Shown piece after piece: positions 1 to 64,000 of a DNA stretch of 64,000 nucleotides. Positions within the stretch are counted from its first letter, which is position 1, and each line of letters begins with the position of its first letter. Origin of the DNA: Acidimicrobiia bacterium (lineage in GTDB: Bacteria; Actinomycetota; Acidimicrobiia; Acidimicrobiales; JANYDT01). Position numbers and translations under genes: made by a program. The stretch covers positions 4,571-68,570 of the forward strand of contig JANOYY010000047.1 of NCBI GenBank assembly GCA_031429095.1, written 5' to 3'. The notes under the pieces are model-generated. The model was not told the origin of the DNA. It saw nothing but the letters and a program-made list of their open reading frames with translations, and searched no databases.

Positions 1-1110
1 GCCAAGTTCTGTACACATAGCATCGACGTGTTGCTTCATCGTAAGAGCGATCGCCTCAAGAATCGAACGATACATGTGACCGCGCGTATGCCGGGCATCG
101 AAGCCGATCATGATGCCTTTGCGATACGGCTGGTCGGTTGGCGCAAGCCAGTCGAGCACCGTCATGAGACCGTCGCTCCCGGCCCGAACCTGGCGAGCTT
201 CTCGCTCGATGTACTCCTCCCGCGAGAGTTCGAGCGATGACGCTCGGTCTGCGACCTCAACCCCGAGAAGATCGAGGAACCATGTCAGGGTCCACATGCC
301 GCGACGGACTCCGCTGCTTTCGTACAGATATTGCTTTGGGGCGCACGCAAAGTTGGTCCAGAAGTTGGCGGGAGACCGGTGATTCTGCGTTCCCTCCACC
401 ATGGCGCAGATGTAGGTTCCAAGCGACACGAGGGCGGTCGTTGGACCAAGAGAACCTGCGCCCAGCATTTCCACTGCTTTGTCGTTGGCCGTGGCCACCA
501 CGGGGATACCAACCGGGAAACCCGTAGCCTCCGCGGCCGCCGCGGCGATCGGTCCAATGATCTCTCCGGGCATCTGCAGGTCGAACAACATCTCGCGTGG
601 CACGCCGAATTGCGGATAGATCGACTTGTCTGTGCTCCATTGCCAGGTGTCACTGTCGATCGGCCACTGCATGGCTATGTTGTTGGCAGCAGTGTCTTTG
701 AAGACGCCGGTGAAACGATGTGCGACGTAACCCGATGACGTCGTGGCGTAGGCAACAGATGGATCGTCTGGAAGGTACGGCTCATACGCGCGGTCGTCCA
801 TCCAACTGATGACCGGTTCGACGAGCGAACCGTCGGCCCTCATGAATGCTTTATTGCAACGAATCGGGCAAATACCGACCCCCACGATGGCGGAGCGATC
901 ACCCGTGAAGTTCGCCATGGCGTCGCGGCTGGCCCCCACGATCGCGTCCCAAAGGTCATCGTCGGGGTGCACGACGACACCGTGGCGCGGGCGGCTCATC
1001 GGCCGGAGGGCTTGGTGGCCCGTGGCCAGTGCGTGGCCAGCCTTGTCAAAGACAACCACCTTTGCGCTTTGGGTGCCACAGTCCACGCCTATGAGGAAAG
1101 GTCCGTCCAT
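1..1110 (-). CDS. FGGY-family carbohydrate kinase (xylulokinase-like), C-terminal end outside window
   Basis: Not in the ORF track because there is no stop in the window. My own minus-strand translation from ATG 1110-1108 is open to position 1: MDGPFLIGVDCGTQSAKVVVFDKAGHALATG... ending ...GLMTVLDWLAPTDQPYRKGIMIGFDARHTRGHMYRSILEAIALTMKQH. The GxDxGTxSxK N-terminus and the C-terminal block are typical of FGGY kinases. Confidence 0.8.
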   Translation of the reverse strand, partial: MDGPFLIGVDCGTQSAKVVVFDKAGHALATGHQALRPMSRPRHGVVVHPDDDLWDAIVGASRDAMANFTGDRSAIVGVGICPIRCNKAFMRADGSLVEPVISWMDDRAYEPYLPDDPSVAYATTSSGYVAHRFTGVFKDTAANNIAMQWPIDSDTWQWSTDKSIYPQFGVPREMLFDLQMPGEIIGPIAAAAAEATGFPVGIPVVATANDKAVEMLGAGSLGPTTALVSLGTYICAMVEGTQNHRSPANFWTNFACAPKQYLYESSGVRRGMWTLTWFLDLLGVEVADRASSLELSREEYIEREARQVRAGSDGLMTVLDWLAPTDQPYRKGIMIGFDARHTRGHMYRSILEAIALTMKQHVDAMCTELG

Positions 1111-1150
1111 CGTCTGCGGTCGGGAGTCGTCCGGTAGTTTCGAGGTTGCG

Positions 1151-1927
1151 CTAGCGAACTAGGTAGCCGCCGTCAACGGCGAGGACGTGGCCGTTGACGT
1201 AGGCGGAGGCCCGGCTGGCGAGGAACACGACCGTACCCATGAGGTCAAGCGTTTCGCCCCATCGCCCGGCAGGGATGTGATCGAGAACCCGCTGGTTCGT
1301 CACGGGATTGCTCCTCGTGTTCTGCGTGATCGCAGTGGCGTAGTACCCCGGTGCGATCCCGTTGACCTGAATGTTGTGTTCGGCGAGTTCGTCGCAATAC
1401 GCCTTCGTGAGACCGGCGATGCCGTGTTTGGTGGCGGAGTACGCCGAAGACATGCGACCACCGAGAAAGCTGAACATCGAGCAAATGTTGATGATCTTGC
1501 CGCTGCGCTGGGGGACCATGTGCTGGGCCACTTCAAAGCTCATTTCGAAGGCTGCCGTGAGGTTCACCTGAATGGTGGCGTCCCATGGACCACGGTCGAA
1601 GGCAAGCACCTCGGCCATCGGGCAGACGCCGGCGCTGTTGATCAAGATGTCGACGCTACCGAAACGAGTCACGCATTCATTGACAACGGCTTTCGGCACG
1701 CCAGCACCGGTGATGTCGGCCGTCATGAATTGATAGGCGACTCCCTCGGCTGCAACGAGGGGCCCCGTTGTTCCGTCGTCGTCGAGAATGCTCGGAACAA
1801 ACACGTTCGCACCGCCCTTCGCCAGAGCCAGGGTGAAGGCTTGTCCGAGCCCGGTGTTCCCCCCGGTCACGATGGCGTTTTTGCCAGCAAGGCTGAAGTA
1901 ATCCATCGCGAAGTCCGCAATCATCAT
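1151..1927 (-). CDS. SDR-family oxidoreductase (KduD / gluconate-5-dehydrogenase-like)
   Basis: 258-aa ORF with Rossmann TGGNTGLG, NSAG and catalytic YSATK. It lies directly upstream of the sugar kinase on the same strand. Confidence 0.85.
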   Translation of the reverse strand: MMIADFAMDYFSLAGKNAIVTGGNTGLGQAFTLALAKGGANVFVPSILDDDGTTGPLVAAEGVAYQFMTADITGAGVPKAVVNECVTRFGSVDILINSAGVCPMAEVLAFDRGPWDATIQVNLTAAFEMSFEVAQHMVPQRSGKIINICSMFSFLGGRMSSAYSATKHGIAGLTKAYCDELAEHNIQVNGIAPGYYATAITQNTRSNPVTNQRVLDHIPAGRWGETLDLMGTVVFLASRASAYVNGHVLAVDGGYLVR

Positions 1928-2019
1928 GGAGCAAGTCTATCGGTCGGCACTGTTTCACGGAACGATCGTGACGGGAACTCCAATGTGACCAGCGTAGGCG
2001 CCCGCGCCAAGATGAGACC

Positions 2020-2688
2020 ATGAACGTGACTGAAGCCGTAACCAAGCGGATCTCGACCCGTGCCTTCCTCGACACCCCCGTGGGTGCCGACGATCTCAGG
2101 GCCATTCTGGAGACCGCTCGATGGTCGCCTTCGGGAGGCAATGTACAACCGTGGCACGTCTACGCGTTGAGTGGCGCGTCAATGACGGCCTTTCGCGAGG
2201 TCCTCCAGAGTGACAGGACGGCCAAACCAGCCGGGGACCGACCCGACTTCCACATGTACCCGCCGGAGCTGAAGGAGCCCTACCGCAGCCGCCGCTTCAA
2301 ATGTGGTGAAGATCTCTATGCGACCATAGGAATTCCCCGTGAGGACAAACCAGCAAGGCTCAACCAGATGGCGAAGAATCTCGATTTTTTCGGCGCACCA
2401 GCCGCGTTGTTCTTCGCTATCGACAAGACGATGGGACAGGGACAGTGGGCCCACCTCGGGATGTTCATGCAGACCGTTGCACTCGTCGCCCAAGAGCACG
2501 GGCTTGCGTCTTGCATGCAAGAGTTCTGGATGACTCGACATCAGATGGTTCGGTCGTTCTTCGCGGTCCCCGACGAACTCCAGTTCTACTGTGGCATCGC
2601 CATCGGGTACGCGGATACGGAACACCCGATCAACAAACTTCGAACCGACCGGGCCGCGGTGGAGGAGTTCACCACGTTCCTGTCGTAG
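2020..2688 (+). CDS. nitroreductase-family protein
   Basis: 222-aa ORF. RISTRAFLDTPV and ARWSPSGGNVQPW are typical nitroreductase N-terminal motifs. Confidence 0.85.
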   Translation: MNVTEAVTKRISTRAFLDTPVGADDLRAILETARWSPSGGNVQPWHVYALSGASMTAFREVLQSDRTAKPAGDRPDFHMYPPELKEPYRSRRFKCGEDLYATIGIPREDKPARLNQMAKNLDFFGAPAALFFAIDKTMGQGQWAHLGMFMQTVALVAQEHGLASCMQEFWMTRHQMVRSFFAVPDELQFYCGIAIGYADTEHPINKLRTDRAAVEEFTTFLS

Positions 2689-2701
2689 CAGTCGCCTCCG
2701 G

Positions 2702-3730
2702 TCATTGATTCGGACGCACGAGGATCTTCACGTGATCCTGCGGGCTTGCCAAGTCGTCGAACGCCTTGGCGACGCCGTCGAGACCGACTTCACCGGTGAT
2801 TAGTGATGCGGCGTCGATGCTTCCGTCCGCAATGGCGTCGAGTGCCACTTTGAACTCAGCGGGAGTCCACCCGAGCACGAAGGTCAGCTGGAGTTCTTTG
2901 TTGATCGCAATTGCTGGCCGGAACGTGTCGGGCTGCATGCAGAGTCCGACGATGAGAATTTCGGAGTGTGACGGAGCAGCGATTATCGCCTGTTCGAGCA
3001 TGCCGGGCACGCCGACCGCATCGAAGAGCGTGGTGCGTCCGGAACCGCCGCCCGAACGCCACGCCTGTATTGGCTCCGCTGACGAGGGATCGACAACAAT
3101 ATGTGCACCTAGGGCCAGCGCTCGAGTGCGTCGAGCCGGTGAGAAGTCCGAGGCCACGATCAAGGGCACCCCTCGAAGCTTCAGCGCAGCAATCACGGCG
3201 AGCCCAACTGGTCCGCAACCAAGCACGACTGCGGAACGGAACTCGGCGGCGCGAGACCGATCTACGGCATGAATGCCAACAGCGATTGGCTCGGTCAGCG
3301 CCGCGGTGCAAGCGTCGACACCGGAGGGGATCGGGATCACGCCACTGCCATGGACGAGAAGGCGTTGCGCAAACGCTCCGGGAAAGCGGTTGGAGTATCC
3401 AACGGCTGCGAGTGAGCCACCCGGAAGTGCCACCGGGTGAGCGACGACCTCGGTTCCAACCGAGAGGTGTTCGACCCCTGCACCCACTTCAACGATCCGC
3501 CCCGAGAACTCGTGGCCCATCACAATGTCGGCGTCGGGGTCGAACATGAACAGCTTGAAGTCGGTTGCCTTTGCGGCCTCGACCAAGTCGTGCCCGAACT
3601 TTCGGGCGTGTAGGTCGGATCCGCAGATTCCGCACGCAATCGTTTCGAGCAGTACGTGTCCGGGCAGTACCGGTACTTCGCCGACGTCGTCGACCACGAT
3701 GTTTCCGTGCCGAAGCACTGCCGCTTTCAT
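2702..3730 (-). CDS. zinc-dependent alcohol dehydrogenase (MDR family)
   Basis: 342 aa with GICGSDLH, GHEFSGRIVEVG and the GCGPVGL nucleotide-binding loop. Confidence 0.9.
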   Translation of the reverse strand: MKAAVLRHGNIVVDDVGEVPVLPGHVLLETIACGICGSDLHARKFGHDLVEAAKATDFKLFMFDPDADIVMGHEFSGRIVEVGAGVEHLSVGTEVVAHPVALPGGSLAAVGYSNRFPGAFAQRLLVHGSGVIPIPSGVDACTAALTEPIAVGIHAVDRSRAAEFRSAVVLGCGPVGLAVIAALKLRGVPLIVASDFSPARRTRALALGAHIVVDPSSAEPIQAWRSGGGSGRTTLFDAVGVPGMLEQAIIAAPSHSEILIVGLCMQPDTFRPAIAINKELQLTFVLGWTPAEFKVALDAIADGSIDAASLITGEVGLDGVAKAFDDLASPQDHVKILVRPNQ

Positions 3731-3734
3731 GACG

Positions 3735-4028
3735 TTACAGAAGGGTGCCGTCGTCGGCTTCGTACACGTGGATTATTCGACTCACGAGTTCGAACTTCCG
3801 ATCCGGCTTCGGTGCATTCGCTATCTCAGCGATATGAGCATTGAGTGCCGCCCGATCAACCCACCGTTCGGTGAGTACAACGAGCGTGTCGTCGATTGGG
3901 TCAGCAGTCATGGTGTACGTGATACATCCGTTCTCCGCCCGAGAGTGCTTCATGCCGGCTACGCGAGAAGCAATGAAGGCGTCGCGATCTTGAGGAAGGA
4001 GGTGCATTGTGCCGATAACGATGACCAT
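3735..4028 (-). CDS. antibiotic-biosynthesis-monooxygenase (ABM) domain protein
   Basis: 97-aa ORF of ferredoxin-like dimeric alpha-beta barrel size, containing ...VLTERWVDRAALNAHI.... It ends 5 nt upstream of the ADH start, so the two are probably co-transcribed. Confidence 0.6.
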   Translation of the reverse strand: MVIVIGTMHLLPQDRDAFIASRVAGMKHSRAENGCITYTMTADPIDDTLVVLTERWVDRAALNAHIAEIANAPKPDRKFELVSRIIHVYEADDGTLL

Positions 4029-4085
4029 GCCTTCAACCTATCAGGAACACGTTTTGGGAGGGAAGTTGAGCTGAGGAGTCAAGAC

Positions 4086-4103
4086 TAATATGTATACATA
4101 TTA
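4086..4103. promoter_or_regulatory. 18-bp perfect AT-rich palindrome TAATATGTATACATATTA, candidate operator
   Basis: Read directly. It lies 58 nt upstream of the ABM/ADH operon start (4028, minus strand), overlaps the stop codon of the DUF998 gene, and is strikingly AT-rich for this DNA. Confidence 0.4.
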
Positions 4104-4697
4104 CTGTTCGGATTGGTCGACGCCCGTCGATGTGCGAAGCAGTTCGAACGACGCGACGATGATCCAGAGATCGCCGATACTGACACCGAGACGCTGGAAC
4201 AGGCCATGGGTCGGGCCGAAAATGGTCGCGCCGAGGCAGAAGGCCGTTGACAGGCCGGCGACGCGAGACACCGCGGCGGCCCGAGGTCGACCGAGCTCGC
4301 GCAACTGGGGTGCGGCCAGGAGGCTGGTCGCCGCGAGCGTGATGTAGCCGGTCGTTGCTGCCACTCCATGCATGGCGTCGACAGTCGAGGAGTGATCAAG
4401 TGGGAAAACGGCGACGCCGAGCGTTGCGATAGCGGTGGCGGTTGCGCTGATCCACGCTGCTCCGGGTACGGCACTACGGAGCGCCTTCGCGAAGGCAAGA
4501 ACTCCGACGGTGAAGGTAACGAATCCCGTGGACATGAGAACGCGGGTGTCAGCGTCCACCGCAGCTAAGCGACTGATTGCATCGTTCACCATCGAGTAGC
4601 CATCGGTTGTCAACGAGCCAATGAGCCATGCTCCTGCAAACCCGGCGGGTCCAATCACGCCACCAAGCGCACTGAGCCGGTCCGCCTTTGCGCTCAT
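4101..4697 (-). CDS. DUF998-like integral membrane protein
   Basis: 198 aa with about six hydrophobic segments. The N-terminal GPAGFAGAWLIGSLTTDGYSMVNDAISRLAA resembles DUF998. There is a 4-nt overlap with the upstream MFS gene. Confidence 0.55.
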   Translation of the reverse strand: MSAKADRLSALGGVIGPAGFAGAWLIGSLTTDGYSMVNDAISRLAAVDADTRVLMSTGFVTFTVGVLAFAKALRSAVPGAAWISATATAIATLGVAVFPLDHSSTVDAMHGVAATTGYITLAATSLLAAPQLRELGRPRAAAVSRVAGLSTAFCLGATIFGPTHGLFQRLGVSIGDLWIIVASFELLRTSTGVDQSEQ

Positions 4698-5791
4698 CGG
4701 GCGTCGTGCGGGAGCAGTCGATACACGAAGACGGAGGCGGTGAACACGATGACCGCCGCGAGAAGCAACGCAAGTGACATTCCGGAAAGGTACGCCTTCC
4801 TGGCCTGCTTGGCGAGCGCCGCCCCGTCGGGTCCGCTCAGAGTTCTCGACGCGTTGACGGCCGCCGACACACTACGAGATGCGACATCGCGAGTGGCCGA
4901 GGAAAGCGAGTTCAGTGACGGGCGGAGCTGTGAGGAGTATCGAGATGCAACGATGCTCCCGAGTACGGCAACGCCGAGTGCGCCGCCAAGCTCCCGTGTC
5001 GTGTCGTTCATGGCCGAGCCAACGCCGGCCATGCGTTGCGCCACGCTCGAACTCAAACCAACAATCGACAGGACAGCACCGAATGGGTCGAGCTTTCCCT
5101 GCACCGGATCGCGAGTCTTCGGCAAGATCATGTACCCCGCGATCAATGCGAATGCGATGACGGGAATGTTGATCAAGTAGACCGATCCCCACCAGAAGTG
5201 CTCTAACAGGAATCCACTGATTACCGGCCCAAATGCGCCGCCCGCGAACGCGATCGCCGACCACATGGCGATCGCCTTTGGGCGTTCGGCGGGAGGAAAC
5301 ACATCAGTGACAATCGAAAGTTTGGCCGACATCACGAAGGCGGCCCCGAACCCCATAACGGCGCGGGCCGCAATGGTGGCGGACGCGTTCGGGGTAAACG
5401 CGGCGACCAGAATCGCTCCGAGGAACACGACCAATCCGAACTGCAATGCGCCCTTGCGCCCGAAACGGTCGCCGATTGCACCCGCCGATAGGAGTATTCC
5501 GGCGAACACGAGCGAATAGGCGTCGACGATCCATTGGAGCTGGCTCGTTGGGGCTCCGAGGGCCCTCGAGAGCGTAGGAAGCGCGACGTTGAGCGAGGTG
5601 TTGCCCACGATCACCGTCATCAGGCTCGTGCAGAGCACGACAAGAATCCACCATCGTTGGGGTGGCCCTCGATGCTGTCTGGACGCTCCGGTGGCAAAGG
5701 GGGGAGACTCGATGTCAAGGCCGCAGTCTGCCCGCGCAGGGGCGGTTTCGCAAAGCGTAGCCAACCGCGTCAGGGGAGTAGGCAACCGCAT
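4694..5791 (-). CDS. MFS transporter (DHA2/EmrB-QacA type) with apparent in-frame internal deletion
   Basis: The N-terminal half is a normal DHA2 protein through TM6 (GDRFGRKGAL, LINIPV..., LDPFGAVLSIVGL). The sequence then jumps straight to the late AGVGSAMNDTTRELGGALGVAVLGS motif and the last TM. It is 365 aa, whereas this family is usually around 480-520 aa by my recollection. Confidence 0.75.
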   Translation of the reverse strand: MRLPTPLTRLATLCETAPARADCGLDIESPPFATGASRQHRGPPQRWWILVVLCTSLMTVIVGNTSLNVALPTLSRALGAPTSQLQWIVDAYSLVFAGILLSAGAIGDRFGRKGALQFGLVVFLGAILVAAFTPNASATIAARAVMGFGAAFVMSAKLSIVTDVFPPAERPKAIAMWSAIAFAGGAFGPVISGFLLEHFWWGSVYLINIPVIAFALIAGYMILPKTRDPVQGKLDPFGAVLSIVGLSSSVAQRMAGVGSAMNDTTRELGGALGVAVLGSIVASRYSSQLRPSLNSLSSATRDVASRSVSAAVNASRTLSGPDGAALAKQARKAYLSGMSLALLLAAVIVFTASVFVYRLLPHDAR

Positions 5792-6105
5792 CAGGGGAAG
5801 TGTGGTTCCGAGGTGCTAGCGACGGATCAAGCACCTCAGAACCGCAGAGAACGACGTTGCTCAGGGCGAATTGTCGCGAAAAGCTTCGACACGAGCGGAC
5901 CATATCGCGTGGCATCGTCTTCTGGCCGATTTCGGTAATGCCTTCTACGCTCGAAACGTGGTCCAGCGAGACGGTTGCCGTTGCGAGAAAGTGCGAACAT
6001 ACGGGAATGACTTCGTGTTGTTCGCCTTCGCGCGAACCCGACCAAAAAGATGATGCGACGCGAGTGCCCGGTTCGGTGCGAAGCGTACGGGGCCCCGACC
6101 CGGAG

Positions 6106-6981
6106 ATGGGACTCGAACTCATCTCGCTTCTCGCCGCAACGTTCACCCTCGGCGAAAGCAGCGCCATCGGGTACTCCGCCGACGGTGAGGCCGCCGTCGA
6201 CGCAACCGTCGCCAGTTTCGAAATGGCGTCGACCTGCGTGACCAACGAACAGTTCGCCACGTTTGTTGATGCGTCGCAATACATTACCGATGCAGAGCGA
6301 TTCGAGTGGTCCTTCGTGTTCGGGGGGTTGTTGCCCGACGACTTTGTCGACACCCGTGGTGTTGTCGGGGCGCAGTGGTGGCGGCAGGTCTTTGGTGCAA
6401 CGTGGTCGCATCCGGAGGGGCCGAACAGTTCCATCAATGATCGTCGGGACCATCCCGTGGTGCATGTGACGCACCACGATGCGTTGGCATTCGCTCAGTG
6501 GAGCGGGACACGGCTACCTACCGAGGCGGAGTGGGAGTACGCGGCGCGCGCCGGTACGACCACGACGTGGGCGTGGGGCGACGAATTGGAACCGGGGGGT
6601 CAACACAACATGAACGTGTTTCAGGGAACGTTTCCGCATCACAACTCGGTGGCCGATGGGTGGATTGCTACCTGTCCGGTGCGCGCATTCGCGCCGAACC
6701 CGTTTGGTATGTGGAACATGGTGGGGAATGTGTGGGAGTGGACGGCCGATGCGTTTGTGCCATCGGTTCGCCACCTCGTCGCGCAAGCCGATCTACCGGT
6801 GTTGATGAAGGGGGGTTCGTACTTGTGTCATGCGTCGTATTGCCGTCGCTACCGAAGTGCGGCGCGTATGGGTTCTGCGGCCGATAGTTCCTCGAGCAAC
6901 GTCGGGTTTCGGGTTGCTCGCGATTCGGTGCCGTCCCCCCGGACGTTGGGTCAAATCTCGTTGGGAGGCGACCAGCTCTGA
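6106..6981 (+). CDS. formylglycine-generating-enzyme (FGE/sulfatase-modifying factor) domain protein
   Basis: Contains HPVVHVTHHDALAFAQWSGTRLPTEAEWEYAARAG, NMVGNVWEWTAD, GGSYLCHASYCRRYRSAARMG and SSNVGFRVA. The longest ORF starts at 5800, but homology-like sequence begins near ATG 6106 (MGLELISL...), giving 291 aa. Confidence 0.8.
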   Translation: MGLELISLLAATFTLGESSAIGYSADGEAAVDATVASFEMASTCVTNEQFATFVDASQYITDAERFEWSFVFGGLLPDDFVDTRGVVGAQWWRQVFGATWSHPEGPNSSINDRRDHPVVHVTHHDALAFAQWSGTRLPTEAEWEYAARAGTTTTWAWGDELEPGGQHNMNVFQGTFPHHNSVADGWIATCPVRAFAPNPFGMWNMVGNVWEWTADAFVPSVRHLVAQADLPVLMKGGSYLCHASYCRRYRSAARMGSAADSSSSNVGFRVARDSVPSPRTLGQISLGGDQL

Positions 6982-7002
6982 CCCAACGTGCGGTGAAACT
7001 GG

Positions 7003-7503
7003 TTATGGGCCGAGCGGTCGCCCTTCTGACGGGCGATCGAAGGAGCCGTCGCGGTATTTCGATACATCGATCGCCATTGCGTCGAGAAGGCAAGTTACGT
7101 TGCCGTGGTGTACGCACACCCGGTGGATGATCTTCCACTCGTCATTGCGTTTTTCGTAGCGGTCGAGGTAGCGGCCGTACCACGTGTCGATCGCCCCGTT
7201 CTCGACCCGGCAAAGGTGCGTGACGTTGTACAACTCGCCGCATGCGCTGATCCCGTCCCCGTCGAGCTCGATCTGGTGGTTGTAGATCGAATGCATTGTC
7301 CAGCTCCAGCGCCGGTGCGCTGGCATGCAGTATTCGACGAATTCGTGAGCATTGCCGGAGAAGGGACCGTGCTCATCAATGGCTTCGGGCCAATAGGCCG
7401 ACTTCATCCAATGGGGATCGAGCCGATCGACACCGTGGCAGTACCGCAACGCGGAGTCGCGGATCTGTTCACGGTCCGATAGTTGTTGGAGCGAGTAAGC
7501 CAT
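7003..7503 (-). CDS. NTF2-like / SnoaL_4 domain protein
   Basis: 166 aa. IRDSALRYCHGVDRLD..., GRYLDRYEKRNDEWKIIHR is the pattern of SnoaL_4-type NTF2 proteins. It is a paralogue of 31504-32028. Confidence 0.7.
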   Translation of the reverse strand: MAYSLQQLSDREQIRDSALRYCHGVDRLDPHWMKSAYWPEAIDEHGPFSGNAHEFVEYCMPAHRRWSWTMHSIYNHQIELDGDGISACGELYNVTHLCRVENGAIDTWYGRYLDRYEKRNDEWKIIHRVCVHHGNVTCLLDAMAIDVSKYRDGSFDRPSEGRPLGP

Positions 7504-7820
7504 AGTTGTACTCAGCCGGTCTTCATGATGTAGTCGAGCCAGTCGTGGTAGTGCTGCAATCGGACCTCATCGTCGCACAACCGCGCAGTATCAAAGCCGC
7601 GTGAGTTGGCCGTGCCTGTACCTTCTCCACGGTTCCTCCTTGAGGGCTGTGCTTCAGCTCTCCCCGTGATCATTGTCGATCGGGTGGGGATGTCGCCAAG
7701 TCCAGCCTTACCAAATTCCCACCGAGGACTTACCGAAATCCGCGCCGTTTCTAACCTCGCGTCCCCATTGTGGTCTGCATCGGCACGACTGTGTCGCCTA
7801 CTCCCCAAAAGGACATCGTT

Positions 7821-8474
7821 ATGAAGACAAAGATCAAGACCCGAATTGCTGCCGCCGGACTCGTCGCAACGGCGATCGTTGGAAGCCTTGCCGTAGGTGC
7901 AAATCCTGCGTCCGCCCAAACGGCGACGACAACCACAACGGCAAAATCCGCAACCTCGCACTCCGATGCACGCGCCGCTGACCTCGCTGACCTGGCGAGT
8001 CGTCTCGGAGTTTCGGTGGAAAAGATCCAGACGGCTGAGAAGGAGCAGGCCAAGGCCGACGTCGACAAGGCTCTCGCTGCTGGCACCATCACGGCGGCCC
8101 AGGCGACAACGCTCAAGACGGCAATTGATCAGGGTATCGGTGGAAAGCACGGGCTTCGAGTACCTCGGTCCAGTTCGACCACTCGTCCGACCGACGTCGA
8201 ACGCCAGGCAGCAGCCACCGCTCGTGAAGCGGACCTTGCTGCGCGAATCGGTGTAACTGCCGATGCGCTCAAAGCGGCACGGACTGCCCACGCAAAGGCG
8301 CGAATCGATGCGCAGGTCACCGCCGGGCGCATCACTGCCGAGCAAGCAGCGACCCTCAAGACGGCAATTGACCAGGGCCTTGTCGGCGGACACGGCTTTG
8401 GTGGCCACGGCGGTGGTCGCGGTGGCCATGGTGGCCAGGGTGGTCGCGGTGGCCACGCTGGGCGAGGGCGCTAA
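7821..8474 (+). CDS. secreted repeat protein with Gly/His/Arg-rich C-terminal tail (function unknown)
   Basis: The start MKTKIKTRIAAAGLVATAIVGSLAVGANPASAQ is a Sec signal with an AAGGA SD upstream. Two ~55-aa tandem repeats each end in TLKTAIDQG. The tail is GGHGFGGHGGGRGGHGGQGGRGGHAGRGR. The longest ORF starts at 7770. Confidence 0.6.
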   Translation: MKTKIKTRIAAAGLVATAIVGSLAVGANPASAQTATTTTTAKSATSHSDARAADLADLASRLGVSVEKIQTAEKEQAKADVDKALAAGTITAAQATTLKTAIDQGIGGKHGLRVPRSSSTTRPTDVERQAAATAREADLAARIGVTADALKAARTAHAKARIDAQVTAGRITAEQAATLKTAIDQGLVGGHGFGGHGGGRGGHGGQGGRGGHAGRGR

Positions 8475-9169
8475 CCAACAGGTCGTGCTCCGGCATTTCG
8501 GAGCAGTTCGGCCATGTCGGTGTATCCCCTCGACGTCGCGTGGCCGAGCGCAGTAACTCCCGAGGCATCCCCGAGGTTCACGTCGGCGCCTGCGTCCACG
8601 AGGATCTTGACGATGGCTAGGTGACGGGGTCCGCCGTCGCCGAGAATGACGGCTTCAAGAAGCGCTGTCCAATGAAGGTTGTTGACGTGGTTCAGCGGTG
8701 CATGCGCTGCCACCAGTACACGTACTGATTCGACATTGCCGAGATGGGCGGCTGCGATCAGCGCGGTTCCGTCGTAGCGACTCGTGATGTTGGTCGCTTT
8801 TGCGCCGTACCTGAGAGCGACGCGAATTGTCTCTGGATCGTTCGCAACGGCAGCGATCGTGATGATGTCATAGCCATCGCGTTCGAGTGCGTTGGGTTTG
8901 GTGCCGTTGCGCAGGAGGGTGGCGAGTGTCGTGCGACGCCGAAAGTGCGCCGCAACATGGGCCGGTGTTCTCCCGTAGCCATCAATGGCGTTCGGATTGG
9001 CACCATTTGCGAGAAGCTTTTGCGCTGTTCGGTTGTTTCCGCTGGCTGCCGCTGCGAAAAGGCCACGGTAGGCCCGGACCTCTGCAGCACTTGGCACCAC
9101 CTGGGCCGGTGCGCGGACGACGCCAACGACTGTCAGCCAGGCGATGGTGACGACGCCGAGTTTGTGCAT
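8471..9169 (-). CDS. ankyrin-repeat protein with N-terminal signal peptide
   Basis: Starts at ATG 9169 (MHKLGVVTIAWLTVVGVVRAPAQV); the longer ORF would overlap the upstream GDPD gene. It has several ANK repeats (GRTPAHVAAHF.., DGTALIAAAHLGNVESVRVLVAAHAPLN, WTALLEAV.., GVTALGHATSRGYTDMAELL). Confidence 0.8.
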   Translation of the reverse strand: MHKLGVVTIAWLTVVGVVRAPAQVVPSAAEVRAYRGLFAAAASGNNRTAQKLLANGANPNAIDGYGRTPAHVAAHFRRRTTLATLLRNGTKPNALERDGYDIITIAAVANDPETIRVALRYGAKATNITSRYDGTALIAAAHLGNVESVRVLVAAHAPLNHVNNLHWTALLEAVILGDGGPRHLAIVKILVDAGADVNLGDASGVTALGHATSRGYTDMAELLRNAGARPVG

Positions 9170-9182
9170 CGTGCGCACAGCA

Positions 9183-10079
9183 CTACTCCTTCGCCGCGAA
9201 CGCGCGGTCGAAAATCTTTCGAGCGAGGTCGGCGCGTCCCGTGTAGACAGCGTCGACGCCCGACGCGGCGAGCTTCTTGAGGGTCTTGGGGTCGTCGACC
9301 GTCCACGTGAAGACGGCGAGACCGTGATCGTGGTTCCAGGTGACGAAGTCTCTGGTGGGCCGAGCCGCGCGATACGGCGGCTGTCCAATAGGTGCCGACG
9401 AGCACCAGGTGCTTTCGGGGTTGTTTCTCGCTGCACGCATCTCGACGACCATTGCGTCGGTCACGGTGGTGACGACTTCGGGACAGAGAGGCTTGAAATT
9501 GTCGATAGCGGCGTCGCCGGCCGAGCTTACGTAGACGCTCTTCGTGCGGTTGAGTCGGCGAAGCAATGTGCACATAGTTTGCTCACCACCCGTCACCTTG
9601 AATTCGAGTGAAGTCAAGCGGTTGGGGAAGACGGTCAGCACCTGCTCGACAGTTGGAATGCGCACCTTTCTTCCCTTCAGCGGAAAGTCTCCCTTCGGGC
9701 CCGACCACGAATCGCCGAGATCGAAACGCAGAAGCTCCGAATATGTCAACTTGGATATCGAGTTGGATATCGAGCCACCCTTCTTCGTGATGGTATCGAG
9801 ATTGTCGTCGTGTGCTGCAACAAGGATTCCGTCAGCGGTGACCCGAACGTCGACATCCACAACATCTGCTCCTGCTTTCACTGCCGCTCGGAGCATTTCC
9901 ACTGTGTTGCCGGGACCGAAATGGGTGCTGCTTGCGTGCGCGACCACGAGCGGCTTGAGCTGGCGAAACGGACTCGGTGCGCACGTTGGTTTTGCGTATG
10001 CCCCGCTTGAGTGCGCCGCGAGGCAGCCGCTGAGCATGGCCGCAGTGGCGATTCGGCGCGAAACATGAGCTGTACCCAT
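9183..10079 (-). CDS. glycerophosphodiester phosphodiesterase (GDPD) family lipoprotein
   Basis: Contains VVAHASSTHFGPGNTVEMLRAAVKAGADVVDVDVRVTADGILVAAHDDNL. The likely start is MGTAHVSRRIATAAMLSGC, which carries a lipobox (LSGC). The longest ORF starts at 10172. Confidence 0.8.
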   Translation of the reverse strand: MGTAHVSRRIATAAMLSGCLAAHSSGAYAKPTCAPSPFRQLKPLVVAHASSTHFGPGNTVEMLRAAVKAGADVVDVDVRVTADGILVAAHDDNLDTITKKGGSISNSISKLTYSELLRFDLGDSWSGPKGDFPLKGRKVRIPTVEQVLTVFPNRLTSLEFKVTGGEQTMCTLLRRLNRTKSVYVSSAGDAAIDNFKPLCPEVVTTVTDAMVVEMRAARNNPESTWCSSAPIGQPPYRAARPTRDFVTWNHDHGLAVFTWTVDDPKTLKKLAASGVDAVYTGRADLARKIFDRAFAAKE

Positions 10080-10232
10080 GATGTCGACACTATCGCCGCC
10101 TCGCGCGACTTTCACGCGAGATTGGCACCATCGTGCCCGGTTGGCGTCACAGTGCGGCGTTGGAGCGCACACCCTGGCGCTGTGGTGCCAACTTCACATT
10201 TGACGCGCGCCGAGACAGCGAGGACGAGACGA

Positions 10233-11009
10233 CTAGCGGCCACCGTTGACGAGAAGCGTCTGGCCGGTGATCCACGATGCGGCAGGCGAAGCGAGGAACA
10301 CGACGGCGTTCGCGACGTCCTCCGGTGTACCGAGTCGGCCGAGGGGCACACCGAATCGAGTTGCCAGCTTCGGCAGATCTTCCTCGGTTGCTCCGAAGAA
10401 CTCCATGAAGACTTCGGTTGGCACCGGACCTGGAGCGACGCCGTTGACTCGAATGCCCCGTGGCGCGAGTTCGAGTGAGAGCGTGCGCGTCAGGCTGTCG
10501 ACGCCTGCTTTCGCCACCGCATAGGGCCCGTTGTTCGGCGAGCCCTTCAGCGCTGCTCCCGATGAGATGTTGATGATCGATCCGCCGTCTTCAATCACGC
10601 GGACGGCGGCACGCGCACCCGTGAACACCGCTCGTAGGTTGACATTGAGCTGATAGTCCCATTGAGCATCGGGCATATCGGCAAGATGACGCGGTGTTCG
10701 ATCGTCGGCGCCTCCCGCGTTGCTCACCCAAAGCGTGACTCGACCCATTTCCGCTTTCGCACGTTCGGCCAAGCTGTCGACGAACGCACCGTCGGTGATA
10801 TCGCCGGGAATCGCAATCGCTCGCTTTCCGAGCTTGCGGACGGCCTCAGCGACGTTGTTTATCTCGTGTTCTCGTCGAGCCGTGAGCACGACGTCGCACC
10901 CCGCTTGTGCCAATGCCACTGCGATTCCTTCGCCGATTCCGCGACCCGCGCCGGTAACGACGGCAACGCCATCGGCTAAGGCAAATCGATCGAGCACTGT
11001 GTCAGTCAT
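10233..11009 (-). CDS. SDR-family oxidoreductase (FabG-like)
   Basis: 258 aa with TGAGRGIG and YAVAKAG. Confidence 0.9.
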   Translation of the reverse strand: MTDTVLDRFALADGVAVVTGAGRGIGEGIAVALAQAGCDVVLTARREHEINNVAEAVRKLGKRAIAIPGDITDGAFVDSLAERAKAEMGRVTLWVSNAGGADDRTPRHLADMPDAQWDYQLNVNLRAVFTGARAAVRVIEDGGSIINISSGAALKGSPNNGPYAVAKAGVDSLTRTLSLELAPRGIRVNGVAPGPVPTEVFMEFFGATEEDLPKLATRFGVPLGRLGTPEDVANAVVFLASPAASWITGQTLLVNGGR

Positions 11010-11181
11010 GAGGTGTCCTTGTCGAAGAGCAGCCGAGACGGCTGGCGATGTAGGCGAGTTGAAGGGTCAGCGCAGCGAACGATAGCGGTGGGAGGTCCAC
11101 GGTGACTACTTCGCGTTGGGCGCTGACTTTTCGATGGACGGCGGCAGCGACATAGCGCAGAAGTACGGGTAGACATGTTCG

Positions 11182-11507
11182 ATGACCTCTGATCCGAAAA
11201 TCGGTCGCCTTCGGACTATCAACGTGGCGGCGGGAATGCTTCACCTTGTCCAGGCAATGGTGGTGTTGGAGCGGCGACATCGGACAGAAGTGGCGGAGAC
11301 GGCATTCCTGGATTTGTCTACGGGATCCTTGTGTCACTCTTTCTTTTCTTCAACTGCTTTGCGATCACGCAGGTCCTTCAGCACGCAGCAAAAGGTAAGT
11401 GGGCCGATTATTTGCGCGGAGAGACCGTTTACATAGTGCTCTCACTTACGGCAAAGAGCGCACTTGCCTGGCAGGTCTTTGCCAACGTGCTCATCCCGAA
11501 TACCTAG
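11182..11507 (+). pseudogene. heliorhodopsin relic (internal deletion plus frameshift)
   Basis: Frame 1 from 11182 gives MTSDPKIGRLRTINVAAGMLHLVQAMVVL (helix A; compare 48C12 LQNFNRIAGVFHLLQMLAVL). From about 11271, a different frame gives ...SGGDGIPGFVYGILVSLFLFFNCFAITQVLQHAAKGKWADYLRGETVYIVLSLTAKSALAWQVFANVLIPNT*. That matches the heliorhodopsin C-terminus (VPGFVYGIIISLFLFFNSFALVQYLQYKGKGKWSNYLRGERAYIVLSLVAKSALAWQIF), including the Schiff-base Lys helix. Only about 326 nt remain of the roughly 750 nt expected. Confidence 0.7.
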
Positions 11508-11530
11508 CGGGCGTCGTTTCCCGTAGAGTC

Positions 11531-12478
11531 ATGGCCATGGCTCACGCACGAAGGTTCCGATTCGCCGTCATGGGTGGTAGGGCGAAGTCGGGGGCGGCGT
11601 GGACCGAACTGGCCCGCAAAGCAGAAGACCTCGGGTATTCCACACTTTGCGTCGCTGATCATTTCACCGATGGCCTCGCACCGACGCCGGCACTGGCTGC
11701 TGCGGCCGCGGTTACGACGAACCTTCGCATCGGGTCGCTTGTCTACGGCGTCGACTTTCGACATCCCGCTGCTTTGGCGAAGGAGGCTGCGACGCTGGAC
11801 CTTCTGTCCGACGGACGTTTCGAGTTGGGAATCGGGGCGGGATGGATGGACCAGGACTACGACTGGACCGGCATCGCCCGGGATAGACCCGGAGTGCGTA
11901 TCGACAGAATGGCCGAAGCGATCGAGATCATCCGAGGCCTCTGGTCCGGGTCGCCCGTCGAGCATTCCGGAGCGACGTGGACGATCAACAAGATGGTCGG
12001 GACGCCACGACCTATTCAGGCAGGCGGTCCGCCGATTCTTTCTGGCGGTGGCGGGAAGCGAATTCTCGAAACAGCGGCTCGGCTCAGCGACATCGTGTCG
12101 GTCAATCCCAACGTGGGTGCTGGCAAGTTCGATACCGCAGCCTGGGCAAGCATTGCTGCCGCGGAGACAGATTCCAAGATGGCGATCGTGAAGAATGCCG
12201 CTGGTGAACGATATGCGGACATAGAGATAGCCTTCCTCAACTTCTTCACGAATGTCACCAACGACACCATGACCGCGGCAACAACGGTCGGCGGATACAT
12301 GGGCGGCGTCGCGCCAGAGGCGGTGCTCGCCTCTCCGAACACACTGGTTGGTTCCGTCGATTCGCTCGTGGAGGAAATCCAATCCCGGCGCGAACGTTGG
12401 GATGGCTCCTACATGATCGTGATGGCCGACGCTATCGACGCATTTGCCCCCGTAGTTGCGCGCCTCGCCGGATCCTGA
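11531..12478 (+). CDS. LLM-class (luciferase-like) F420-dependent oxidoreductase
   Basis: Starts MAMAHARRFRFAVMG.... Contains YSTLCVADHF, GRFELGIGAGW and the typical length. The longest ORF (11399) overlaps the heliorhodopsin relic. Confidence 0.8.
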   Translation: MAMAHARRFRFAVMGGRAKSGAAWTELARKAEDLGYSTLCVADHFTDGLAPTPALAAAAAVTTNLRIGSLVYGVDFRHPAALAKEAATLDLLSDGRFELGIGAGWMDQDYDWTGIARDRPGVRIDRMAEAIEIIRGLWSGSPVEHSGATWTINKMVGTPRPIQAGGPPILSGGGGKRILETAARLSDIVSVNPNVGAGKFDTAAWASIAAAETDSKMAIVKNAAGERYADIEIAFLNFFTNVTNDTMTAATTVGGYMGGVAPEAVLASPNTLVGSVDSLVEEIQSRRERWDGSYMIVMADAIDAFAPVVARLAGS

Positions 12479-12523
12479 AGCGGAAATTCCGCGTTCCGAA
12501 AGGGTCGGCGGTATCCTTCGGCG

Positions 12524-13912
12524 GTGAGCAGCTCGCAGATTCTCATCAGCAACGCAACAATCATCGATGGCACCGGTGCCGCGCCGCGGGTGAACCAATC
12601 GGTGTTGTTATCCACCGAACAGATCATGGCGGTTGGTCCGACTGTCGACGTCGACCGATCCGCACCGGCCGACGCAGTTCGCATCGATGCAACCGGAATG
12701 ACGGTGATGCCCGGTCTTATCGACACACACACCCACATCACGCTCGGGGAGCCACAGAGCAACGACGAATTGTTCTTCCACCGCGACCCCGCCTACTCCG
12801 CGATCCTGGCCGGTTGGCAGGCCCAGAAACTCCTCCGCGCTGGTGTCACGAGCGCGTTTGATATCGACGGCATTCACCACATCGGTCCGGCGATGCGAGA
12901 TGCCATCGAAAGCGGTTTAGTCGAGGGTCCGCGCATGGTCGCGGGCCAGCACGCGCTGCTAACGGCCGTTGGGGGTACCGCCGGCCGGATGATCCCCGAG
13001 TCCGGGACCGCCGCCTATGCAGAGGTGGTCCGCACCCGTGACGAGATGGTCCAAACCGTACGTAGACAGATTAAATTTGGCGCCGACTGGATCAAGATTC
13101 ACGCGACCGGTCGCATCCCGGGTCGCCCTGGGGAACTGCAGGTATGGACGCTTGAGGAAATGAAAACTGTGTGCGATACCGCGCACGATCTCGGCATCCC
13201 GGTGACGGCACACTGCCGCACGGCGCGTTCGACGCGCGATGCGGTGCGTGCCGGCGTCGACCTGGTGCTCCATGCGAGCTTTCTGGGCGAAGGGACTGGT
13301 GCCCAGATGATGGGTCGCGAAGACCCTGCGACCCTTCGCGTGTTCGACGAAGCAATGGAGGCACTGCTCGAGCGTCGTGTTCCGATTTGTCCCACGTGGA
13401 CGTTCCTCGCCAATCTCTCCGATTTTGGTCACAAGGTGGGCGCAAGTTCAGCAGCCATGGATCTGTTTCGTGACGAGATCACGGGAACCGCGGCACGCCT
13501 CCGAGAGGCATACGACGCGGGGATCACGTTCACAACCGGCTCAGAAACCGGCTTCTCAATCACTCCGGTTGGCCACTGGCATGCCCGTGAGATGGAGCTG
13601 TTCGTGAAGTATCTCGGTATGACTGCGCTCGAAGCAATCACGTGCGGCACGAGAAACGGCGCTGTTGCCATGAAACTCGACGGCCGTGTCGGAACCCTTG
13701 AAGCGACCATGCTTCCTGATGTGCTCGTGGTCGACGGGGATCCCCTGGCCGAAATTCGCATTCTGCAGGATCGAGCCCGGATTCGCGAAGTGATCAGCCG
13801 GGGTCGACGCGTCGACCTGAATCGACCCTGGCCCGAACGAAGTGTGCGACCTGAGGAAAAGGTCAGCAACTATTCGACCGTCGCGTTGACCTGGGACCTC
13901 GTGAACCCCTGA
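12524..13912 (+). CDS. amidohydrolase-family metallohydrolase
   Basis: 462 aa with a GTG start. Contains ISNATIIDGTG and PGLIDTHTHIT (HxH metal ligands). Confidence 0.8.
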   Translation: MSSSQILISNATIIDGTGAAPRVNQSVLLSTEQIMAVGPTVDVDRSAPADAVRIDATGMTVMPGLIDTHTHITLGEPQSNDELFFHRDPAYSAILAGWQAQKLLRAGVTSAFDIDGIHHIGPAMRDAIESGLVEGPRMVAGQHALLTAVGGTAGRMIPESGTAAYAEVVRTRDEMVQTVRRQIKFGADWIKIHATGRIPGRPGELQVWTLEEMKTVCDTAHDLGIPVTAHCRTARSTRDAVRAGVDLVLHASFLGEGTGAQMMGREDPATLRVFDEAMEALLERRVPICPTWTFLANLSDFGHKVGASSAAMDLFRDEITGTAARLREAYDAGITFTTGSETGFSITPVGHWHAREMELFVKYLGMTALEAITCGTRNGAVAMKLDGRVGTLEATMLPDVLVVDGDPLAEIRILQDRARIREVISRGRRVDLNRPWPERSVRPEEKVSNYSTVALTWDLVNP

Positions 13913-13964
13913 CCGATCGCTGGCCAGACCGCCGACTTGGTGCCGAGGGGAAAATGGCGAGAAC

Positions 13965-15251
13965 ATGGCTGCAACCGACCCGGCACGGGACCCGAAAACT
14001 AGCGAGGAACACATGGCTCAGACACTTGAGGCTCTTACCATTGGTGCTGGACGCGACAAGTCAAAGGTGACCTTTCTCCCCGAGCCCGAGCCACGTGCCC
14101 GGACGTACACGGTGATCTCTGTCGACGATCATCTCGTCGAACCGCCCGAAACCTTCGACAACCGGATGCCGGCTAAGTTCGCCGGACTTGGTCCCACGAT
14201 CGTCGAACACAACGACGGTGCGCAGTACTGGCGCTTTGAGGATCGACTCATTCCGATCGCCGGTACAAATGCCGTGTCGGGTCGACCGCCGTCTGAGTAC
14301 TCGATGGACTCATCGCGCTTGGAACATATGCGACGCGGGTGCTGGGACGTCCATTCCCGGGTCAAAGACATGGACCTGGCTGGGCTCTACGCCTCGGTGT
14401 GCTTTCCGTCTATGGTTGCCGGTTTTGGCGGCGCGCGATTCGTTGAGGCGAAGGATCCCGAATTGGGTCAGGCAGCGGTGCGCGCCTGGAACGACTGGGC
14501 GATCGAGGAGTGGGCGGGCGCATACCCGGATCGCTTCGTACCGCTTGCGATCACGTGGCTCGGCGACCCGCACATCGCAGCAGCCGAAGTTCGCCGCAAT
14601 TCGACTCGAGGTTGTCGAGTGCTGTCGTTCCCCGACCAACCCGAAAAGCTCGGACTCCCGAGCATTCACACCGGATACTGGGCACCGATCTTCGAGGCGT
14701 GTGTCGAGACCGGTACGTCGCTGAACCTGCACGTCGGTTCGTCGTCATGGATCTGCTCGGCGTCGAGCGACGGGCCTGCGGAGATCATCACCTCGCTGTT
14801 CTTCGCCGGTGCGGCGATCGCGACCGCTGACTGGCTCTTCTCGAAGATCCCACTGCGCTATCCAGAGTTGAAGATCGTGATGTCAGAAGGCGGCATTGGC
14901 TGGTTGCCAGCGCTGCAGGATCGCATTGAGCACTGCTTCCGTTACAAGGACTTCACCGGCGGGTGGACCAATGAAACACTACACCCGAACGAAGTTCTTG
15001 CCCAGAGCTTCTGGTTTTGCGCCCTCGACGATGCAGCCGGCTTTCAAATGATGGACCGTCTCAACGTCGACCACATCATGGTGGAGTGCGACTATCCGCA
15101 CACCGATTCAACCTGGCCAGACACCCAGCTGTATCTCGACAAACAGCTCGGTCACCTTCCCAAGGACGTCATCGAAAAGGTGACCTGGAAAAATGCTGCG
15201 GACCTCTATGGCCTCAACGTAAGTGCCTCCGTATTGAAGGGAAAATGGTGA
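13965..15251 (+). CDS. amidohydrolase-2 (ACMSD/LigW-like) family protein
   Basis: Contains ISVDDHLVEPPETF near the N-terminus and MVECDYPHTDSTWP near the C-terminus. ATG 14013, preceded by GAGGAA, is an alternative start. Confidence 0.8.
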   Translation: MAATDPARDPKTSEEHMAQTLEALTIGAGRDKSKVTFLPEPEPRARTYTVISVDDHLVEPPETFDNRMPAKFAGLGPTIVEHNDGAQYWRFEDRLIPIAGTNAVSGRPPSEYSMDSSRLEHMRRGCWDVHSRVKDMDLAGLYASVCFPSMVAGFGGARFVEAKDPELGQAAVRAWNDWAIEEWAGAYPDRFVPLAITWLGDPHIAAAEVRRNSTRGCRVLSFPDQPEKLGLPSIHTGYWAPIFEACVETGTSLNLHVGSSSWICSASSDGPAEIITSLFFAGAAIATADWLFSKIPLRYPELKIVMSEGGIGWLPALQDRIEHCFRYKDFTGGWTNETLHPNEVLAQSFWFCALDDAAGFQMMDRLNVDHIMVECDYPHTDSTWPDTQLYLDKQLGHLPKDVIEKVTWKNAADLYGLNVSASVLKGKW

Positions 15252-15255
15252 TGCC

Positions 15256-16029
15256 ATGACCGACGTGCTCGACCCCGCAAAGGTTCCTGTGGACCTCTCC
15301 TCGCTAACCGAAGCAGACCCTCGGTTTCGAATCGCCGTCGCACGGCGAATGCTGTACCGAGAAGGTCTCGACAGCCAGATCGGCGGTCACGTGAGCCTGC
15401 GGGTTCCCGGTGAGGACGCCTTCTACGTGACCCCCTACCAATACTTCGACGAAACCCTGCCTGAGCACGTCAGCAAGGTGGGTTTCGACCTCAAGGTCAT
15501 TGAGCCAGCGACGCTTCCGGCGTCGCCCGGAATCAACTTTCACGCCAACGTGTTCCAGGCGCGGCCCGACGTCAACTGCGTGATCCACACCCACGGGTTC
15601 TACCAGTCAGTCCTCACCACGACGGGAAAACCGTTTGCGGTGTACTACGACTACGCGTCGTTGTTTCTCGACGACGTGGCGTATTGGAAAGACGATCCGT
15701 CGCTCACACCGGACGTTGAGGGCGAACTCATTGCGCAAACATTAGGTAGTAAGCGCGCAATGCTTATGGGCCATCATGGGGCGATCCACGCCGGCGACAC
15801 CCTTGAGAACACGGTCGCCGAGGCGATGGTGTTTGAGCTGTGTTGCAAGTTTCAGGTGGCGGCCATGCAGGTGAACGGAACGCCGCTCGATGAACCATCG
15901 GCTCGGAGCTATCGCAACGCCTACCTCACGTACGGATTTCGAACTCACATGTGGGACGCCAACTATCGGCGTACCAAGCGCAGCGACCCTGATCTCTGGG
16001 CGACGCTGGCTGGCGAGAACTTCGGCTAG
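15256..16029 (+). CDS. class II aldolase/adducin-family protein
   Basis: 257 aa. Contains ARRMLYREGLD, the VIHTHGFYQSV metal-binding block and GHHGAIHAG. Confidence 0.8.
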   Translation: MTDVLDPAKVPVDLSSLTEADPRFRIAVARRMLYREGLDSQIGGHVSLRVPGEDAFYVTPYQYFDETLPEHVSKVGFDLKVIEPATLPASPGINFHANVFQARPDVNCVIHTHGFYQSVLTTTGKPFAVYYDYASLFLDDVAYWKDDPSLTPDVEGELIAQTLGSKRAMLMGHHGAIHAGDTLENTVAEAMVFELCCKFQVAAMQVNGTPLDEPSARSYRNAYLTYGFRTHMWDANYRRTKRSDPDLWATLAGENFG

Positions 16030-16772
16030 AAGTCCTCGCCGTCGAGGTGGACGATCTGACGAACGATCCTACCGTCGACGACCTCGTAGGCGTCGGTTCC
16101 TGAGGCAACTGTCGTGCCACCATCGACGATCGACCACCCGACGTGAAGCTCCTCGTCGGGGGCTGTCAGCTCCAGAGCCGCAGAACCAAGGCGGCCGGGC
16201 ACGGTACCGAAATAGTCTGCGATCGCACGTCGTCCGCGATGCTCTACGCCGTCGCGTACGAGGACTGCGTTGCTCGCGTAGTCGGCGGCCATGGCGACAA
16301 CATCGCGCCGACGAACTGCTGCGATGTGACGCTCCACAACAGCAACGCCACGCTGGGCGGCGCGACGTGCATAAACCGGAAGTATCCTGGCCCGCCATTC
16401 GCCGAGATCGACGTAGTCGCGCACGGACACAAGGAGTCCGGCGTCGGCATCGACTTCGAACACGCCGTTGCACAGGACCTCATGCCATTCCCCGTCAATG
16501 AGAAAGCGATCGACACGCTCGAGCCAGCCGCGATTGCCCTCGTAGGTCTCTGACACGACGTCCCATTTCACGTCGTCGCACAGCGGCAGTATGCGGTCAA
16601 ACATCATCATCACTTCGTCGCGACCTGTCGCTGGTGCATTCGGCACGTTCTGCCAGGTGACTCCGCCTGCCAGCCGCGACTCGATCATTATGAGGTCCCG
16701 TGACTCGATGGCGGCGAGCACGGCATGGATCACCTCCCGCGTGCGGATTCGGGCTGCCTCGGTATTCGTCAT
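16026..16772 (-). CDS. tandem NTF2/SnoaL-like domain protein
   Basis: Two roughly 120-aa NTF2-like halves. The start ATG 16772 forms an ATGA overlap with the upstream gene's stop (longest ORF start is 16805). Confidence 0.6.
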   Translation of the reverse strand: MTNTEAARIRTREVIHAVLAAIESRDLIMIESRLAGGVTWQNVPNAPATGRDEVMMMFDRILPLCDDVKWDVVSETYEGNRGWLERVDRFLIDGEWHEVLCNGVFEVDADAGLLVSVRDYVDLGEWRARILPVYARRAAQRGVAVVERHIAAVRRRDVVAMAADYASNAVLVRDGVEHRGRRAIADYFGTVPGRLGSAALELTAPDEELHVGWSIVDGGTTVASGTDAYEVVDGRIVRQIVHLDGEDF

Positions 16773-17572
16773 CGCCGCAGCACACCCTGCGATGTCGTGA
16801 AGCATCTTCGGGCCAGCTCGCCCGGCCCCAACTCGGCGTACAACACATCGGATTGAACCTCCGCCGTGACCGATGTGTGCGCAGGCATCGCGGCCACGAA
16901 CTCGGCGAGCTGCAGGATTCCAGTTCCGGGGAGGTGACGCCCGTGACGTGCCTCAGCGATCAACTCATCCTCGCCCATCGGCTGTGCCGTGACGCGCGGG
17001 CGGAGCGTGTCGCACAGCTGGAGGTAACAGGGAAGCGACTCGTTGTCGAGTACCCGTTCGGCATCGACTGGTCCATGGCCGGTTCGATACATGTGGAGCG
17101 GATCGAAGATGAGCCCGGCGCCGGCCTCTCGGACGAGTGAGGCAGCGTCGTATACGGTCTTCACTTCGGTGAACCCCATCGCCTCGAATCCAAGCAGTAA
17201 CCCCGGCCGTTCGTTCTCACAGCGGGTCACGAGATCACGAAGTGCACGTAGTGTTTCTGCGGGTGTCGGCAGGTGGCTGGTGACCACAATCCACGATGCT
17301 CCGAGTTCGGCGGCGATGTTCACGAGTCGGTGCGCATGTGTGGTCGGGGTGACGCCGAGTCGAATCACCTCGACGTCGAAAAGGGTCATGTTGCGAGCGG
17401 CGAGCCGGTTTGTCGCCTTGGCAACAGTATCCGCCGGCTCATCGGGATCGAATCGAAGACCGACGTGGGTGAACCCGGCGTCGGCGGCGTAGTCGACGGT
17501 TGCCGCTGGACCGGCAGCCACGATGGTGCCTGGGCTCAACGAAAGCACCCGTGGTGCGATAGCGGGAATCAC
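16769..17572 (-). CDS. sugar-phosphate isomerase/epimerase (xylose-isomerase-like TIM barrel)
   Basis: 267 aa with a GTG start and a GTGA overlap with the upstream SDR. Pattern and size fit AP_endonuc_2-type TIM barrels, but this is a weaker motif-level call. Confidence 0.6.
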   Translation of the reverse strand: MIPAIAPRVLSLSPGTIVAAGPAATVDYAADAGFTHVGLRFDPDEPADTVAKATNRLAARNMTLFDVEVIRLGVTPTTHAHRLVNIAAELGASWIVVTSHLPTPAETLRALRDLVTRCENERPGLLLGFEAMGFTEVKTVYDAASLVREAGAGLIFDPLHMYRTGHGPVDAERVLDNESLPCYLQLCDTLRPRVTAQPMGEDELIAEARHGRHLPGTGILQLAEFVAAMPAHTSVTAEVQSDVLYAELGPGELARRCFTTSQGVLRR

Positions 17573-18264
17573 GATGCAGTCCAGCCCCCATCGACCGGCA
17601 GGAGTACCCCCGTGATATACGACGAGCGCTCCGAGAGCAAGAACTCCACTGCGTCGGCGATGTTCGATGGATCACCGATGCGACCGAGCGGCACGCGTGC
17701 ACTGAGTGCTGCGACCTGAGCCGGGTCGCCGAGGCGATCAGCAGTCATAGGTGTACGTATTACCCCGGGGGCAATCGCGTTGACGCGAATTCCCTTCGGT
17801 GCCAGTTCGACCGCGGCAGCCCGAGTAAGCCCCGCGACCCCAGCTTTCGCGGCGACGTAATGCGCCTGTCCCGCTACGGCGTGAGTCGACACGACCGATG
17901 CAATGTTCACGATCGAGCCGGGCAGCCCTTCGTTTTGCCATCTCGTTGAGACCACTCGGATCCCCAGGAACGTGCCGGTAACGAGGATCTGCATTAGGCG
18001 ATCGAACTCGTCCCGAGTGAGATCGGGAATGTCGGCCCGGGTTCGAACACCGGCACAGTTCACCAGCCCGTGGACCGGCCAGGCGTCGTCGACCGCCCGG
18101 GTCCATTGCGATTCGTCGGTGACTTCGAGGGGTACAACCCCAACGCCCTTACTTCGGTCGGCCGCGATCACGTCCCATCCGGCGCTGCGGAGAGTGGCAC
18201 ACGTGGCCGCTCCGATACCCGATGCCGCGCCGGTCACGATTGCTCGTCGACGTTGTTCGCTCAC
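17569..18264 (-). CDS. SDR-family oxidoreductase
   Basis: 231 aa with TGAASGIG and YVAAKAG. First gene of a three-gene overlapping operon. Confidence 0.85.
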   Translation of the reverse strand: MSEQRRRAIVTGAASGIGAATCATLRSAGWDVIAADRSKGVGVVPLEVTDESQWTRAVDDAWPVHGLVNCAGVRTRADIPDLTRDEFDRLMQILVTGTFLGIRVVSTRWQNEGLPGSIVNIASVVSTHAVAGQAHYVAAKAGVAGLTRAAAVELAPKGIRVNAIAPGVIRTPMTADRLGDPAQVAALSARVPLGRIGDPSNIADAVEFLLSERSSYITGVLLPVDGGWTAS

Positions 18265-18350
18265 GGTCTCCTCCGACTTCGATATGGTCTACTGCCTTGT
18301 TTAACGCGCTCAGATGGCTCTGACAAAGTCCGACGCCGTACGATACGGGA

Positions 18351-19304
18351 ATGCGAATCGGAGTGGTTGGCGCGGGAGGAATGGGGTCCGCGTTCGCGGC
18401 GTTCCTTGCCGCGGCAGGAGAGGACGTGGTGTTGATCGGACGCTCGCCGGCCCACGCGGGGGCTGTGCGACAGCGCGGACTTCGCGTGGAGCGACCGGAC
18501 GGATCATTCTCGGTCGAGAGGCCGAAGGCGACATCCAATCCTTCGGAGCTGGAAGCTGGCTCGCTCGATGTTCTGGTCCTCCTCACCAAAACGTTCGATT
18601 CTGCTGGAGCCCTGAGTGCCACCGAGCACACGCTGGCCCAGTCCGGTTTCGCTGTTTCGTTACAGAACGGGCTCGGCAACGAGGCTCCCCTGACCGCTCG
18701 ATTCGGGCCGTCGCGTTCTTTGATTGGGGTCACAACGGTAGGCGCACACCTGCACAAACCGGGGCGGATCACGATCACGCAGACTACTGGTTCGGCGACC
18801 TCGAAAACACAGATCGGCCTTCCGCGGCTGGTGGATGCGAGTCTTTCGGACCCGCGCGAGTTCGCCAGGCGGTGTTCTCGGGCCGCCCTTCCGATGACGG
18901 TGTCGGACGACGTGGAGCAAGACATTTGGACAAAGCTCGCCCTCGCCGTCATGGGCCCGGCAAGCGCCGTGCTGCGGCGTTCGGTCGTACGCGTGTGGGA
19001 TCAAGCCGAAGGCCGAGCACTGATCCGCGCGATGTTCGACGAGGTGATCGCAGTGTCGGCGGCCGAAGGCATAGGACTCGACGCAGATGCCGCCTGGGCT
19101 CACAGCGTTCAGACCTATGCCGGTACGGGCGACCACACGACCTCGATGTGCACGGATGTGCTGTTGCATCGACGTACGGAGATCGACTCGATGGCGGGAG
19201 AGGTCGCGCGCCGAGGTGCGATTCTTGGGGTTCAAACACCAGTGCACAATACTATTTGTTCGCTTATTAAGACCATGGAGGCGACGTACGCATATGACAA
19301 GTGA
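18351..19304 (+). CDS. 2-dehydropantoate 2-reductase (ApbA/PanE) family oxidoreductase
   Basis: MRIGVVGAGGMGSAFAAFLAAAGEDVVLIGR Rossmann N-terminus, 317 aa, and ApbA-like C-terminal half. Confidence 0.75.
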   Translation: MRIGVVGAGGMGSAFAAFLAAAGEDVVLIGRSPAHAGAVRQRGLRVERPDGSFSVERPKATSNPSELEAGSLDVLVLLTKTFDSAGALSATEHTLAQSGFAVSLQNGLGNEAPLTARFGPSRSLIGVTTVGAHLHKPGRITITQTTGSATSKTQIGLPRLVDASLSDPREFARRCSRAALPMTVSDDVEQDIWTKLALAVMGPASAVLRRSVVRVWDQAEGRALIRAMFDEVIAVSAAEGIGLDADAAWAHSVQTYAGTGDHTTSMCTDVLLHRRTEIDSMAGEVARRGAILGVQTPVHNTICSLIKTMEATYAYDK

Positions 19305-20604
19305 ATCTCCCCCGCAACCGGGAAGCGATCAGGTTGATGCGTCGATTGTTCCTCCTGATCTCCGGGCGATCGTTTCTGATGTGATCGACAAGGCCACACA
19401 CGGCGAGCCGTGGATCGTGGTTACGGGTTGGAACGAGTCCCAGCAGGTGTTTCGTCACCGCGATCTTCGTCAGGGTTTGTACGACGAGGGCAAAGCGCTC
19501 ATGGAGCACGTCATCGTGAACCTGCACGGTCAGCCCCACACGGCCCGACGCCGCCTCGAGAACCGACTCTTTCGACGAGACACGTTTCAGCGTTGGGAAC
19601 GCGACACGATTCCGACGATCATCAATGATTTGCTCGGCCCCCATCTCAAACAGGGCGCTATGGACCTGGTGCCGTTTGCCCGGAAGGCCATGATGCGCCT
19701 CGCTGTTGACGTCGCAGGCGTAGACCTCGAAACTGGTTCCGACGAAGAGTTTGAGGCCCTTTATGCCCTGATGGGTAAGCTGGCGCAGGCCTCCAACGTC
19801 GCGTCGGCGTCAGCGCCACCGGCGGAAGTGATCGAGCGAGGCAATGTTGCTCTCGACGAATTCGACGCGCGGTTCTTTCGCCGCTCCCGAGAACGTCGTG
19901 AGGAACTCCTCCGCCGCTTTCGCGCCCAGGAGATTCTCGAAGACGACTTGCCTCGCGATGTGCTGACCACGCTCCTCGGAAACCAGGATCGGTTGGAACT
20001 CTCCCCCGAAGTGATTATTCGAGAGGTCGCGTATTACCCCTGGGTTGGGTCGCATTCCACCTCGAACGCGTTCGCGCACGCGATGCATCACGTGTTCGAC
20101 TCGATTGCTGCCGACAGCGCACTTCGTCAACGGCTCCTCGACGATCCCTTTTTGCTGCAACGCTTTGTACACGAATCACTTCGCCTGCATCCCGCCAGTC
20201 CAATCACGAAGCGCCGCGCTACAGTTGCAACAAGTCTGGCGAGTGGTCGCGAAGTCCCGGCCGATCACATCGTGATTGTGGATCTCGTGGCGGCGAACCG
20301 TGACCCGCGGGTGTTCGGCAGTGATGCCAACGAGTTCCGACCAGAGCGCGAACTTGCCAACGATACGACGCCGTGGGGTCTCACGTTTGGCACCGGATTC
20401 CATGCCTGCCTTGGGCAGGAGTTGGCCGGCGGTCTTGGACCGGACCCGGACTCGACCCCCGAGACGCACCTCTTCGGGGCAATCTGCGTGCTTGCTCGGA
20501 CGTTGCTTCTTCACGGGACACGGGTGGACCCCGCAACCCCTGCGCAGCGCGATCGGGCATCGATCCGACCGAACTGGGGCAGCTATCCGGTCGTGTTCGT
20601 GTAG
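19294..20604 (+). CDS. cytochrome P450 (paralogue group A, copy 1)
   Basis: Heme loop FGTGFHACLGQELA and ExxR ESLRLHP. Starts MTSESPP at ATG 19294, overlapping the end of the reductase gene by 11 nt. The upstream part of the 505-aa ORF is Arg-rich non-coding-looking sequence. Confidence 0.9.
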   Translation: MTSESPPQPGSDQVDASIVPPDLRAIVSDVIDKATHGEPWIVVTGWNESQQVFRHRDLRQGLYDEGKALMEHVIVNLHGQPHTARRRLENRLFRRDTFQRWERDTIPTIINDLLGPHLKQGAMDLVPFARKAMMRLAVDVAGVDLETGSDEEFEALYALMGKLAQASNVASASAPPAEVIERGNVALDEFDARFFRRSRERREELLRRFRAQEILEDDLPRDVLTTLLGNQDRLELSPEVIIREVAYYPWVGSHSTSNAFAHAMHHVFDSIAADSALRQRLLDDPFLLQRFVHESLRLHPASPITKRRATVATSLASGREVPADHIVIVDLVAANRDPRVFGSDANEFRPERELANDTTPWGLTFGTGFHACLGQELAGGLGPDPDSTPETHLFGAICVLARTLLLHGTRVDPATPAQRDRASIRPNWGSYPVVFV

Positions 20605-20721
20605 TCCTAAGCGCCTTCAGGCGCCCGCGGCACGTCGCCGTTACTGGGCGGATCGTGCTGGAGTCCGACCCCCGCAAGAGATTCTGAGCGAGTATTGCTG
20701 CTCGTCGCCCGTTCGAGCTCG

Positions 20722-20937
20722 TCAGATGCCGACCGCGTTTTCGTCGGAGTCGATGAGAATGATGGCCCGTCCCGGGCATTGACGAGCGAGACGGATCAGA
20801 CGCTCCTCGGTCAGTTCGGCGGCACCGGGCAGAACAGTGCCGAGCTCATCGTCGTCGTAGCCGAAGGCACTGGGCGCATCGGCAACGCACTTGCCTGCAC
20901 TGACGCACATATCCTTATCAATACGCACACGTAGCAT
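20722..20937 (-). CDS. small ferredoxin (3Fe-4S/4Fe-4S, P450-partner type)
   Basis: 71 aa with DKDMCVSAGKCVADAP ... QCPGRAI, the cysteine pattern of actinobacterial Fdx proteins. Confidence 0.8.
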   Translation of the reverse strand: MLRVRIDKDMCVSAGKCVADAPSAFGYDDDELGTVLPGAAELTEERLIRLARQCPGRAIILIDSDENAVGI

Positions 20938-21239
20938 TACGCGTCTCCCTCGGAGAACTGCACCGCGGCCCTTGACTCGAGAACCGGCACAACGAGTTCT
21001 TTGACGAAACGCTGATGCTCAGGATGGTCCCGGTACACCAGGTAATCGTCCACTGAATCAAACGTGCCAGTCACTGCAAAGTCGAAGTTTCCCGGGTTGA
21101 CAGCAGCGTCGGGGCCAAATGAGTAACTGCGGATCTGGCCTATTATCGAAGGGAGCTGCCCGAGGGCCAAGCTGATGGCCTCGATCTGCTCGCTCGTAGT
21201 GCCGTCTTTGAATCTGAACAAGACCGTGTGTCGAAACAT
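20937..21239 (-). CDS. Dabb (stress-responsive alpha-beta barrel) family protein
   Basis: 100 aa. MFRHTVLFRFKDGTT...DYLVYRDHPEHQRFV is typical of Dabb. Confidence 0.75.
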   Translation of the reverse strand: MFRHTVLFRFKDGTTSEQIEAISLALGQLPSIIGQIRSYSFGPDAAVNPGNFDFAVTGTFDSVDDYLVYRDHPEHQRFVKELVVPVLESRAAVQFSEGDA

Positions 21240-21290
21240 TTGGACCTTCTCCTGAGGGAACGTGGGGTGGCGGATAGGAGCGAGCGTTTG

Positions 21291-21998
21291 TCAGCTTCCC
21301 ATGTAAGAGCGTACGAGATTGCCTGACGTCTTGAGTTCCGCCGAAGTCCCCGAGAGCTCATTGCGGCCAAGTCGGAAGACATAGGCCCGATCGGCGACGT
21401 CGAGAGATCCAGCGTGTTGTTCGTTGAGGAGAAATGTGGTCCCGGTCTTTCGAAGTTCGCCAACCATGTTGAACAACTGGGTAACCAACACCGGAGCGAG
21501 TCCGAAGGACAGTTCATCGATCATCAGAAGCTTTGGTCGGGCCATCATTGCTCGGGCAACGGCGAGCATTTGCTGTTGACCGCCCGAAAGCGACCCGGCG
21601 GGCTGATCGATCTTTTCGCCGAGAATCGCGAAGAGGTCCAGCATGCGATCGCGGTCGCGGCGTATAGCTGCGCTCCCGTCGCGCCGCACGAGCGTTCCAA
21701 GGTCGAGGTTCTCCCGCACGCTCAACGAGGCGAAGATCCCACGCCCTTCAGGAAGGTGACCAAGGCCGAGTGCGCATCGCTTTTCGGGTGGTAGGCCACG
21801 GAGATCCTTTCCGTTGAAGAGCACGCGCCCGCTCCATGTCGGGAGCAATCCCGACACTGCTCGCAACATGGTCGTCTTTCCTGCTCCGTTGGCACCGAGA
21901 AGAGCGACGACTTCGCCCTCGGCGACTTCGAAGCTCACTCCGTGCAGCACTTGGATGCGGCCGTAGCCGCTGACGAGTTCTTCAACCTGCAGTAGCAA
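21291..21998 (-). CDS. branched-chain-amino-acid-type (HAAT) ABC transporter ATP-binding protein, LivF-like
   Basis: Walker A GANGAGKTT, signature LSGGQQQML, Walker B LLMIDELS. The likely start is TTG 21998 (LLQVEELVSGYG), just upstream of the LivG-like stop. The longest ORF start is 22067. Confidence 0.85.
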   Translation of the reverse strand: MLLQVEELVSGYGRIQVLHGVSFEVAEGEVVALLGANGAGKTTMLRAVSGLLPTWSGRVLFNGKDLRGLPPEKRCALGLGHLPEGRGIFASLSVRENLDLGTLVRRDGSAAIRRDRDRMLDLFAILGEKIDQPAGSLSGGQQQMLAVARAMMARPKLLMIDELSFGLAPVLVTQLFNMVGELRKTGTTFLLNEQHAGSLDVADRAYVFRLGRNELSGTSAELKTSGNLVRSYMGS

Positions 21999-22764
21999 CG
22001 CCGGCCCCCAGATATGCCTCGACAACCACGCGATCACGTACGACGTCGGCCGGTGCGCCATCGGCAATGATGCGACCGAAATGGAGCACTCCGATATGCG
22101 GGCAGAGCCGTTGGACCAGATGCATGTCGTGTTCGATCATCACGATGCAAAGGTCCCGTTCTCGTTGTACCTTTTGCAGCCCTTCCACCATTCGGTCCAC
22201 GTCGGCGACGCCAAGACCAGCGGCCGGTTCGTCGAGCAACAGCACCGACGGTTCGCTGGCGAGGGCCCGGGCGATCTCGACGAGTTTCTGGCTGCCCAGA
22301 GGTACCGAGTGTGCGGTTTGCTCCGCGCGATGGGCGAGACCGAATCGGGTCAGCAGCGCTCGTGCTTCCTCTCGGGCATTGTCTTCGGTGCGGCGCGCCG
22401 ACGACAGATTGAGCACTTCGGCGACGTGGGACGACCCGACACGGTTGTGGCGTCCGAGCATCACGTTTTCAAGAACGGTCATCTCCAGCACCAACCGAGG
22501 GGACTGAAACGTACGACCAACTCCCGCTCGAGACATGGCGGCCGGAGACGGCTGCTCGACTACTTTTCCGTTCATTGCGATAGTGCCGGTCTGTGCCGTC
22601 ACGTAACCGCAGATCACATTGAACGCGGTTGTTTTGCCAGCACCGTTGGGACCAACGAGGCCGTTGAACCCGGGACCAAACGACATGGTGAGATCTTCGA
22701 GCACGACGTTACCGCCAAAAGCTACGGCGATGTTGTTCAACGCAAGAGGCATGTCGGCGCTCAT
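21982..22764 (-). CDS. HAAT ABC transporter ATP-binding protein, LivG-like
   Basis: GPNGAGKTT, LGSQKLVEIARAL, LLLDEPAAG and a C-terminal LivG-type extension. Confidence 0.9.
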   Translation of the reverse strand: MSADMPLALNNIAVAFGGNVVLEDLTMSFGPGFNGLVGPNGAGKTTAFNVICGYVTAQTGTIAMNGKVVEQPSPAAMSRAGVGRTFQSPRLVLEMTVLENVMLGRHNRVGSSHVAEVLNLSSARRTEDNAREEARALLTRFGLAHRAEQTAHSVPLGSQKLVEIARALASEPSVLLLDEPAAGLGVADVDRMVEGLQKVQRERDLCIVMIEHDMHLVQRLCPHIGVLHFGRIIADGAPADVVRDRVVVEAYLGAGVATAG

Positions 22765-23843
22765 GTGTAGTCCTCCGCCGTCTTCTCCGCGGAACGTTTT
22801 CCGAAACCGCGCAGGCGCTCCGGAATAGAGGCAATGCCTCCGGGCAAGACGCCGATGCAGACAAGCAACGCGAGGCCGAAGGCGACGTTGCGATACGAGC
22901 CGGAGAGCGGGCTGTCTTTGAAGCTGGGGAACTTCACGAAGAACTGATCGACGAGCACGATGAATGCTGCTCCAATGAGCGCGCCGGCCCGAAGCACAAC
23001 ACTGCCGACGATGATCATCGTGAGGAGAGCGGTAAGGCGGGCGGTTCCGAACTCATTGGGTGCAATGAAGGTGAGGACCTGCGCGTAGAGGGCACCAGCC
23101 ATCGACGCAATCGCAGCAGAAATTCCGAACGAGGCGAGTCGGTATCGGACTACGTTCACGCCGAGGGAAGACGACGCAATGTCGACATCTCGGACCGATA
23201 GCAGTGTGCGTCCGAAACGTCCCCGCGTGAGTCGTCCAACGACGAAGAAAATAGGAACGGCCACCGCGAGACAGAGGTAATAGGCGGAGATCGTCTTGTC
23301 CCAACCGGCGATTTGAAAGACGTCGACGCGCAGCCCTTCGCCACCTGCGGTGTAGTCCTTGAGTTCGAAGAACAGACGTTGAATCATGCCGCCGAAGGCC
23401 AGCGTCGCAATGGCGAGAAAGAACCCCTTGAGTCGCGCAGCGGGAAGTCCGAGGAGGTATCCGATTGCGGCACAGACGATCGGGATCAATATCAGCGAGA
23501 GAAGGAATGGAACCTTCCCCGACCATACGAGCTTGCGAATCTCGACGCCCGCTTCGTCGTACCCGTCGATTTTATATGTGCGCTTTGCAAGTATGGTCGA
23601 CAGGTAGGCACCCAGACCGAGAAACGCGGAGTGGGCCATTGCCAACTGGCCGGACCAGCCAACGACCACCTGGAACCCGACGCACGCGATTGCATACACA
23701 AGGATGAGGGCCATGAGATAACGCCAATAGCCGTTGAGAAGATGCGGCAGGCCGATGGCGGCGCCGATCGCCATGGCCCCTGCGGCGAGGCGAACCATTG
23801 ACGGAAGCGTGTCCCAACGCAAGGACTTCCTGACGTCGGGCAT
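22761..23843 (-). CDS. HAAT ABC transporter permease, LivM-like
   Basis: 360 aa, polytopic, with a 4-nt overlap with the ATPase gene. Confidence 0.85.
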   Translation of the reverse strand: MPDVRKSLRWDTLPSMVRLAAGAMAIGAAIGLPHLLNGYWRYLMALILVYAIACVGFQVVVGWSGQLAMAHSAFLGLGAYLSTILAKRTYKIDGYDEAGVEIRKLVWSGKVPFLLSLILIPIVCAAIGYLLGLPAARLKGFFLAIATLAFGGMIQRLFFELKDYTAGGEGLRVDVFQIAGWDKTISAYYLCLAVAVPIFFVVGRLTRGRFGRTLLSVRDVDIASSSLGVNVVRYRLASFGISAAIASMAGALYAQVLTFIAPNEFGTARLTALLTMIIVGSVVLRAGALIGAAFIVLVDQFFVKFPSFKDSPLSGSYRNVAFGLALLVCIGVLPGGIASIPERLRGFGKRSAEKTAEDYT

Positions 23844-23845
23844 CG

Positions 23846-24841
23846 CTACACCTCTCGGGCTTTGAACTTGGCGCCGAGTCCTTGCGGTCGGGCGAGCAGC
23901 ACCACGAGCACAACGATCAGTGCAACGGCCTGCTTCATCCCGGTGGAGATGTATTGACCGGCAAGCCCTTCGAGCACACCGATCAAAAGACCGCCCAGGA
24001 ATGCGGCGGGCAACGACGCGAACCCACCGATAACCGCGGCGACGAAACCGGAGAAGATGATTGCCTCACCATTCAACGAGTCGAGCACCGTGGCTTGGGT
24101 CTGCAAAATCATCGCCGCCGATGCCATTACGGTTGCGACGCCCCACGCCAGCATCGAGACCTTGCTCGGTGATATTCCCAGCAGGCTCGCGTTCTCGCGG
24201 TTCTCTGCGATTGCGCGCATGCGCACTCCCCACGGCGATCGGAAGAACACGGCGAGAATGAGTGCGAGCGTGACGCCGGAGATCATCGTCAGAATCTGAG
24301 TTCGTGTGATGAACGTGGCGTTCACGATGATCGGCTTTCCGCGCCAGAGCTTTTCGAAGTCGTGGCTTTCGACGCCCCAGATCGGAGGAATACTGTTCAC
24401 CAGAATTGCCCCGATACCGATCGTCGAAAGCAACAGGGGAAAGTGGCTTCCACCGGCGAGGGTGCGAAATCCTCGACGTTCGGCATAGAACGTGAACGCG
24501 ACACCGGTCACGACCCCAACCAAGGCCGCCATGGCGTAGTTGAGCGGGGTAAAACCGACGATGATCGCGACCGCGGCGGCGATCGCCGCCGCGGCCGGAT
24601 ACACCACGAATCGAAGCGTGGCGGCTCCGAAGACGAAACCGAACGCCATTGCGATGATTGCAGCGAGCCAGAGGTTGAGGCCGCGATTGTGGAGGCCCCA
24701 CGCGATGTAGGCCGAGACGAGGCCCATATCGGCCATGGCGAAGTTAGGAACGTCGGTGGCCTTCATCACGACCACGACCGCCAACGCGATCATGCCGTAC
24801 CAACTTCCGGCCTCCAGACCGCTCACTATCTGCTGAAGCAT
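23846..24841 (-). CDS. HAAT ABC transporter permease, LivH-like
   Basis: 331 aa, polytopic, adjacent to the LivM-like gene. Confidence 0.85.
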   Translation of the reverse strand: MLQQIVSGLEAGSWYGMIALAVVVVMKATDVPNFAMADMGLVSAYIAWGLHNRGLNLWLAAIIAMAFGFVFGAATLRFVVYPAAAAIAAAVAIIVGFTPLNYAMAALVGVVTGVAFTFYAERRGFRTLAGGSHFPLLLSTIGIGAILVNSIPPIWGVESHDFEKLWRGKPIIVNATFITRTQILTMISGVTLALILAVFFRSPWGVRMRAIAENRENASLLGISPSKVSMLAWGVATVMASAAMILQTQATVLDSLNGEAIIFSGFVAAVIGGFASLPAAFLGGLLIGVLEGLAGQYISTGMKQAVALIVVLVVLLARPQGLGAKFKAREV

Positions 24842-24853
24842 TGAGAGTTGGAA

Positions 24854-26248
24854 CTACTTCGGGGACTTGAAGTCTCGAACCTGATCCCAGCGGCCGTTCT
24901 TGTACTGAGCGACACCGGCACCCTTGGCGCAGGCATGACCATCGGGGAGCGGACCGCAGATGACCGGCGGGAGGAAATCGAGATCTACGCGGGTGGTTTC
25001 CGCGATCCTCTGGAAATTCGCGTAGGACAGGTCCTTCGTGGCCGACGTCTTCGCCATCACCTCGAGGAAGATCTTCGTGAAACCGTACGTCTGCAGAGAA
25101 AAGTTGGATTCGGCGCCGGGGTATCCGGACTTCTTGGCCAGGACCCGCCACTTGATGACGCCTGGGGTGACTTCGGATCCCGGCAGATCCTGTTGCATCG
25201 TGGCGTAGAAGCCGTCGGCGGCGGCACCGGCTTGGCCCACGGTGTTTTGCGAACCCGGGCCGGCTGCACCGTTCTCGCCAACCACGATCATGGCGCTTCC
25301 GAGGTCGCGGAGTCTCTTGAGGATGAGCGCCGCCTGCGTGTTGTCGGTCGTGAGGTACACGCCGTCGGCTTTGGCAGCAACGATCTTGTTGACCGCCGTA
25401 TCAACTTCTCGCGATAGCGGCTGGAGGCGTTCGCTGGCCACGATTTCCATACCGTTGCACTTCGGTACCTGGATGGTCATACCAGCCTGACCCTCCGCGC
25501 CGAGGTTGTTGTCCTGACCGATGAGGGCAACTTTCTTGATGCCCTTTTCGCAGAGGAAGTCGACACCGATACGGGTCTGTTCGGCACGGCTTGCTCCCAG
25601 GATGAACACATTCGGGAGTTTCGGGTCCGGTGGGGTGACTGGTGCCCACATGATGGTTCCCTTGTCCTTGATGAAGTCCCAGGTGCCGGGAATCGCCTGC
25701 GAACCGGCGGGCGTCACGATGGCATACACCTTCTCCTCATCGACGAGGCGACGGACGTTGGCGACCAGCTTCGGGATGTCGAAGCCGTCGTCGAGCGCGA
25801 CGAGTTCAACCTTGCGTCCGCCGACTCCCCCCGCCGCATTCACCTCGTCAACGGCAATCTGTGCGCCAGCGCGCAGTCCCTGACCAGCCACAGCAGCCGA
25901 ACCGGTGTACGGACCGGTGAGGCCGATCTTGATCGTGGAGTCGGTGATGCCAGGCACGCTGGCAGTCTTTGCGGGCGCAGCGGTCGTCGCGGGAGCGGTC
26001 GTCGCGGGAGCGGCTGTTGTCGGTGCGATTGTGGTGGCGCGAACGGTGGCCCACCTGCCCGCCTTGCCGCGCTTGTTGCAAATCAATGTCGAGCCATTTG
26101 GGCCGGCAATCGTTTTTCCGACCTGCTTGGACTTACATGCGCCACCTGCCTTCGCAGCCGCGGCGCTCGCAGGAGTGTGTACGACGGCGGTGGTAGCGAC
26201 CGACAGGCAAATTGCTGCCCCGATCGCACCTTTTCGAAGTGCGTTCAT
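24854..26248 (-). CDS. ABC transporter substrate-binding protein (type I PBP, LivJ-like) with extra N-terminal Cys-containing module and Pro/Thr/Ala linker
   Basis: Starts MNALRKGAIGAAICLSVATTAVV (SD AAGGGGA upstream). The mature part begins with a roughly 45-aa module (GGACKSKQVGKTIAGPNGSTLICNKRGKAGRWATV). A TTAAPATTAPATTAAPAKT linker follows, then IKIGLTGPYTGSAA, the usual PBP start. Confidence 0.85.
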   Translation of the reverse strand: MNALRKGAIGAAICLSVATTAVVHTPASAAAAKAGGACKSKQVGKTIAGPNGSTLICNKRGKAGRWATVRATTIAPTTAAPATTAPATTAAPAKTASVPGITDSTIKIGLTGPYTGSAAVAGQGLRAGAQIAVDEVNAAGGVGGRKVELVALDDGFDIPKLVANVRRLVDEEKVYAIVTPAGSQAIPGTWDFIKDKGTIMWAPVTPPDPKLPNVFILGASRAEQTRIGVDFLCEKGIKKVALIGQDNNLGAEGQAGMTIQVPKCNGMEIVASERLQPLSREVDTAVNKIVAAKADGVYLTTDNTQAALILKRLRDLGSAMIVVGENGAAGPGSQNTVGQAGAAADGFYATMQQDLPGSEVTPGVIKWRVLAKKSGYPGAESNFSLQTYGFTKIFLEVMAKTSATKDLSYANFQRIAETTRVDLDFLPPVICGPLPDGHACAKGAGVAQYKNGRWDQVRDFKSPK

Positions 26249-26317
26249 GTGTCCCCTTAGAAATTCGGTCGATATTGACCGTGGCAGAAGATACCAAGGG
26301 ACCAGATGCATTCCTAT

Positions 26318-27307
26318 TCAGCGCAACCGAAGCAGCGTCCTTGCGTTGGCGTCGACGAAATCGCGAAGCGGTCCGAGATCAACGTGTCCACCGCCTGCGC
26401 TTGCTCCCGAATCCCACCCCGCAAAGTTCGTGCCGAACACGAGGTGTTCCGGTCCGACCTTTTCGGTCAGCAATCTGAGCGAACCCTCGTCGTGGACGTG
26501 GACGTCGAACCAAAGGCGTTTGAAGTACCGCTCGAACGCGCCGTCCTCGCGTAGCCACGGCTCACTCCAGGGGCGAGTGAGCGACGCTCGTTGAAACCGG
26601 CCGAACAGGAACGGTGCCGCGCCGCCACCATGGCTGAGGCAGACATCGAGGTTGGGATGACGGTGAAGGACTCCGCCAAAGACGAGGGTTGCCGCGGCAA
26701 GGGTTTCTTCGTAGGCGAACCCCAGCATCAGGTCAAGGTCGAAGCGACGAAGACGCTGATCGCCGGGAGGGCCGTCGATGCCCGCGGGCTGAGGGTGGAT
26801 GAACAGGGGGACGTTGAGCCCCTGGCAAGTCTCGTAGAATGCATCGAGTGCCGGGTCGTCGAGGCAGCGCCCGTTGAGGTCTGTGCCGATGTACGCACCG
26901 AGCAGGCCGAGCTCGGTCACGGCGCGTCGTAGTTCGACGATCGCTGCCCCAATGTCTTGCATGGGAAGAGTTGCGAACCCTTCGAGACGACCGCTATGTG
27001 CACGTACTACGTCGGCCATCACGTCATTGTGTTTGCGGCAGAACGAGATGGCACTCGGGGCGTCGATGAAATGAAAGTAGGTGAGGGGGTTCGGCGAAAT
27101 CACCTGAAGATCGATGCCGGCCGCATCCATCGATGCCAAACGCACCGAGGGCTCCATGAATGCCGATCCACGATACGCAACGTTGCACAGCTCGTAGCCG
27201 CCCACTCGAAAGCGGGGCTGACCATCAACTTCGTAGAGCTCCGGTCCGTGGACGCCTGCCGCGCCCATCACCATGTCGAACACTGCGTGGGCGTGAACGT
27301 CGATCAT
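26318..27307 (-). CDS. amidohydrolase-2 (ACMSD-like) family protein
   Basis: MIDVHAHAV... and ...LVFGTNFAGWD, 329 aa. Lies 12 nt downstream of P450 copy 2. Confidence 0.8.
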   Translation of the reverse strand: MIDVHAHAVFDMVMGAAGVHGPELYEVDGQPRFRVGGYELCNVAYRGSAFMEPSVRLASMDAAGIDLQVISPNPLTYFHFIDAPSAISFCRKHNDVMADVVRAHSGRLEGFATLPMQDIGAAIVELRRAVTELGLLGAYIGTDLNGRCLDDPALDAFYETCQGLNVPLFIHPQPAGIDGPPGDQRLRRFDLDLMLGFAYEETLAAATLVFGGVLHRHPNLDVCLSHGGGAAPFLFGRFQRASLTRPWSEPWLREDGAFERYFKRLWFDVHVHDEGSLRLLTEKVGPEHLVFGTNFAGWDSGASAGGGHVDLGPLRDFVDANARTLLRLR

Positions 27308-27319
27308 GCGTCGCGCCGT

Positions 27320-28534
27320 TCAGCCGGGTCGAGTGAACAGGACCGGGTAGCGACCCCAGTACGGGCGCCTGGACGTCTTCGACATCTCCGGCGGATCGTT
27401 CGGGTCCGGGCGTGCGCCGTGGTTCACGAGCGCCTGCACGACCCCCGATACCAGACCGAAAAGGTGCTCGTTTTCGATCGTGTCTTCGTGCGGAAGGACG
27501 CCGCCCGCGAGGTCCTGGCCGATGCACGCGTGCATTCCCGAGCCGAAGGAAAGGCCGTAGGGAAACACGCCGTCGGGCAGCGCTCGATACGGGTTGAAGT
27601 CGGCCGCATCGAGACCAAACACCGAGATATCGCGATTGACTGCCATCAGGTCAATGATGACTTTCGAACCTTTCGGTACGGTTGTCCCGTCGCGAAGTAC
27701 GACGTCTTCGAGCGCCCAGCGCATGCCAACCGGGCTTGATGGCTCCATGCGAATCGTTTCCCAAACGCAGCGCTGCACGAAGAAGCGATCGCACTCGACC
27801 TTGTCGACATCCTCCGGGTGCTTCGCGATCCAATCGAAAATGTGATGCGATGCTCGAACCATCGCGGTTGCGCTGGTGTGTGCTCCGGCGAGCAGATAGA
27901 ACGCGACTTCGCGGCGAAGCACGTGGTGGGGCAGCGAAAGGTTGTCTTGGTTTCGAAGCAGCACGGTGAGGACGTCGCGGGGGAGATCGCTCTCCGTGAT
28001 TTCGCCGGCCGCGAACTGCGCGAGGAGCGTCTTACGACGTTCGATGGATGGTGCGAGGAACTCGGTGTCCCAAGCTTCCAAGGCAGCCTGGACCTTGGCC
28101 TTCATTTCCTCTTTGTGGCCGGCGTAATGCGCAAGGGTCGCACCCTCGATGAAGGTCATGAGGTAGGTATACAGATGATCGGTCTCGGCGGGAGTCCCGA
28201 GGGGCCTGTCTACACCTGCGGTGAACGCGGCGAGGTTCATGTTCATCGCGTGTCCGAGGTGGACCAGCTCGGCGTGTCCGTCGGCCACGTAGGGCTTCAG
28301 TGTGTCCTCGATGATCGACGGGAACATGTCACGCTCATAGGTCTGGAACGTGTCTCTACGAAAGAGCCGGTTCTCAAGACGCCGGCGACTTCGATGCTCG
28401 TCGCCGTGAAGGTTGACGAGCACGTCGCCCATCACGACATCACCCTCGTCGTAAAGGGCTTGACGCAGGTCTTTGTGGCGATACGCGTCTTTCGCATCGT
28501 CGTAGGTTGCGATGGTGAAAATTTGCTCGGACAT
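27320..28534 (-). CDS. cytochrome P450 (paralogue group A, copy 2)
   Basis: FGSGMHACIGQDLA and ETIRMEP. Starts MSEQIFTIATYDD at ATG 28534 with a GGGGG SD 5 nt upstream. Confidence 0.9.
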   Translation of the reverse strand: MSEQIFTIATYDDAKDAYRHKDLRQALYDEGDVVMGDVLVNLHGDEHRSRRRLENRLFRRDTFQTYERDMFPSIIEDTLKPYVADGHAELVHLGHAMNMNLAAFTAGVDRPLGTPAETDHLYTYLMTFIEGATLAHYAGHKEEMKAKVQAALEAWDTEFLAPSIERRKTLLAQFAAGEITESDLPRDVLTVLLRNQDNLSLPHHVLRREVAFYLLAGAHTSATAMVRASHHIFDWIAKHPEDVDKVECDRFFVQRCVWETIRMEPSSPVGMRWALEDVVLRDGTTVPKGSKVIIDLMAVNRDISVFGLDAADFNPYRALPDGVFPYGLSFGSGMHACIGQDLAGGVLPHEDTIENEHLFGLVSGVVQALVNHGARPDPNDPPEMSKTSRRPYWGRYPVLFTRPG

Positions 28535-28606
28535 GTGAACCCCCGTCGTATTTCTAGTCCAACGAGTCAAAAGGTTGCGAGGCGATCAACAGGAGCGAGG
28601 CGCGTT

Positions 28607-29368
28607 TCAGGCGTTGGTGACGCCCAGCCCGAGCCCACCGTCGACCACGAGCACTTCCCCGGTGGTCCATTCCGCGCAGGCGAGGTAGCCGATCGCTTCT
28701 GCGATCTCTTCACCGGTGCCGATTCGGCCCAGTGCATGGGAACTGCCGAGGCTTTGCAGGCGGGCCAATGCGGTCTCGTCGTCGAAGAGGCCGGCACGCT
28801 GGTTGAGCTCCGTGAACACCGCACCGGGTCGTAGGCAGCTCACCCGAATTCCCTTCGGGCCGAGTTCCGCTGCGAGGACACCGGTGAGCGTCTCCAGGGC
28901 ACCCTTCGTTGCCGCGTACGGCGAGACACCGGGAAACGCTCGCTTCGTGTGAACGGATCCGATGAAGATCACTGCCCCACGGCGTTGGGCCAGCGGTCCG
29001 TAGGCGGCTTGAGTCAGCATCATTGGCCCGATCACGTTGGTATGGAAGACCTCCTGCAGCGCCGACTCCTCCAGTGTCTCGAGCGGACCGCGGTACATGT
29101 TCGCGGCGTTGTTCACGAGGACGTCGATGCCCCCGCCGTGGGCGAGTGCTGCGGCGATCAAGCGGTCGCGGTCGTCGGCGACCGCGACGTCGGCGACGAC
29201 GGCCTTGCAGCGTGGCCCGATCGACTCGGCGACGGCGGCGATCTTGTCGGGGCGGCGTCCACAAATGGTGACCTGGGCCCCGCGCTCGGCGAACCAGCGG
29301 GCGGTGGCCTCCCCGATCCCCGATCCAGCACCGGTCACGACTACAGACATTCCTTCAATGTTGCGCAT
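28607..29368 (-). CDS. SDR-family oxidoreductase
   Basis: TGAGSGIG and YAATKGA. The start is ambiguous (in-frame ATGs at 29377, 29368 and 29350; longest ORF 29437). Confidence 0.85.
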   Translation of the reverse strand: MRNIEGMSVVVTGAGSGIGEATARWFAERGAQVTICGRRPDKIAAVAESIGPRCKAVVADVAVADDRDRLIAAALAHGGGIDVLVNNAANMYRGPLETLEESALQEVFHTNVIGPMMLTQAAYGPLAQRRGAVIFIGSVHTKRAFPGVSPYAATKGALETLTGVLAAELGPKGIRVSCLRPGAVFTELNQRAGLFDDETALARLQSLGSSHALGRIGTGEEIAEAIGYLACAEWTTGEVLVVDGGLGLGVTNA

Positions 29369-29542
29369 GGCTACCATGCTGGCAGGCCCGCGCAACCGGA
29401 GCGAAGTCGTCGACTCCAACGCCAAAGCCAACTCCAACTTCGTACTGATTCACTGCGACTCGGGCGATTTCGAACCCTGGATACCCAAAAAGCGGCCCGC
29501 TTCGGCCCGTGCTCGCGGCGACTGATTCTTCATGCGCAGCGT

Positions 29543-30400
29543 TCAGTGCACCTGATCGCGTTGTTCCCGAGTTGAATCGTCGGTCTCGGTCGTCATCGGC
29601 TGCTGCCTCTGCGCCTCCATTTCGGCGCGCCAGCGCCGCCAGTTCCGGCGAACGTATGTGCTGATCCAGGCGATGTGCGCGAGGTCATGGGCACCGCGGC
29701 GAATGGGAGCGGCTATCGGGGGCTCGATCCCGAGGAAAAGACCTCGGTTGTGCAATTCCCTCACGACTTCAGCGGCGATGAGTTGGTGACCGTACCTATT
29801 GGGGTGGAGTCGATCGACCGCGCGAACCGCGGACGTGAACGTCTCCGGTTGAGCGGCCAAATCCACAAGAACCAGTCCGTAGTCAGCGACAGCAGCGCGG
29901 ATTGTGTCGTTCATCGTTGCAATGTTGCGGGCGAGTTTCTCGCGCAGCGGAGCGCGCACCGGCAGGGGAGCGAAGACGTCATGAATCGTTGCGGTGATAA
30001 CGATCGGTGAGTGAGATGTAAGCGCGCCGAACAATTTGCGGAACCGCTGGTCGAATTGGTGAAGGTCGAGGTTGGCGTCCCACAGGTCATTGATCCCGAT
30101 AAAGCATGACATCACGTCGGCCGAATCATAAAGTGCACGCTGCAGTTGTTCGTCGATAACGTGTTCAAGGCGGGCTCCGGCGACGGCGACGTTGCAAACC
30201 TCTACGGGCTGACCTGAGGCTCGTATTGCGCTCGCCAAATAGGATACCCAGCCATCGAGTTCTCCCGCGAATCCGGCGCGACCGGAGCTAGGGTCGCCGA
30301 CCCCCTGCGTGAGACTGTCGCCTAACCCCACAAATCGCATCGTCGCGTTCGTCTTGGGATTCGACGAGTCACGGACGGCTTCTGTCGACGATTCGGTCAC
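29543..30400 (-). CDS. SGNH/GDSL hydrolase-family protein
   Basis: Block I FVGLGDSLTQG and block V DRLHPN; 285 aa. Confidence 0.75.
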   Translation of the reverse strand: MTESSTEAVRDSSNPKTNATMRFVGLGDSLTQGVGDPSSGRAGFAGELDGWVSYLASAIRASGQPVEVCNVAVAGARLEHVIDEQLQRALYDSADVMSCFIGINDLWDANLDLHQFDQRFRKLFGALTSHSPIVITATIHDVFAPLPVRAPLREKLARNIATMNDTIRAAVADYGLVLVDLAAQPETFTSAVRAVDRLHPNRYGHQLIAAEVVRELHNRGLFLGIEPPIAAPIRRGAHDLAHIAWISTYVRRNWRRWRAEMEAQRQQPMTTETDDSTREQRDQVH

Positions 30401-30575
30401 GAAAGAAGCGTACCGAGGTTCGCATCGTTGTGATTCCGCTTCCCAAAGGGCCGTTGCGCCAGATACCGCCCAATGTTGTGGCCAGCCTTCACGACGGTGA
30501 TCGTGAACGTGCGACGTCGCCTGACCAGTCGTTCGGGTCCGCCTGTGGCCGAAGTGTGCGCGCCAGGGTGGCGTC

Positions 30576-31295
30576 TCACACCCCGGTGTCGATAAGCCAC
30601 GAAAGGAGTTCGACCAAGCGCTTACGGTGCGACGCAGTGTTGAGCGAGCGGGCGTCGTGGCCCATGGTGTCGACTCCGACTCGAGCTGAGCCCTCGTTCC
30701 TACCCCACATCACGACCTGCTCGTCGCCGACGCCACCAGCGCCAAGGGGAGGCGCGTTTTGCGCAGTCGCTGTCGGGTCCACCCGGCCGTAGGCCCACGG
30801 TACAAGGTCGTGGTCGACGACTCGCAAACCGTGGTAGACCTCGTCGGCAAACGTCGTCTCGGTGTCGCCTACGCGGAAGTGGACATCGGCGTGGACGGGA
30901 TGAAACGAACGGTCCCAATCCCAGCACGCCCCGAGGATATCTCCCCAGCGCGCCCAGTCGTCGAAACAGATGCAGCTGGTGTGGAGCGCAAAAAGCGGGC
31001 GGCCGTTTCCAACGTGCTGTTCTACCGCTCTGCGAAGAGGTTCGGTTGCTTCGTAGAAATAATGAGCTCGCAGATGATCGTACCGCTCGGCCTGCATCCG
31101 CCACCGCAGAGCGTTGAACGACAGAACGTCGTATTGGGCAACATCTTGTAACGCACCCTCCCAGTTGTCGACCTCGACAACGGTCGTGTCCACCCCTAGT
31201 TCGCGGAAAAGTTCGGCGAGGGTCGACGACGACTCAGCAAAGCGATGGCCGACTCCGCCGGTAAGGAGCAAATTGCGCATAGCAAACCATGCCAC
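30576..31295 (-). CDS. ThuA-domain (trehalose-utilisation-like) protein
   Basis: LLLTGGVGHRF, LFALHTSCICFDDW, GHDARS. GTG 31295 or ATG 31280 are possible starts. Confidence 0.65.
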   Translation of the reverse strand: MAWFAMRNLLLTGGVGHRFAESSSTLAELFRELGVDTTVVEVDNWEGALQDVAQYDVLSFNALRWRMQAERYDHLRAHYFYEATEPLRRAVEQHVGNGRPLFALHTSCICFDDWARWGDILGACWDWDRSFHPVHADVHFRVGDTETTFADEVYHGLRVVDHDLVPWAYGRVDPTATAQNAPPLGAGGVGDEQVVMWGRNEGSARVGVDTMGHDARSLNTASHRKRLVELLSWLIDTGV

Positions 31296-31503
31296 GCTCG
31301 GATTGGACGCGACGCCACCAACAGGTGAACGCTGTTGTTCCCGAAGCGCCCACTATTGCGACGCTTCCGTCGCCCCTGAACGTGAGAACCGTTTTATGCA
31401 CCACAAGGAAGAGGCATCGTGACGGAGCCCATGACGATGTTTGCCCCGGCCCAGCACGCTCGCATCACCCTCGTAGGAACCTCGGACGAAACGGAAGAGA
31501 TTC

Positions 31504-32028
31504 ATGACTTCTAACCTAGATTCTTTGCTGGCGAAAGATTCCGTCCGCGACGTCCTCATGCGGTATTGCCGCGGTGTCGACCGATGTGATTCCGAGTTGT
31601 TGAAGAGTTGCTACCACCCAGACGCCACCGATGATCACGGGCATTGGAAGGGCAACGGCCACGACTTCGCCGAGTTCATCGTCGGGTCTATCCGGACGAG
31701 GGCACACCACACCACTCATTCCGTGGCAAACGTCCTCATCGAATTTGATCCCGGCGATCCCAACGCTGCGCAGGTGGAGTCGTATGCACTGGCGTATTTG
31801 CGTCGGACCGATGAAGCCGGCGCTGAATGGCTTGACCTGTTCGCAGGGCGTTATCTCGACCGGTTCGAGCGACGCGATCAGGCGTGGCGAATAGCGCAGC
31901 GAGTTGTTGTTCACGACTGGTCGACGTCGACGCGATTCGACGCCGCGACCAGCTTCCCGCTTCCGATGGAAGGCTTTACCCAGGGCCGACGAGATCGGAA
32001 TGACCCTGTGTATAGAGGTACTGCATGA
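31504..32028 (+). CDS. NTF2-like / SnoaL_4 domain protein
   Basis: VRDVLMRYCRGVDRCD and GRYLDRFERRDQAWRIAQR. It is a paralogue of 7003-7503, and its stop overlaps the start of P450 copy 3 (ATGA). Confidence 0.7.
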   Translation: MTSNLDSLLAKDSVRDVLMRYCRGVDRCDSELLKSCYHPDATDDHGHWKGNGHDFAEFIVGSIRTRAHHTTHSVANVLIEFDPGDPNAAQVESYALAYLRRTDEAGAEWLDLFAGRYLDRFERRDQAWRIAQRVVVHDWSTSTRFDAATSFPLPMEGFTQGRRDRNDPVYRGTA

Positions 32029-33224
32029 GCCGGACAGTAATCCTAAAGACATATGCACACGTAATGTCTGCGTACCGGAATCGAGAGCTTCGTCAGGCGC
32101 TCTTCGACGACGGTGTTGTGATGCAAGACGTCCTGATCAACCTTCATGGTGAGGCGCATCGGGCTCGCCGCCGCCTCGAGAACCGATTGTTCCGACGTGA
32201 CACGTTTGAGCATTACGAGCGCGAACTGTTTCCCTCAATCATCATGGAGACGCTGGAGCCGCATCGCAGCGCTGGGCGGGCGGAGCTCGTATCGCTCGGC
32301 CATCAGTTGATGATGAACCTTGGCGCACTGAGCGCTGGGCTCGACCGGCCCGAGGGTACGCCAGAAGAAACGTTTCGACTCTACGAGTTCATGATGACCT
32401 TCATCGAGGGTGCGACGATCGCCGATTACCTCGGCGACAGAGAAGCCCTGGAAGATCGAGTCCGGGCGGCGCTCGTCGACTTCGACGTGCAGTTTGTTCG
32501 ACCCTCAAAACAACGGCGGCTAAGACTGCTGTCCGCACTTGAACGCAACGAGATATCCGAATCAGAGCTTCCCAAAGACGTGCTCACGGTGTTGCTCCGC
32601 AACGTCGATCAGCTGGCACTCCCCGATGACGTGATTCTTCGTGAGACGGCCTTCTTCCTGCTGTCGGGTGCGCACACGACTGCGACGAGCTTCACGAGAA
32701 CCATGCACCGTCTCCTTCTTCACTTCACCTCCCATCCCGAAGATCGTGAGCGCGCCCGCTCCGATCGCCGCTTCCTCCAACAGGCGGTGCACGAAGTATT
32801 GCGCCTCGAACCACCGAGCCCCCTGCGTCGTCGGCGCGCGGTAGCTTCGACCATCGTGGGCGACGCCATGACGGTTGACGTTGATGACATGGTCGATCTC
32901 GATTTGGTGTCAGCCAACCGCGACCGCGATGTGTTCGGCGCGACCGCAGACGAGTTCGATCCCCATCGGCTGCTCCCGTCGGACGTAGCGCCGTGGGGCA
33001 CCAGCTTTGGCACCGGCATGCATGCCTGTATCGGGCAGGACATGGCTGCGGGTACGCTCCCGGACCCTGATGCGTCGACGGCGGCCCAGCTCTTTGGTCT
33101 CGTCCCGGTTGCCATTCAAGCCGTGCTTTCGATGGGAGTCGGCATGGACCCGCAAAACCCGCCCGAGCTCGATGTGCTCACCAGCCGCGGTTATTTCAAG
33201 CGTTATCCCGTACTCTTGGGTTAA
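32025..33224 (+). CDS. cytochrome P450 (paralogue group A, copy 3)
   Basis: FGTGMHACIGQDMA and EVLRLEP; 399 aa. Confidence 0.9.
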   Translation: MSRTVILKTYAHVMSAYRNRELRQALFDDGVVMQDVLINLHGEAHRARRRLENRLFRRDTFEHYERELFPSIIMETLEPHRSAGRAELVSLGHQLMMNLGALSAGLDRPEGTPEETFRLYEFMMTFIEGATIADYLGDREALEDRVRAALVDFDVQFVRPSKQRRLRLLSALERNEISESELPKDVLTVLLRNVDQLALPDDVILRETAFFLLSGAHTTATSFTRTMHRLLLHFTSHPEDRERARSDRRFLQQAVHEVLRLEPPSPLRRRRAVASTIVGDAMTVDVDDMVDLDLVSANRDRDVFGATADEFDPHRLLPSDVAPWGTSFGTGMHACIGQDMAAGTLPDPDASTAAQLFGLVPVAIQAVLSMGVGMDPQNPPELDVLTSRGYFKRYPVLLG

Positions 33225-33285
33225 GGGTGTTTACGCGAATCGTGTGCACTGGGTCGCTCCGGAGCGACGGTAGTACCGCTCTCGG

Positions 33286-34116
33286 TCAGTCGTCGGCCAT
33301 GCCAACTTTGTCGACGGACTTTGGGCGGGGAAGGTTTGCAATCATCGACATGGTCACGCCGCCGTCGACGAGAATGTTCTGTCCCGTGATGTAGCTGGCA
33401 TCCTCCGAACCGAGGAACAACACGACCCGGGCGATGTCTTCCGAAAGGCCGAGGCGACCGAGCGGCACCTTCGATTCGCGAGCATGGCGGATAACCGGAT
33501 CGGCGTAGATCGGCTCTGACATGCCTCCATCGATGAGGCCGGGCGCGACCGCATTCACCCGGATGCCGAGTGGTCCCCACTCGATCGCCATCTGCTGGGT
33601 AAGAAGGGCAATCCCCGCTTTGGTTGATCCATACGCGCCACCGTTGGGACCGGGTGCCACACCGTTCATCGAGGTGATGTTGACGATGGCGCCTCCACCC
33701 GCCGCCTGCATCATCGATGCCATTATACGTGCGCATAGAAAAGTTCCCGTAAGGTTGATGTCGACGACGAGTCGCCAGTCTTCGACAGAAAGGTCAAGAA
33801 GCGGTCCGAACCGCACGACGCCCGCGTTGTTCACGAGCAGCTTCGGAACGCCGAAGGCGGCTCGGAACTCTTCGAACGATGCACGTACCGCGTCCTCGTC
33901 GTTGGTGCTTGCGATCAAGGCAATCGCTTGTCCACCGGCTGCGATGATTTCGCGTACGACACTGTCGGCGCCGACGTCGTCGATGTCGAGCACACCAACG
34001 GGCGTGCCTTGGCGGGCGGCCGCTCGGGCGATCTCGGCTCCGATTCCTCGGCCTGCTCCGGTGACTATGACTGGCCCAGGATCGGTGCGGGGTTGCGGGT
34101 GTGCGGTGTTCGACAT
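33286..34116 (-). CDS. SDR-family oxidoreductase
   Basis: TGAGRGIG, NNAG and YGSTKAG. Confidence 0.85.
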   Translation of the reverse strand: MSNTAHPQPRTDPGPVIVTGAGRGIGAEIARAAARQGTPVGVLDIDDVGADSVVREIIAAGGQAIALIASTNDEDAVRASFEEFRAAFGVPKLLVNNAGVVRFGPLLDLSVEDWRLVVDINLTGTFLCARIMASMMQAAGGGAIVNITSMNGVAPGPNGGAYGSTKAGIALLTQQMAIEWGPLGIRVNAVAPGLIDGGMSEPIYADPVIRHARESKVPLGRLGLSEDIARVVLFLGSEDASYITGQNILVDGGVTMSMIANLPRPKSVDKVGMADD

Positions 34117-34159
34117 GGGTGTTTTCTAGCGCTGGTCACTCATGTTGGCCGAATCGGGA

Positions 34160-35347
34160 TCAGCGAACCGGCACGATCCGCGAGACGCTTCCCGCCTCGT
34201 AGTCGAGGACAAGGAGCTCACCTTTCGCGTCATGACCGAGTGAAGAAACCATCGCCACGGGGAGCTGTTTGCTCCAGTCCTTGCGATCAACGGCCGACGC
34301 GCCGTCGTAACGGAAGCTCTGTATCCACCCGAAACACCAGTCAGCGTAGAAGTAGTGACCATCGAGTTCGGGAATCGCGTTGCCGCGATAGACCTCGCCG
34401 CCGACGATCGAGCAGCCGTTGTCGTCGTGACGGACCTCGAGAACCGGGGCGACAAGCGGCGTGGCGGCTGTGCCCTTGAGATACTTCTTTGACCCCTGCA
34501 TGAGCGGCCAGCCAAAGTTCAGACCGGGGGAGTCGAGCTTCACGACATCGATCTCCTCGATCGACTCCTGACCCACGTCGCCGATGTATGCGAGATTGGA
34601 TTTGGCGTCGATGCTGAATCGCCACGGGTTGCGAAACCCGTACCACCAGACCTCGGCTCGACCGGTTTGCCCGTCGGCGAAGGGGTTGCCCGCCGGGATG
34701 GCATACGGGGGCGTGTCGATGTCGATGCGAAGAATTTTGCCGAGCAGGGTCTTCGTGTTCTGAGGGTTCTCCTTCGGCCGTGCGCCGTCGCCCACGGAGA
34801 TGTAGAGAAGCCCGTCGGGTCCGAATCGGAGTGCTCCTCCGTTGTGTCGTATGGCGTCGGCGCCTTTGTCGATACGGAGCAGTTCGGTTCTGCTGGTCGG
34901 GTCGACCCGCCGACCGTCGGGAGCGACGGTGTAGGACACAAGGAGATTGTCGTTGTCTTTGCGGGTGTGAAAGACGAACACCCGTCGATCGACGGGATAC
35001 TTCGGATGGAACGCGATGCCGAGTAATCCTTGTTCGATGCTGTTGGACTTCACGAAGCCCTTCAGGTTGAGGAACGGCTCTTTTGCTGGTCGTCCGTTCT
35101 CGACCAGTCGGGCCGTTCCTGCCCGCTGCGCCACTACGAGCAGGCCATCGTCAAGGGGCGCAGCGACGTCGACGGGTTCAACCAGACCGGTTGCGACGGT
35201 CTGCAGTGTCAACTTCTTCAGGGGCGCGGGAGCCGAGGTCTGCGCCCGAGAACTATGCACACCTACCAACGACAGCACCGCGATAAGCAGACCCATGACG
35301 AGCGTTGGCTGCCGAAGACTTCTCTGACCGTCGGGTGTTGGTTTCAT
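34160..35347 (-). CDS. PQQ-dependent sugar (glucose/sorbosone) dehydrogenase, secreted
   Basis: GLLGIAFHP, HNGGALRFGPDGLLYISVGDG and GFRNPWRFS. Starts at ATG 35347 (MKPTPDGQRSLRQPTLVMGLLIAVLSLV signal). The upstream part of the 488-aa ORF overlaps the divergent P450 promoter region. Confidence 0.8.
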   Translation of the reverse strand: MKPTPDGQRSLRQPTLVMGLLIAVLSLVGVHSSRAQTSAPAPLKKLTLQTVATGLVEPVDVAAPLDDGLLVVAQRAGTARLVENGRPAKEPFLNLKGFVKSNSIEQGLLGIAFHPKYPVDRRVFVFHTRKDNDNLLVSYTVAPDGRRVDPTSRTELLRIDKGADAIRHNGGALRFGPDGLLYISVGDGARPKENPQNTKTLLGKILRIDIDTPPYAIPAGNPFADGQTGRAEVWWYGFRNPWRFSIDAKSNLAYIGDVGQESIEEIDVVKLDSPGLNFGWPLMQGSKKYLKGTAATPLVAPVLEVRHDDNGCSIVGGEVYRGNAIPELDGHYFYADWCFGWIQSFRYDGASAVDRKDWSKQLPVAMVSSLGHDAKGELLVLDYEAGSVSRIVPVR

Positions 35348-35467
35348 CGGTTGTTCAGCCTGCCACACCGACTGCTTTCCGTTCGAACGGCGGCCAGTGG
35401 CTTCTTCGGACGGTGCCCTTCTATTATCGGCCAACCGCGTGTGCGGCCCGAAGGACCTGGAGTTGAC

Positions 35468-36709
35468 ATGCGTGATTCGACAACCGACCTTTTCACCAAC
35501 CATCTCCGATTTGGTGACCTCGAAGACTGGCATCGTGAAGTCGACACTCTTCGGGCGATCGGGCCGGTCCTTCGAGTAGACCGAAGCCTCGATGGCTTCA
35601 CGCCCTTTTGGGCGGTGATCGGTCACGAAGAGGTCATGCAGGTCGAGCGTCAGCCCGAGCTGTTCGCCAATGAACCGAACGCGGTTCTCGGTCGCATCGC
35701 TGACATCGAGCGGCAGCGCTCGTCAGGAGCGGTAATCCGCTCGCTTGTGCAGATGGATGCGCCCGATCATCCCAAGTACCGAAAGCTGACGGCAGACTGG
35801 TTCAAGCCGGGAAGCCTCGGTCGCCTGCAGCAACGTCTGGATGAGTTAAGCGCGCAGACTATATCCAAGCTGGAATCGTTTGGTGGGCGGTGCGACTTCG
35901 CCCAAGATGTCGCCGTCTGGTATCCCTTGCAGGTGATCCTCGCGATCCTTGGGCTGCCCGAATCGGACTACGCGCGGATGCTGAAGCTCACGCAGGAACT
36001 CTTCGGGGCCAGCGATGATGATCTCGGCCGAGGAGAGCACGGTATCGATGATCTCATCGCGGTGATCATGGACTTCTTTCAATACTTCATGGGCGTAACG
36101 GCCGAGCGTCGAACCAACCCTGGAGACGACCTTGCATCGTTGATCGCCAACGGCCGCATCGACGGTGAGCCGATGCCCGATATCGAAACGATCAGCTACT
36201 ACATCATCGTCGCCACCGCCGGCCACGACACGACGTCGAGCGCGATGACCGGCGGCCTGCAGGCCTTGCTCGAGAACCCTGATCAGCTCGCCCGTCTCGC
36301 GACCGACCCCACACTGCTCAATTCCGCGGTCGACGAAATGATTCGGTACACATCGCCAGTACGGCACTTCATGAGGACCGCACAGGCCGACGCTGACGTC
36401 GGCGGCGCACAGATCAAGAAGGGTGACTGGCTATACCTTTCCTATCTTGCGGCGAATCGGGACCCTGCACTCTTTGAAAACCCGCATACCTTCGACGTCG
36501 GCCGTACAAACGCCGACCGTCACTTGGCGTTTGGCTTTGGTGCTCACTTTTGCCTTGGAGCGCAGCTGGCCCGGATGGAGCTGCGCACCCTGTTTCGTGA
36601 TCTGCTGCCGCGCTTCGAGCACATCGAGCTTGCCGGCACACCACAGAATATGAAGACGACGTTCGTCGGGGGCACGAAATCCCTGCCCGTTTCCTACCGG
36701 CTCAACTGA
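35468..36709 (+). CDS. cytochrome P450 (distinct family, CYP125/P450cam-like architecture)
   Basis: I-helix ATAGHDTTS and heme loop FGFGAHFCLGAQLA. Starts MRDSTTDLF at ATG 35468; the 559-aa ORF start at 35030 overlaps the opposite-strand dehydrogenase. Confidence 0.9.
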   Translation: MRDSTTDLFTNHLRFGDLEDWHREVDTLRAIGPVLRVDRSLDGFTPFWAVIGHEEVMQVERQPELFANEPNAVLGRIADIERQRSSGAVIRSLVQMDAPDHPKYRKLTADWFKPGSLGRLQQRLDELSAQTISKLESFGGRCDFAQDVAVWYPLQVILAILGLPESDYARMLKLTQELFGASDDDLGRGEHGIDDLIAVIMDFFQYFMGVTAERRTNPGDDLASLIANGRIDGEPMPDIETISYYIIVATAGHDTTSSAMTGGLQALLENPDQLARLATDPTLLNSAVDEMIRYTSPVRHFMRTAQADADVGGAQIKKGDWLYLSYLAANRDPALFENPHTFDVGRTNADRHLAFGFGAHFCLGAQLARMELRTLFRDLLPRFEHIELAGTPQNMKTTFVGGTKSLPVSYRLN

Positions 36710-36778
36710 GTCGCCATTCAGCCCGGCCGGCTTCGTGGCTTCTCTTTCGCAGAGGCCGCCTGGTACCTTGTGCCCTGT

Positions 36779-36898
36779 ATGCACAGCGTCGTAATGCACA
36801 GCGTCGTAATGCACAGCGTCGTAATGCACAGCGTCGTAATGCACAGCGTCGTAATGCACAACGTCGTAATGCACAACGTCGTAATGCACAACGTCGGG
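36779..36898. repeat. 15-bp perfect tandem repeat, about 7.7 copies (5 x ATGCACAGCGTCGTA, then 2 x ATGCACAACGTCGTA plus one partial copy)
   Basis: Read directly from lines 36781-36900. It is intergenic, between the P450 stop (36709) and the SDR start (36923). Confidence 0.95.
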
Positions 36899-36922
36899 TG
36901 CTGAGCCGGGAAGGGCAAACAA

Positions 36923-37690
36923 ATGGGTGTACTTAACAATCGTGTCGTTATCGTCACCGGCGCGGCAGGGGGAATTGGGAGTGCCCTGTGTCGAAGGTTC
37001 GTCGCCGAGGGGGCCCGCGTGGCCGTTTTGGATTTGAACCACGTCCGAGCTGTCGAACTTGCTGCCGCCCTTTCCTCCGATGGTGTCGCGGCCCGAGCCT
37101 ATGGACTCGACATCAGTGACATCGCAGCCGTCTACGGGGTCGTGGCCTCGGTCGAGGACGAACTCGGACCTATCGATGTCTTGGTGAACAACGCGGGGTG
37201 GGATCTCGCTGGTCCGTTCGTCGACAGCGATCCCGAACTGTGGTCGAAGATCATTGCGGTCAACCTCACCGGCCCGCTGAACATGCATCATGCGGTGCTG
37301 CAAGGGATGACATCGCGCGGTCGCGGTCGTATCGTGAATATCTCCTCCGACGCTGGTCGAGTGGGCTCGTCGGGAGAGTCGGTGTACTCCGCATGCAAGG
37401 GTGGGATCATCTCGTTCTCGAAAACGATGGCTCGCGAGCTGGCACGAAAGCAGATCAACGTGAACGTGGTGTGCCCCGGCCCCACCGACACCGCGTTGTT
37501 CCGAGACTTCGCCGGTGAAGGGGAAGCGGGCGACAAGCTGCGCGCTGCGCTGACCCGGTCAATTCCGTTCGGCCGACTCGGGCAGCCGGAGGACGTTGTC
37601 GGCGCCGTTCTCTTCCTGGCTTCCGACGATGCCGCCTTTGTTACCGGGCAGGTAATCAGTGTGTCCGGTGGACTCACAATGGCCGGATAG
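36923..37690 (+). CDS. SDR-family oxidoreductase (FabG-like)
   Basis: TGAAGGIG, NNAG and YSACKGG; 255 aa. Confidence 0.9.
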   Translation: MGVLNNRVVIVTGAAGGIGSALCRRFVAEGARVAVLDLNHVRAVELAAALSSDGVAARAYGLDISDIAAVYGVVASVEDELGPIDVLVNNAGWDLAGPFVDSDPELWSKIIAVNLTGPLNMHHAVLQGMTSRGRGRIVNISSDAGRVGSSGESVYSACKGGIISFSKTMARELARKQINVNVVCPGPTDTALFRDFAGEGEAGDKLRAALTRSIPFGRLGQPEDVVGAVLFLASDDAAFVTGQVISVSGGLTMAG

Positions 37691-37836
37691 AGATAAATAC
37701 GGTTCCCCCAGCCGTTCGACAGGTTGGACGGTGGGGCAAAGTTCTGGAGTCCGCTCGAGAAGTTGACCACCGCGAAGAAGCCGATCGACGCAGCGCACGA
37801 TTTCGCACCCAAGTGCTATTGCGCTAGAAAGCTCCA

Positions 37837-39222
37837 ATGCTCGGGAGCTCTCCTGCGAAAGTCCCACGCCGCTCGTGGGTTGCCCTCCTCGTGGGGACGG
37901 CGAGCATCTTCCTCTTCGTTCTCGACTCCGGTCTACTTTCAGTATCCATCCCGGCGATCGAGAAGGATTTCCCCGAAACCTCGCGTTCGACGCTCTCATG
38001 GGCTGCGACCGGTTATCTGGCCGCGCTGGCCAGCCTGCTGCTGGTAAGCGGGCGGATCAGCGACTCACGAGGTCGTAAGCCAACGTATTTGTTTGGGGTG
38101 GGGCTCTTCACGTTGGGCGCCCTTGCGACCGTGGCTGCTCCGAATCCGGCGCTTCTGATCGGCGCACGCATTTTGCAAGGTGCGGGAGGTGCCTTCCTGA
38201 CGTCGAGCGCGTTGGCAATGGTGCTGCCGTTGTTCCCGTCCGAGCGGCGCGGCCGCGTGATTGGCATCTGGGGTGGTGTGGGTTCGCTGGCCGCCGTCCT
38301 TGCGCCAACCGCCGGAGCATGGGCCGTCGAGAATGTGAGCTGGAGGGCCGCGTTCGCCCTCGAAATTCCACTGGGGCTCATCACGTTTCTCGCCGGTGTG
38401 CTTTCCCTGCCTGACGCGGTGGCGTCGACGAAGTCACGGATCGATATCATCAGTGCACTTAGTGGATCGATCGGCCTCGGTGTCAGTGCTGCGTTTCTTT
38501 CACAGGGCCGACGGTGGGGGTGGGCTTCGGCCCGGTCGATCGTCGGCGGCAGCATCGGGATCGTCCTTGTCGTGACGTTCTTCGTTCGAGCAAAGTCGGA
38601 CGAGTTCTCGCTGCTCGATCATCGTCTGTTTCGATACCGAGCATGGACCAGCAACACACTGGCGGCAGGCCTCCAGCAGATCGGCTTCTTCACCTGGTTC
38701 CTTACGACCCCGCTGATACTGGTGAACATCTGGCGCTGGTCCATCTTCGAAGCCGGTGCCGCCATGGCGCTCGGTCAGGTCGCATCGAGTATCAGTGGGC
38801 CACTCGGTGGGATCTGGGCTGATCGGGCTGGCACGACGCGACCCATCGTTCTATCGGCGTTCGTTACGCTCCTCGGACCCCTCTGGCTCGCAATCGCGGC
38901 CAGTACACGCCCACAGTTCGTGACTGTGTTCCTTCCTGCGACACTGTTGATGGGCGCCGGCGGTGGCATCTGCGGCATGCTCACGACTGGTGGTGCACTC
39001 AATCAATTGCCCGATTCTGTGTTGGGCTCGGCGAACGGCGCGCATCAGGTGTTCCGCCGAATCTCTGGTTTGGCGGGCGTCGCCATGGCTCTCGCGATTC
39101 TGGGTGAAGCGAAAGGGCCCGCGATGCTCGGCCCCGCGCGGATCGTGTGGTGCGTGATCGCGCTCGCCCACGTTGCCATGTGTGTGCCCCTGCTGCTCGC
39201 CTCCGCGGCGGCGAAGGGCTAA
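37837..39222 (+). CDS. MFS transporter (DHA2-like, full length)
   Basis: 461 aa with about 14 hydrophobic segments and the SGRISDSRGRKPTYL motif. Confidence 0.85.
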   Translation: MLGSSPAKVPRRSWVALLVGTASIFLFVLDSGLLSVSIPAIEKDFPETSRSTLSWAATGYLAALASLLLVSGRISDSRGRKPTYLFGVGLFTLGALATVAAPNPALLIGARILQGAGGAFLTSSALAMVLPLFPSERRGRVIGIWGGVGSLAAVLAPTAGAWAVENVSWRAAFALEIPLGLITFLAGVLSLPDAVASTKSRIDIISALSGSIGLGVSAAFLSQGRRWGWASARSIVGGSIGIVLVVTFFVRAKSDEFSLLDHRLFRYRAWTSNTLAAGLQQIGFFTWFLTTPLILVNIWRWSIFEAGAAMALGQVASSISGPLGGIWADRAGTTRPIVLSAFVTLLGPLWLAIAASTRPQFVTVFLPATLLMGAGGGICGMLTTGGALNQLPDSVLGSANGAHQVFRRISGLAGVAMALAILGEAKGPAMLGPARIVWCVIALAHVAMCVPLLLASAAAKG

Positions 39223-39306
39223 TGCGGCGAGCGGTGCAACTAGCGATCACCCCCTGAACCACGGGCGAGGTGAACGCGAAGTGACACGCTGGCTGCACGA
39301 CGGAAT

Positions 39307-40971
39307 TTAAAGGCGGGCTAGCTCGTCGCGGAGCTGATCGAGACCCATGCCGCCGAGGTCGAGTGCCGCGCGATGGAACTCCTTCAGATTGAAGCTCGAA
39401 CCGTGTCGGACACGTGCGGCCTCGCGTCCCTCGAGCCAGACCCGCTCCCCCACTTTGTAGGAGATCGCCTGGCCGGGCATGCCAAGGTACCGATCGACCT
39501 CCGACGCCATGAACGATTCGGGGAAACGGGCCCGTTCGATGACGAAGGGGAGGGCCAGTTCCGGCGTCCACGTTTCGCCCGGATGGTAGGACCCGTCGGT
39601 CGGAATGGCGAGCTCGAGATGCATCCCGATGTCCACGATCACCCGCACCGCCCGCATGGCCTGACACGACAGCTGCCCGAACTCGTACACCGGATCATCG
39701 AGGTAGCCGAGCTCCTGCATGAGCCGCTCGGCGTACAGTGCCCAGCCCTCTCCGTGACCCGATACGAAGCCGGCGAGTCGCTGGAAACGCGTCAGGGTGT
39801 CGGCGAGATAGCGAACCTGCGCGATCTGCAGATGATGGCCGGGGACGCCTTCGTGATAGCAGATCGACACTTCACGCCACAGCGGAAAACGTGTCTTGCC
39901 GAGCGTTGGATACCATGTGCGACCGGGTCGGCGCAGATCCTCTGACGGCCCCGTGTAGTACATCGCAGCGGCACCACCGGGAGGAGCGATCATCGCTTCG
40001 CATCGACGGATCGCCTCGGGAATTTCGAAATGGACGCCGTTGAGTTCGGCGATGGTGGCGTCGATGAGATCCTGGTTCCAACGCTGGAATTCGTCGACGC
40101 CCTCAATCACGTAACGCGGGTCCGCCTCGACTTTTTCGATCGCAGCAGCGATCGAATCGGCACCCATATATTCGGAAAGTTCCATCATCCGCGCTTCGAT
40201 CCGACGGAGCTCTTCCCAGCCCCACGCATAGGTCTCGTCGAGATCAAGCACGGATCCGTTCATGACCCGCGCGTGAAGTTGGTATCGCTCGCGGCCAACC
40301 GGATCACGATCGCTGGCGTCGACTGCGTAGACGTCGCGCAGCCAGTCGCCAAGGCGTCGGTACGCCCAGGCTGCGGCACCGGCCTCCTCATCGACGTTCA
40401 CGTGCGGGCTGCGCCTGGCGAGTGATGCCCAGAATCCGTTGGCCGGATCACCCCACGCATCGCATTGTGCGGCGCACGCCAGTGCCTGTCGACGTGATGC
40501 AACTACCCCTGCGGATCGACCCTCCTCGTACAACGACGTCACCTGCGCCATGGCATCAGGGATGGCACCGATTCGTTGCCGAGCTACATCCCAGTCCTCG
40601 TCTGTGTCGAACTGCATAAGATCGAAGGCGGACCGTAGAGACGATTGTGGGCTGCCCAGTACGCGGATCGGACGCAAGTACTCACCGGCGTCGTACAGAT
40701 CGACGGCGGATTGAAGCCGTTCGCGCAACACCTCCGCGGCGATGCGATCACGATCGGTGCCGTACTCGATCGACTCGATCGATTCGAGCGTCTGTAACGT
40801 CGAACGTTGGAGTTCTGCTCGTGCCGCGGTTCCCTCTGGAGAGTGGTCGGTCAGACGGTGTTCGCCGCCGGACACGCCCCAACTCGTCGCCGTGACCGGG
40901 TCGAGTTCGGCCATGCGGTCGATGAAATCTTCGCTAAGTGCACTGACTGTTGGCTTGATTCCGCTGATCAT
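39307..40971 (-). CDS. DUF885-family protein
   Basis: 554 aa. The YHEGVPGHHLQ motif (HExxPGHH) and overall length are typical of DUF885. Confidence 0.75.
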   Translation of the reverse strand: MISGIKPTVSALSEDFIDRMAELDPVTATSWGVSGGEHRLTDHSPEGTAARAELQRSTLQTLESIESIEYGTDRDRIAAEVLRERLQSAVDLYDAGEYLRPIRVLGSPQSSLRSAFDLMQFDTDEDWDVARQRIGAIPDAMAQVTSLYEEGRSAGVVASRRQALACAAQCDAWGDPANGFWASLARRSPHVNVDEEAGAAAWAYRRLGDWLRDVYAVDASDRDPVGRERYQLHARVMNGSVLDLDETYAWGWEELRRIEARMMELSEYMGADSIAAAIEKVEADPRYVIEGVDEFQRWNQDLIDATIAELNGVHFEIPEAIRRCEAMIAPPGGAAAMYYTGPSEDLRRPGRTWYPTLGKTRFPLWREVSICYHEGVPGHHLQIAQVRYLADTLTRFQRLAGFVSGHGEGWALYAERLMQELGYLDDPVYEFGQLSCQAMRAVRVIVDIGMHLELAIPTDGSYHPGETWTPELALPFVIERARFPESFMASEVDRYLGMPGQAISYKVGERVWLEGREAARVRHGSSFNLKEFHRAALDLGGMGLDQLRDELARL

Positions 40972-41137
40972 TGACCAAAACTACCAACTTCGCGATGCAA
41001 TCGCTCCGCACGTATCGTTCGCTGGCCTTCCGGTGGAGTGCGGCAGGAGTTCCGGTCGCGTGTTGCTCGGCCTTGATCCGTCGTCCGCCGCCTTCTGGAG
41101 TGGCTGGTCGGCGTAGAGATAGTCAGTACGCATATGG

Positions 41138-42433
41138 TTATCCGGCCGCCCACAGAGTCGTCTCAGGCAAGCCCCGCATAATACGGTGAGCGACCTCGCT
41201 GCCTTGAAGAAACGAGTGATCCTGATTCGAAACTTCATATCGCCACCCGCCGAATCGGCCGCGCGAAAACACATGTTCATGCTCAAGCCGGGTATGTACG
41301 TCTCGGAGTACGGCATCTCGCTGGAGAGTCGGGATCGGATAGCCGTGGCGAAGGTAGTGCGTCCAGGTAGTGGCAAGGACGGATGGATCGCAGAGACCCC
41401 GTTCGCCGAGCGCCCTCAGAAGACCCTCTGCCGGTTGCGGTACGAATCCGTCAGCTCCGCCTGACTCGCAAAGCAGCGACCAGTGCCCCGGGGGCGCATT
41501 ATGTGGAGAGTATCTGCTGAGAACCGTAAGTCGGTAGCAGTCAAGCTCAGGCTCGGCGCAATACAGCCAGTCCAAGTCGGAGAGTACGGGTGGCGGGGAG
41601 CCCCGAAATCCAAATCCACAAAGACCTACCGAGGTGTTCTCGATCGCACCCCCCAGTGATAGGGAGGCCAACGACGGCGTCCGATCGATCAGGGTCGTTA
41701 GGGGGATCGTAGAAATCAAGACATCGTAGGAACAAGCTGACCCGTCAGACATCTTGACTGTTCGAAGACGAGTGTCCAATTCTTCGAACGCAACCCCATT
41801 TGATATGCGTGCTGAAGGAAGTCGACTTGCGAGTGCAGACCAGGGTGCGCCGGTTCCCCCTCGCGCAGGATAGCGGAATCGGCGGTTCGGTCCCCACGAT
41901 TCGTCCGATCCGTCGTTGGACTTTGCAACACGGTCCCCAACCCACACACTCGACATCGCGGCTGGCTCGATGTTCCAAAGTTTGCGATTGTAAGGCAGAA
42001 GGAACTGTTCGATTACCCGGGCGCTGAACTGGCGGCGCATCCAGCCTTCAAACGACGCCGGGTCTGCGTGCGGTTGGTCGCCCTCGGTGGCGGCCTGATC
42101 TGGCAACTGATCCTCATTGTGCTGCACCGGATACGCAACAGTCTGTCCTCCCACAAGAGCGGCGGCGCGCCGGTCGTGCCAGATCCAGGATTCGGCGCCG
42201 AGAAGGTCATCCATGAGGAGGTTGTACGCCCGACTTCGGGAGAACCCAACGTGGCCCCCGAGGTCCCATGTAAAGCCGTCTTGGACGATCGATTGTGAAA
42301 GGCCGCCGCACTGCGCGCCACTTTCGAAGAGTCGCCAGTCGGCGCCGTAGGCCTCAAATGTCATCGCGGCTGCGAGCCCAGTCGGACCACCGCCGACAAT
42401 GACAACGATCGGTGATTTCGAGTCGTCGGTCAA
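41138..42433 (-). CDS. FAD-dependent enzyme homologous to eukaryote-type UDP-galactopyranose mutase
   Basis: VVIVGGGPTGLAAA dinucleotide fold, ESGAQCGGLSQSIVQDGFTWDLGGHVGFS, and C-terminal SRGRFGGWRYEVSNQDHSFLQGSEVA. This matches the fungal/kinetoplastid UGM pattern as I recall it (...PGGLAS...GFLYDVGGHVIFS... and [24 protein letters not shown]). The TTG start overlaps the stop of the preceding small ORF (TTGA). Confidence 0.75.
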   Translation of the reverse strand: MTDDSKSPIVVIVGGGPTGLAAAMTFEAYGADWRLFESGAQCGGLSQSIVQDGFTWDLGGHVGFSRSRAYNLLMDDLLGAESWIWHDRRAAALVGGQTVAYPVQHNEDQLPDQAATEGDQPHADPASFEGWMRRQFSARVIEQFLLPYNRKLWNIEPAAMSSVWVGDRVAKSNDGSDESWGPNRRFRYPARGGTGAPWSALASRLPSARISNGVAFEELDTRLRTVKMSDGSACSYDVLISTIPLTTLIDRTPSLASLSLGGAIENTSVGLCGFGFRGSPPPVLSDLDWLYCAEPELDCYRLTVLSRYSPHNAPPGHWSLLCESGGADGFVPQPAEGLLRALGERGLCDPSVLATTWTHYLRHGYPIPTLQRDAVLRDVHTRLEHEHVFSRGRFGGWRYEVSNQDHSFLQGSEVAHRIMRGLPETTLWAAG

Positions 42434-42729
42434 AGACTCGGGCTTCTCGGCATCCGGGCGCCGAGATCGGCCATGTCACGGCGCAACTGCAAGAGCTCCC
42501 GCATGACGTCATCGAGGTTCGGTCCGAGATCGAAAGCTGCGCAGGGATTCGGTGGCGGCGGTGGCACAGGTGCGCCTCCGGGAGTGCCTCCGTCGTTAGT
42601 AAGCACTGCGCCGAATCGCTGCAGGATTTCGATCAGCGCTCGGGGGTTTTTCGCGATATCGATCACATCGCCGTACTTCTTCCGCACTGCTTCGACGATT
42701 TCGTTGTCACGATCATCAAGTGCACTCAT
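42430..42729 (-). CDS. 99-aa hypothetical protein with central polyproline segment
   Basis: MSALDDRDNEIVEAVRKKYGDVIDIAKNPRALIEILQRFGAVLTNDGGTPGGAPVPPPPPNPCAAFDLGPNLDDVMRELLQLRRDMADLGARMPRSPSL. ATG 42729 is preceded by GGGGA. Third codon positions are GC-biased. It is wedged with overlaps between the P4H and the UGM-like gene. The longest ORF start (42861) would overlap the P4H by 146 nt. Confidence 0.5.
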   Translation of the reverse strand: MSALDDRDNEIVEAVRKKYGDVIDIAKNPRALIEILQRFGAVLTNDGGTPGGAPVPPPPPNPCAAFDLGPNLDDVMRELLQLRRDMADLGARMPRSPSL

Positions 42730-43309
42730 GTTCGTCCCCATCTCTATGGTTTTGGGTGTGGCTTTGAAGAATCGGGTGCGAGGACCAGGAGACCAGCGAG
42801 ACCCTCTGTCCTCGGAGTACTGGGTGGACCCGGTGAATTCCAAGTCGACTGCCGATGCCATCGGGCCATCGGTTCACCCACGACACAACCGTACCGGCGA
42901 CCGGTTGGACGACCAAATCTGCATCCGGAAACTCCAGCTCGCCACCGGACTCGGGACCTCGCAGAACGACCATGATGGAACGAATCCGTCCCAGAACTCC
43001 ATAAGGATCATCGTGGTGTGCATCGAACCTCGCGCCGACACCGTACCGGAGCGCCTGCCAACCCGCCAGCGATCTTGCAGGGATTGAGGTTGCGGTGAGA
43101 ACAGCCTCCTCAACCTCGCGCACCGCACATGTCAACTGTGCCGTAAACGTGTCGGGAAAAGCTGTTTCGCTTGTGCGAGCAGGCGAGACAGAGACACCGT
43201 TGGCGTCGTCGATCACCGTGCTCCTGCGCCAGTAGGCAAATTCCAGCTCGTTCAGAACTCGTGTGCAGAGATCGGTCGTGATCAGGCCGGGCCACACCTC
43301 GATGCTCAT
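42716..43309 (-). CDS. 2OG-Fe(II) oxygenase, prolyl 4-hydroxylase (P4Hc) type
   Basis: ALRYGVGARFDAHHDD (HxD), GGELEFPD and HRVHPVLRGQRVSLVSW (distal His plus basic 2OG ligand). The start overlaps the GT stop (ATGA at 43306-43309). Confidence 0.75.
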   Translation of the reverse strand: MSIEVWPGLITTDLCTRVLNELEFAYWRRSTVIDDANGVSVSPARTSETAFPDTFTAQLTCAVREVEEAVLTATSIPARSLAGWQALRYGVGARFDAHHDDPYGVLGRIRSIMVVLRGPESGGELEFPDADLVVQPVAGTVVSWVNRWPDGIGSRLGIHRVHPVLRGQRVSLVSWSSHPILQSHTQNHRDGDEHECT

Positions 43310-44208
43310 GGTGCTCTCGTCGTGACGAGGTGGGTCATCGAATTGCGCTCGACGAACTCCACCGCCGAGCGCGAAATGGCTGAACGATCACTGCCTGCGT
43401 CCAGAATGTAAGACCGGACCAGGTTCAGCGATGCCCTGTGCTGATCCGACCAGTTTGAGGACCGCGTCCAATGCGGTTGGCGTTGGGTGCGATCGTAGGC
43501 ATGCCAGCCAATCGGGATATGGGGATGAAACAAGTCGAAGCCCAACGAGATCAAGAGCAGCGACAACAGAACCTCGTCGCCGAAGAAGTAGATATCGTCG
43601 AGAACGGAGAGTTCCTCGATCGCGTTGAGAGTTCCCGCCCCGAACAGAAGGTGCAGCGAAACGAACTCGGCCGGGACGGGGCAGATGAGAGACGACGCAA
43701 ACGGAATTGGCCAGCCGGCGAGGCGCGTGAGGATCCCATCCTCGCGCTCGTGCGGGATCAACCGAAGTGCTCGCGGGGTAAAGTTCCAGAGCGGTACGCC
43801 CGGACGATACGGCGACAAGTACGACGTCAGGACAACCTTTTCGGGCCGTCGGGTCTGCAGGCCGGCCGAGCGATGCATGGCGACCAGCTGTTCGTCCCAA
43901 CCGGGAAGAAACCGATGGTGTGAGTCAAGCAACAACGTGAACTGTTCGTCGGTCCACCGAGCCCGCAGCTGTCGACGCGCCCAGTTCGGGCCCTCGCTCA
44001 GCCGAGCGTCGACTGCAACAACGTCCAGGTTCGGGAGCGAGAGGACATCGTTGTCGATCGTCTCGCCATCATCGTGCTGCCACAATACGGCCACTCGGAG
44101 ACGATGCGGTTTGGTCGCCATTGCGTAAAGACTTCGAATTGTCGGACACAGCTCCGTGTCTAAGAAGGAAGGTATCTGTACATAGATCTTGTCGTTCTCG
44201 TCGCTCAC
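43306..44208 (-). CDS. GT-A glycosyltransferase of the polypeptide-modifying 'GlcNAc' (Gnt1/GT60-like, PF11397-like) type
   Basis: The N-terminal IYVQIPSFLDTELCPTIRSLYAMATKPHRLRVAVLWQHD and the DxH motif LLLDSHHRFLPGWDEQL match my recollection of the Skp1-hydroxyproline GlcNAc-transferase family and the DSH of mucin-type ppGalNAc-Ts. It has a GTG start. The 5' end is rich in AT-ending codons. Confidence 0.65.
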   Translation of the reverse strand: MSDENDKIYVQIPSFLDTELCPTIRSLYAMATKPHRLRVAVLWQHDDGETIDNDVLSLPNLDVVAVDARLSEGPNWARRQLRARWTDEQFTLLLDSHHRFLPGWDEQLVAMHRSAGLQTRRPEKVVLTSYLSPYRPGVPLWNFTPRALRLIPHEREDGILTRLAGWPIPFASSLICPVPAEFVSLHLLFGAGTLNAIEELSVLDDIYFFGDEVLLSLLLISLGFDLFHPHIPIGWHAYDRTQRQPHWTRSSNWSDQHRASLNLVRSYILDAGSDRSAISRSAVEFVERNSMTHLVTTRAP

Positions 44209-44476
44209 GGGACCCGACCCGCATTTGTATGTCGGTCATTGAGCACTTCGACTGTGTTTGTTCTCACCGTCTCACCTCCGTGAATTGCGTGAACGTTACC
44301 CCGCGCACGGGTATTCCCACGGTCGAAGACGGGCCAGCAACCACGGCGGAGGAAAGCCCGTCGAGAAAGTTCGCACGATGCCAAGGCGCTTCGTCGTGTG
44401 TGCGGTCAGCGCGGCCAGAAGGTGTAGCAAACCCAGTGGTTGGCGCGCTGGCGCGGAGAGAAGTAGACAGAGGCCA

Positions 44477-45226
44477 ATGCCTCTTCTCGAAAACCCCGCC
44501 GCGTTCTCTTCCCTCGTTGCTCCGGCCATCGACCGAACGGCTATATCTCTGCACACCGTCGTCGACAAGACCAAGCTGCAGGCGTTGCGCGGCGAGAACC
44601 GGTTTCACCCCGGCGCACTCGCACTCTTCGCAGGTCCTCTGGCGAGTGGGGGAATGTCGCAGGTCGAATACAACGAACTCACTCGCTACGAGCATTTCGG
44701 ATCGAGCGCCGACTTCCTTGCTGGCCTGGCCGATCGTGGCGCCGTTGAGCTGGTCGATGGCCAGGTCCGCGCCACGGCATCCGCGATCGAGGTCGCTCGA
44801 GGAGTGGTCGCCTTACAGTCGGAAACGGTGACTGCGCTATTCGAGCCGCGTCAGGCGCTCCTCCCTATAATATGTGCGCTTATATTACGTGCGCGTGGTG
44901 CTGCTATCGCCGATGGCAATTCTCCGTTGTCACGTTTGATGGGGCGAGCATGGCTCCCCGACGACGCATCGGATGCGGCGCGCATATGGGATGCATCAGT
45001 TGTGTTGCGCATGCACCGTGCCGATGCGCACGCAATTGCGTGGAAGGAAGCTGGGCTTACGGCTCCGGAGATCCGCTTGATGGCCCCGGGAGATGCCCGA
45101 GACGCGATCGAGGAGCGAACGAACGAGTTGGCAGCAACTCCGTGGGTGGGCCTGAGCGCCGACGAGCGAATCACGCTCTTGTCGGGTCTGGCTGCACTGC
45201 CCGGAACAGGCGTGCCGGTTCCGTAA
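44477..45226 (+). CDS. hypothetical protein, possible helix-turn-helix (SCO6745-like) protein
   Basis: Starts MPLLENPAAF (AGAGG SD). The C-terminal VLRMHRADAHAIAWKEAGLTAPEI resembles the RxxRGDxHxAA motif of a family of actinobacterial HTH-like proteins. The upstream part of the 322-aa ORF is Arg-rich. Confidence 0.5.
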   Translation: MPLLENPAAFSSLVAPAIDRTAISLHTVVDKTKLQALRGENRFHPGALALFAGPLASGGMSQVEYNELTRYEHFGSSADFLAGLADRGAVELVDGQVRATASAIEVARGVVALQSETVTALFEPRQALLPIICALILRARGAAIADGNSPLSRLMGRAWLPDDASDAARIWDASVVLRMHRADAHAIAWKEAGLTAPEIRLMAPGDARDAIEERTNELAATPWVGLSADERITLLSGLAALPGTGVPVP

Positions 45227-45276
45227 GGTCGAACAGGCGCAGGGGACTGGCCGGCGTGGCGAGTAGGTTTTCGGGA

Positions 45277-45696
45277 ATGGAACAATCTGACGATCGCACG
45301 TCGCCGAAGGAGATGTGGAAAGGCGACGAGGCTTCACGGTCGGCGGGCATGTCGCTCGATGAGGTTGAACTCGGCCGCTCGGTCCTGTCGATGATGGTGC
45401 GCGCCGACATGGTGAACGGTCTCGACGTGTGTCACGGTGGGTATGTGTTCATGCTTGCTGATTCGGCGATGGCGTTTGCCTCCAACACGGCGGAATCGCC
45501 CGCGCTGGCGGCCGCCGCGCAGATCGACTTCACCGCTCCGGCCCGTCTGGGGGACCGGCTCGAAGCTCGCGCGACAACACAGTGGAGTGGCGGTCGAACG
45601 GCCCTGCACGACGTCGAAGTACGCAACCAATCCGGTCAGCTCATCGCCCGGTTCCATGGGCGCACAACCCGCGTCACGCTCCCGCCCACGAACTGA
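45277..45696 (+). CDS. hotdog-fold acyl-CoA thioesterase, PaaI family
   Basis: NGLDVCHGGYVFMLADSAMAFASN and ...GRTALHDVEVRNQSGQLIARFHG; 139 aa from ATG 45277. Confidence 0.75.
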   Translation: MEQSDDRTSPKEMWKGDEASRSAGMSLDEVELGRSVLSMMVRADMVNGLDVCHGGYVFMLADSAMAFASNTAESPALAAAAQIDFTAPARLGDRLEARATTQWSGGRTALHDVEVRNQSGQLIARFHGRTTRVTLPPTN

Positions 45697-45724
45697 TCCC
45701 GTAGAAGAAGGAGTGGACCCTGTC

Positions 45725-46645
45725 ATGGATCACGACCAAGAAGCTCAGCGCGCATATCTCAATGCGAACAGCGGGATCAAAGGACTCGAAATCCTTGACC
45801 CCTCGGAAGTGGAACGCGCAGTTCGGATCTTTCACCGCGATGGTTTCGTCATCGTACGCGACGCGCTCACCGCCGACCAGGTATCCTTCCTCAAAGCTGG
45901 CGTCGACGAAGCGGTGCGCGACATCATCGCCCTCGATCCTGACCGCAGCGGGAATCGCGGATCGCACCGCTATTCCTTCGGAGGGTCAAGCATGACCCGA
46001 AGCATGTTGCACTGTCCGGAATGGCAGATGCTGGTAGATCTCCCGACGGTGACACCGATCGTGACAGCCATCTTCCAATCATCGGACTACCTACTTCGCT
46101 CGGGCAGCGGCGACTTCTGCTTGCCGGGTGCAACGAAGTACCAGCCTCTACATTCCGATGTGGGGGACTATCGCGAGCGATCGGCGACACCGTTCAGCTC
46201 CTTTCATGATCCGCGCGGTCACTTGTCGACTAGAGATCTTCCGTGCCCATACGTTTGCGTGAACTTCCTTACGGTTGATTCCACCAGGTTGAATGGTCCG
46301 ACCCGTCAAATCCCCGGGTCGCAACATTCGCGTGCACCGTTCCCGACTTTGGCCGAAGAACCGGAGTGGATGCGGCTGAGCACCGTTTGCCCGGCGCCGG
46401 CCGGCTCAGTGCAGATTCGTGACGTTCGAGCATGGCACGGTGGCACGCCAAACGTGTCTGACCACGTACGTGCGATTCCAAACGTGGAGTTTTACGCGCC
46501 ATGGTTCCGCGAGCCGATCATCTCCGGCATTACCAAAGCTGATCGTCAGAAGTTGTCTCCATTTGCCCAACAGCTCACCCGCTACTGCGTGGCCGACTCT
46601 GCCGACGAGCTGCGTACCGGGTACACCTTGACGCCACCGCGATGA
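45725..46645 (+). CDS. phytanoyl-CoA dioxygenase (PhyH) family 2OG-Fe(II) oxygenase
   Basis: FHRDGFVIVRDALT, LHSDVGD (HxD) and a later WHGGTPN. 306 aa from ATG 45725, with a GAAGGAG SD upstream. Confidence 0.75.
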   Translation: MDHDQEAQRAYLNANSGIKGLEILDPSEVERAVRIFHRDGFVIVRDALTADQVSFLKAGVDEAVRDIIALDPDRSGNRGSHRYSFGGSSMTRSMLHCPEWQMLVDLPTVTPIVTAIFQSSDYLLRSGSGDFCLPGATKYQPLHSDVGDYRERSATPFSSFHDPRGHLSTRDLPCPYVCVNFLTVDSTRLNGPTRQIPGSQHSRAPFPTLAEEPEWMRLSTVCPAPAGSVQIRDVRAWHGGTPNVSDHVRAIPNVEFYAPWFREPIISGITKADRQKLSPFAQQLTRYCVADSADELRTGYTLTPPR

Positions 46646-46765
46646 CCATCGCGATGACGGACGCCGACGGAGCGTTGACGGACGCCGACGAGCGGGGGAA
46701 GCCCTCGTGCCCGCCAGATAAGCTTCAATTCTTTGGACCAGCGTGAAAGCACCGGAGGACGAGAC

Positions 46766-47743
46766 ATGACTGGTGGCCTGGTTGGCCTCTTGGACGACAT
46801 TGCGGCCCTGGCCAAATTGGCCGCGGCGTCGATCGATGATGTCGGTGCAGCCGCCGGGCGGGCCGGCGTCAAAGCGGCTGGGGTCGTCATCGACGACACG
46901 GCGGTCACGCCTGCCTACGTGCACGGCCTAACGGCCGATCGCGAGCTTCCGATCATCCGCAGGATTGCGATCGGCTCACTGAAGAACAAGCTCGTGTTCA
47001 TCCTCCCCGCTGCTCTTGTGCTCAGCGAGTTCGTCGCGATTCTCGTGGAAATAATCTTGATGATCGGCGGCGCATACCTTTGCTTCGAAGGAGCGGAGAA
47101 GGTGCACCATCGCTTCGGGAAGCACCACGATGATCCCGAGTTACCGGCCGCCGCTCTCGGAGAAGACGAAGAGGCGGCAACAATCTCTGGTGCGATCCGA
47201 ACCGACTTCATTTTGTCGGCGGAGATCATGGTGATCGCCCTTAAAGAAGTGCTCGACGAAGGGTTCGTTTCCCGAGCAGCGGTCTTAGCTGTCGTTGCCG
47301 TCGTCATCACGGCAGTTGTCTACGGCTTGGTTGCACTGATTGTGAAGATGGACGACGTGGGTCTGCTCATGACGCAGACGCGAAGTTCGTCGGCGAGAAG
47401 GATCGGCAGAGGCTTGGTGCTCGGCATGCCCAAACTGTTGGCGTTGCTCTCGACCGTTGGCACCGCAGCGATGATTTGGGTCGGCGGCCACATCTTATTG
47501 GTGGGTACCGATGAACTGGGGTGGCATGGTCCCTACAGGCTTGTGCATTCGCTCGAAGATTCGGTGCACGACGTCTCTGGCGTCGGAGGGATCCTCGCGT
47601 GGTTCGCAAACACACTTGCGTCAGCGGTCATCGGTCTGATCGTTGGTTTCGTAATCATTGCGATCGTTGCACGGCTTCCGATCGGAAAGGACTCGGGGAA
47701 GGAATCCGAAAAGGAGTCCAGCCTCGCCGACGCCGCGCACTAG
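46766..47743 (+). CDS. DUF808 (YedI-like) membrane protein
   Basis: MTGGLVGLLDDIAALAKLAAASIDDV N-terminus followed by several TM helices. Confidence 0.7.
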   Translation: MTGGLVGLLDDIAALAKLAAASIDDVGAAAGRAGVKAAGVVIDDTAVTPAYVHGLTADRELPIIRRIAIGSLKNKLVFILPAALVLSEFVAILVEIILMIGGAYLCFEGAEKVHHRFGKHHDDPELPAAALGEDEEAATISGAIRTDFILSAEIMVIALKEVLDEGFVSRAAVLAVVAVVITAVVYGLVALIVKMDDVGLLMTQTRSSSARRIGRGLVLGMPKLLALLSTVGTAAMIWVGGHILLVGTDELGWHGPYRLVHSLEDSVHDVSGVGGILAWFANTLASAVIGLIVGFVIIAIVARLPIGKDSGKESEKESSLADAAH

Positions 47744-47894
47744 TGCATCGCCGCAGAAAGGAGCGATACGACGCCGACCGCCGTTGCGCCCACGCCCGGG
47801 TCCAACCCCGTCGACTTAGGAACGAACGGTCCGGCTTCGGCCTCATCGAGGAACTGAGAGTGCCCTCTCGCCAGCGGGGAGGTAGGTTGTCGAA

Positions 47895-48545
47895 ATGGCA
47901 CGACCCCTTGTTTCTCTGACGTTTGACAACGGACCTTTTGTCGGCGTGACCGAGCGAGTTCTCGACGAACTCGAACGGCGGAAAATCCTGGCCGCATTCT
48001 TTGTGGTCGGCCGATCGCTCGCCCGTCCCGGGGCACGTGCCCTATGTGAACGTATGATTTCCAGCGGCCACCTTGTCGGCAATCACAGTGCGACCCATTC
48101 GATTGCCCTCGGCGAGCTCGAAGACCCGAAAGCTATCGACGCCGAAATCGACGACTGCGAACGTTTGCTCGATGGTCTTCGTAACACGCCGCCGTTGTTT
48201 CGTCCCTTCGGCAACGGCGGTGCGCTCGATCCTCGGCTGCTGAGCCGCCATGCGGTGCAGCGACTCAACGATGGCGGCTATCGGACCGTGCTGTGGAATT
48301 CGGTGCCTCACGATTGGGACGACCCCATCGGGTGGGTCGACACTGCGATCGAGCAGGTGAGGTCGACGCCGCACACGGTCATGGTGCTTCACGACACGCC
48401 GGGTGCCTGCGTCGATCGACTACCGGAATTGCTCGATCGTCTGGAGGCGCTGGCGGTTCGCTTCACTCAGGAGATTCCCGATGATTGTCTCGCCACCAAT
48501 AGCGGCATAAGCACGCCTTTCCTCGACGCGCTCCTGCAGGGCTAG
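47895..48545 (+). CDS. polysaccharide deacetylase (NodB homology) family protein
   Basis: TFDNGP and NHSATH motifs; 216 aa. Confidence 0.8.
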   Translation: MARPLVSLTFDNGPFVGVTERVLDELERRKILAAFFVVGRSLARPGARALCERMISSGHLVGNHSATHSIALGELEDPKAIDAEIDDCERLLDGLRNTPPLFRPFGNGGALDPRLLSRHAVQRLNDGGYRTVLWNSVPHDWDDPIGWVDTAIEQVRSTPHTVMVLHDTPGACVDRLPELLDRLEALAVRFTQEIPDDCLATNSGISTPFLDALLQG

Positions 48546-48555
48546 AGCCCGCAAT

Positions 48556-49089
48556 TCAGCGGTACATGTTGTTGCTGGTGTGGTCTCCGGCGAGCCAACG
48601 CTTGAGCGTCTCGTGCGCATCAGACGATCGCAGTTCGGCGATCTCGTCGACCTCAGGGACATCGACAGTGAACTCGAGCACCATGCCGTTGGGGTCTTCC
48701 GTATAGAGCGAGCGGCAATATCCATGCTCGAGCACGAAAGTGCCCCCGGGCTTCCAGTTGGCGACCTTCAGACGGCGTTCCAACTCGACCTGGCCGTCGG
48801 CATCGACCTTCAACGCGATGTGACGGAACGGCGAGGGTGTGAGGGCGGGATCGAAAAGATCTTGGTCCTCCTTGTCGGCGAACTGGAAGAAGGCCAGCGC
48901 GCCACCGTCGGCCAGGCCGAAGAACGTGTGGCAATACACGCGCACGGCACCGAAGAGCTCGTCAGCTTCTGCCCAGGTGGCCAACAACGGGAAGCCGAGC
49001 ACGTCTTCGTAGAATGCCCGGGTCGCTTCCTGATCCTTGGTGAGAAACGCCGTGTGATGAAGGCGCAGGGCGAGCGGTGCTTTGGTCAT
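48556..49089 (-). CDS. VOC (glyoxalase/bleomycin-resistance/extradiol dioxygenase) family protein
   Basis: LHHTAFLTKDQEATRAFYEDVLGF and FRHIALKVD; two beta-alpha-beta-beta-beta modules. Confidence 0.75.
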   Translation of the reverse strand: MTKAPLALRLHHTAFLTKDQEATRAFYEDVLGFPLLATWAEADELFGAVRVYCHTFFGLADGGALAFFQFADKEDQDLFDPALTPSPFRHIALKVDADGQVELERRLKVANWKPGGTFVLEHGYCRSLYTEDPNGMVLEFTVDVPEVDEIAELRSSDAHETLKRWLAGDHTSNNMYR

Positions 49090-49262
49090 CGTTTCTCTTC
49101 TCAGGGGCGGTCGTCACGTGGACGAGTTCTCGGTTCCCCAACGATGGCCGATCAACGCCTCGTTGGCAAATGTCGCAATCGATCCACGTTTGGGCGTCGA
49201 CCGTTGTCCGTTCGAAGTTGTTCTAGCTTGTCCCTGGGCAAACGACGGAAACGTTTGGCGCC

Positions 49263-49595
49263 ATGCTCAGGCGCTTGCGAACCAAGGCTGGGCTCACCAA
49301 GGAACGGCTCGCCGAACGTTCGACAATCAGTACAAATGGCGTCGCTGCGCTTGAGGCCGGACGTCGCAAAACGCCACGTCTGACCACCGCCGGGCTCCTG
49401 TGCGACGCCCTGCAACTCGCTGTCGGCGAACGAGCCGCGCTCATCGCGGCAGCGAGGAATGCCGACGAAGAGCCATCAGCCCAACCTGGCTCAATCTCAA
49501 CTGACCACTTCGACGGTTCCCTCACCGAACCACTACGACCTGCTGAGCGTTCGTTTGTCGGCCGCATCGAAGCGCGATGGACACTGGGGCGTTAG
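49263..49595 (+). CDS. XRE-type HTH protein, probably the 5' remnant of a large HTH-ATPase regulator
   Basis: LRRLRTKAGLTKERLAERSTISTNGVAALEAG is an HTH_3/31-like motif. The ORF ends 9 codons after SFVGR, the motif that normally opens the AAA/NB-ARC ATPase module of such regulators. Its stop overlaps the convergent surface-protein gene. Confidence 0.6.
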   Translation: MLRRLRTKAGLTKERLAERSTISTNGVAALEAGRRKTPRLTTAGLLCDALQLAVGERAALIAAARNADEEPSAQPGSISTDHFDGSLTEPLRPAERSFVGRIEARWTLGR

Positions 49596-50395
49596 CTGTT
49601 GATGGTGAGTGTGGTCGGGAGCGAAGTGATGAATCGGTTGTCGGGGAAGCAGTACGCGCCACATCCAAGCTCGGGCGTTCGGGTTGCTGTGACGCTGAAG
49701 CCCAGGGTTGTGCCCGGAACTGGTCGGGCAAAGGTGGCAGTCAGCGGATCGGTTGTCGTGCAGTACGCGCCGCTGCAGATGCCTGTTTGGATGGGCGTTC
49801 CTCCGTTCAACGAATAGTCGTAGCGGACGGCTGTCGGTACTGCGTCCCAGCGGACCGTCAGCGTTGAAGCGGTCGAGGCCACGACGCGCACATTCGTAGG
49901 CGACGTAGGGCGCAGCGAATCGAACGTCGGCGTGTGGAAGTTGAACTGGACCCATGGTGACGTGAGGAACGACGATGTCGAAGCGATCCAGATCTTGTTG
50001 CGATATCGGATGGTGTAGTCGCTGTTCTCCACCAGGCGGAGAAATGCGAGCGTCCCGTTATCGCCGACGGTGATGATCGCCGGCCCTCCGACGGTCTGTC
50101 CACTTAGCAGTTCGGCGTCACCGAGTTGCGTGGCGGGGGAAACCTTGATCTGGAAGTTGTCGGGAACGTTCGAGATCACCGAGATGGAACTCGGCGTAGG
50201 CACCGAAGTCGGAACGACAGTTGTTGTTGTGACGGGCGGGCGGGTGGTCGTGGTCGTCGTGGTCGTCGTTGTCGTCGGACGGAGGCGCTGTTGCGCTCCC
50301 GCCGGGCTCACCGTCGCGAATGCGAATGCGGTGGCGGTGCTTGACAGCACGACGGCAGCCGAAAGGGGGACGTGCTTCAATTGCGATATACGCAT
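49592..50395 (-). CDS. secreted Thr-rich protein with fibronectin-type-III-like domain
   Basis: GAGGAG SD and signal peptide (VPLSAAVVLSSTATAFAFATVSPAGAQ). Contains a run of 11 Thr and PTNVRVVASTASTLTVRWDAVPTAVRYDY (FN3-like). Confidence 0.65.
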   Translation of the reverse strand: MRISQLKHVPLSAAVVLSSTATAFAFATVSPAGAQQRLRPTTTTTTTTTTTRPPVTTTTVVPTSVPTPSSISVISNVPDNFQIKVSPATQLGDAELLSGQTVGGPAIITVGDNGTLAFLRLVENSDYTIRYRNKIWIASTSSFLTSPWVQFNFHTPTFDSLRPTSPTNVRVVASTASTLTVRWDAVPTAVRYDYSLNGGTPIQTGICSGAYCTTTDPLTATFARPVPGTTLGFSVTATRTPELGCGAYCFPDNRFITSLPTTLTINS

Positions 50396-50570
50396 ACGAT
50401 CTCCTCTGTCGATCGGCGGACGCGCGATCGAACGAGCTAGAACCTAAGCGCCGTCGAATATTGCACTTCTGATGCATTAACAGGTCCGCCACAGGGACTT
50501 AGGATGGTCACAGGTGGCGAAGATCTGGTTCGTTATCAATCGGCTACTGGACCCGACGCGCGTCTACCGG

Positions 50571-52931
50571 CTACTTTGGGAATGGTGGGACGAGGCACGT
50601 GACGGAGACCTCGACTCCCTTTTCGTCAACAAAGAATGCTTTGGCGTCTCCTCGTGCACGAATCTCGAAGTCGACGGCCGTTGCGTTCGCGCCGCTTCCG
50701 TTGTTACCTGCCATCGGGGCGATCGTCGGCGTCGCGCCGTTGGCTTCCACCCACTTGATCCGCGTGCCGTTCGCAAATGGTCCAAAGACTGCGCTCGAAC
50801 CGGTATCACGAATACGGACGAGTTCGCCGGCGTACCCGGGAAGCATGGCGAACTGGTAGAACCCGTCCTGGTTTTGACCTTGAACGCCGTTTCCCGGCGC
50901 CTGTGGCTGCTTCTGTCCTTTCGGGTTCACGGTCGGAAGGCAGGTTGGCACGCTCCAGTGGTCGACGACGATCTTCGGTACGTCGGCGGGGTGGGGGTCG
51001 CCGCGGTCAAGGATCGGATTCACGTCGGCTGACGCCGTGAACGGGTGCAACGTTGTGCTGCCAGGGGGACAGTTCATCAGCCAGGTGAAACGTGCCGTTC
51101 GAACCAGCGCGTCGTTCAACGTGACTTCGGAAAATTGGCGATTCGACGGGACTGTCGTGCACGCCCCGAGACCGTCGATTTCCGCCCACACGGTCGACAG
51201 AACCTCGGGAGCGGGGCCGGTCTTCTGGTACTTCAGGTCCGTCGTGCAAGTGAATGTCGAGACGCCGACAGACTCGTTACACGTCAGGTGGAGATCCACG
51301 ACCGCCATTGAAGCGTCGTGGAAAACTTCGACGGTGTCGGCGATTGAGGTCGCCTGATCGTCGGTCGAATTGTCGTCGAAAACGTGCGGGTCGGAAGGCT
51401 TCACCGTCGCATGAGTTGTCACGTCGTGGAACGACCGATGCGAGCACGTCACGGTGAACGGTGTGGTCAAGGTGAGTGATCCACCCGGCTCTAGCGGATC
51501 CGTCACGAGACGCCGCTTCGGTTCACTCGCCACGCAGTCCGATGGAACGGTGTGGCGCACGTCGACGTCTGCTCCGACTTCCGGAAACAGGCTGTTCGAA
51601 ACAACGAACGTACCTGTGCACGCCACTGGGACACCGACGTTGGTGCGAGGGCCGCACGTCACGGCTGCGGACACGCCAAAGTTGGTTTTTGCGTGGACCG
51701 CTCTATCGAGGCCAATGGATTTTTTGTTGTTCGATGGGTTCGGGTCCGAAATGTCACCTCGCGTGATTCGGAGATCGTCATCGAAACGGAAAGAATGGTT
51801 CGACGGACGACTACAGGTCACGGAGTACGTGAGCGACCGCGTCACGCGAACACCTCGCCGCAGGGTCGTGACAAACGACCTTCGGGAGGGCAAAGAAACG
51901 CAATCAGTATTGAGCAACACGATGTCGAGATCGTCTTGGACCGGTACTTGTTCGGATGGACCGTTGTTCTGCACGGTGACCTCCACGGTGACGTCGCTGG
52001 GGACATTCGCAACGAAGTTCGGCGGCGCGCTGACGATGGCCATGGAAATCTTCGCCACGTCAGCAGTTGTTTGGGCGTTGCCAAAATCGTGACGGTATTT
52101 GTGGTCACCGCCGCCAAATTCGACGTTGATGTTGTATGCGGCCGGCGTGTAGCTGGCCCAGCCAGTTTGCGCGATCTCCTCGACCCGGTACTCACCTGGT
52201 CCGTGACCGTCGAGCGCGAAGTCGTAGCGACCCGACGCGTCCGTTGACACAACGCCGAGTTCACCGAGGCTCTGCCCTACGGTGCTGGACAAGCGACTCA
52301 CCCGGAAGGACCAACCCGAAAGCATGGGCTCGCCGCTGTCTTGGTTGCCATCTCGGTTGTCGTCGCGAAATTTGTAACCTTCGAGGCGCGGCACGGGCTT
52401 CGGCCGTTCGTTCACGTCGAGCCAGTTCCCACAACCTTTTGCGATCCAGACACCACCGTAGGAAAAGACCGACAATGTGATCTCGGATGCCCAGCCGAAG
52501 GCACGCAAAACAGGTCCGCGATCGACCGGGTGAGGCACGCCGTAGAAGTCCGCTGCGATCTTGTCCCTAGGACATTCGTTTCCCTCGCCAGGGACAACGT
52601 TGCAACCTGTCCAGCGTGTGTTGTTGGCGGGTATCTCGGTCTTTTTGATCGTGACTTGGGTCTCGTCGGAATACCACAGGAAATTCGGCGTGAACATCGC
52701 CTTTTCCGTATACAACGTCTGGTGTTGGAGCAAGACAGCCCGGCTCACGAGATTGCCCTTACCCGGATCGACGACGAAATCGCGACACACCGGATCCCAA
52801 TCCTTGATGTCGTCGCCCGAGTCGTGGGGATGACAGCCCGGCGAATGGGCGGACGCGGGACCGCTTGGTACCGCCGTACTTAGTCCTGCAGCAGCAACTG
52901 CAGTTGCCAAAAGGATCCGAACTCGCCGCAT
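50571..52931 (-). CDS. large secreted multidomain surface protein (SdrD-B/CNA-B-like plus DUF11/CARDB-like repeats)
   Basis: Starts at ATG 52931 with a strong GGAGGA SD: MRRVRILLATAVAAAGLSTAVPSGPASAHS. YKFRDDNRDGNQDSGEPMLSGWSFRV...GEYRVEEIAQTGW is SdrD-B-like. It is followed by repeated modules with DPNPSNN-type motifs. Confidence 0.7.
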   Translation of the reverse strand: MRRVRILLATAVAAAGLSTAVPSGPASAHSPGCHPHDSGDDIKDWDPVCRDFVVDPGKGNLVSRAVLLQHQTLYTEKAMFTPNFLWYSDETQVTIKKTEIPANNTRWTGCNVVPGEGNECPRDKIAADFYGVPHPVDRGPVLRAFGWASEITLSVFSYGGVWIAKGCGNWLDVNERPKPVPRLEGYKFRDDNRDGNQDSGEPMLSGWSFRVSRLSSTVGQSLGELGVVSTDASGRYDFALDGHGPGEYRVEEIAQTGWASYTPAAYNINVEFGGGDHKYRHDFGNAQTTADVAKISMAIVSAPPNFVANVPSDVTVEVTVQNNGPSEQVPVQDDLDIVLLNTDCVSLPSRRSFVTTLRRGVRVTRSLTYSVTCSRPSNHSFRFDDDLRITRGDISDPNPSNNKKSIGLDRAVHAKTNFGVSAAVTCGPRTNVGVPVACTGTFVVSNSLFPEVGADVDVRHTVPSDCVASEPKRRLVTDPLEPGGSLTLTTPFTVTCSHRSFHDVTTHATVKPSDPHVFDDNSTDDQATSIADTVEVFHDASMAVVDLHLTCNESVGVSTFTCTTDLKYQKTGPAPEVLSTVWAEIDGLGACTTVPSNRQFSEVTLNDALVRTARFTWLMNCPPGSTTLHPFTASADVNPILDRGDPHPADVPKIVVDHWSVPTCLPTVNPKGQKQPQAPGNGVQGQNQDGFYQFAMLPGYAGELVRIRDTGSSAVFGPFANGTRIKWVEANGATPTIAPMAGNNGSGANATAVDFEIRARGDAKAFFVDEKGVEVSVTCLVPPFPK

Positions 52932-53007
52932 ATTTTCCTCCGTACGCGGAATTGTCATACCGTCCGCAGTTGCAACGTATCATCCAACACGGATCCCGGG
53001 AAAAGGT

Positions 53008-53039
53008 GTAGTGGGTCAGTTCTCAAACTGACCCACTAC
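53008..53039. other. perfect 12-bp stem / 8-nt loop inverted repeat (GTAGTGGGTCAG-TTCTCAAA-CTGACCCACTAC)
   Basis: Read directly. It lies in the divergent intergenic region between the 795-aa surface-protein gene and the metalloprotease pseudogene. Confidence 0.4.
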
Positions 53040-53117
53040 CGGAAAATTCGCCCCGACTGAGTCGTACAAACTCACCCTTTGTGAGAAATTGGATGTGGAA
53101 TCACCAATAGTGGTGAG

Positions 53118-54794
53118 TTGTGGCGTGGCGACGATTTCGAAAGACAAACTGGGCGCCTCTCTCGATCTCTTGCTGTGTGTATTGCCGTATCTGCTTCCGT
53201 AGGTACGCTTACCGCTGTGACAAGCCTGGAAGGGCTTGGAGTCGCAGTTGCTGCGTCGAGTTCCTCGCCTCGGCTGGTGCCCAAGCCAGTTCATCCGGGC
53301 TCCGTGGCTGGTGAGGCAGCAATTCAGCGCTCCGGCTCGCGCATCAATTTGATGGCGGCGTTGAGTAGCTGGAATGGTGCCCAGCTGACCCGGGTGCTGC
53401 GCGCCGACCCCCACGCTCGCCTCGACGCAGCCGACCTCGCCTTCTACGTCGAGCCAACAGCTACGGCGACGGGCTCGGAGTCGCTGCACTTCACCATTCC
53501 GGGCACCGTCACCGCAAGGCCGAGGTCTTTTCGCGTCATTCGCTCCCCGGTACCACGCTGACGATCTACCTCGAAGTCGACGGAGCGGAAACGTCGGGGA
53601 CCCAGTGGAAACTCCTCCTACAGCCTTGCAACCTTTAACTCGTCGCCGTTTGATCTAGACGGATCGCCGAGCACCTGGAAAAACACCGAGCTTCTCGCCA
53701 TAGAGGCATCTGGCGGTCAGTCGCCGAGGACTTCGCACCCTTCCAGGTCGATGTCACGACGCAGGACCCGGGGATCGAAGCTCTGCGGAAGACGTCGAGT
53801 TCGCACGCCGCGTACGGCATACGGGTCATGATCTCGCCGACGAACTGGTACAACGCCGGTGCTGGCGGCATGGCCTACATCGGATCGTTCTCGTGGGGTT
53901 CGGACACCCCTGCGTGGGTCTTCACCCAGCAACCTTCCAACGGCACAAAGTACATCGCCGAGGCAGCTTCGCACGAGACGGGCCATAACCTGGGGCTCGC
54001 ACATGACGGCAAGGGTACGGCCAGCTACTACACCGGGACGAGCGGTTGGGCCGCGATCATGGGCGTCGGGTACTACCAGCCGCTCGTGCACTGGAGCAAG
54101 GGCGAGTACACAGGTGCTACCTCGACGCAGGACGACATGTCAATCATCCAGGGCTACGTTCCGGGACGCGTCGACGACGTGTCGGACTCGACCACGGCAG
54201 CCGTTGCGCTACCGCTTCCGGCGGACACGGTCGGCCTCGTTTCGACACGAGTCGACGTAGACACCCATCGCATCGTCCTACCCGCCGGCGACGTGAGCCT
54301 GGACGCACGGCCGAGTGCCGTGTCCCCGAATCTCGACCTCAAGCTCCAGGAGCTCGCCTCCGACGGCTCAGTCTTCGCGCGCTCGAACCCGCCGGGGTGG
54401 ATGCTCCTGCCCTGAACCTGAACGTCGCAGCGGGAACCTACTTCGTGCGCATCGACGGCGTTGGCGCAGGGGACCCGTCCAACACGGGCTACTCCGACTT
54501 CGCCAGTCTCGGCTGGTACCGCCTGACGGTGTCATCGGGCTCTTCGTCGACGAGTACCACGACCCCTGTGACCTCCACGACCGCTGCACCCACCACCACG
54601 ACGACCACACCAACGACGACGACTTCCTCAACCAGGACGGCACCAACCACGACCACGTCGACTCCAACCACGACCACAGTGGTGCCGACGACGGTTCGCA
54701 TCGCGAGCGTCGCTGGGCGCGCAGGTGCCACCTCCGGAACTGCTCAGGCTAAGGTTGAGCTCGTGGACGGCAACGGCGAGCCGGTCGTGGAGCC
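53118..54794 (+). pseudogene. reprolysin-like zinc metalloprotease with PPC domain and Thr-rich linker, disrupted by at least four frameshifts
   Basis: Pieces lie in different frames. A signal-like N-terminus runs 53118-53520. KAEVFSRHSLPGTTLTIYLEVDGAETSGTQW comes next. NSSYSLATFNSSPFDLDGSPSTW..ELLAIEA follows. The catalytic piece is IWRSVAEDFAPFQVDVTT...GGMAYIGSFSWG...AASHETGHNLGLAHD (HExxHxxGxxHD). The last piece is LNLNVAAGTYFVRIDGVGAGD...WYRLTV (PPC) plus the T-rich linker. Confidence 0.75.
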
Positions 54795-55190
54795 GTGGGT
54801 ACGCCCGACGGGCTCGAGCGTGGCGCCGGTGCCGCCACATGGTTGCGCACGTTTGTCGCCGCTGCACACAGATCGTGCAACGACGCCACGGTCTACGCGG
54901 ACAAGATCGGCGCGCTCGATGCGCGATGGCGCGAACAATTCGGTCGGGTGCGAGCCAACTCGGCGGTAGAGCTTCTCCTCGACCTCTACCCGGAGTTCCG
55001 GTGATCACCGTCGAAAGTGCGGCGCGATTGATAGGCCGGTCCGAGATACGCAGTGGTGAAGCCATGAATCGCCTCGAAGCCGCCGGGATTTTGCGTCAAC
55101 GCAATGTCGGCAGACAGCGCTACCGGGTCTTCGAAGCAGCGGACGTTGTCGACCTGTTAACCGGCCTCGAACGAGCTCTCGCCAGTCCGA
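54795..55190 (+). pseudogene. Fic-family protein C-terminal fragment (winged-helix tail only), frameshifted
   Basis: ATWLRTFVAAAHRSCNDATVYADKIGALDARWREQFGRVRANSAVELLLDLYPEF is followed, after a frame change at 55003, by PVITVESAARLIGRSEIRSGEAMNRLEAAGILRQRNVGRQRYRVFEAADVVDLL. This is the usual C-terminal region of Fic proteins. No HPFxxGNGR core is present upstream. Confidence 0.5.
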
Positions 55191-55310
55191 GTGGCGACAC
55201 GCCACGGCACCACCGAGCCGTCGCGTTCCGCGTCGGCTGCCGTACGGCTGAGATGGATTCAGACGCCGTGTTACTTCGTACGCTTATCTTCTTGTCGCAG
55301 GCATCCTGGG

Positions 55311-64000: not shown

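Follow-up and report, generated by a model that had tools for sequence, protein, structure and literature searches.

Gene arrangement at the locus

The window (the whole stretch of 64,000 nucleotides from an Acidimicrobiia bacterium that was analysed) carries on its minus strand a cassette of a glycosyltransferase (GT), a prolyl 4-hydroxylase-like oxygenase (P4H), a small ORF and a UDP-galactopyranose mutase (UGM) homolog (Table 1). An earlier note on this DNA had placed the small ORF between the P4H and UGM-like genes, with its start and stop overlapping both, and its coordinates were confirmed: the ATG lies at 42729-42727 and the TGA at 42432-42430, and the encoded protein is MSALDDRDNEIVEAVRKKYGDVIDIAKNPRALIEILQRFGAVLTNDGGTPGGAPVPPPPPNPCAAFDLGPNLDDVMRELLQLRRDMADLGARMPRSPSL. 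The stop codon of the P4H gene (TGA, 42718-42716) falls within the small ORF, and in a 'TTGA' junction at the other end the TGA of the small ORF has two bases in common with the TTG (42433-42431) from which the UGM-like gene starts. Through translational coupling, the products of all four genes are made together. The GGGGA site that had been proposed as a Shine-Dalgarno sequence was found as well, and GGAGG- or AGGAG-like sites occur at the equivalent place in most type-1 homologs. A further in-frame ATG at 42741 would give a 103-aa form, as in a public record (P0277); it has no Shine-Dalgarno sequence of its own, and members of the family begin at or after residue 3-5. A scan for promoters and terminators gave nothing exceeding shuffled expectation.

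Table 1. Features of the cassette, in order of position in the window
Feature	Position	Strand	Remarks
Eukaryote-type UDP-galactopyranose mutase homolog, 431 aa	41138..42433	minus	TTG start overlaps small-ORF stop; optional fourth cassette gene
Small ORF	42430..42729	minus	99 aa + stop; proposed carrier/substrate protein; founding member of an unannotated family (~85-130 aa)
Pro/Gly loop, codons 45-63	42541..42597	minus	N-D-G-G-T-P-G-G-A-P-V-P-P-P-P-P-N-P-C; proposed hydroxylation/glycosylation site
Prolyl 4-hydroxylase-like 2OG/Fe(II) oxygenase, 197 aa	42716..43309	minus	PF13640, 8.7e-11; 3' end overlaps small ORF by 14 nt
GGGGA Shine-Dalgarno-like site	42735..42739	minus	5 nt before ATG at 42729
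GT60-type (Gnt1-like) polypeptide glycosyltransferase, 300 aa	43306..44208	minus	PF11397, 8.6e-39; ATGA overlap with P4H start

The best solved relatives of the P4H are Chlamydomonas P4H-1 (2jig, 8.5e-9), the Bacillus anthracis P4H (3itq/5hv0) and human C-P4H alpha-2 (7zsc). All its solved relatives at E ≤ 0.01 are of the collagen/algal type (the above and 3gze), with no PHD2/EGLN/PhyA-type chain among them, and the nearest of these enzymes hydroxylate poly-Pro or X-Pro-Gly peptides. The protein keeps H98-x-D100, H159 and the basic 2OG-binding residue, and about 7 residues are missing after the HxD motif in the copy of the window. The GT scores 134 bits against PF11397 (cutoff 21) and has an invariant D95-S96-H97 ('DxH') and H230. 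Its branch in the GT tree is very long (1.55), and a search of the PDB with its profile gave no match. The Skp1 hydroxyproline GlcNAc-transferase is a member of this PF11397 family (Pfam description; PMC8724618).

The UGM homolog is related to the solved enzymes of Trypanosoma cruzi (4dsg, 1.5e-81, residues 7-426) and Aspergillus fumigatus (~1e-72). Since this homology already starts at residue 7, the TTG start is needed; the 408-aa public gene call would cut off the GGGPTG FAD-binding motif, which is present only with the TTG. Among all cassette proteins, PADLOC returned a generic 2OG-domain match for the P4H, and none for the small protein, GT or UGM. On direct reading, no signal peptide or long hydrophobic run was seen in the small protein, P4H or GT, and the longest hydrophobic stretch across the small-protein family is 9 residues.

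AlphaFold2, run on a 120-sequence alignment, predicts helices at residues 4-19, 29-43, 65-68 and 72-92 of the 99-aa protein, behind an acidic N-terminus (MSALDDRDNE), while residues 44-64 form a low-confidence loop (pLDDT 52-65) without secondary structure. Of the helix-loop-helix architecture that had been suggested, the loop and the helix following it are thus retained, the N-terminal part being predicted as two helices instead of one.

A small-protein family linked to P4H and GT

The searches found 158 homologs of the small protein, and ~150 clusters at 50% identity among 1.84 billion representatives; the homologs span at least four phyla and occur in Acidimicrobiales, Microbacterium, Arthrobacter, Caulobacteraceae, Gemmatimonadaceae and a myxobacterial MAG. 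Between family members dN/dS has a median of 0.15 (29 pairs), i.e. the family is under purifying selection. A reading frame that is conserved across phyla and under purifying selection goes beyond chance, and the small ORF is a real gene, which founds an unannotated protein family. The absence of similarity to Skp1 or any recognised family, already remarked upon in the earlier note, held throughout: scans with Pfam, NCBIfam and PADLOC gave no match for the small ORF, nor did Pfam for 120 of its relatives, a PDB profile search with the family returned coiled-coil matches only, at insignificant scores (E > 0.1), and a Foldseek comparison of the AlphaFold2 model against the PDB gave nothing at E < 7.

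Composition and the nearest relative, taken by themselves, would still allow an open frame that arose by chance or as the shadow of a gene on the plus strand. The plus-strand ORFs to which the earlier note referred (42412-42975 and 42473-43087) do exist, and the third-position GC bias that it held up against them does not discriminate: the small ORF has a GC1/2/3 of 0.70/0.46/0.63, and because one of the plus-strand shadow ORFs reaches a GC3 of 0.67, composition cannot separate them. Compared with a 98%-identical relative (L096), the small ORF has 9 substitutions, with 4 synonymous and 4 non-synonymous codon changes, which is too few to judge. Operon-wide, the 60 substitutions between the two are distributed 13/6/41 over codon positions 1/2/3, a third-position bias that reflects recent selection in this lineage. 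The comparative data refute the chance reading, leaving it next to no probability, since the family shows position-specific conservation in at least four phyla, the low dN/dS given above and conserved Shine-Dalgarno sites, whereas the plus-strand ORFs overlap the P4H gene too, besides the small ORF. At several conserved positions the window copy itself differs from the consensus (P21D, L25I, R37Q and G61N).

The linkage with the two enzymes is equally widespread. In loci found by way of the small protein, GT and then P4H lie directly upstream in 13 out of 13 informative cases (12 independent contexts), covering at least four phyla. Starting from the GT instead, the order GT-P4H-small protein was recovered in 44 of 80 metagenome loci; among the loci without the full trio, 25 are too short, 12 of these showing the start of the P4H. 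A frame that was not conserved next to P4H/GT pairs would have counted against the idea of a dedicated substrate, and the opposite was found. In the loci examined the GT invariably has a P4H-type oxygenase as its partner, and it is typical of the family that the P4H gene is followed by a short gap or an overlap. The UGM is present in a minority of cassettes only (the window, L004, L010, L023, L079, L081, L089 and L096). When 401 genomes sampled from the phylum were searched, the small protein turned up in the present one only, and so did PF11397.

The genes flanking the cassette vary between loci. A defence-island reading was considered in view of a TIR gene in L010, HNH and nuclease genes in L007 and a Wadjet system 13 kb away, and was rejected because the neighbours are inconsistent between loci.

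The proline-rich loop and its possible roles

Although it is predicted to be disordered, the loop is the most conserved segment of the small protein, with an entropy as low as 0.86 bits in its core versus 1.6-2.3 bits in the helices. The family consensus reads P-D-G-G-[LTS]-P-G-G-V-P-x-P-P-P-P-P-G-P-[STC]; the corresponding peptide of the 99-aa protein is GGTPGGAPVPPPPPNPC and its consensus version DGGLPGGVPPPPPPGPS. Conservation reaches at least 90% at eight loop residues (D46, G47, G48, P50, G51, G52, P60 and P62), and P60, which in most members lies in a Pro-Pro-Gly-like context, is 99% invariant. Neither the small protein nor the family consensus has, on direct reading, the Gly-X-Y periodicity of bacterial collagen-like proteins.

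The motif varies in copy number. A second type of carrier is longer and contains 1-6 tandem copies of a related motif (PPDGGxPEPG[TV]PP..GP); these type-2 carriers go with a sub-clade of the GT (100/99 support) and lie next to an oxygenase in which PF13640 and JmjC are combined (a P4H-JmjC fusion). In addition, two tandem paralogs of the small protein follow a single enzyme pair in L012, the loop is duplicated in P0123, and the Pro-rich loops of P0150 and P0145 are extended. In the genome of the window the motif occurs only once in all six frames. Linkage and motif repetition would also fit a non-substrate partner that binds the enzymes via its loop.

The 99-aa protein, which the earlier note took for the likely dedicated substrate or scaffold of the enzyme pair, is probably a dedicated substrate rather than a scaffold, a reading supported by the syntenic frame, the conservation of the loop and the repeats of its motif. 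The substrate is favoured because the best-conserved segment is a disordered loop, the motif is repeated, paralogs and a duplicated loop exist, the motif is unique in the genome, and the relatives of the P4H act on substrates of this kind. To judge from these sequence patterns, the invariant Pro-rich loop is most likely the site that the P4H and GT hydroxylate and glycosylate.

The same gene arrangement could be explained if the small protein were an accessory subunit, adaptor or regulator that docks to the enzymes through its loop, as a pseudo-substrate or scaffold, and helps them act on a different protein encoded elsewhere. A subunit would account equally well for the strict synteny and the translational coupling, the helices are moderately conserved, and one P4H-small protein fusion is predicted (P0256). 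We nevertheless consider a subunit unlikely, since a binding motif is not expected in up to six tandem copies, in duplicate or with extra prolines, whereas tandem paralogs behind a single enzyme pair are typical of substrates. Moreover, no other protein of this genome contains the motif and the varied flanks hold no conserved fourth partner. In the P0256 fusion the G20 region, invariant elsewhere, is missing, and the fusion may be an artefact of gene calling.

Two other readings retain a modified small protein but change the chemistry or its purpose. The GT60 enzyme might glycosylate the residue at position 63, the P4H modifying prolines independently, e.g. to stiffen the loop. This position is S in 38%, T in 30% and C in 24% of the family (S/T/C in 92%), and GT60 includes Ser/Thr-directed polypeptide GlcNAc-transferases, among them the Golgi pp-alpha-GlcNAc-transferases (PMC8724618). 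In the type-2 repeats, however, G-P is followed by D, T, E, A or S, with no conserved hydroxyl, and [VT], the other loop position that can bear a hydroxyl, is Val in 68% of the type-1 members. As the GT is always accompanied by a P4H-type oxygenase, its acceptor seems to depend on hydroxylation, and the position-63 chemistry appears improbable. A RiPP-like precursor, from which the modified Pro-rich core would be excised for export as a glycopeptide natural product, is called to mind by a small gene beside tailoring enzymes, by the conserved core motif and by the tandem copies in L012. It is nonetheless very unlikely, given that no conserved protease, transporter or recognition-element gene is found in the 13 informative loci (12 independent contexts), and that the core is internal, with conserved helices on both sides, in a protein without a signal peptide.

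Proposed pathway and comparison with known systems

Taking the small protein as the substrate, a likely account of the whole is that it serves as the cytoplasmic acceptor ('carrier') of a mobile three-gene module of GT60, P4H and small protein, which here is enlarged by the UGM. The P4H would use O2, 2-oxoglutarate and Fe(II) to hydroxylate at least one proline of the loop DGGxPGG[VT]P-x-PPPPP-G-P, for which P60 is, by its conservation, the best candidate, and the GT60 enzyme would then move a sugar from a UDP-sugar onto the hydroxyl so created. Alpha-GlcNAc would be expected by analogy with Gnt1. Which sugar is donated and which residue accepts it is guesswork, and position 63 (S/T/C) could take the place of hydroxyproline as the GT acceptor. 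The mutase, where present, might supply UDP-galactofuranose, which would extend the glycan or itself be the donor. Against such a role of the mutase stands that the cassette contains one GT only. The three helices may act as a small handle that displays the loop, and the C-terminal helix may form a coiled coil. As a guess, the modified protein could be a conformational or oligomerisation switch that depends on O2, 2OG and Fe, as with Skp1.

The Skp1 pathway (Dictyostelium, Toxoplasma, Pythium) is the closest point of comparison in terms of enzyme order: PhyA and Gnt1, followed by more GTs, act on Pro143 of Skp1. As far as can be told from the genes, the present cassette likewise has a P4H followed by a GT60 (PF11397), both soluble cytoplasmic enzymes, and it is proposed to have one dedicated small helical acceptor with the proline in a flexible region and a modification that is O2-dependent through hydroxylation. 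However, the acceptor is unrelated to Skp1 (with its POZ/dimerisation domains), having no Pfam or fold match, the P4H is of the collagen/algal and not the PHD2/PhyA type, the site is a repeatable poly-proline/Gly motif, and the genes form a bacterial operon, sometimes with a UGM attached and with no further GTs.

In the hydroxyproline-rich glycoproteins of plants and green algae (extensins, AGPs, CLE-type peptides), membrane P4Hs work together with Hyp-O-arabinosyl or galactosyl transferases. The P4H of the cassette, with Chlamydomonas P4H-1 (2jig) as its nearest solved relative, shares their collagen/algal-type catalytic domain, the substrate would similarly be a run of prolines, probably in PPII conformation, and a furanose-donor mutase belongs to the pathway (UDP-Araf in plants, UDP-Galf as suggested here). 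Unlike in plants and algae, neither a signal peptide nor a secretory route is present, the transferase is GT60 versus GT95, GT31 or GT77, the motif is DGGxPGGVP..PPGP versus SPPPP, without SP(n) or AP/SP repeats, and the carrier is a single small protein versus a large wall protein. The collagen-type P4H of B. anthracis (3itq, 5hv0) and the viral/algal P4Hs belong to the same oxygenase subfamily, and the B. anthracis-type bacterial enzyme is active in vitro on Pro-rich or X-Pro-Gly peptides, but these P4Hs are not known to have a linked dedicated substrate or a partner glycosyltransferase.

A broader reading may be offered tentatively, as a possibility that falls somewhat short of being probable, namely that the cassette represents bacterial cytoplasmic Hyp-O-glycosylation. 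A portable motif, D-G-G-x-P-(x)-x-G-[VT]-P-P...G-P, would be carried in a single copy on proteins of ~95 aa or in as many as six copies on longer carriers, and would be written by a collagen-type P4H and a GT60 enzyme, sometimes with galactofuranose, as a switch responding to O2, 2-oxoglutarate and iron. By descent or gene transfer, it would be related to the eukaryotic GT60/Hyp machinery (Skp1, eukaryote-type UGM). Hydroxyproline glycosylation is known from plants, algae and, in the case of Skp1, protists, and we are aware of no demonstration of it in bacteria, nor of clear physiological substrates for bacterial collagen-type P4Hs so far. In the literature searched, no description of a bacterial cassette of P4H, GT60 and small protein was found. 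In the cassette, two enzymes come together with a candidate substrate encoded beside them and a motif that is short and well defined; it is relevant to how the eukaryotic GT60 and Hyp-glycosylation pathways arose and could give a compact, orthogonal 'glyco-tag' system. Its cultured carriers include Microbacterium deminutum (GCA_039530205.1) and Arthrobacter sp. ok362 (GCA_900102785.1).

Conservation and layout of the small ORF

Composition leaves undecided whether the 99-aa ORF is coding: its GC content at the three codon positions is 0.70/0.46/0.63, while one plus-strand shadow ORF has a GC3 of 0.67, so that the GC-biased third positions that the earlier note took as a mark of coding do not serve as one. 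Conservation, however, favours the small ORF over its plus-strand competitors (which the note had rightly called shadows), and it is because of this conservation that it is, judged by comparison with its relatives, a real gene under selection. A six-frame search of relatives gave one match (44% identity), from a different family within the order, with the same GT-P4H-small protein arrangement, an ATGA junction and GGAGG. With a two-sequence profile further copies were found in a Caulobacteraceae MAG and a myxobacterial MAG, and a four-sequence profile retrieved 158 homologs of 82-130 aa among 5.8 billion proteins (including Microbacterium deminutum, Arthrobacter sp. ok362 and a Gemmatimonadaceae MAG); 153 matches came from scanning 1.84 billion representatives exhaustively with HMMER. 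All 158 homologs are annotated as 'hypothetical' and lack a Pfam domain, and neither sequence nor fold comparison found a relative in the PDB, in agreement with the initial failure to recognise any family. The proposed acceptor is a new protein family.

The median dN/dS of the small protein is 0.15 (Nei-Gojobori, 29 pairs of metagenomic copies). Compared with L096, a syntenic and 98% identical locus, the operon has 60 differences (13/6/41 at codon positions 1/2/3), and these recent substitutions show purifying selection on the operon; nine of them are inside the small ORF, too few for a verdict alone. Composition by itself would permit a non-coding artefact, which in view of the conservation is next to inconceivable.

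Overlaps join all four minus-strand genes. The GT stop overlaps the P4H start in an ATGA, and the junctions of the small ORF are as the earlier note described them: its ATG (42729) is 14 nt ahead of the P4H stop, two bases of its TGA are shared with the TTG of the UGM-like gene, and the GGGGA Shine-Dalgarno site is found 5 nt upstream of the ATG. Most copies in the family start between -34 and +26 nt from the P4H stop, after a Shine-Dalgarno-like site. The public record has a 103-aa version, starting four codons further upstream, but the 99-aa start matches the family N-termini and the Shine-Dalgarno site better.

The UGM-like gene encodes a eukaryote-type UDP-galactopyranose mutase. Since its similarity to solved structures begins at residue 7, the TTG start at 42433 is needed to retain the GGGPTG FAD-binding motif, and it is the only start that does so; in the public gene call (408 aa, starting at Met24) the motif is lost. 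The mutase is optional in the cassette, being present in the window, L004, L010, L023 and L096, as well as in the type-2 loci (a variant described below) L079, L081 and L089. The divergent gene pair upstream of the cassette is also kept in L096 and is absent beside the cassettes of other taxa. A neighbouring DUF885 protein is closest to Acidimicrobiales/Acidimicrobiia MAG proteins (best named match ~70% identity), which makes an acidimicrobial actinomycete the probable host.

Features of the window and of compared loci (L-numbers)
Feature	Position	Strand	Remark
GT60/Gnt1-like glycosyltransferase (GT)	43306-44208	minus	PF11397, 8.6e-39
2OG/Fe(II) oxygenase (P4H)	42716-43309	minus	PF13640
99-aa small ORF	42430-42729	minus	no family match
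FAD enzyme, UGM-like	41138-42433	minus	T. cruzi 4dsg, 1.5e-81
HTH_67-family regulator and PhyH-family 2OG dioxygenase	44258-46645	plus	divergent, upstream of cassette
Type-2 examples	L086:874-2103; L087:4643-5275; L087:5375-6973
Tandem small-protein paralogs	L012:6630-6971; L012:7001-7297
GT60 with other oxygenase	L066:3229-6427
GT60 gene in two frames	L002:1-857		shift at ~L002:270-345

Linkage to the hydroxylase and glycosyltransferase

The earlier note had proposed to search beside P4H/GT pairs in other Actinobacteria, and at syntenic loci the reading frame is kept. Starting from the small protein, the P4H is directly upstream and a PF11397 GT next upstream in 13/13 informative loci, representing 12 independent contexts (the window, L002, L003, L004, L006, L007, L008, L010, L011, L012, L013 and L096/L097), with outer neighbours that are unrelated between loci. 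Starting from the GT, a profile yielded 80 metagenomic loci, which were scanned with HMMs of the three proteins: 44 have the order GT-P4H-small protein ('type 1') and eight a 'type 2' variant, 25 are on contigs that are too short (the P4H start being visible in 12), two show GT-UGM before the contig ends (of which L081 is also counted among the 25), and two near-identical loci have another oxygenase and no detected carrier. At L066 and L067 a type-1-clade GT60 gene without a detected carrier is followed ~1 kb downstream by a different PF13640 oxygenase, and then by a B12/radical-SAM-like gene. In L002 (genome G042, same order) the GT60 gene is in two frames, with a shift near the LIDS-HHRF junction, and is a pseudogene unless the shift is a sequencing error; the downstream P4H and small ORF are intact.

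Of 401 genomes sampled from the phylum, only this one has the small protein and only this one has PF11397, and the trio is therefore a rare, patchy and evidently mobile module. Here the GT and P4H are single-copy, and the six frames of the genome together contain exactly one copy of the motif. The closest solved relatives of the P4H are Chlamydomonas P4H-1, Bacillus anthracis P4H and human collagen P4H alpha-2, with no PHD2-type enzyme among those listed. In the family the HxD...H and basic residue of the P4H are conserved, as are the DxH and distal His of the GT. The lineage of this genome is fast-evolving: its GT has the longest branch in the GT tree (1.55 changes per site), and its P4H lacks ~7 residues just after HxD (both genes within 42716-44208, minus strand). 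Its small protein departs from the family consensus at P21D, L25I, R37Q and G61N. Despite these departures, the catalytic residues are all retained.

The loop and its repetition

The AlphaFold2 model of the small protein (120-sequence alignment; mean pLDDT 77.6, pTM 0.34) has helices at 4-19, 29-43, 65-68 and 72-92, the C-terminal one with weak, non-significant coiled-coil similarities, and a low-confidence loop at 44-64 (pLDDT 52-65). This predicted-unstructured loop is the best-conserved part, with a mean entropy of 0.86 bits in its core versus 1.6-2.3 bits in the helices. Its consensus is P-D-G-G-[LTS]-P-G-G-V-P-x-P-P-P-P-P-G-P-[STC], in which D46, G47, G48, P50, G51, G52, P60 and P62 are conserved in at least 90% of the family. 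Collagen-type P4Hs act in an X-Pro-Gly context, which is matched by P60 and the Gly that follows it in most members. A short motif that is conserved, disordered and linked to enzymes looks like a modification site. Two unusual proteins came from the representative search: P0129 (252 aa) carries the small-protein domain after a ~150-aa Ala/Leu-rich (HEAT-like) N-terminal extension, and P0256 (320 aa) is an apparent P4H-small protein fusion that is without the invariant G20 region and could be an artefact of gene calling.

In the type-2 loci (L043, L070, L073, L078, L079, L084, L086, L087) the GT60 gene is followed, sometimes after UGM, by a longer carrier of 143-424 aa and then by the oxygenase, a PF13640 domain fused to a Cupin_8/JmjC domain. 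Several of these carriers retain an N-terminal KYGxVIDL signature; after the N-terminal part comes a conserved inserted region (PFGVSWMDSWVAHW), then the repeat PPDGGxPEPG[TV]PP..GP in one to six tandem copies (L086 has six, L079 has two, and L043, L084 and L087 have three each), and a conserved hydrophobic C-terminus (ENPWILYWFxSxKAPxLLDVIDAH). Both types share the core D-G-G-x-P-(x)-x-G-[VT]-P-P...G-P. In a maximum-likelihood tree nine of nine type-2 GTs group in a single clade (100/99 support) that lies within the type-1 GTs, so that a change of motif variant goes with a change of enzyme lineage. Among the type-1 loci, one GT-P4H pair in L012 is followed by two paralogs in tandem, of which the first has extra PxPSPxP units in a longer Pro-rich loop. 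The DGGxPCGGTP motif is duplicated in P0123 and the loop extended in P0150.

Proposed modification and alternatives

Judged by their lack of export signals, the small protein, P4H and GT are cytoplasmic; a signal peptide or membrane segment is absent from every member of the small-protein family. In the proposed pathway the P4H would hydroxylate a loop proline (P60 being the first candidate), upon which the GT60 enzyme would glycosylate the hydroxyproline; the analogy with Gnt1 suggests alpha-GlcNAc as the sugar. UDP-Galf would come from the mutase, either as the donor itself or for use in a later step, and the modified loop may shift the conformation or oligomerisation of the carrier.

The earlier note left a choice between substrate and scaffold. 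Repetition, duplication and expansion of the motif would be expected of an acceptor site and unexpected of a scaffold docking surface; that the small protein is an accessory or regulatory subunit is unlikely. It seems rather less likely still that it is a substrate carrying its sugar on S/T/C63 instead of on hydroxyproline, and a RiPP-like precursor is very improbable.

An acceptor modified on hydroxyproline is more likely than not. No published description of a bacterial cassette of this kind was found in the literature. Closest in logic is the Skp1 pathway of protists, where PhyA is followed by the GT60 enzyme Gnt1 (PMC8724618). With it the cassette has the GT family in common, as well as the proposed order of hydroxylation before glycosylation, the predicted location in the cytoplasm and a putative small acceptor of its own. 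The cassette differs in that its acceptor is not Skp1, its hydroxylase is of the collagen/algal type, and its site is a repeatable poly-Pro/Gly motif.
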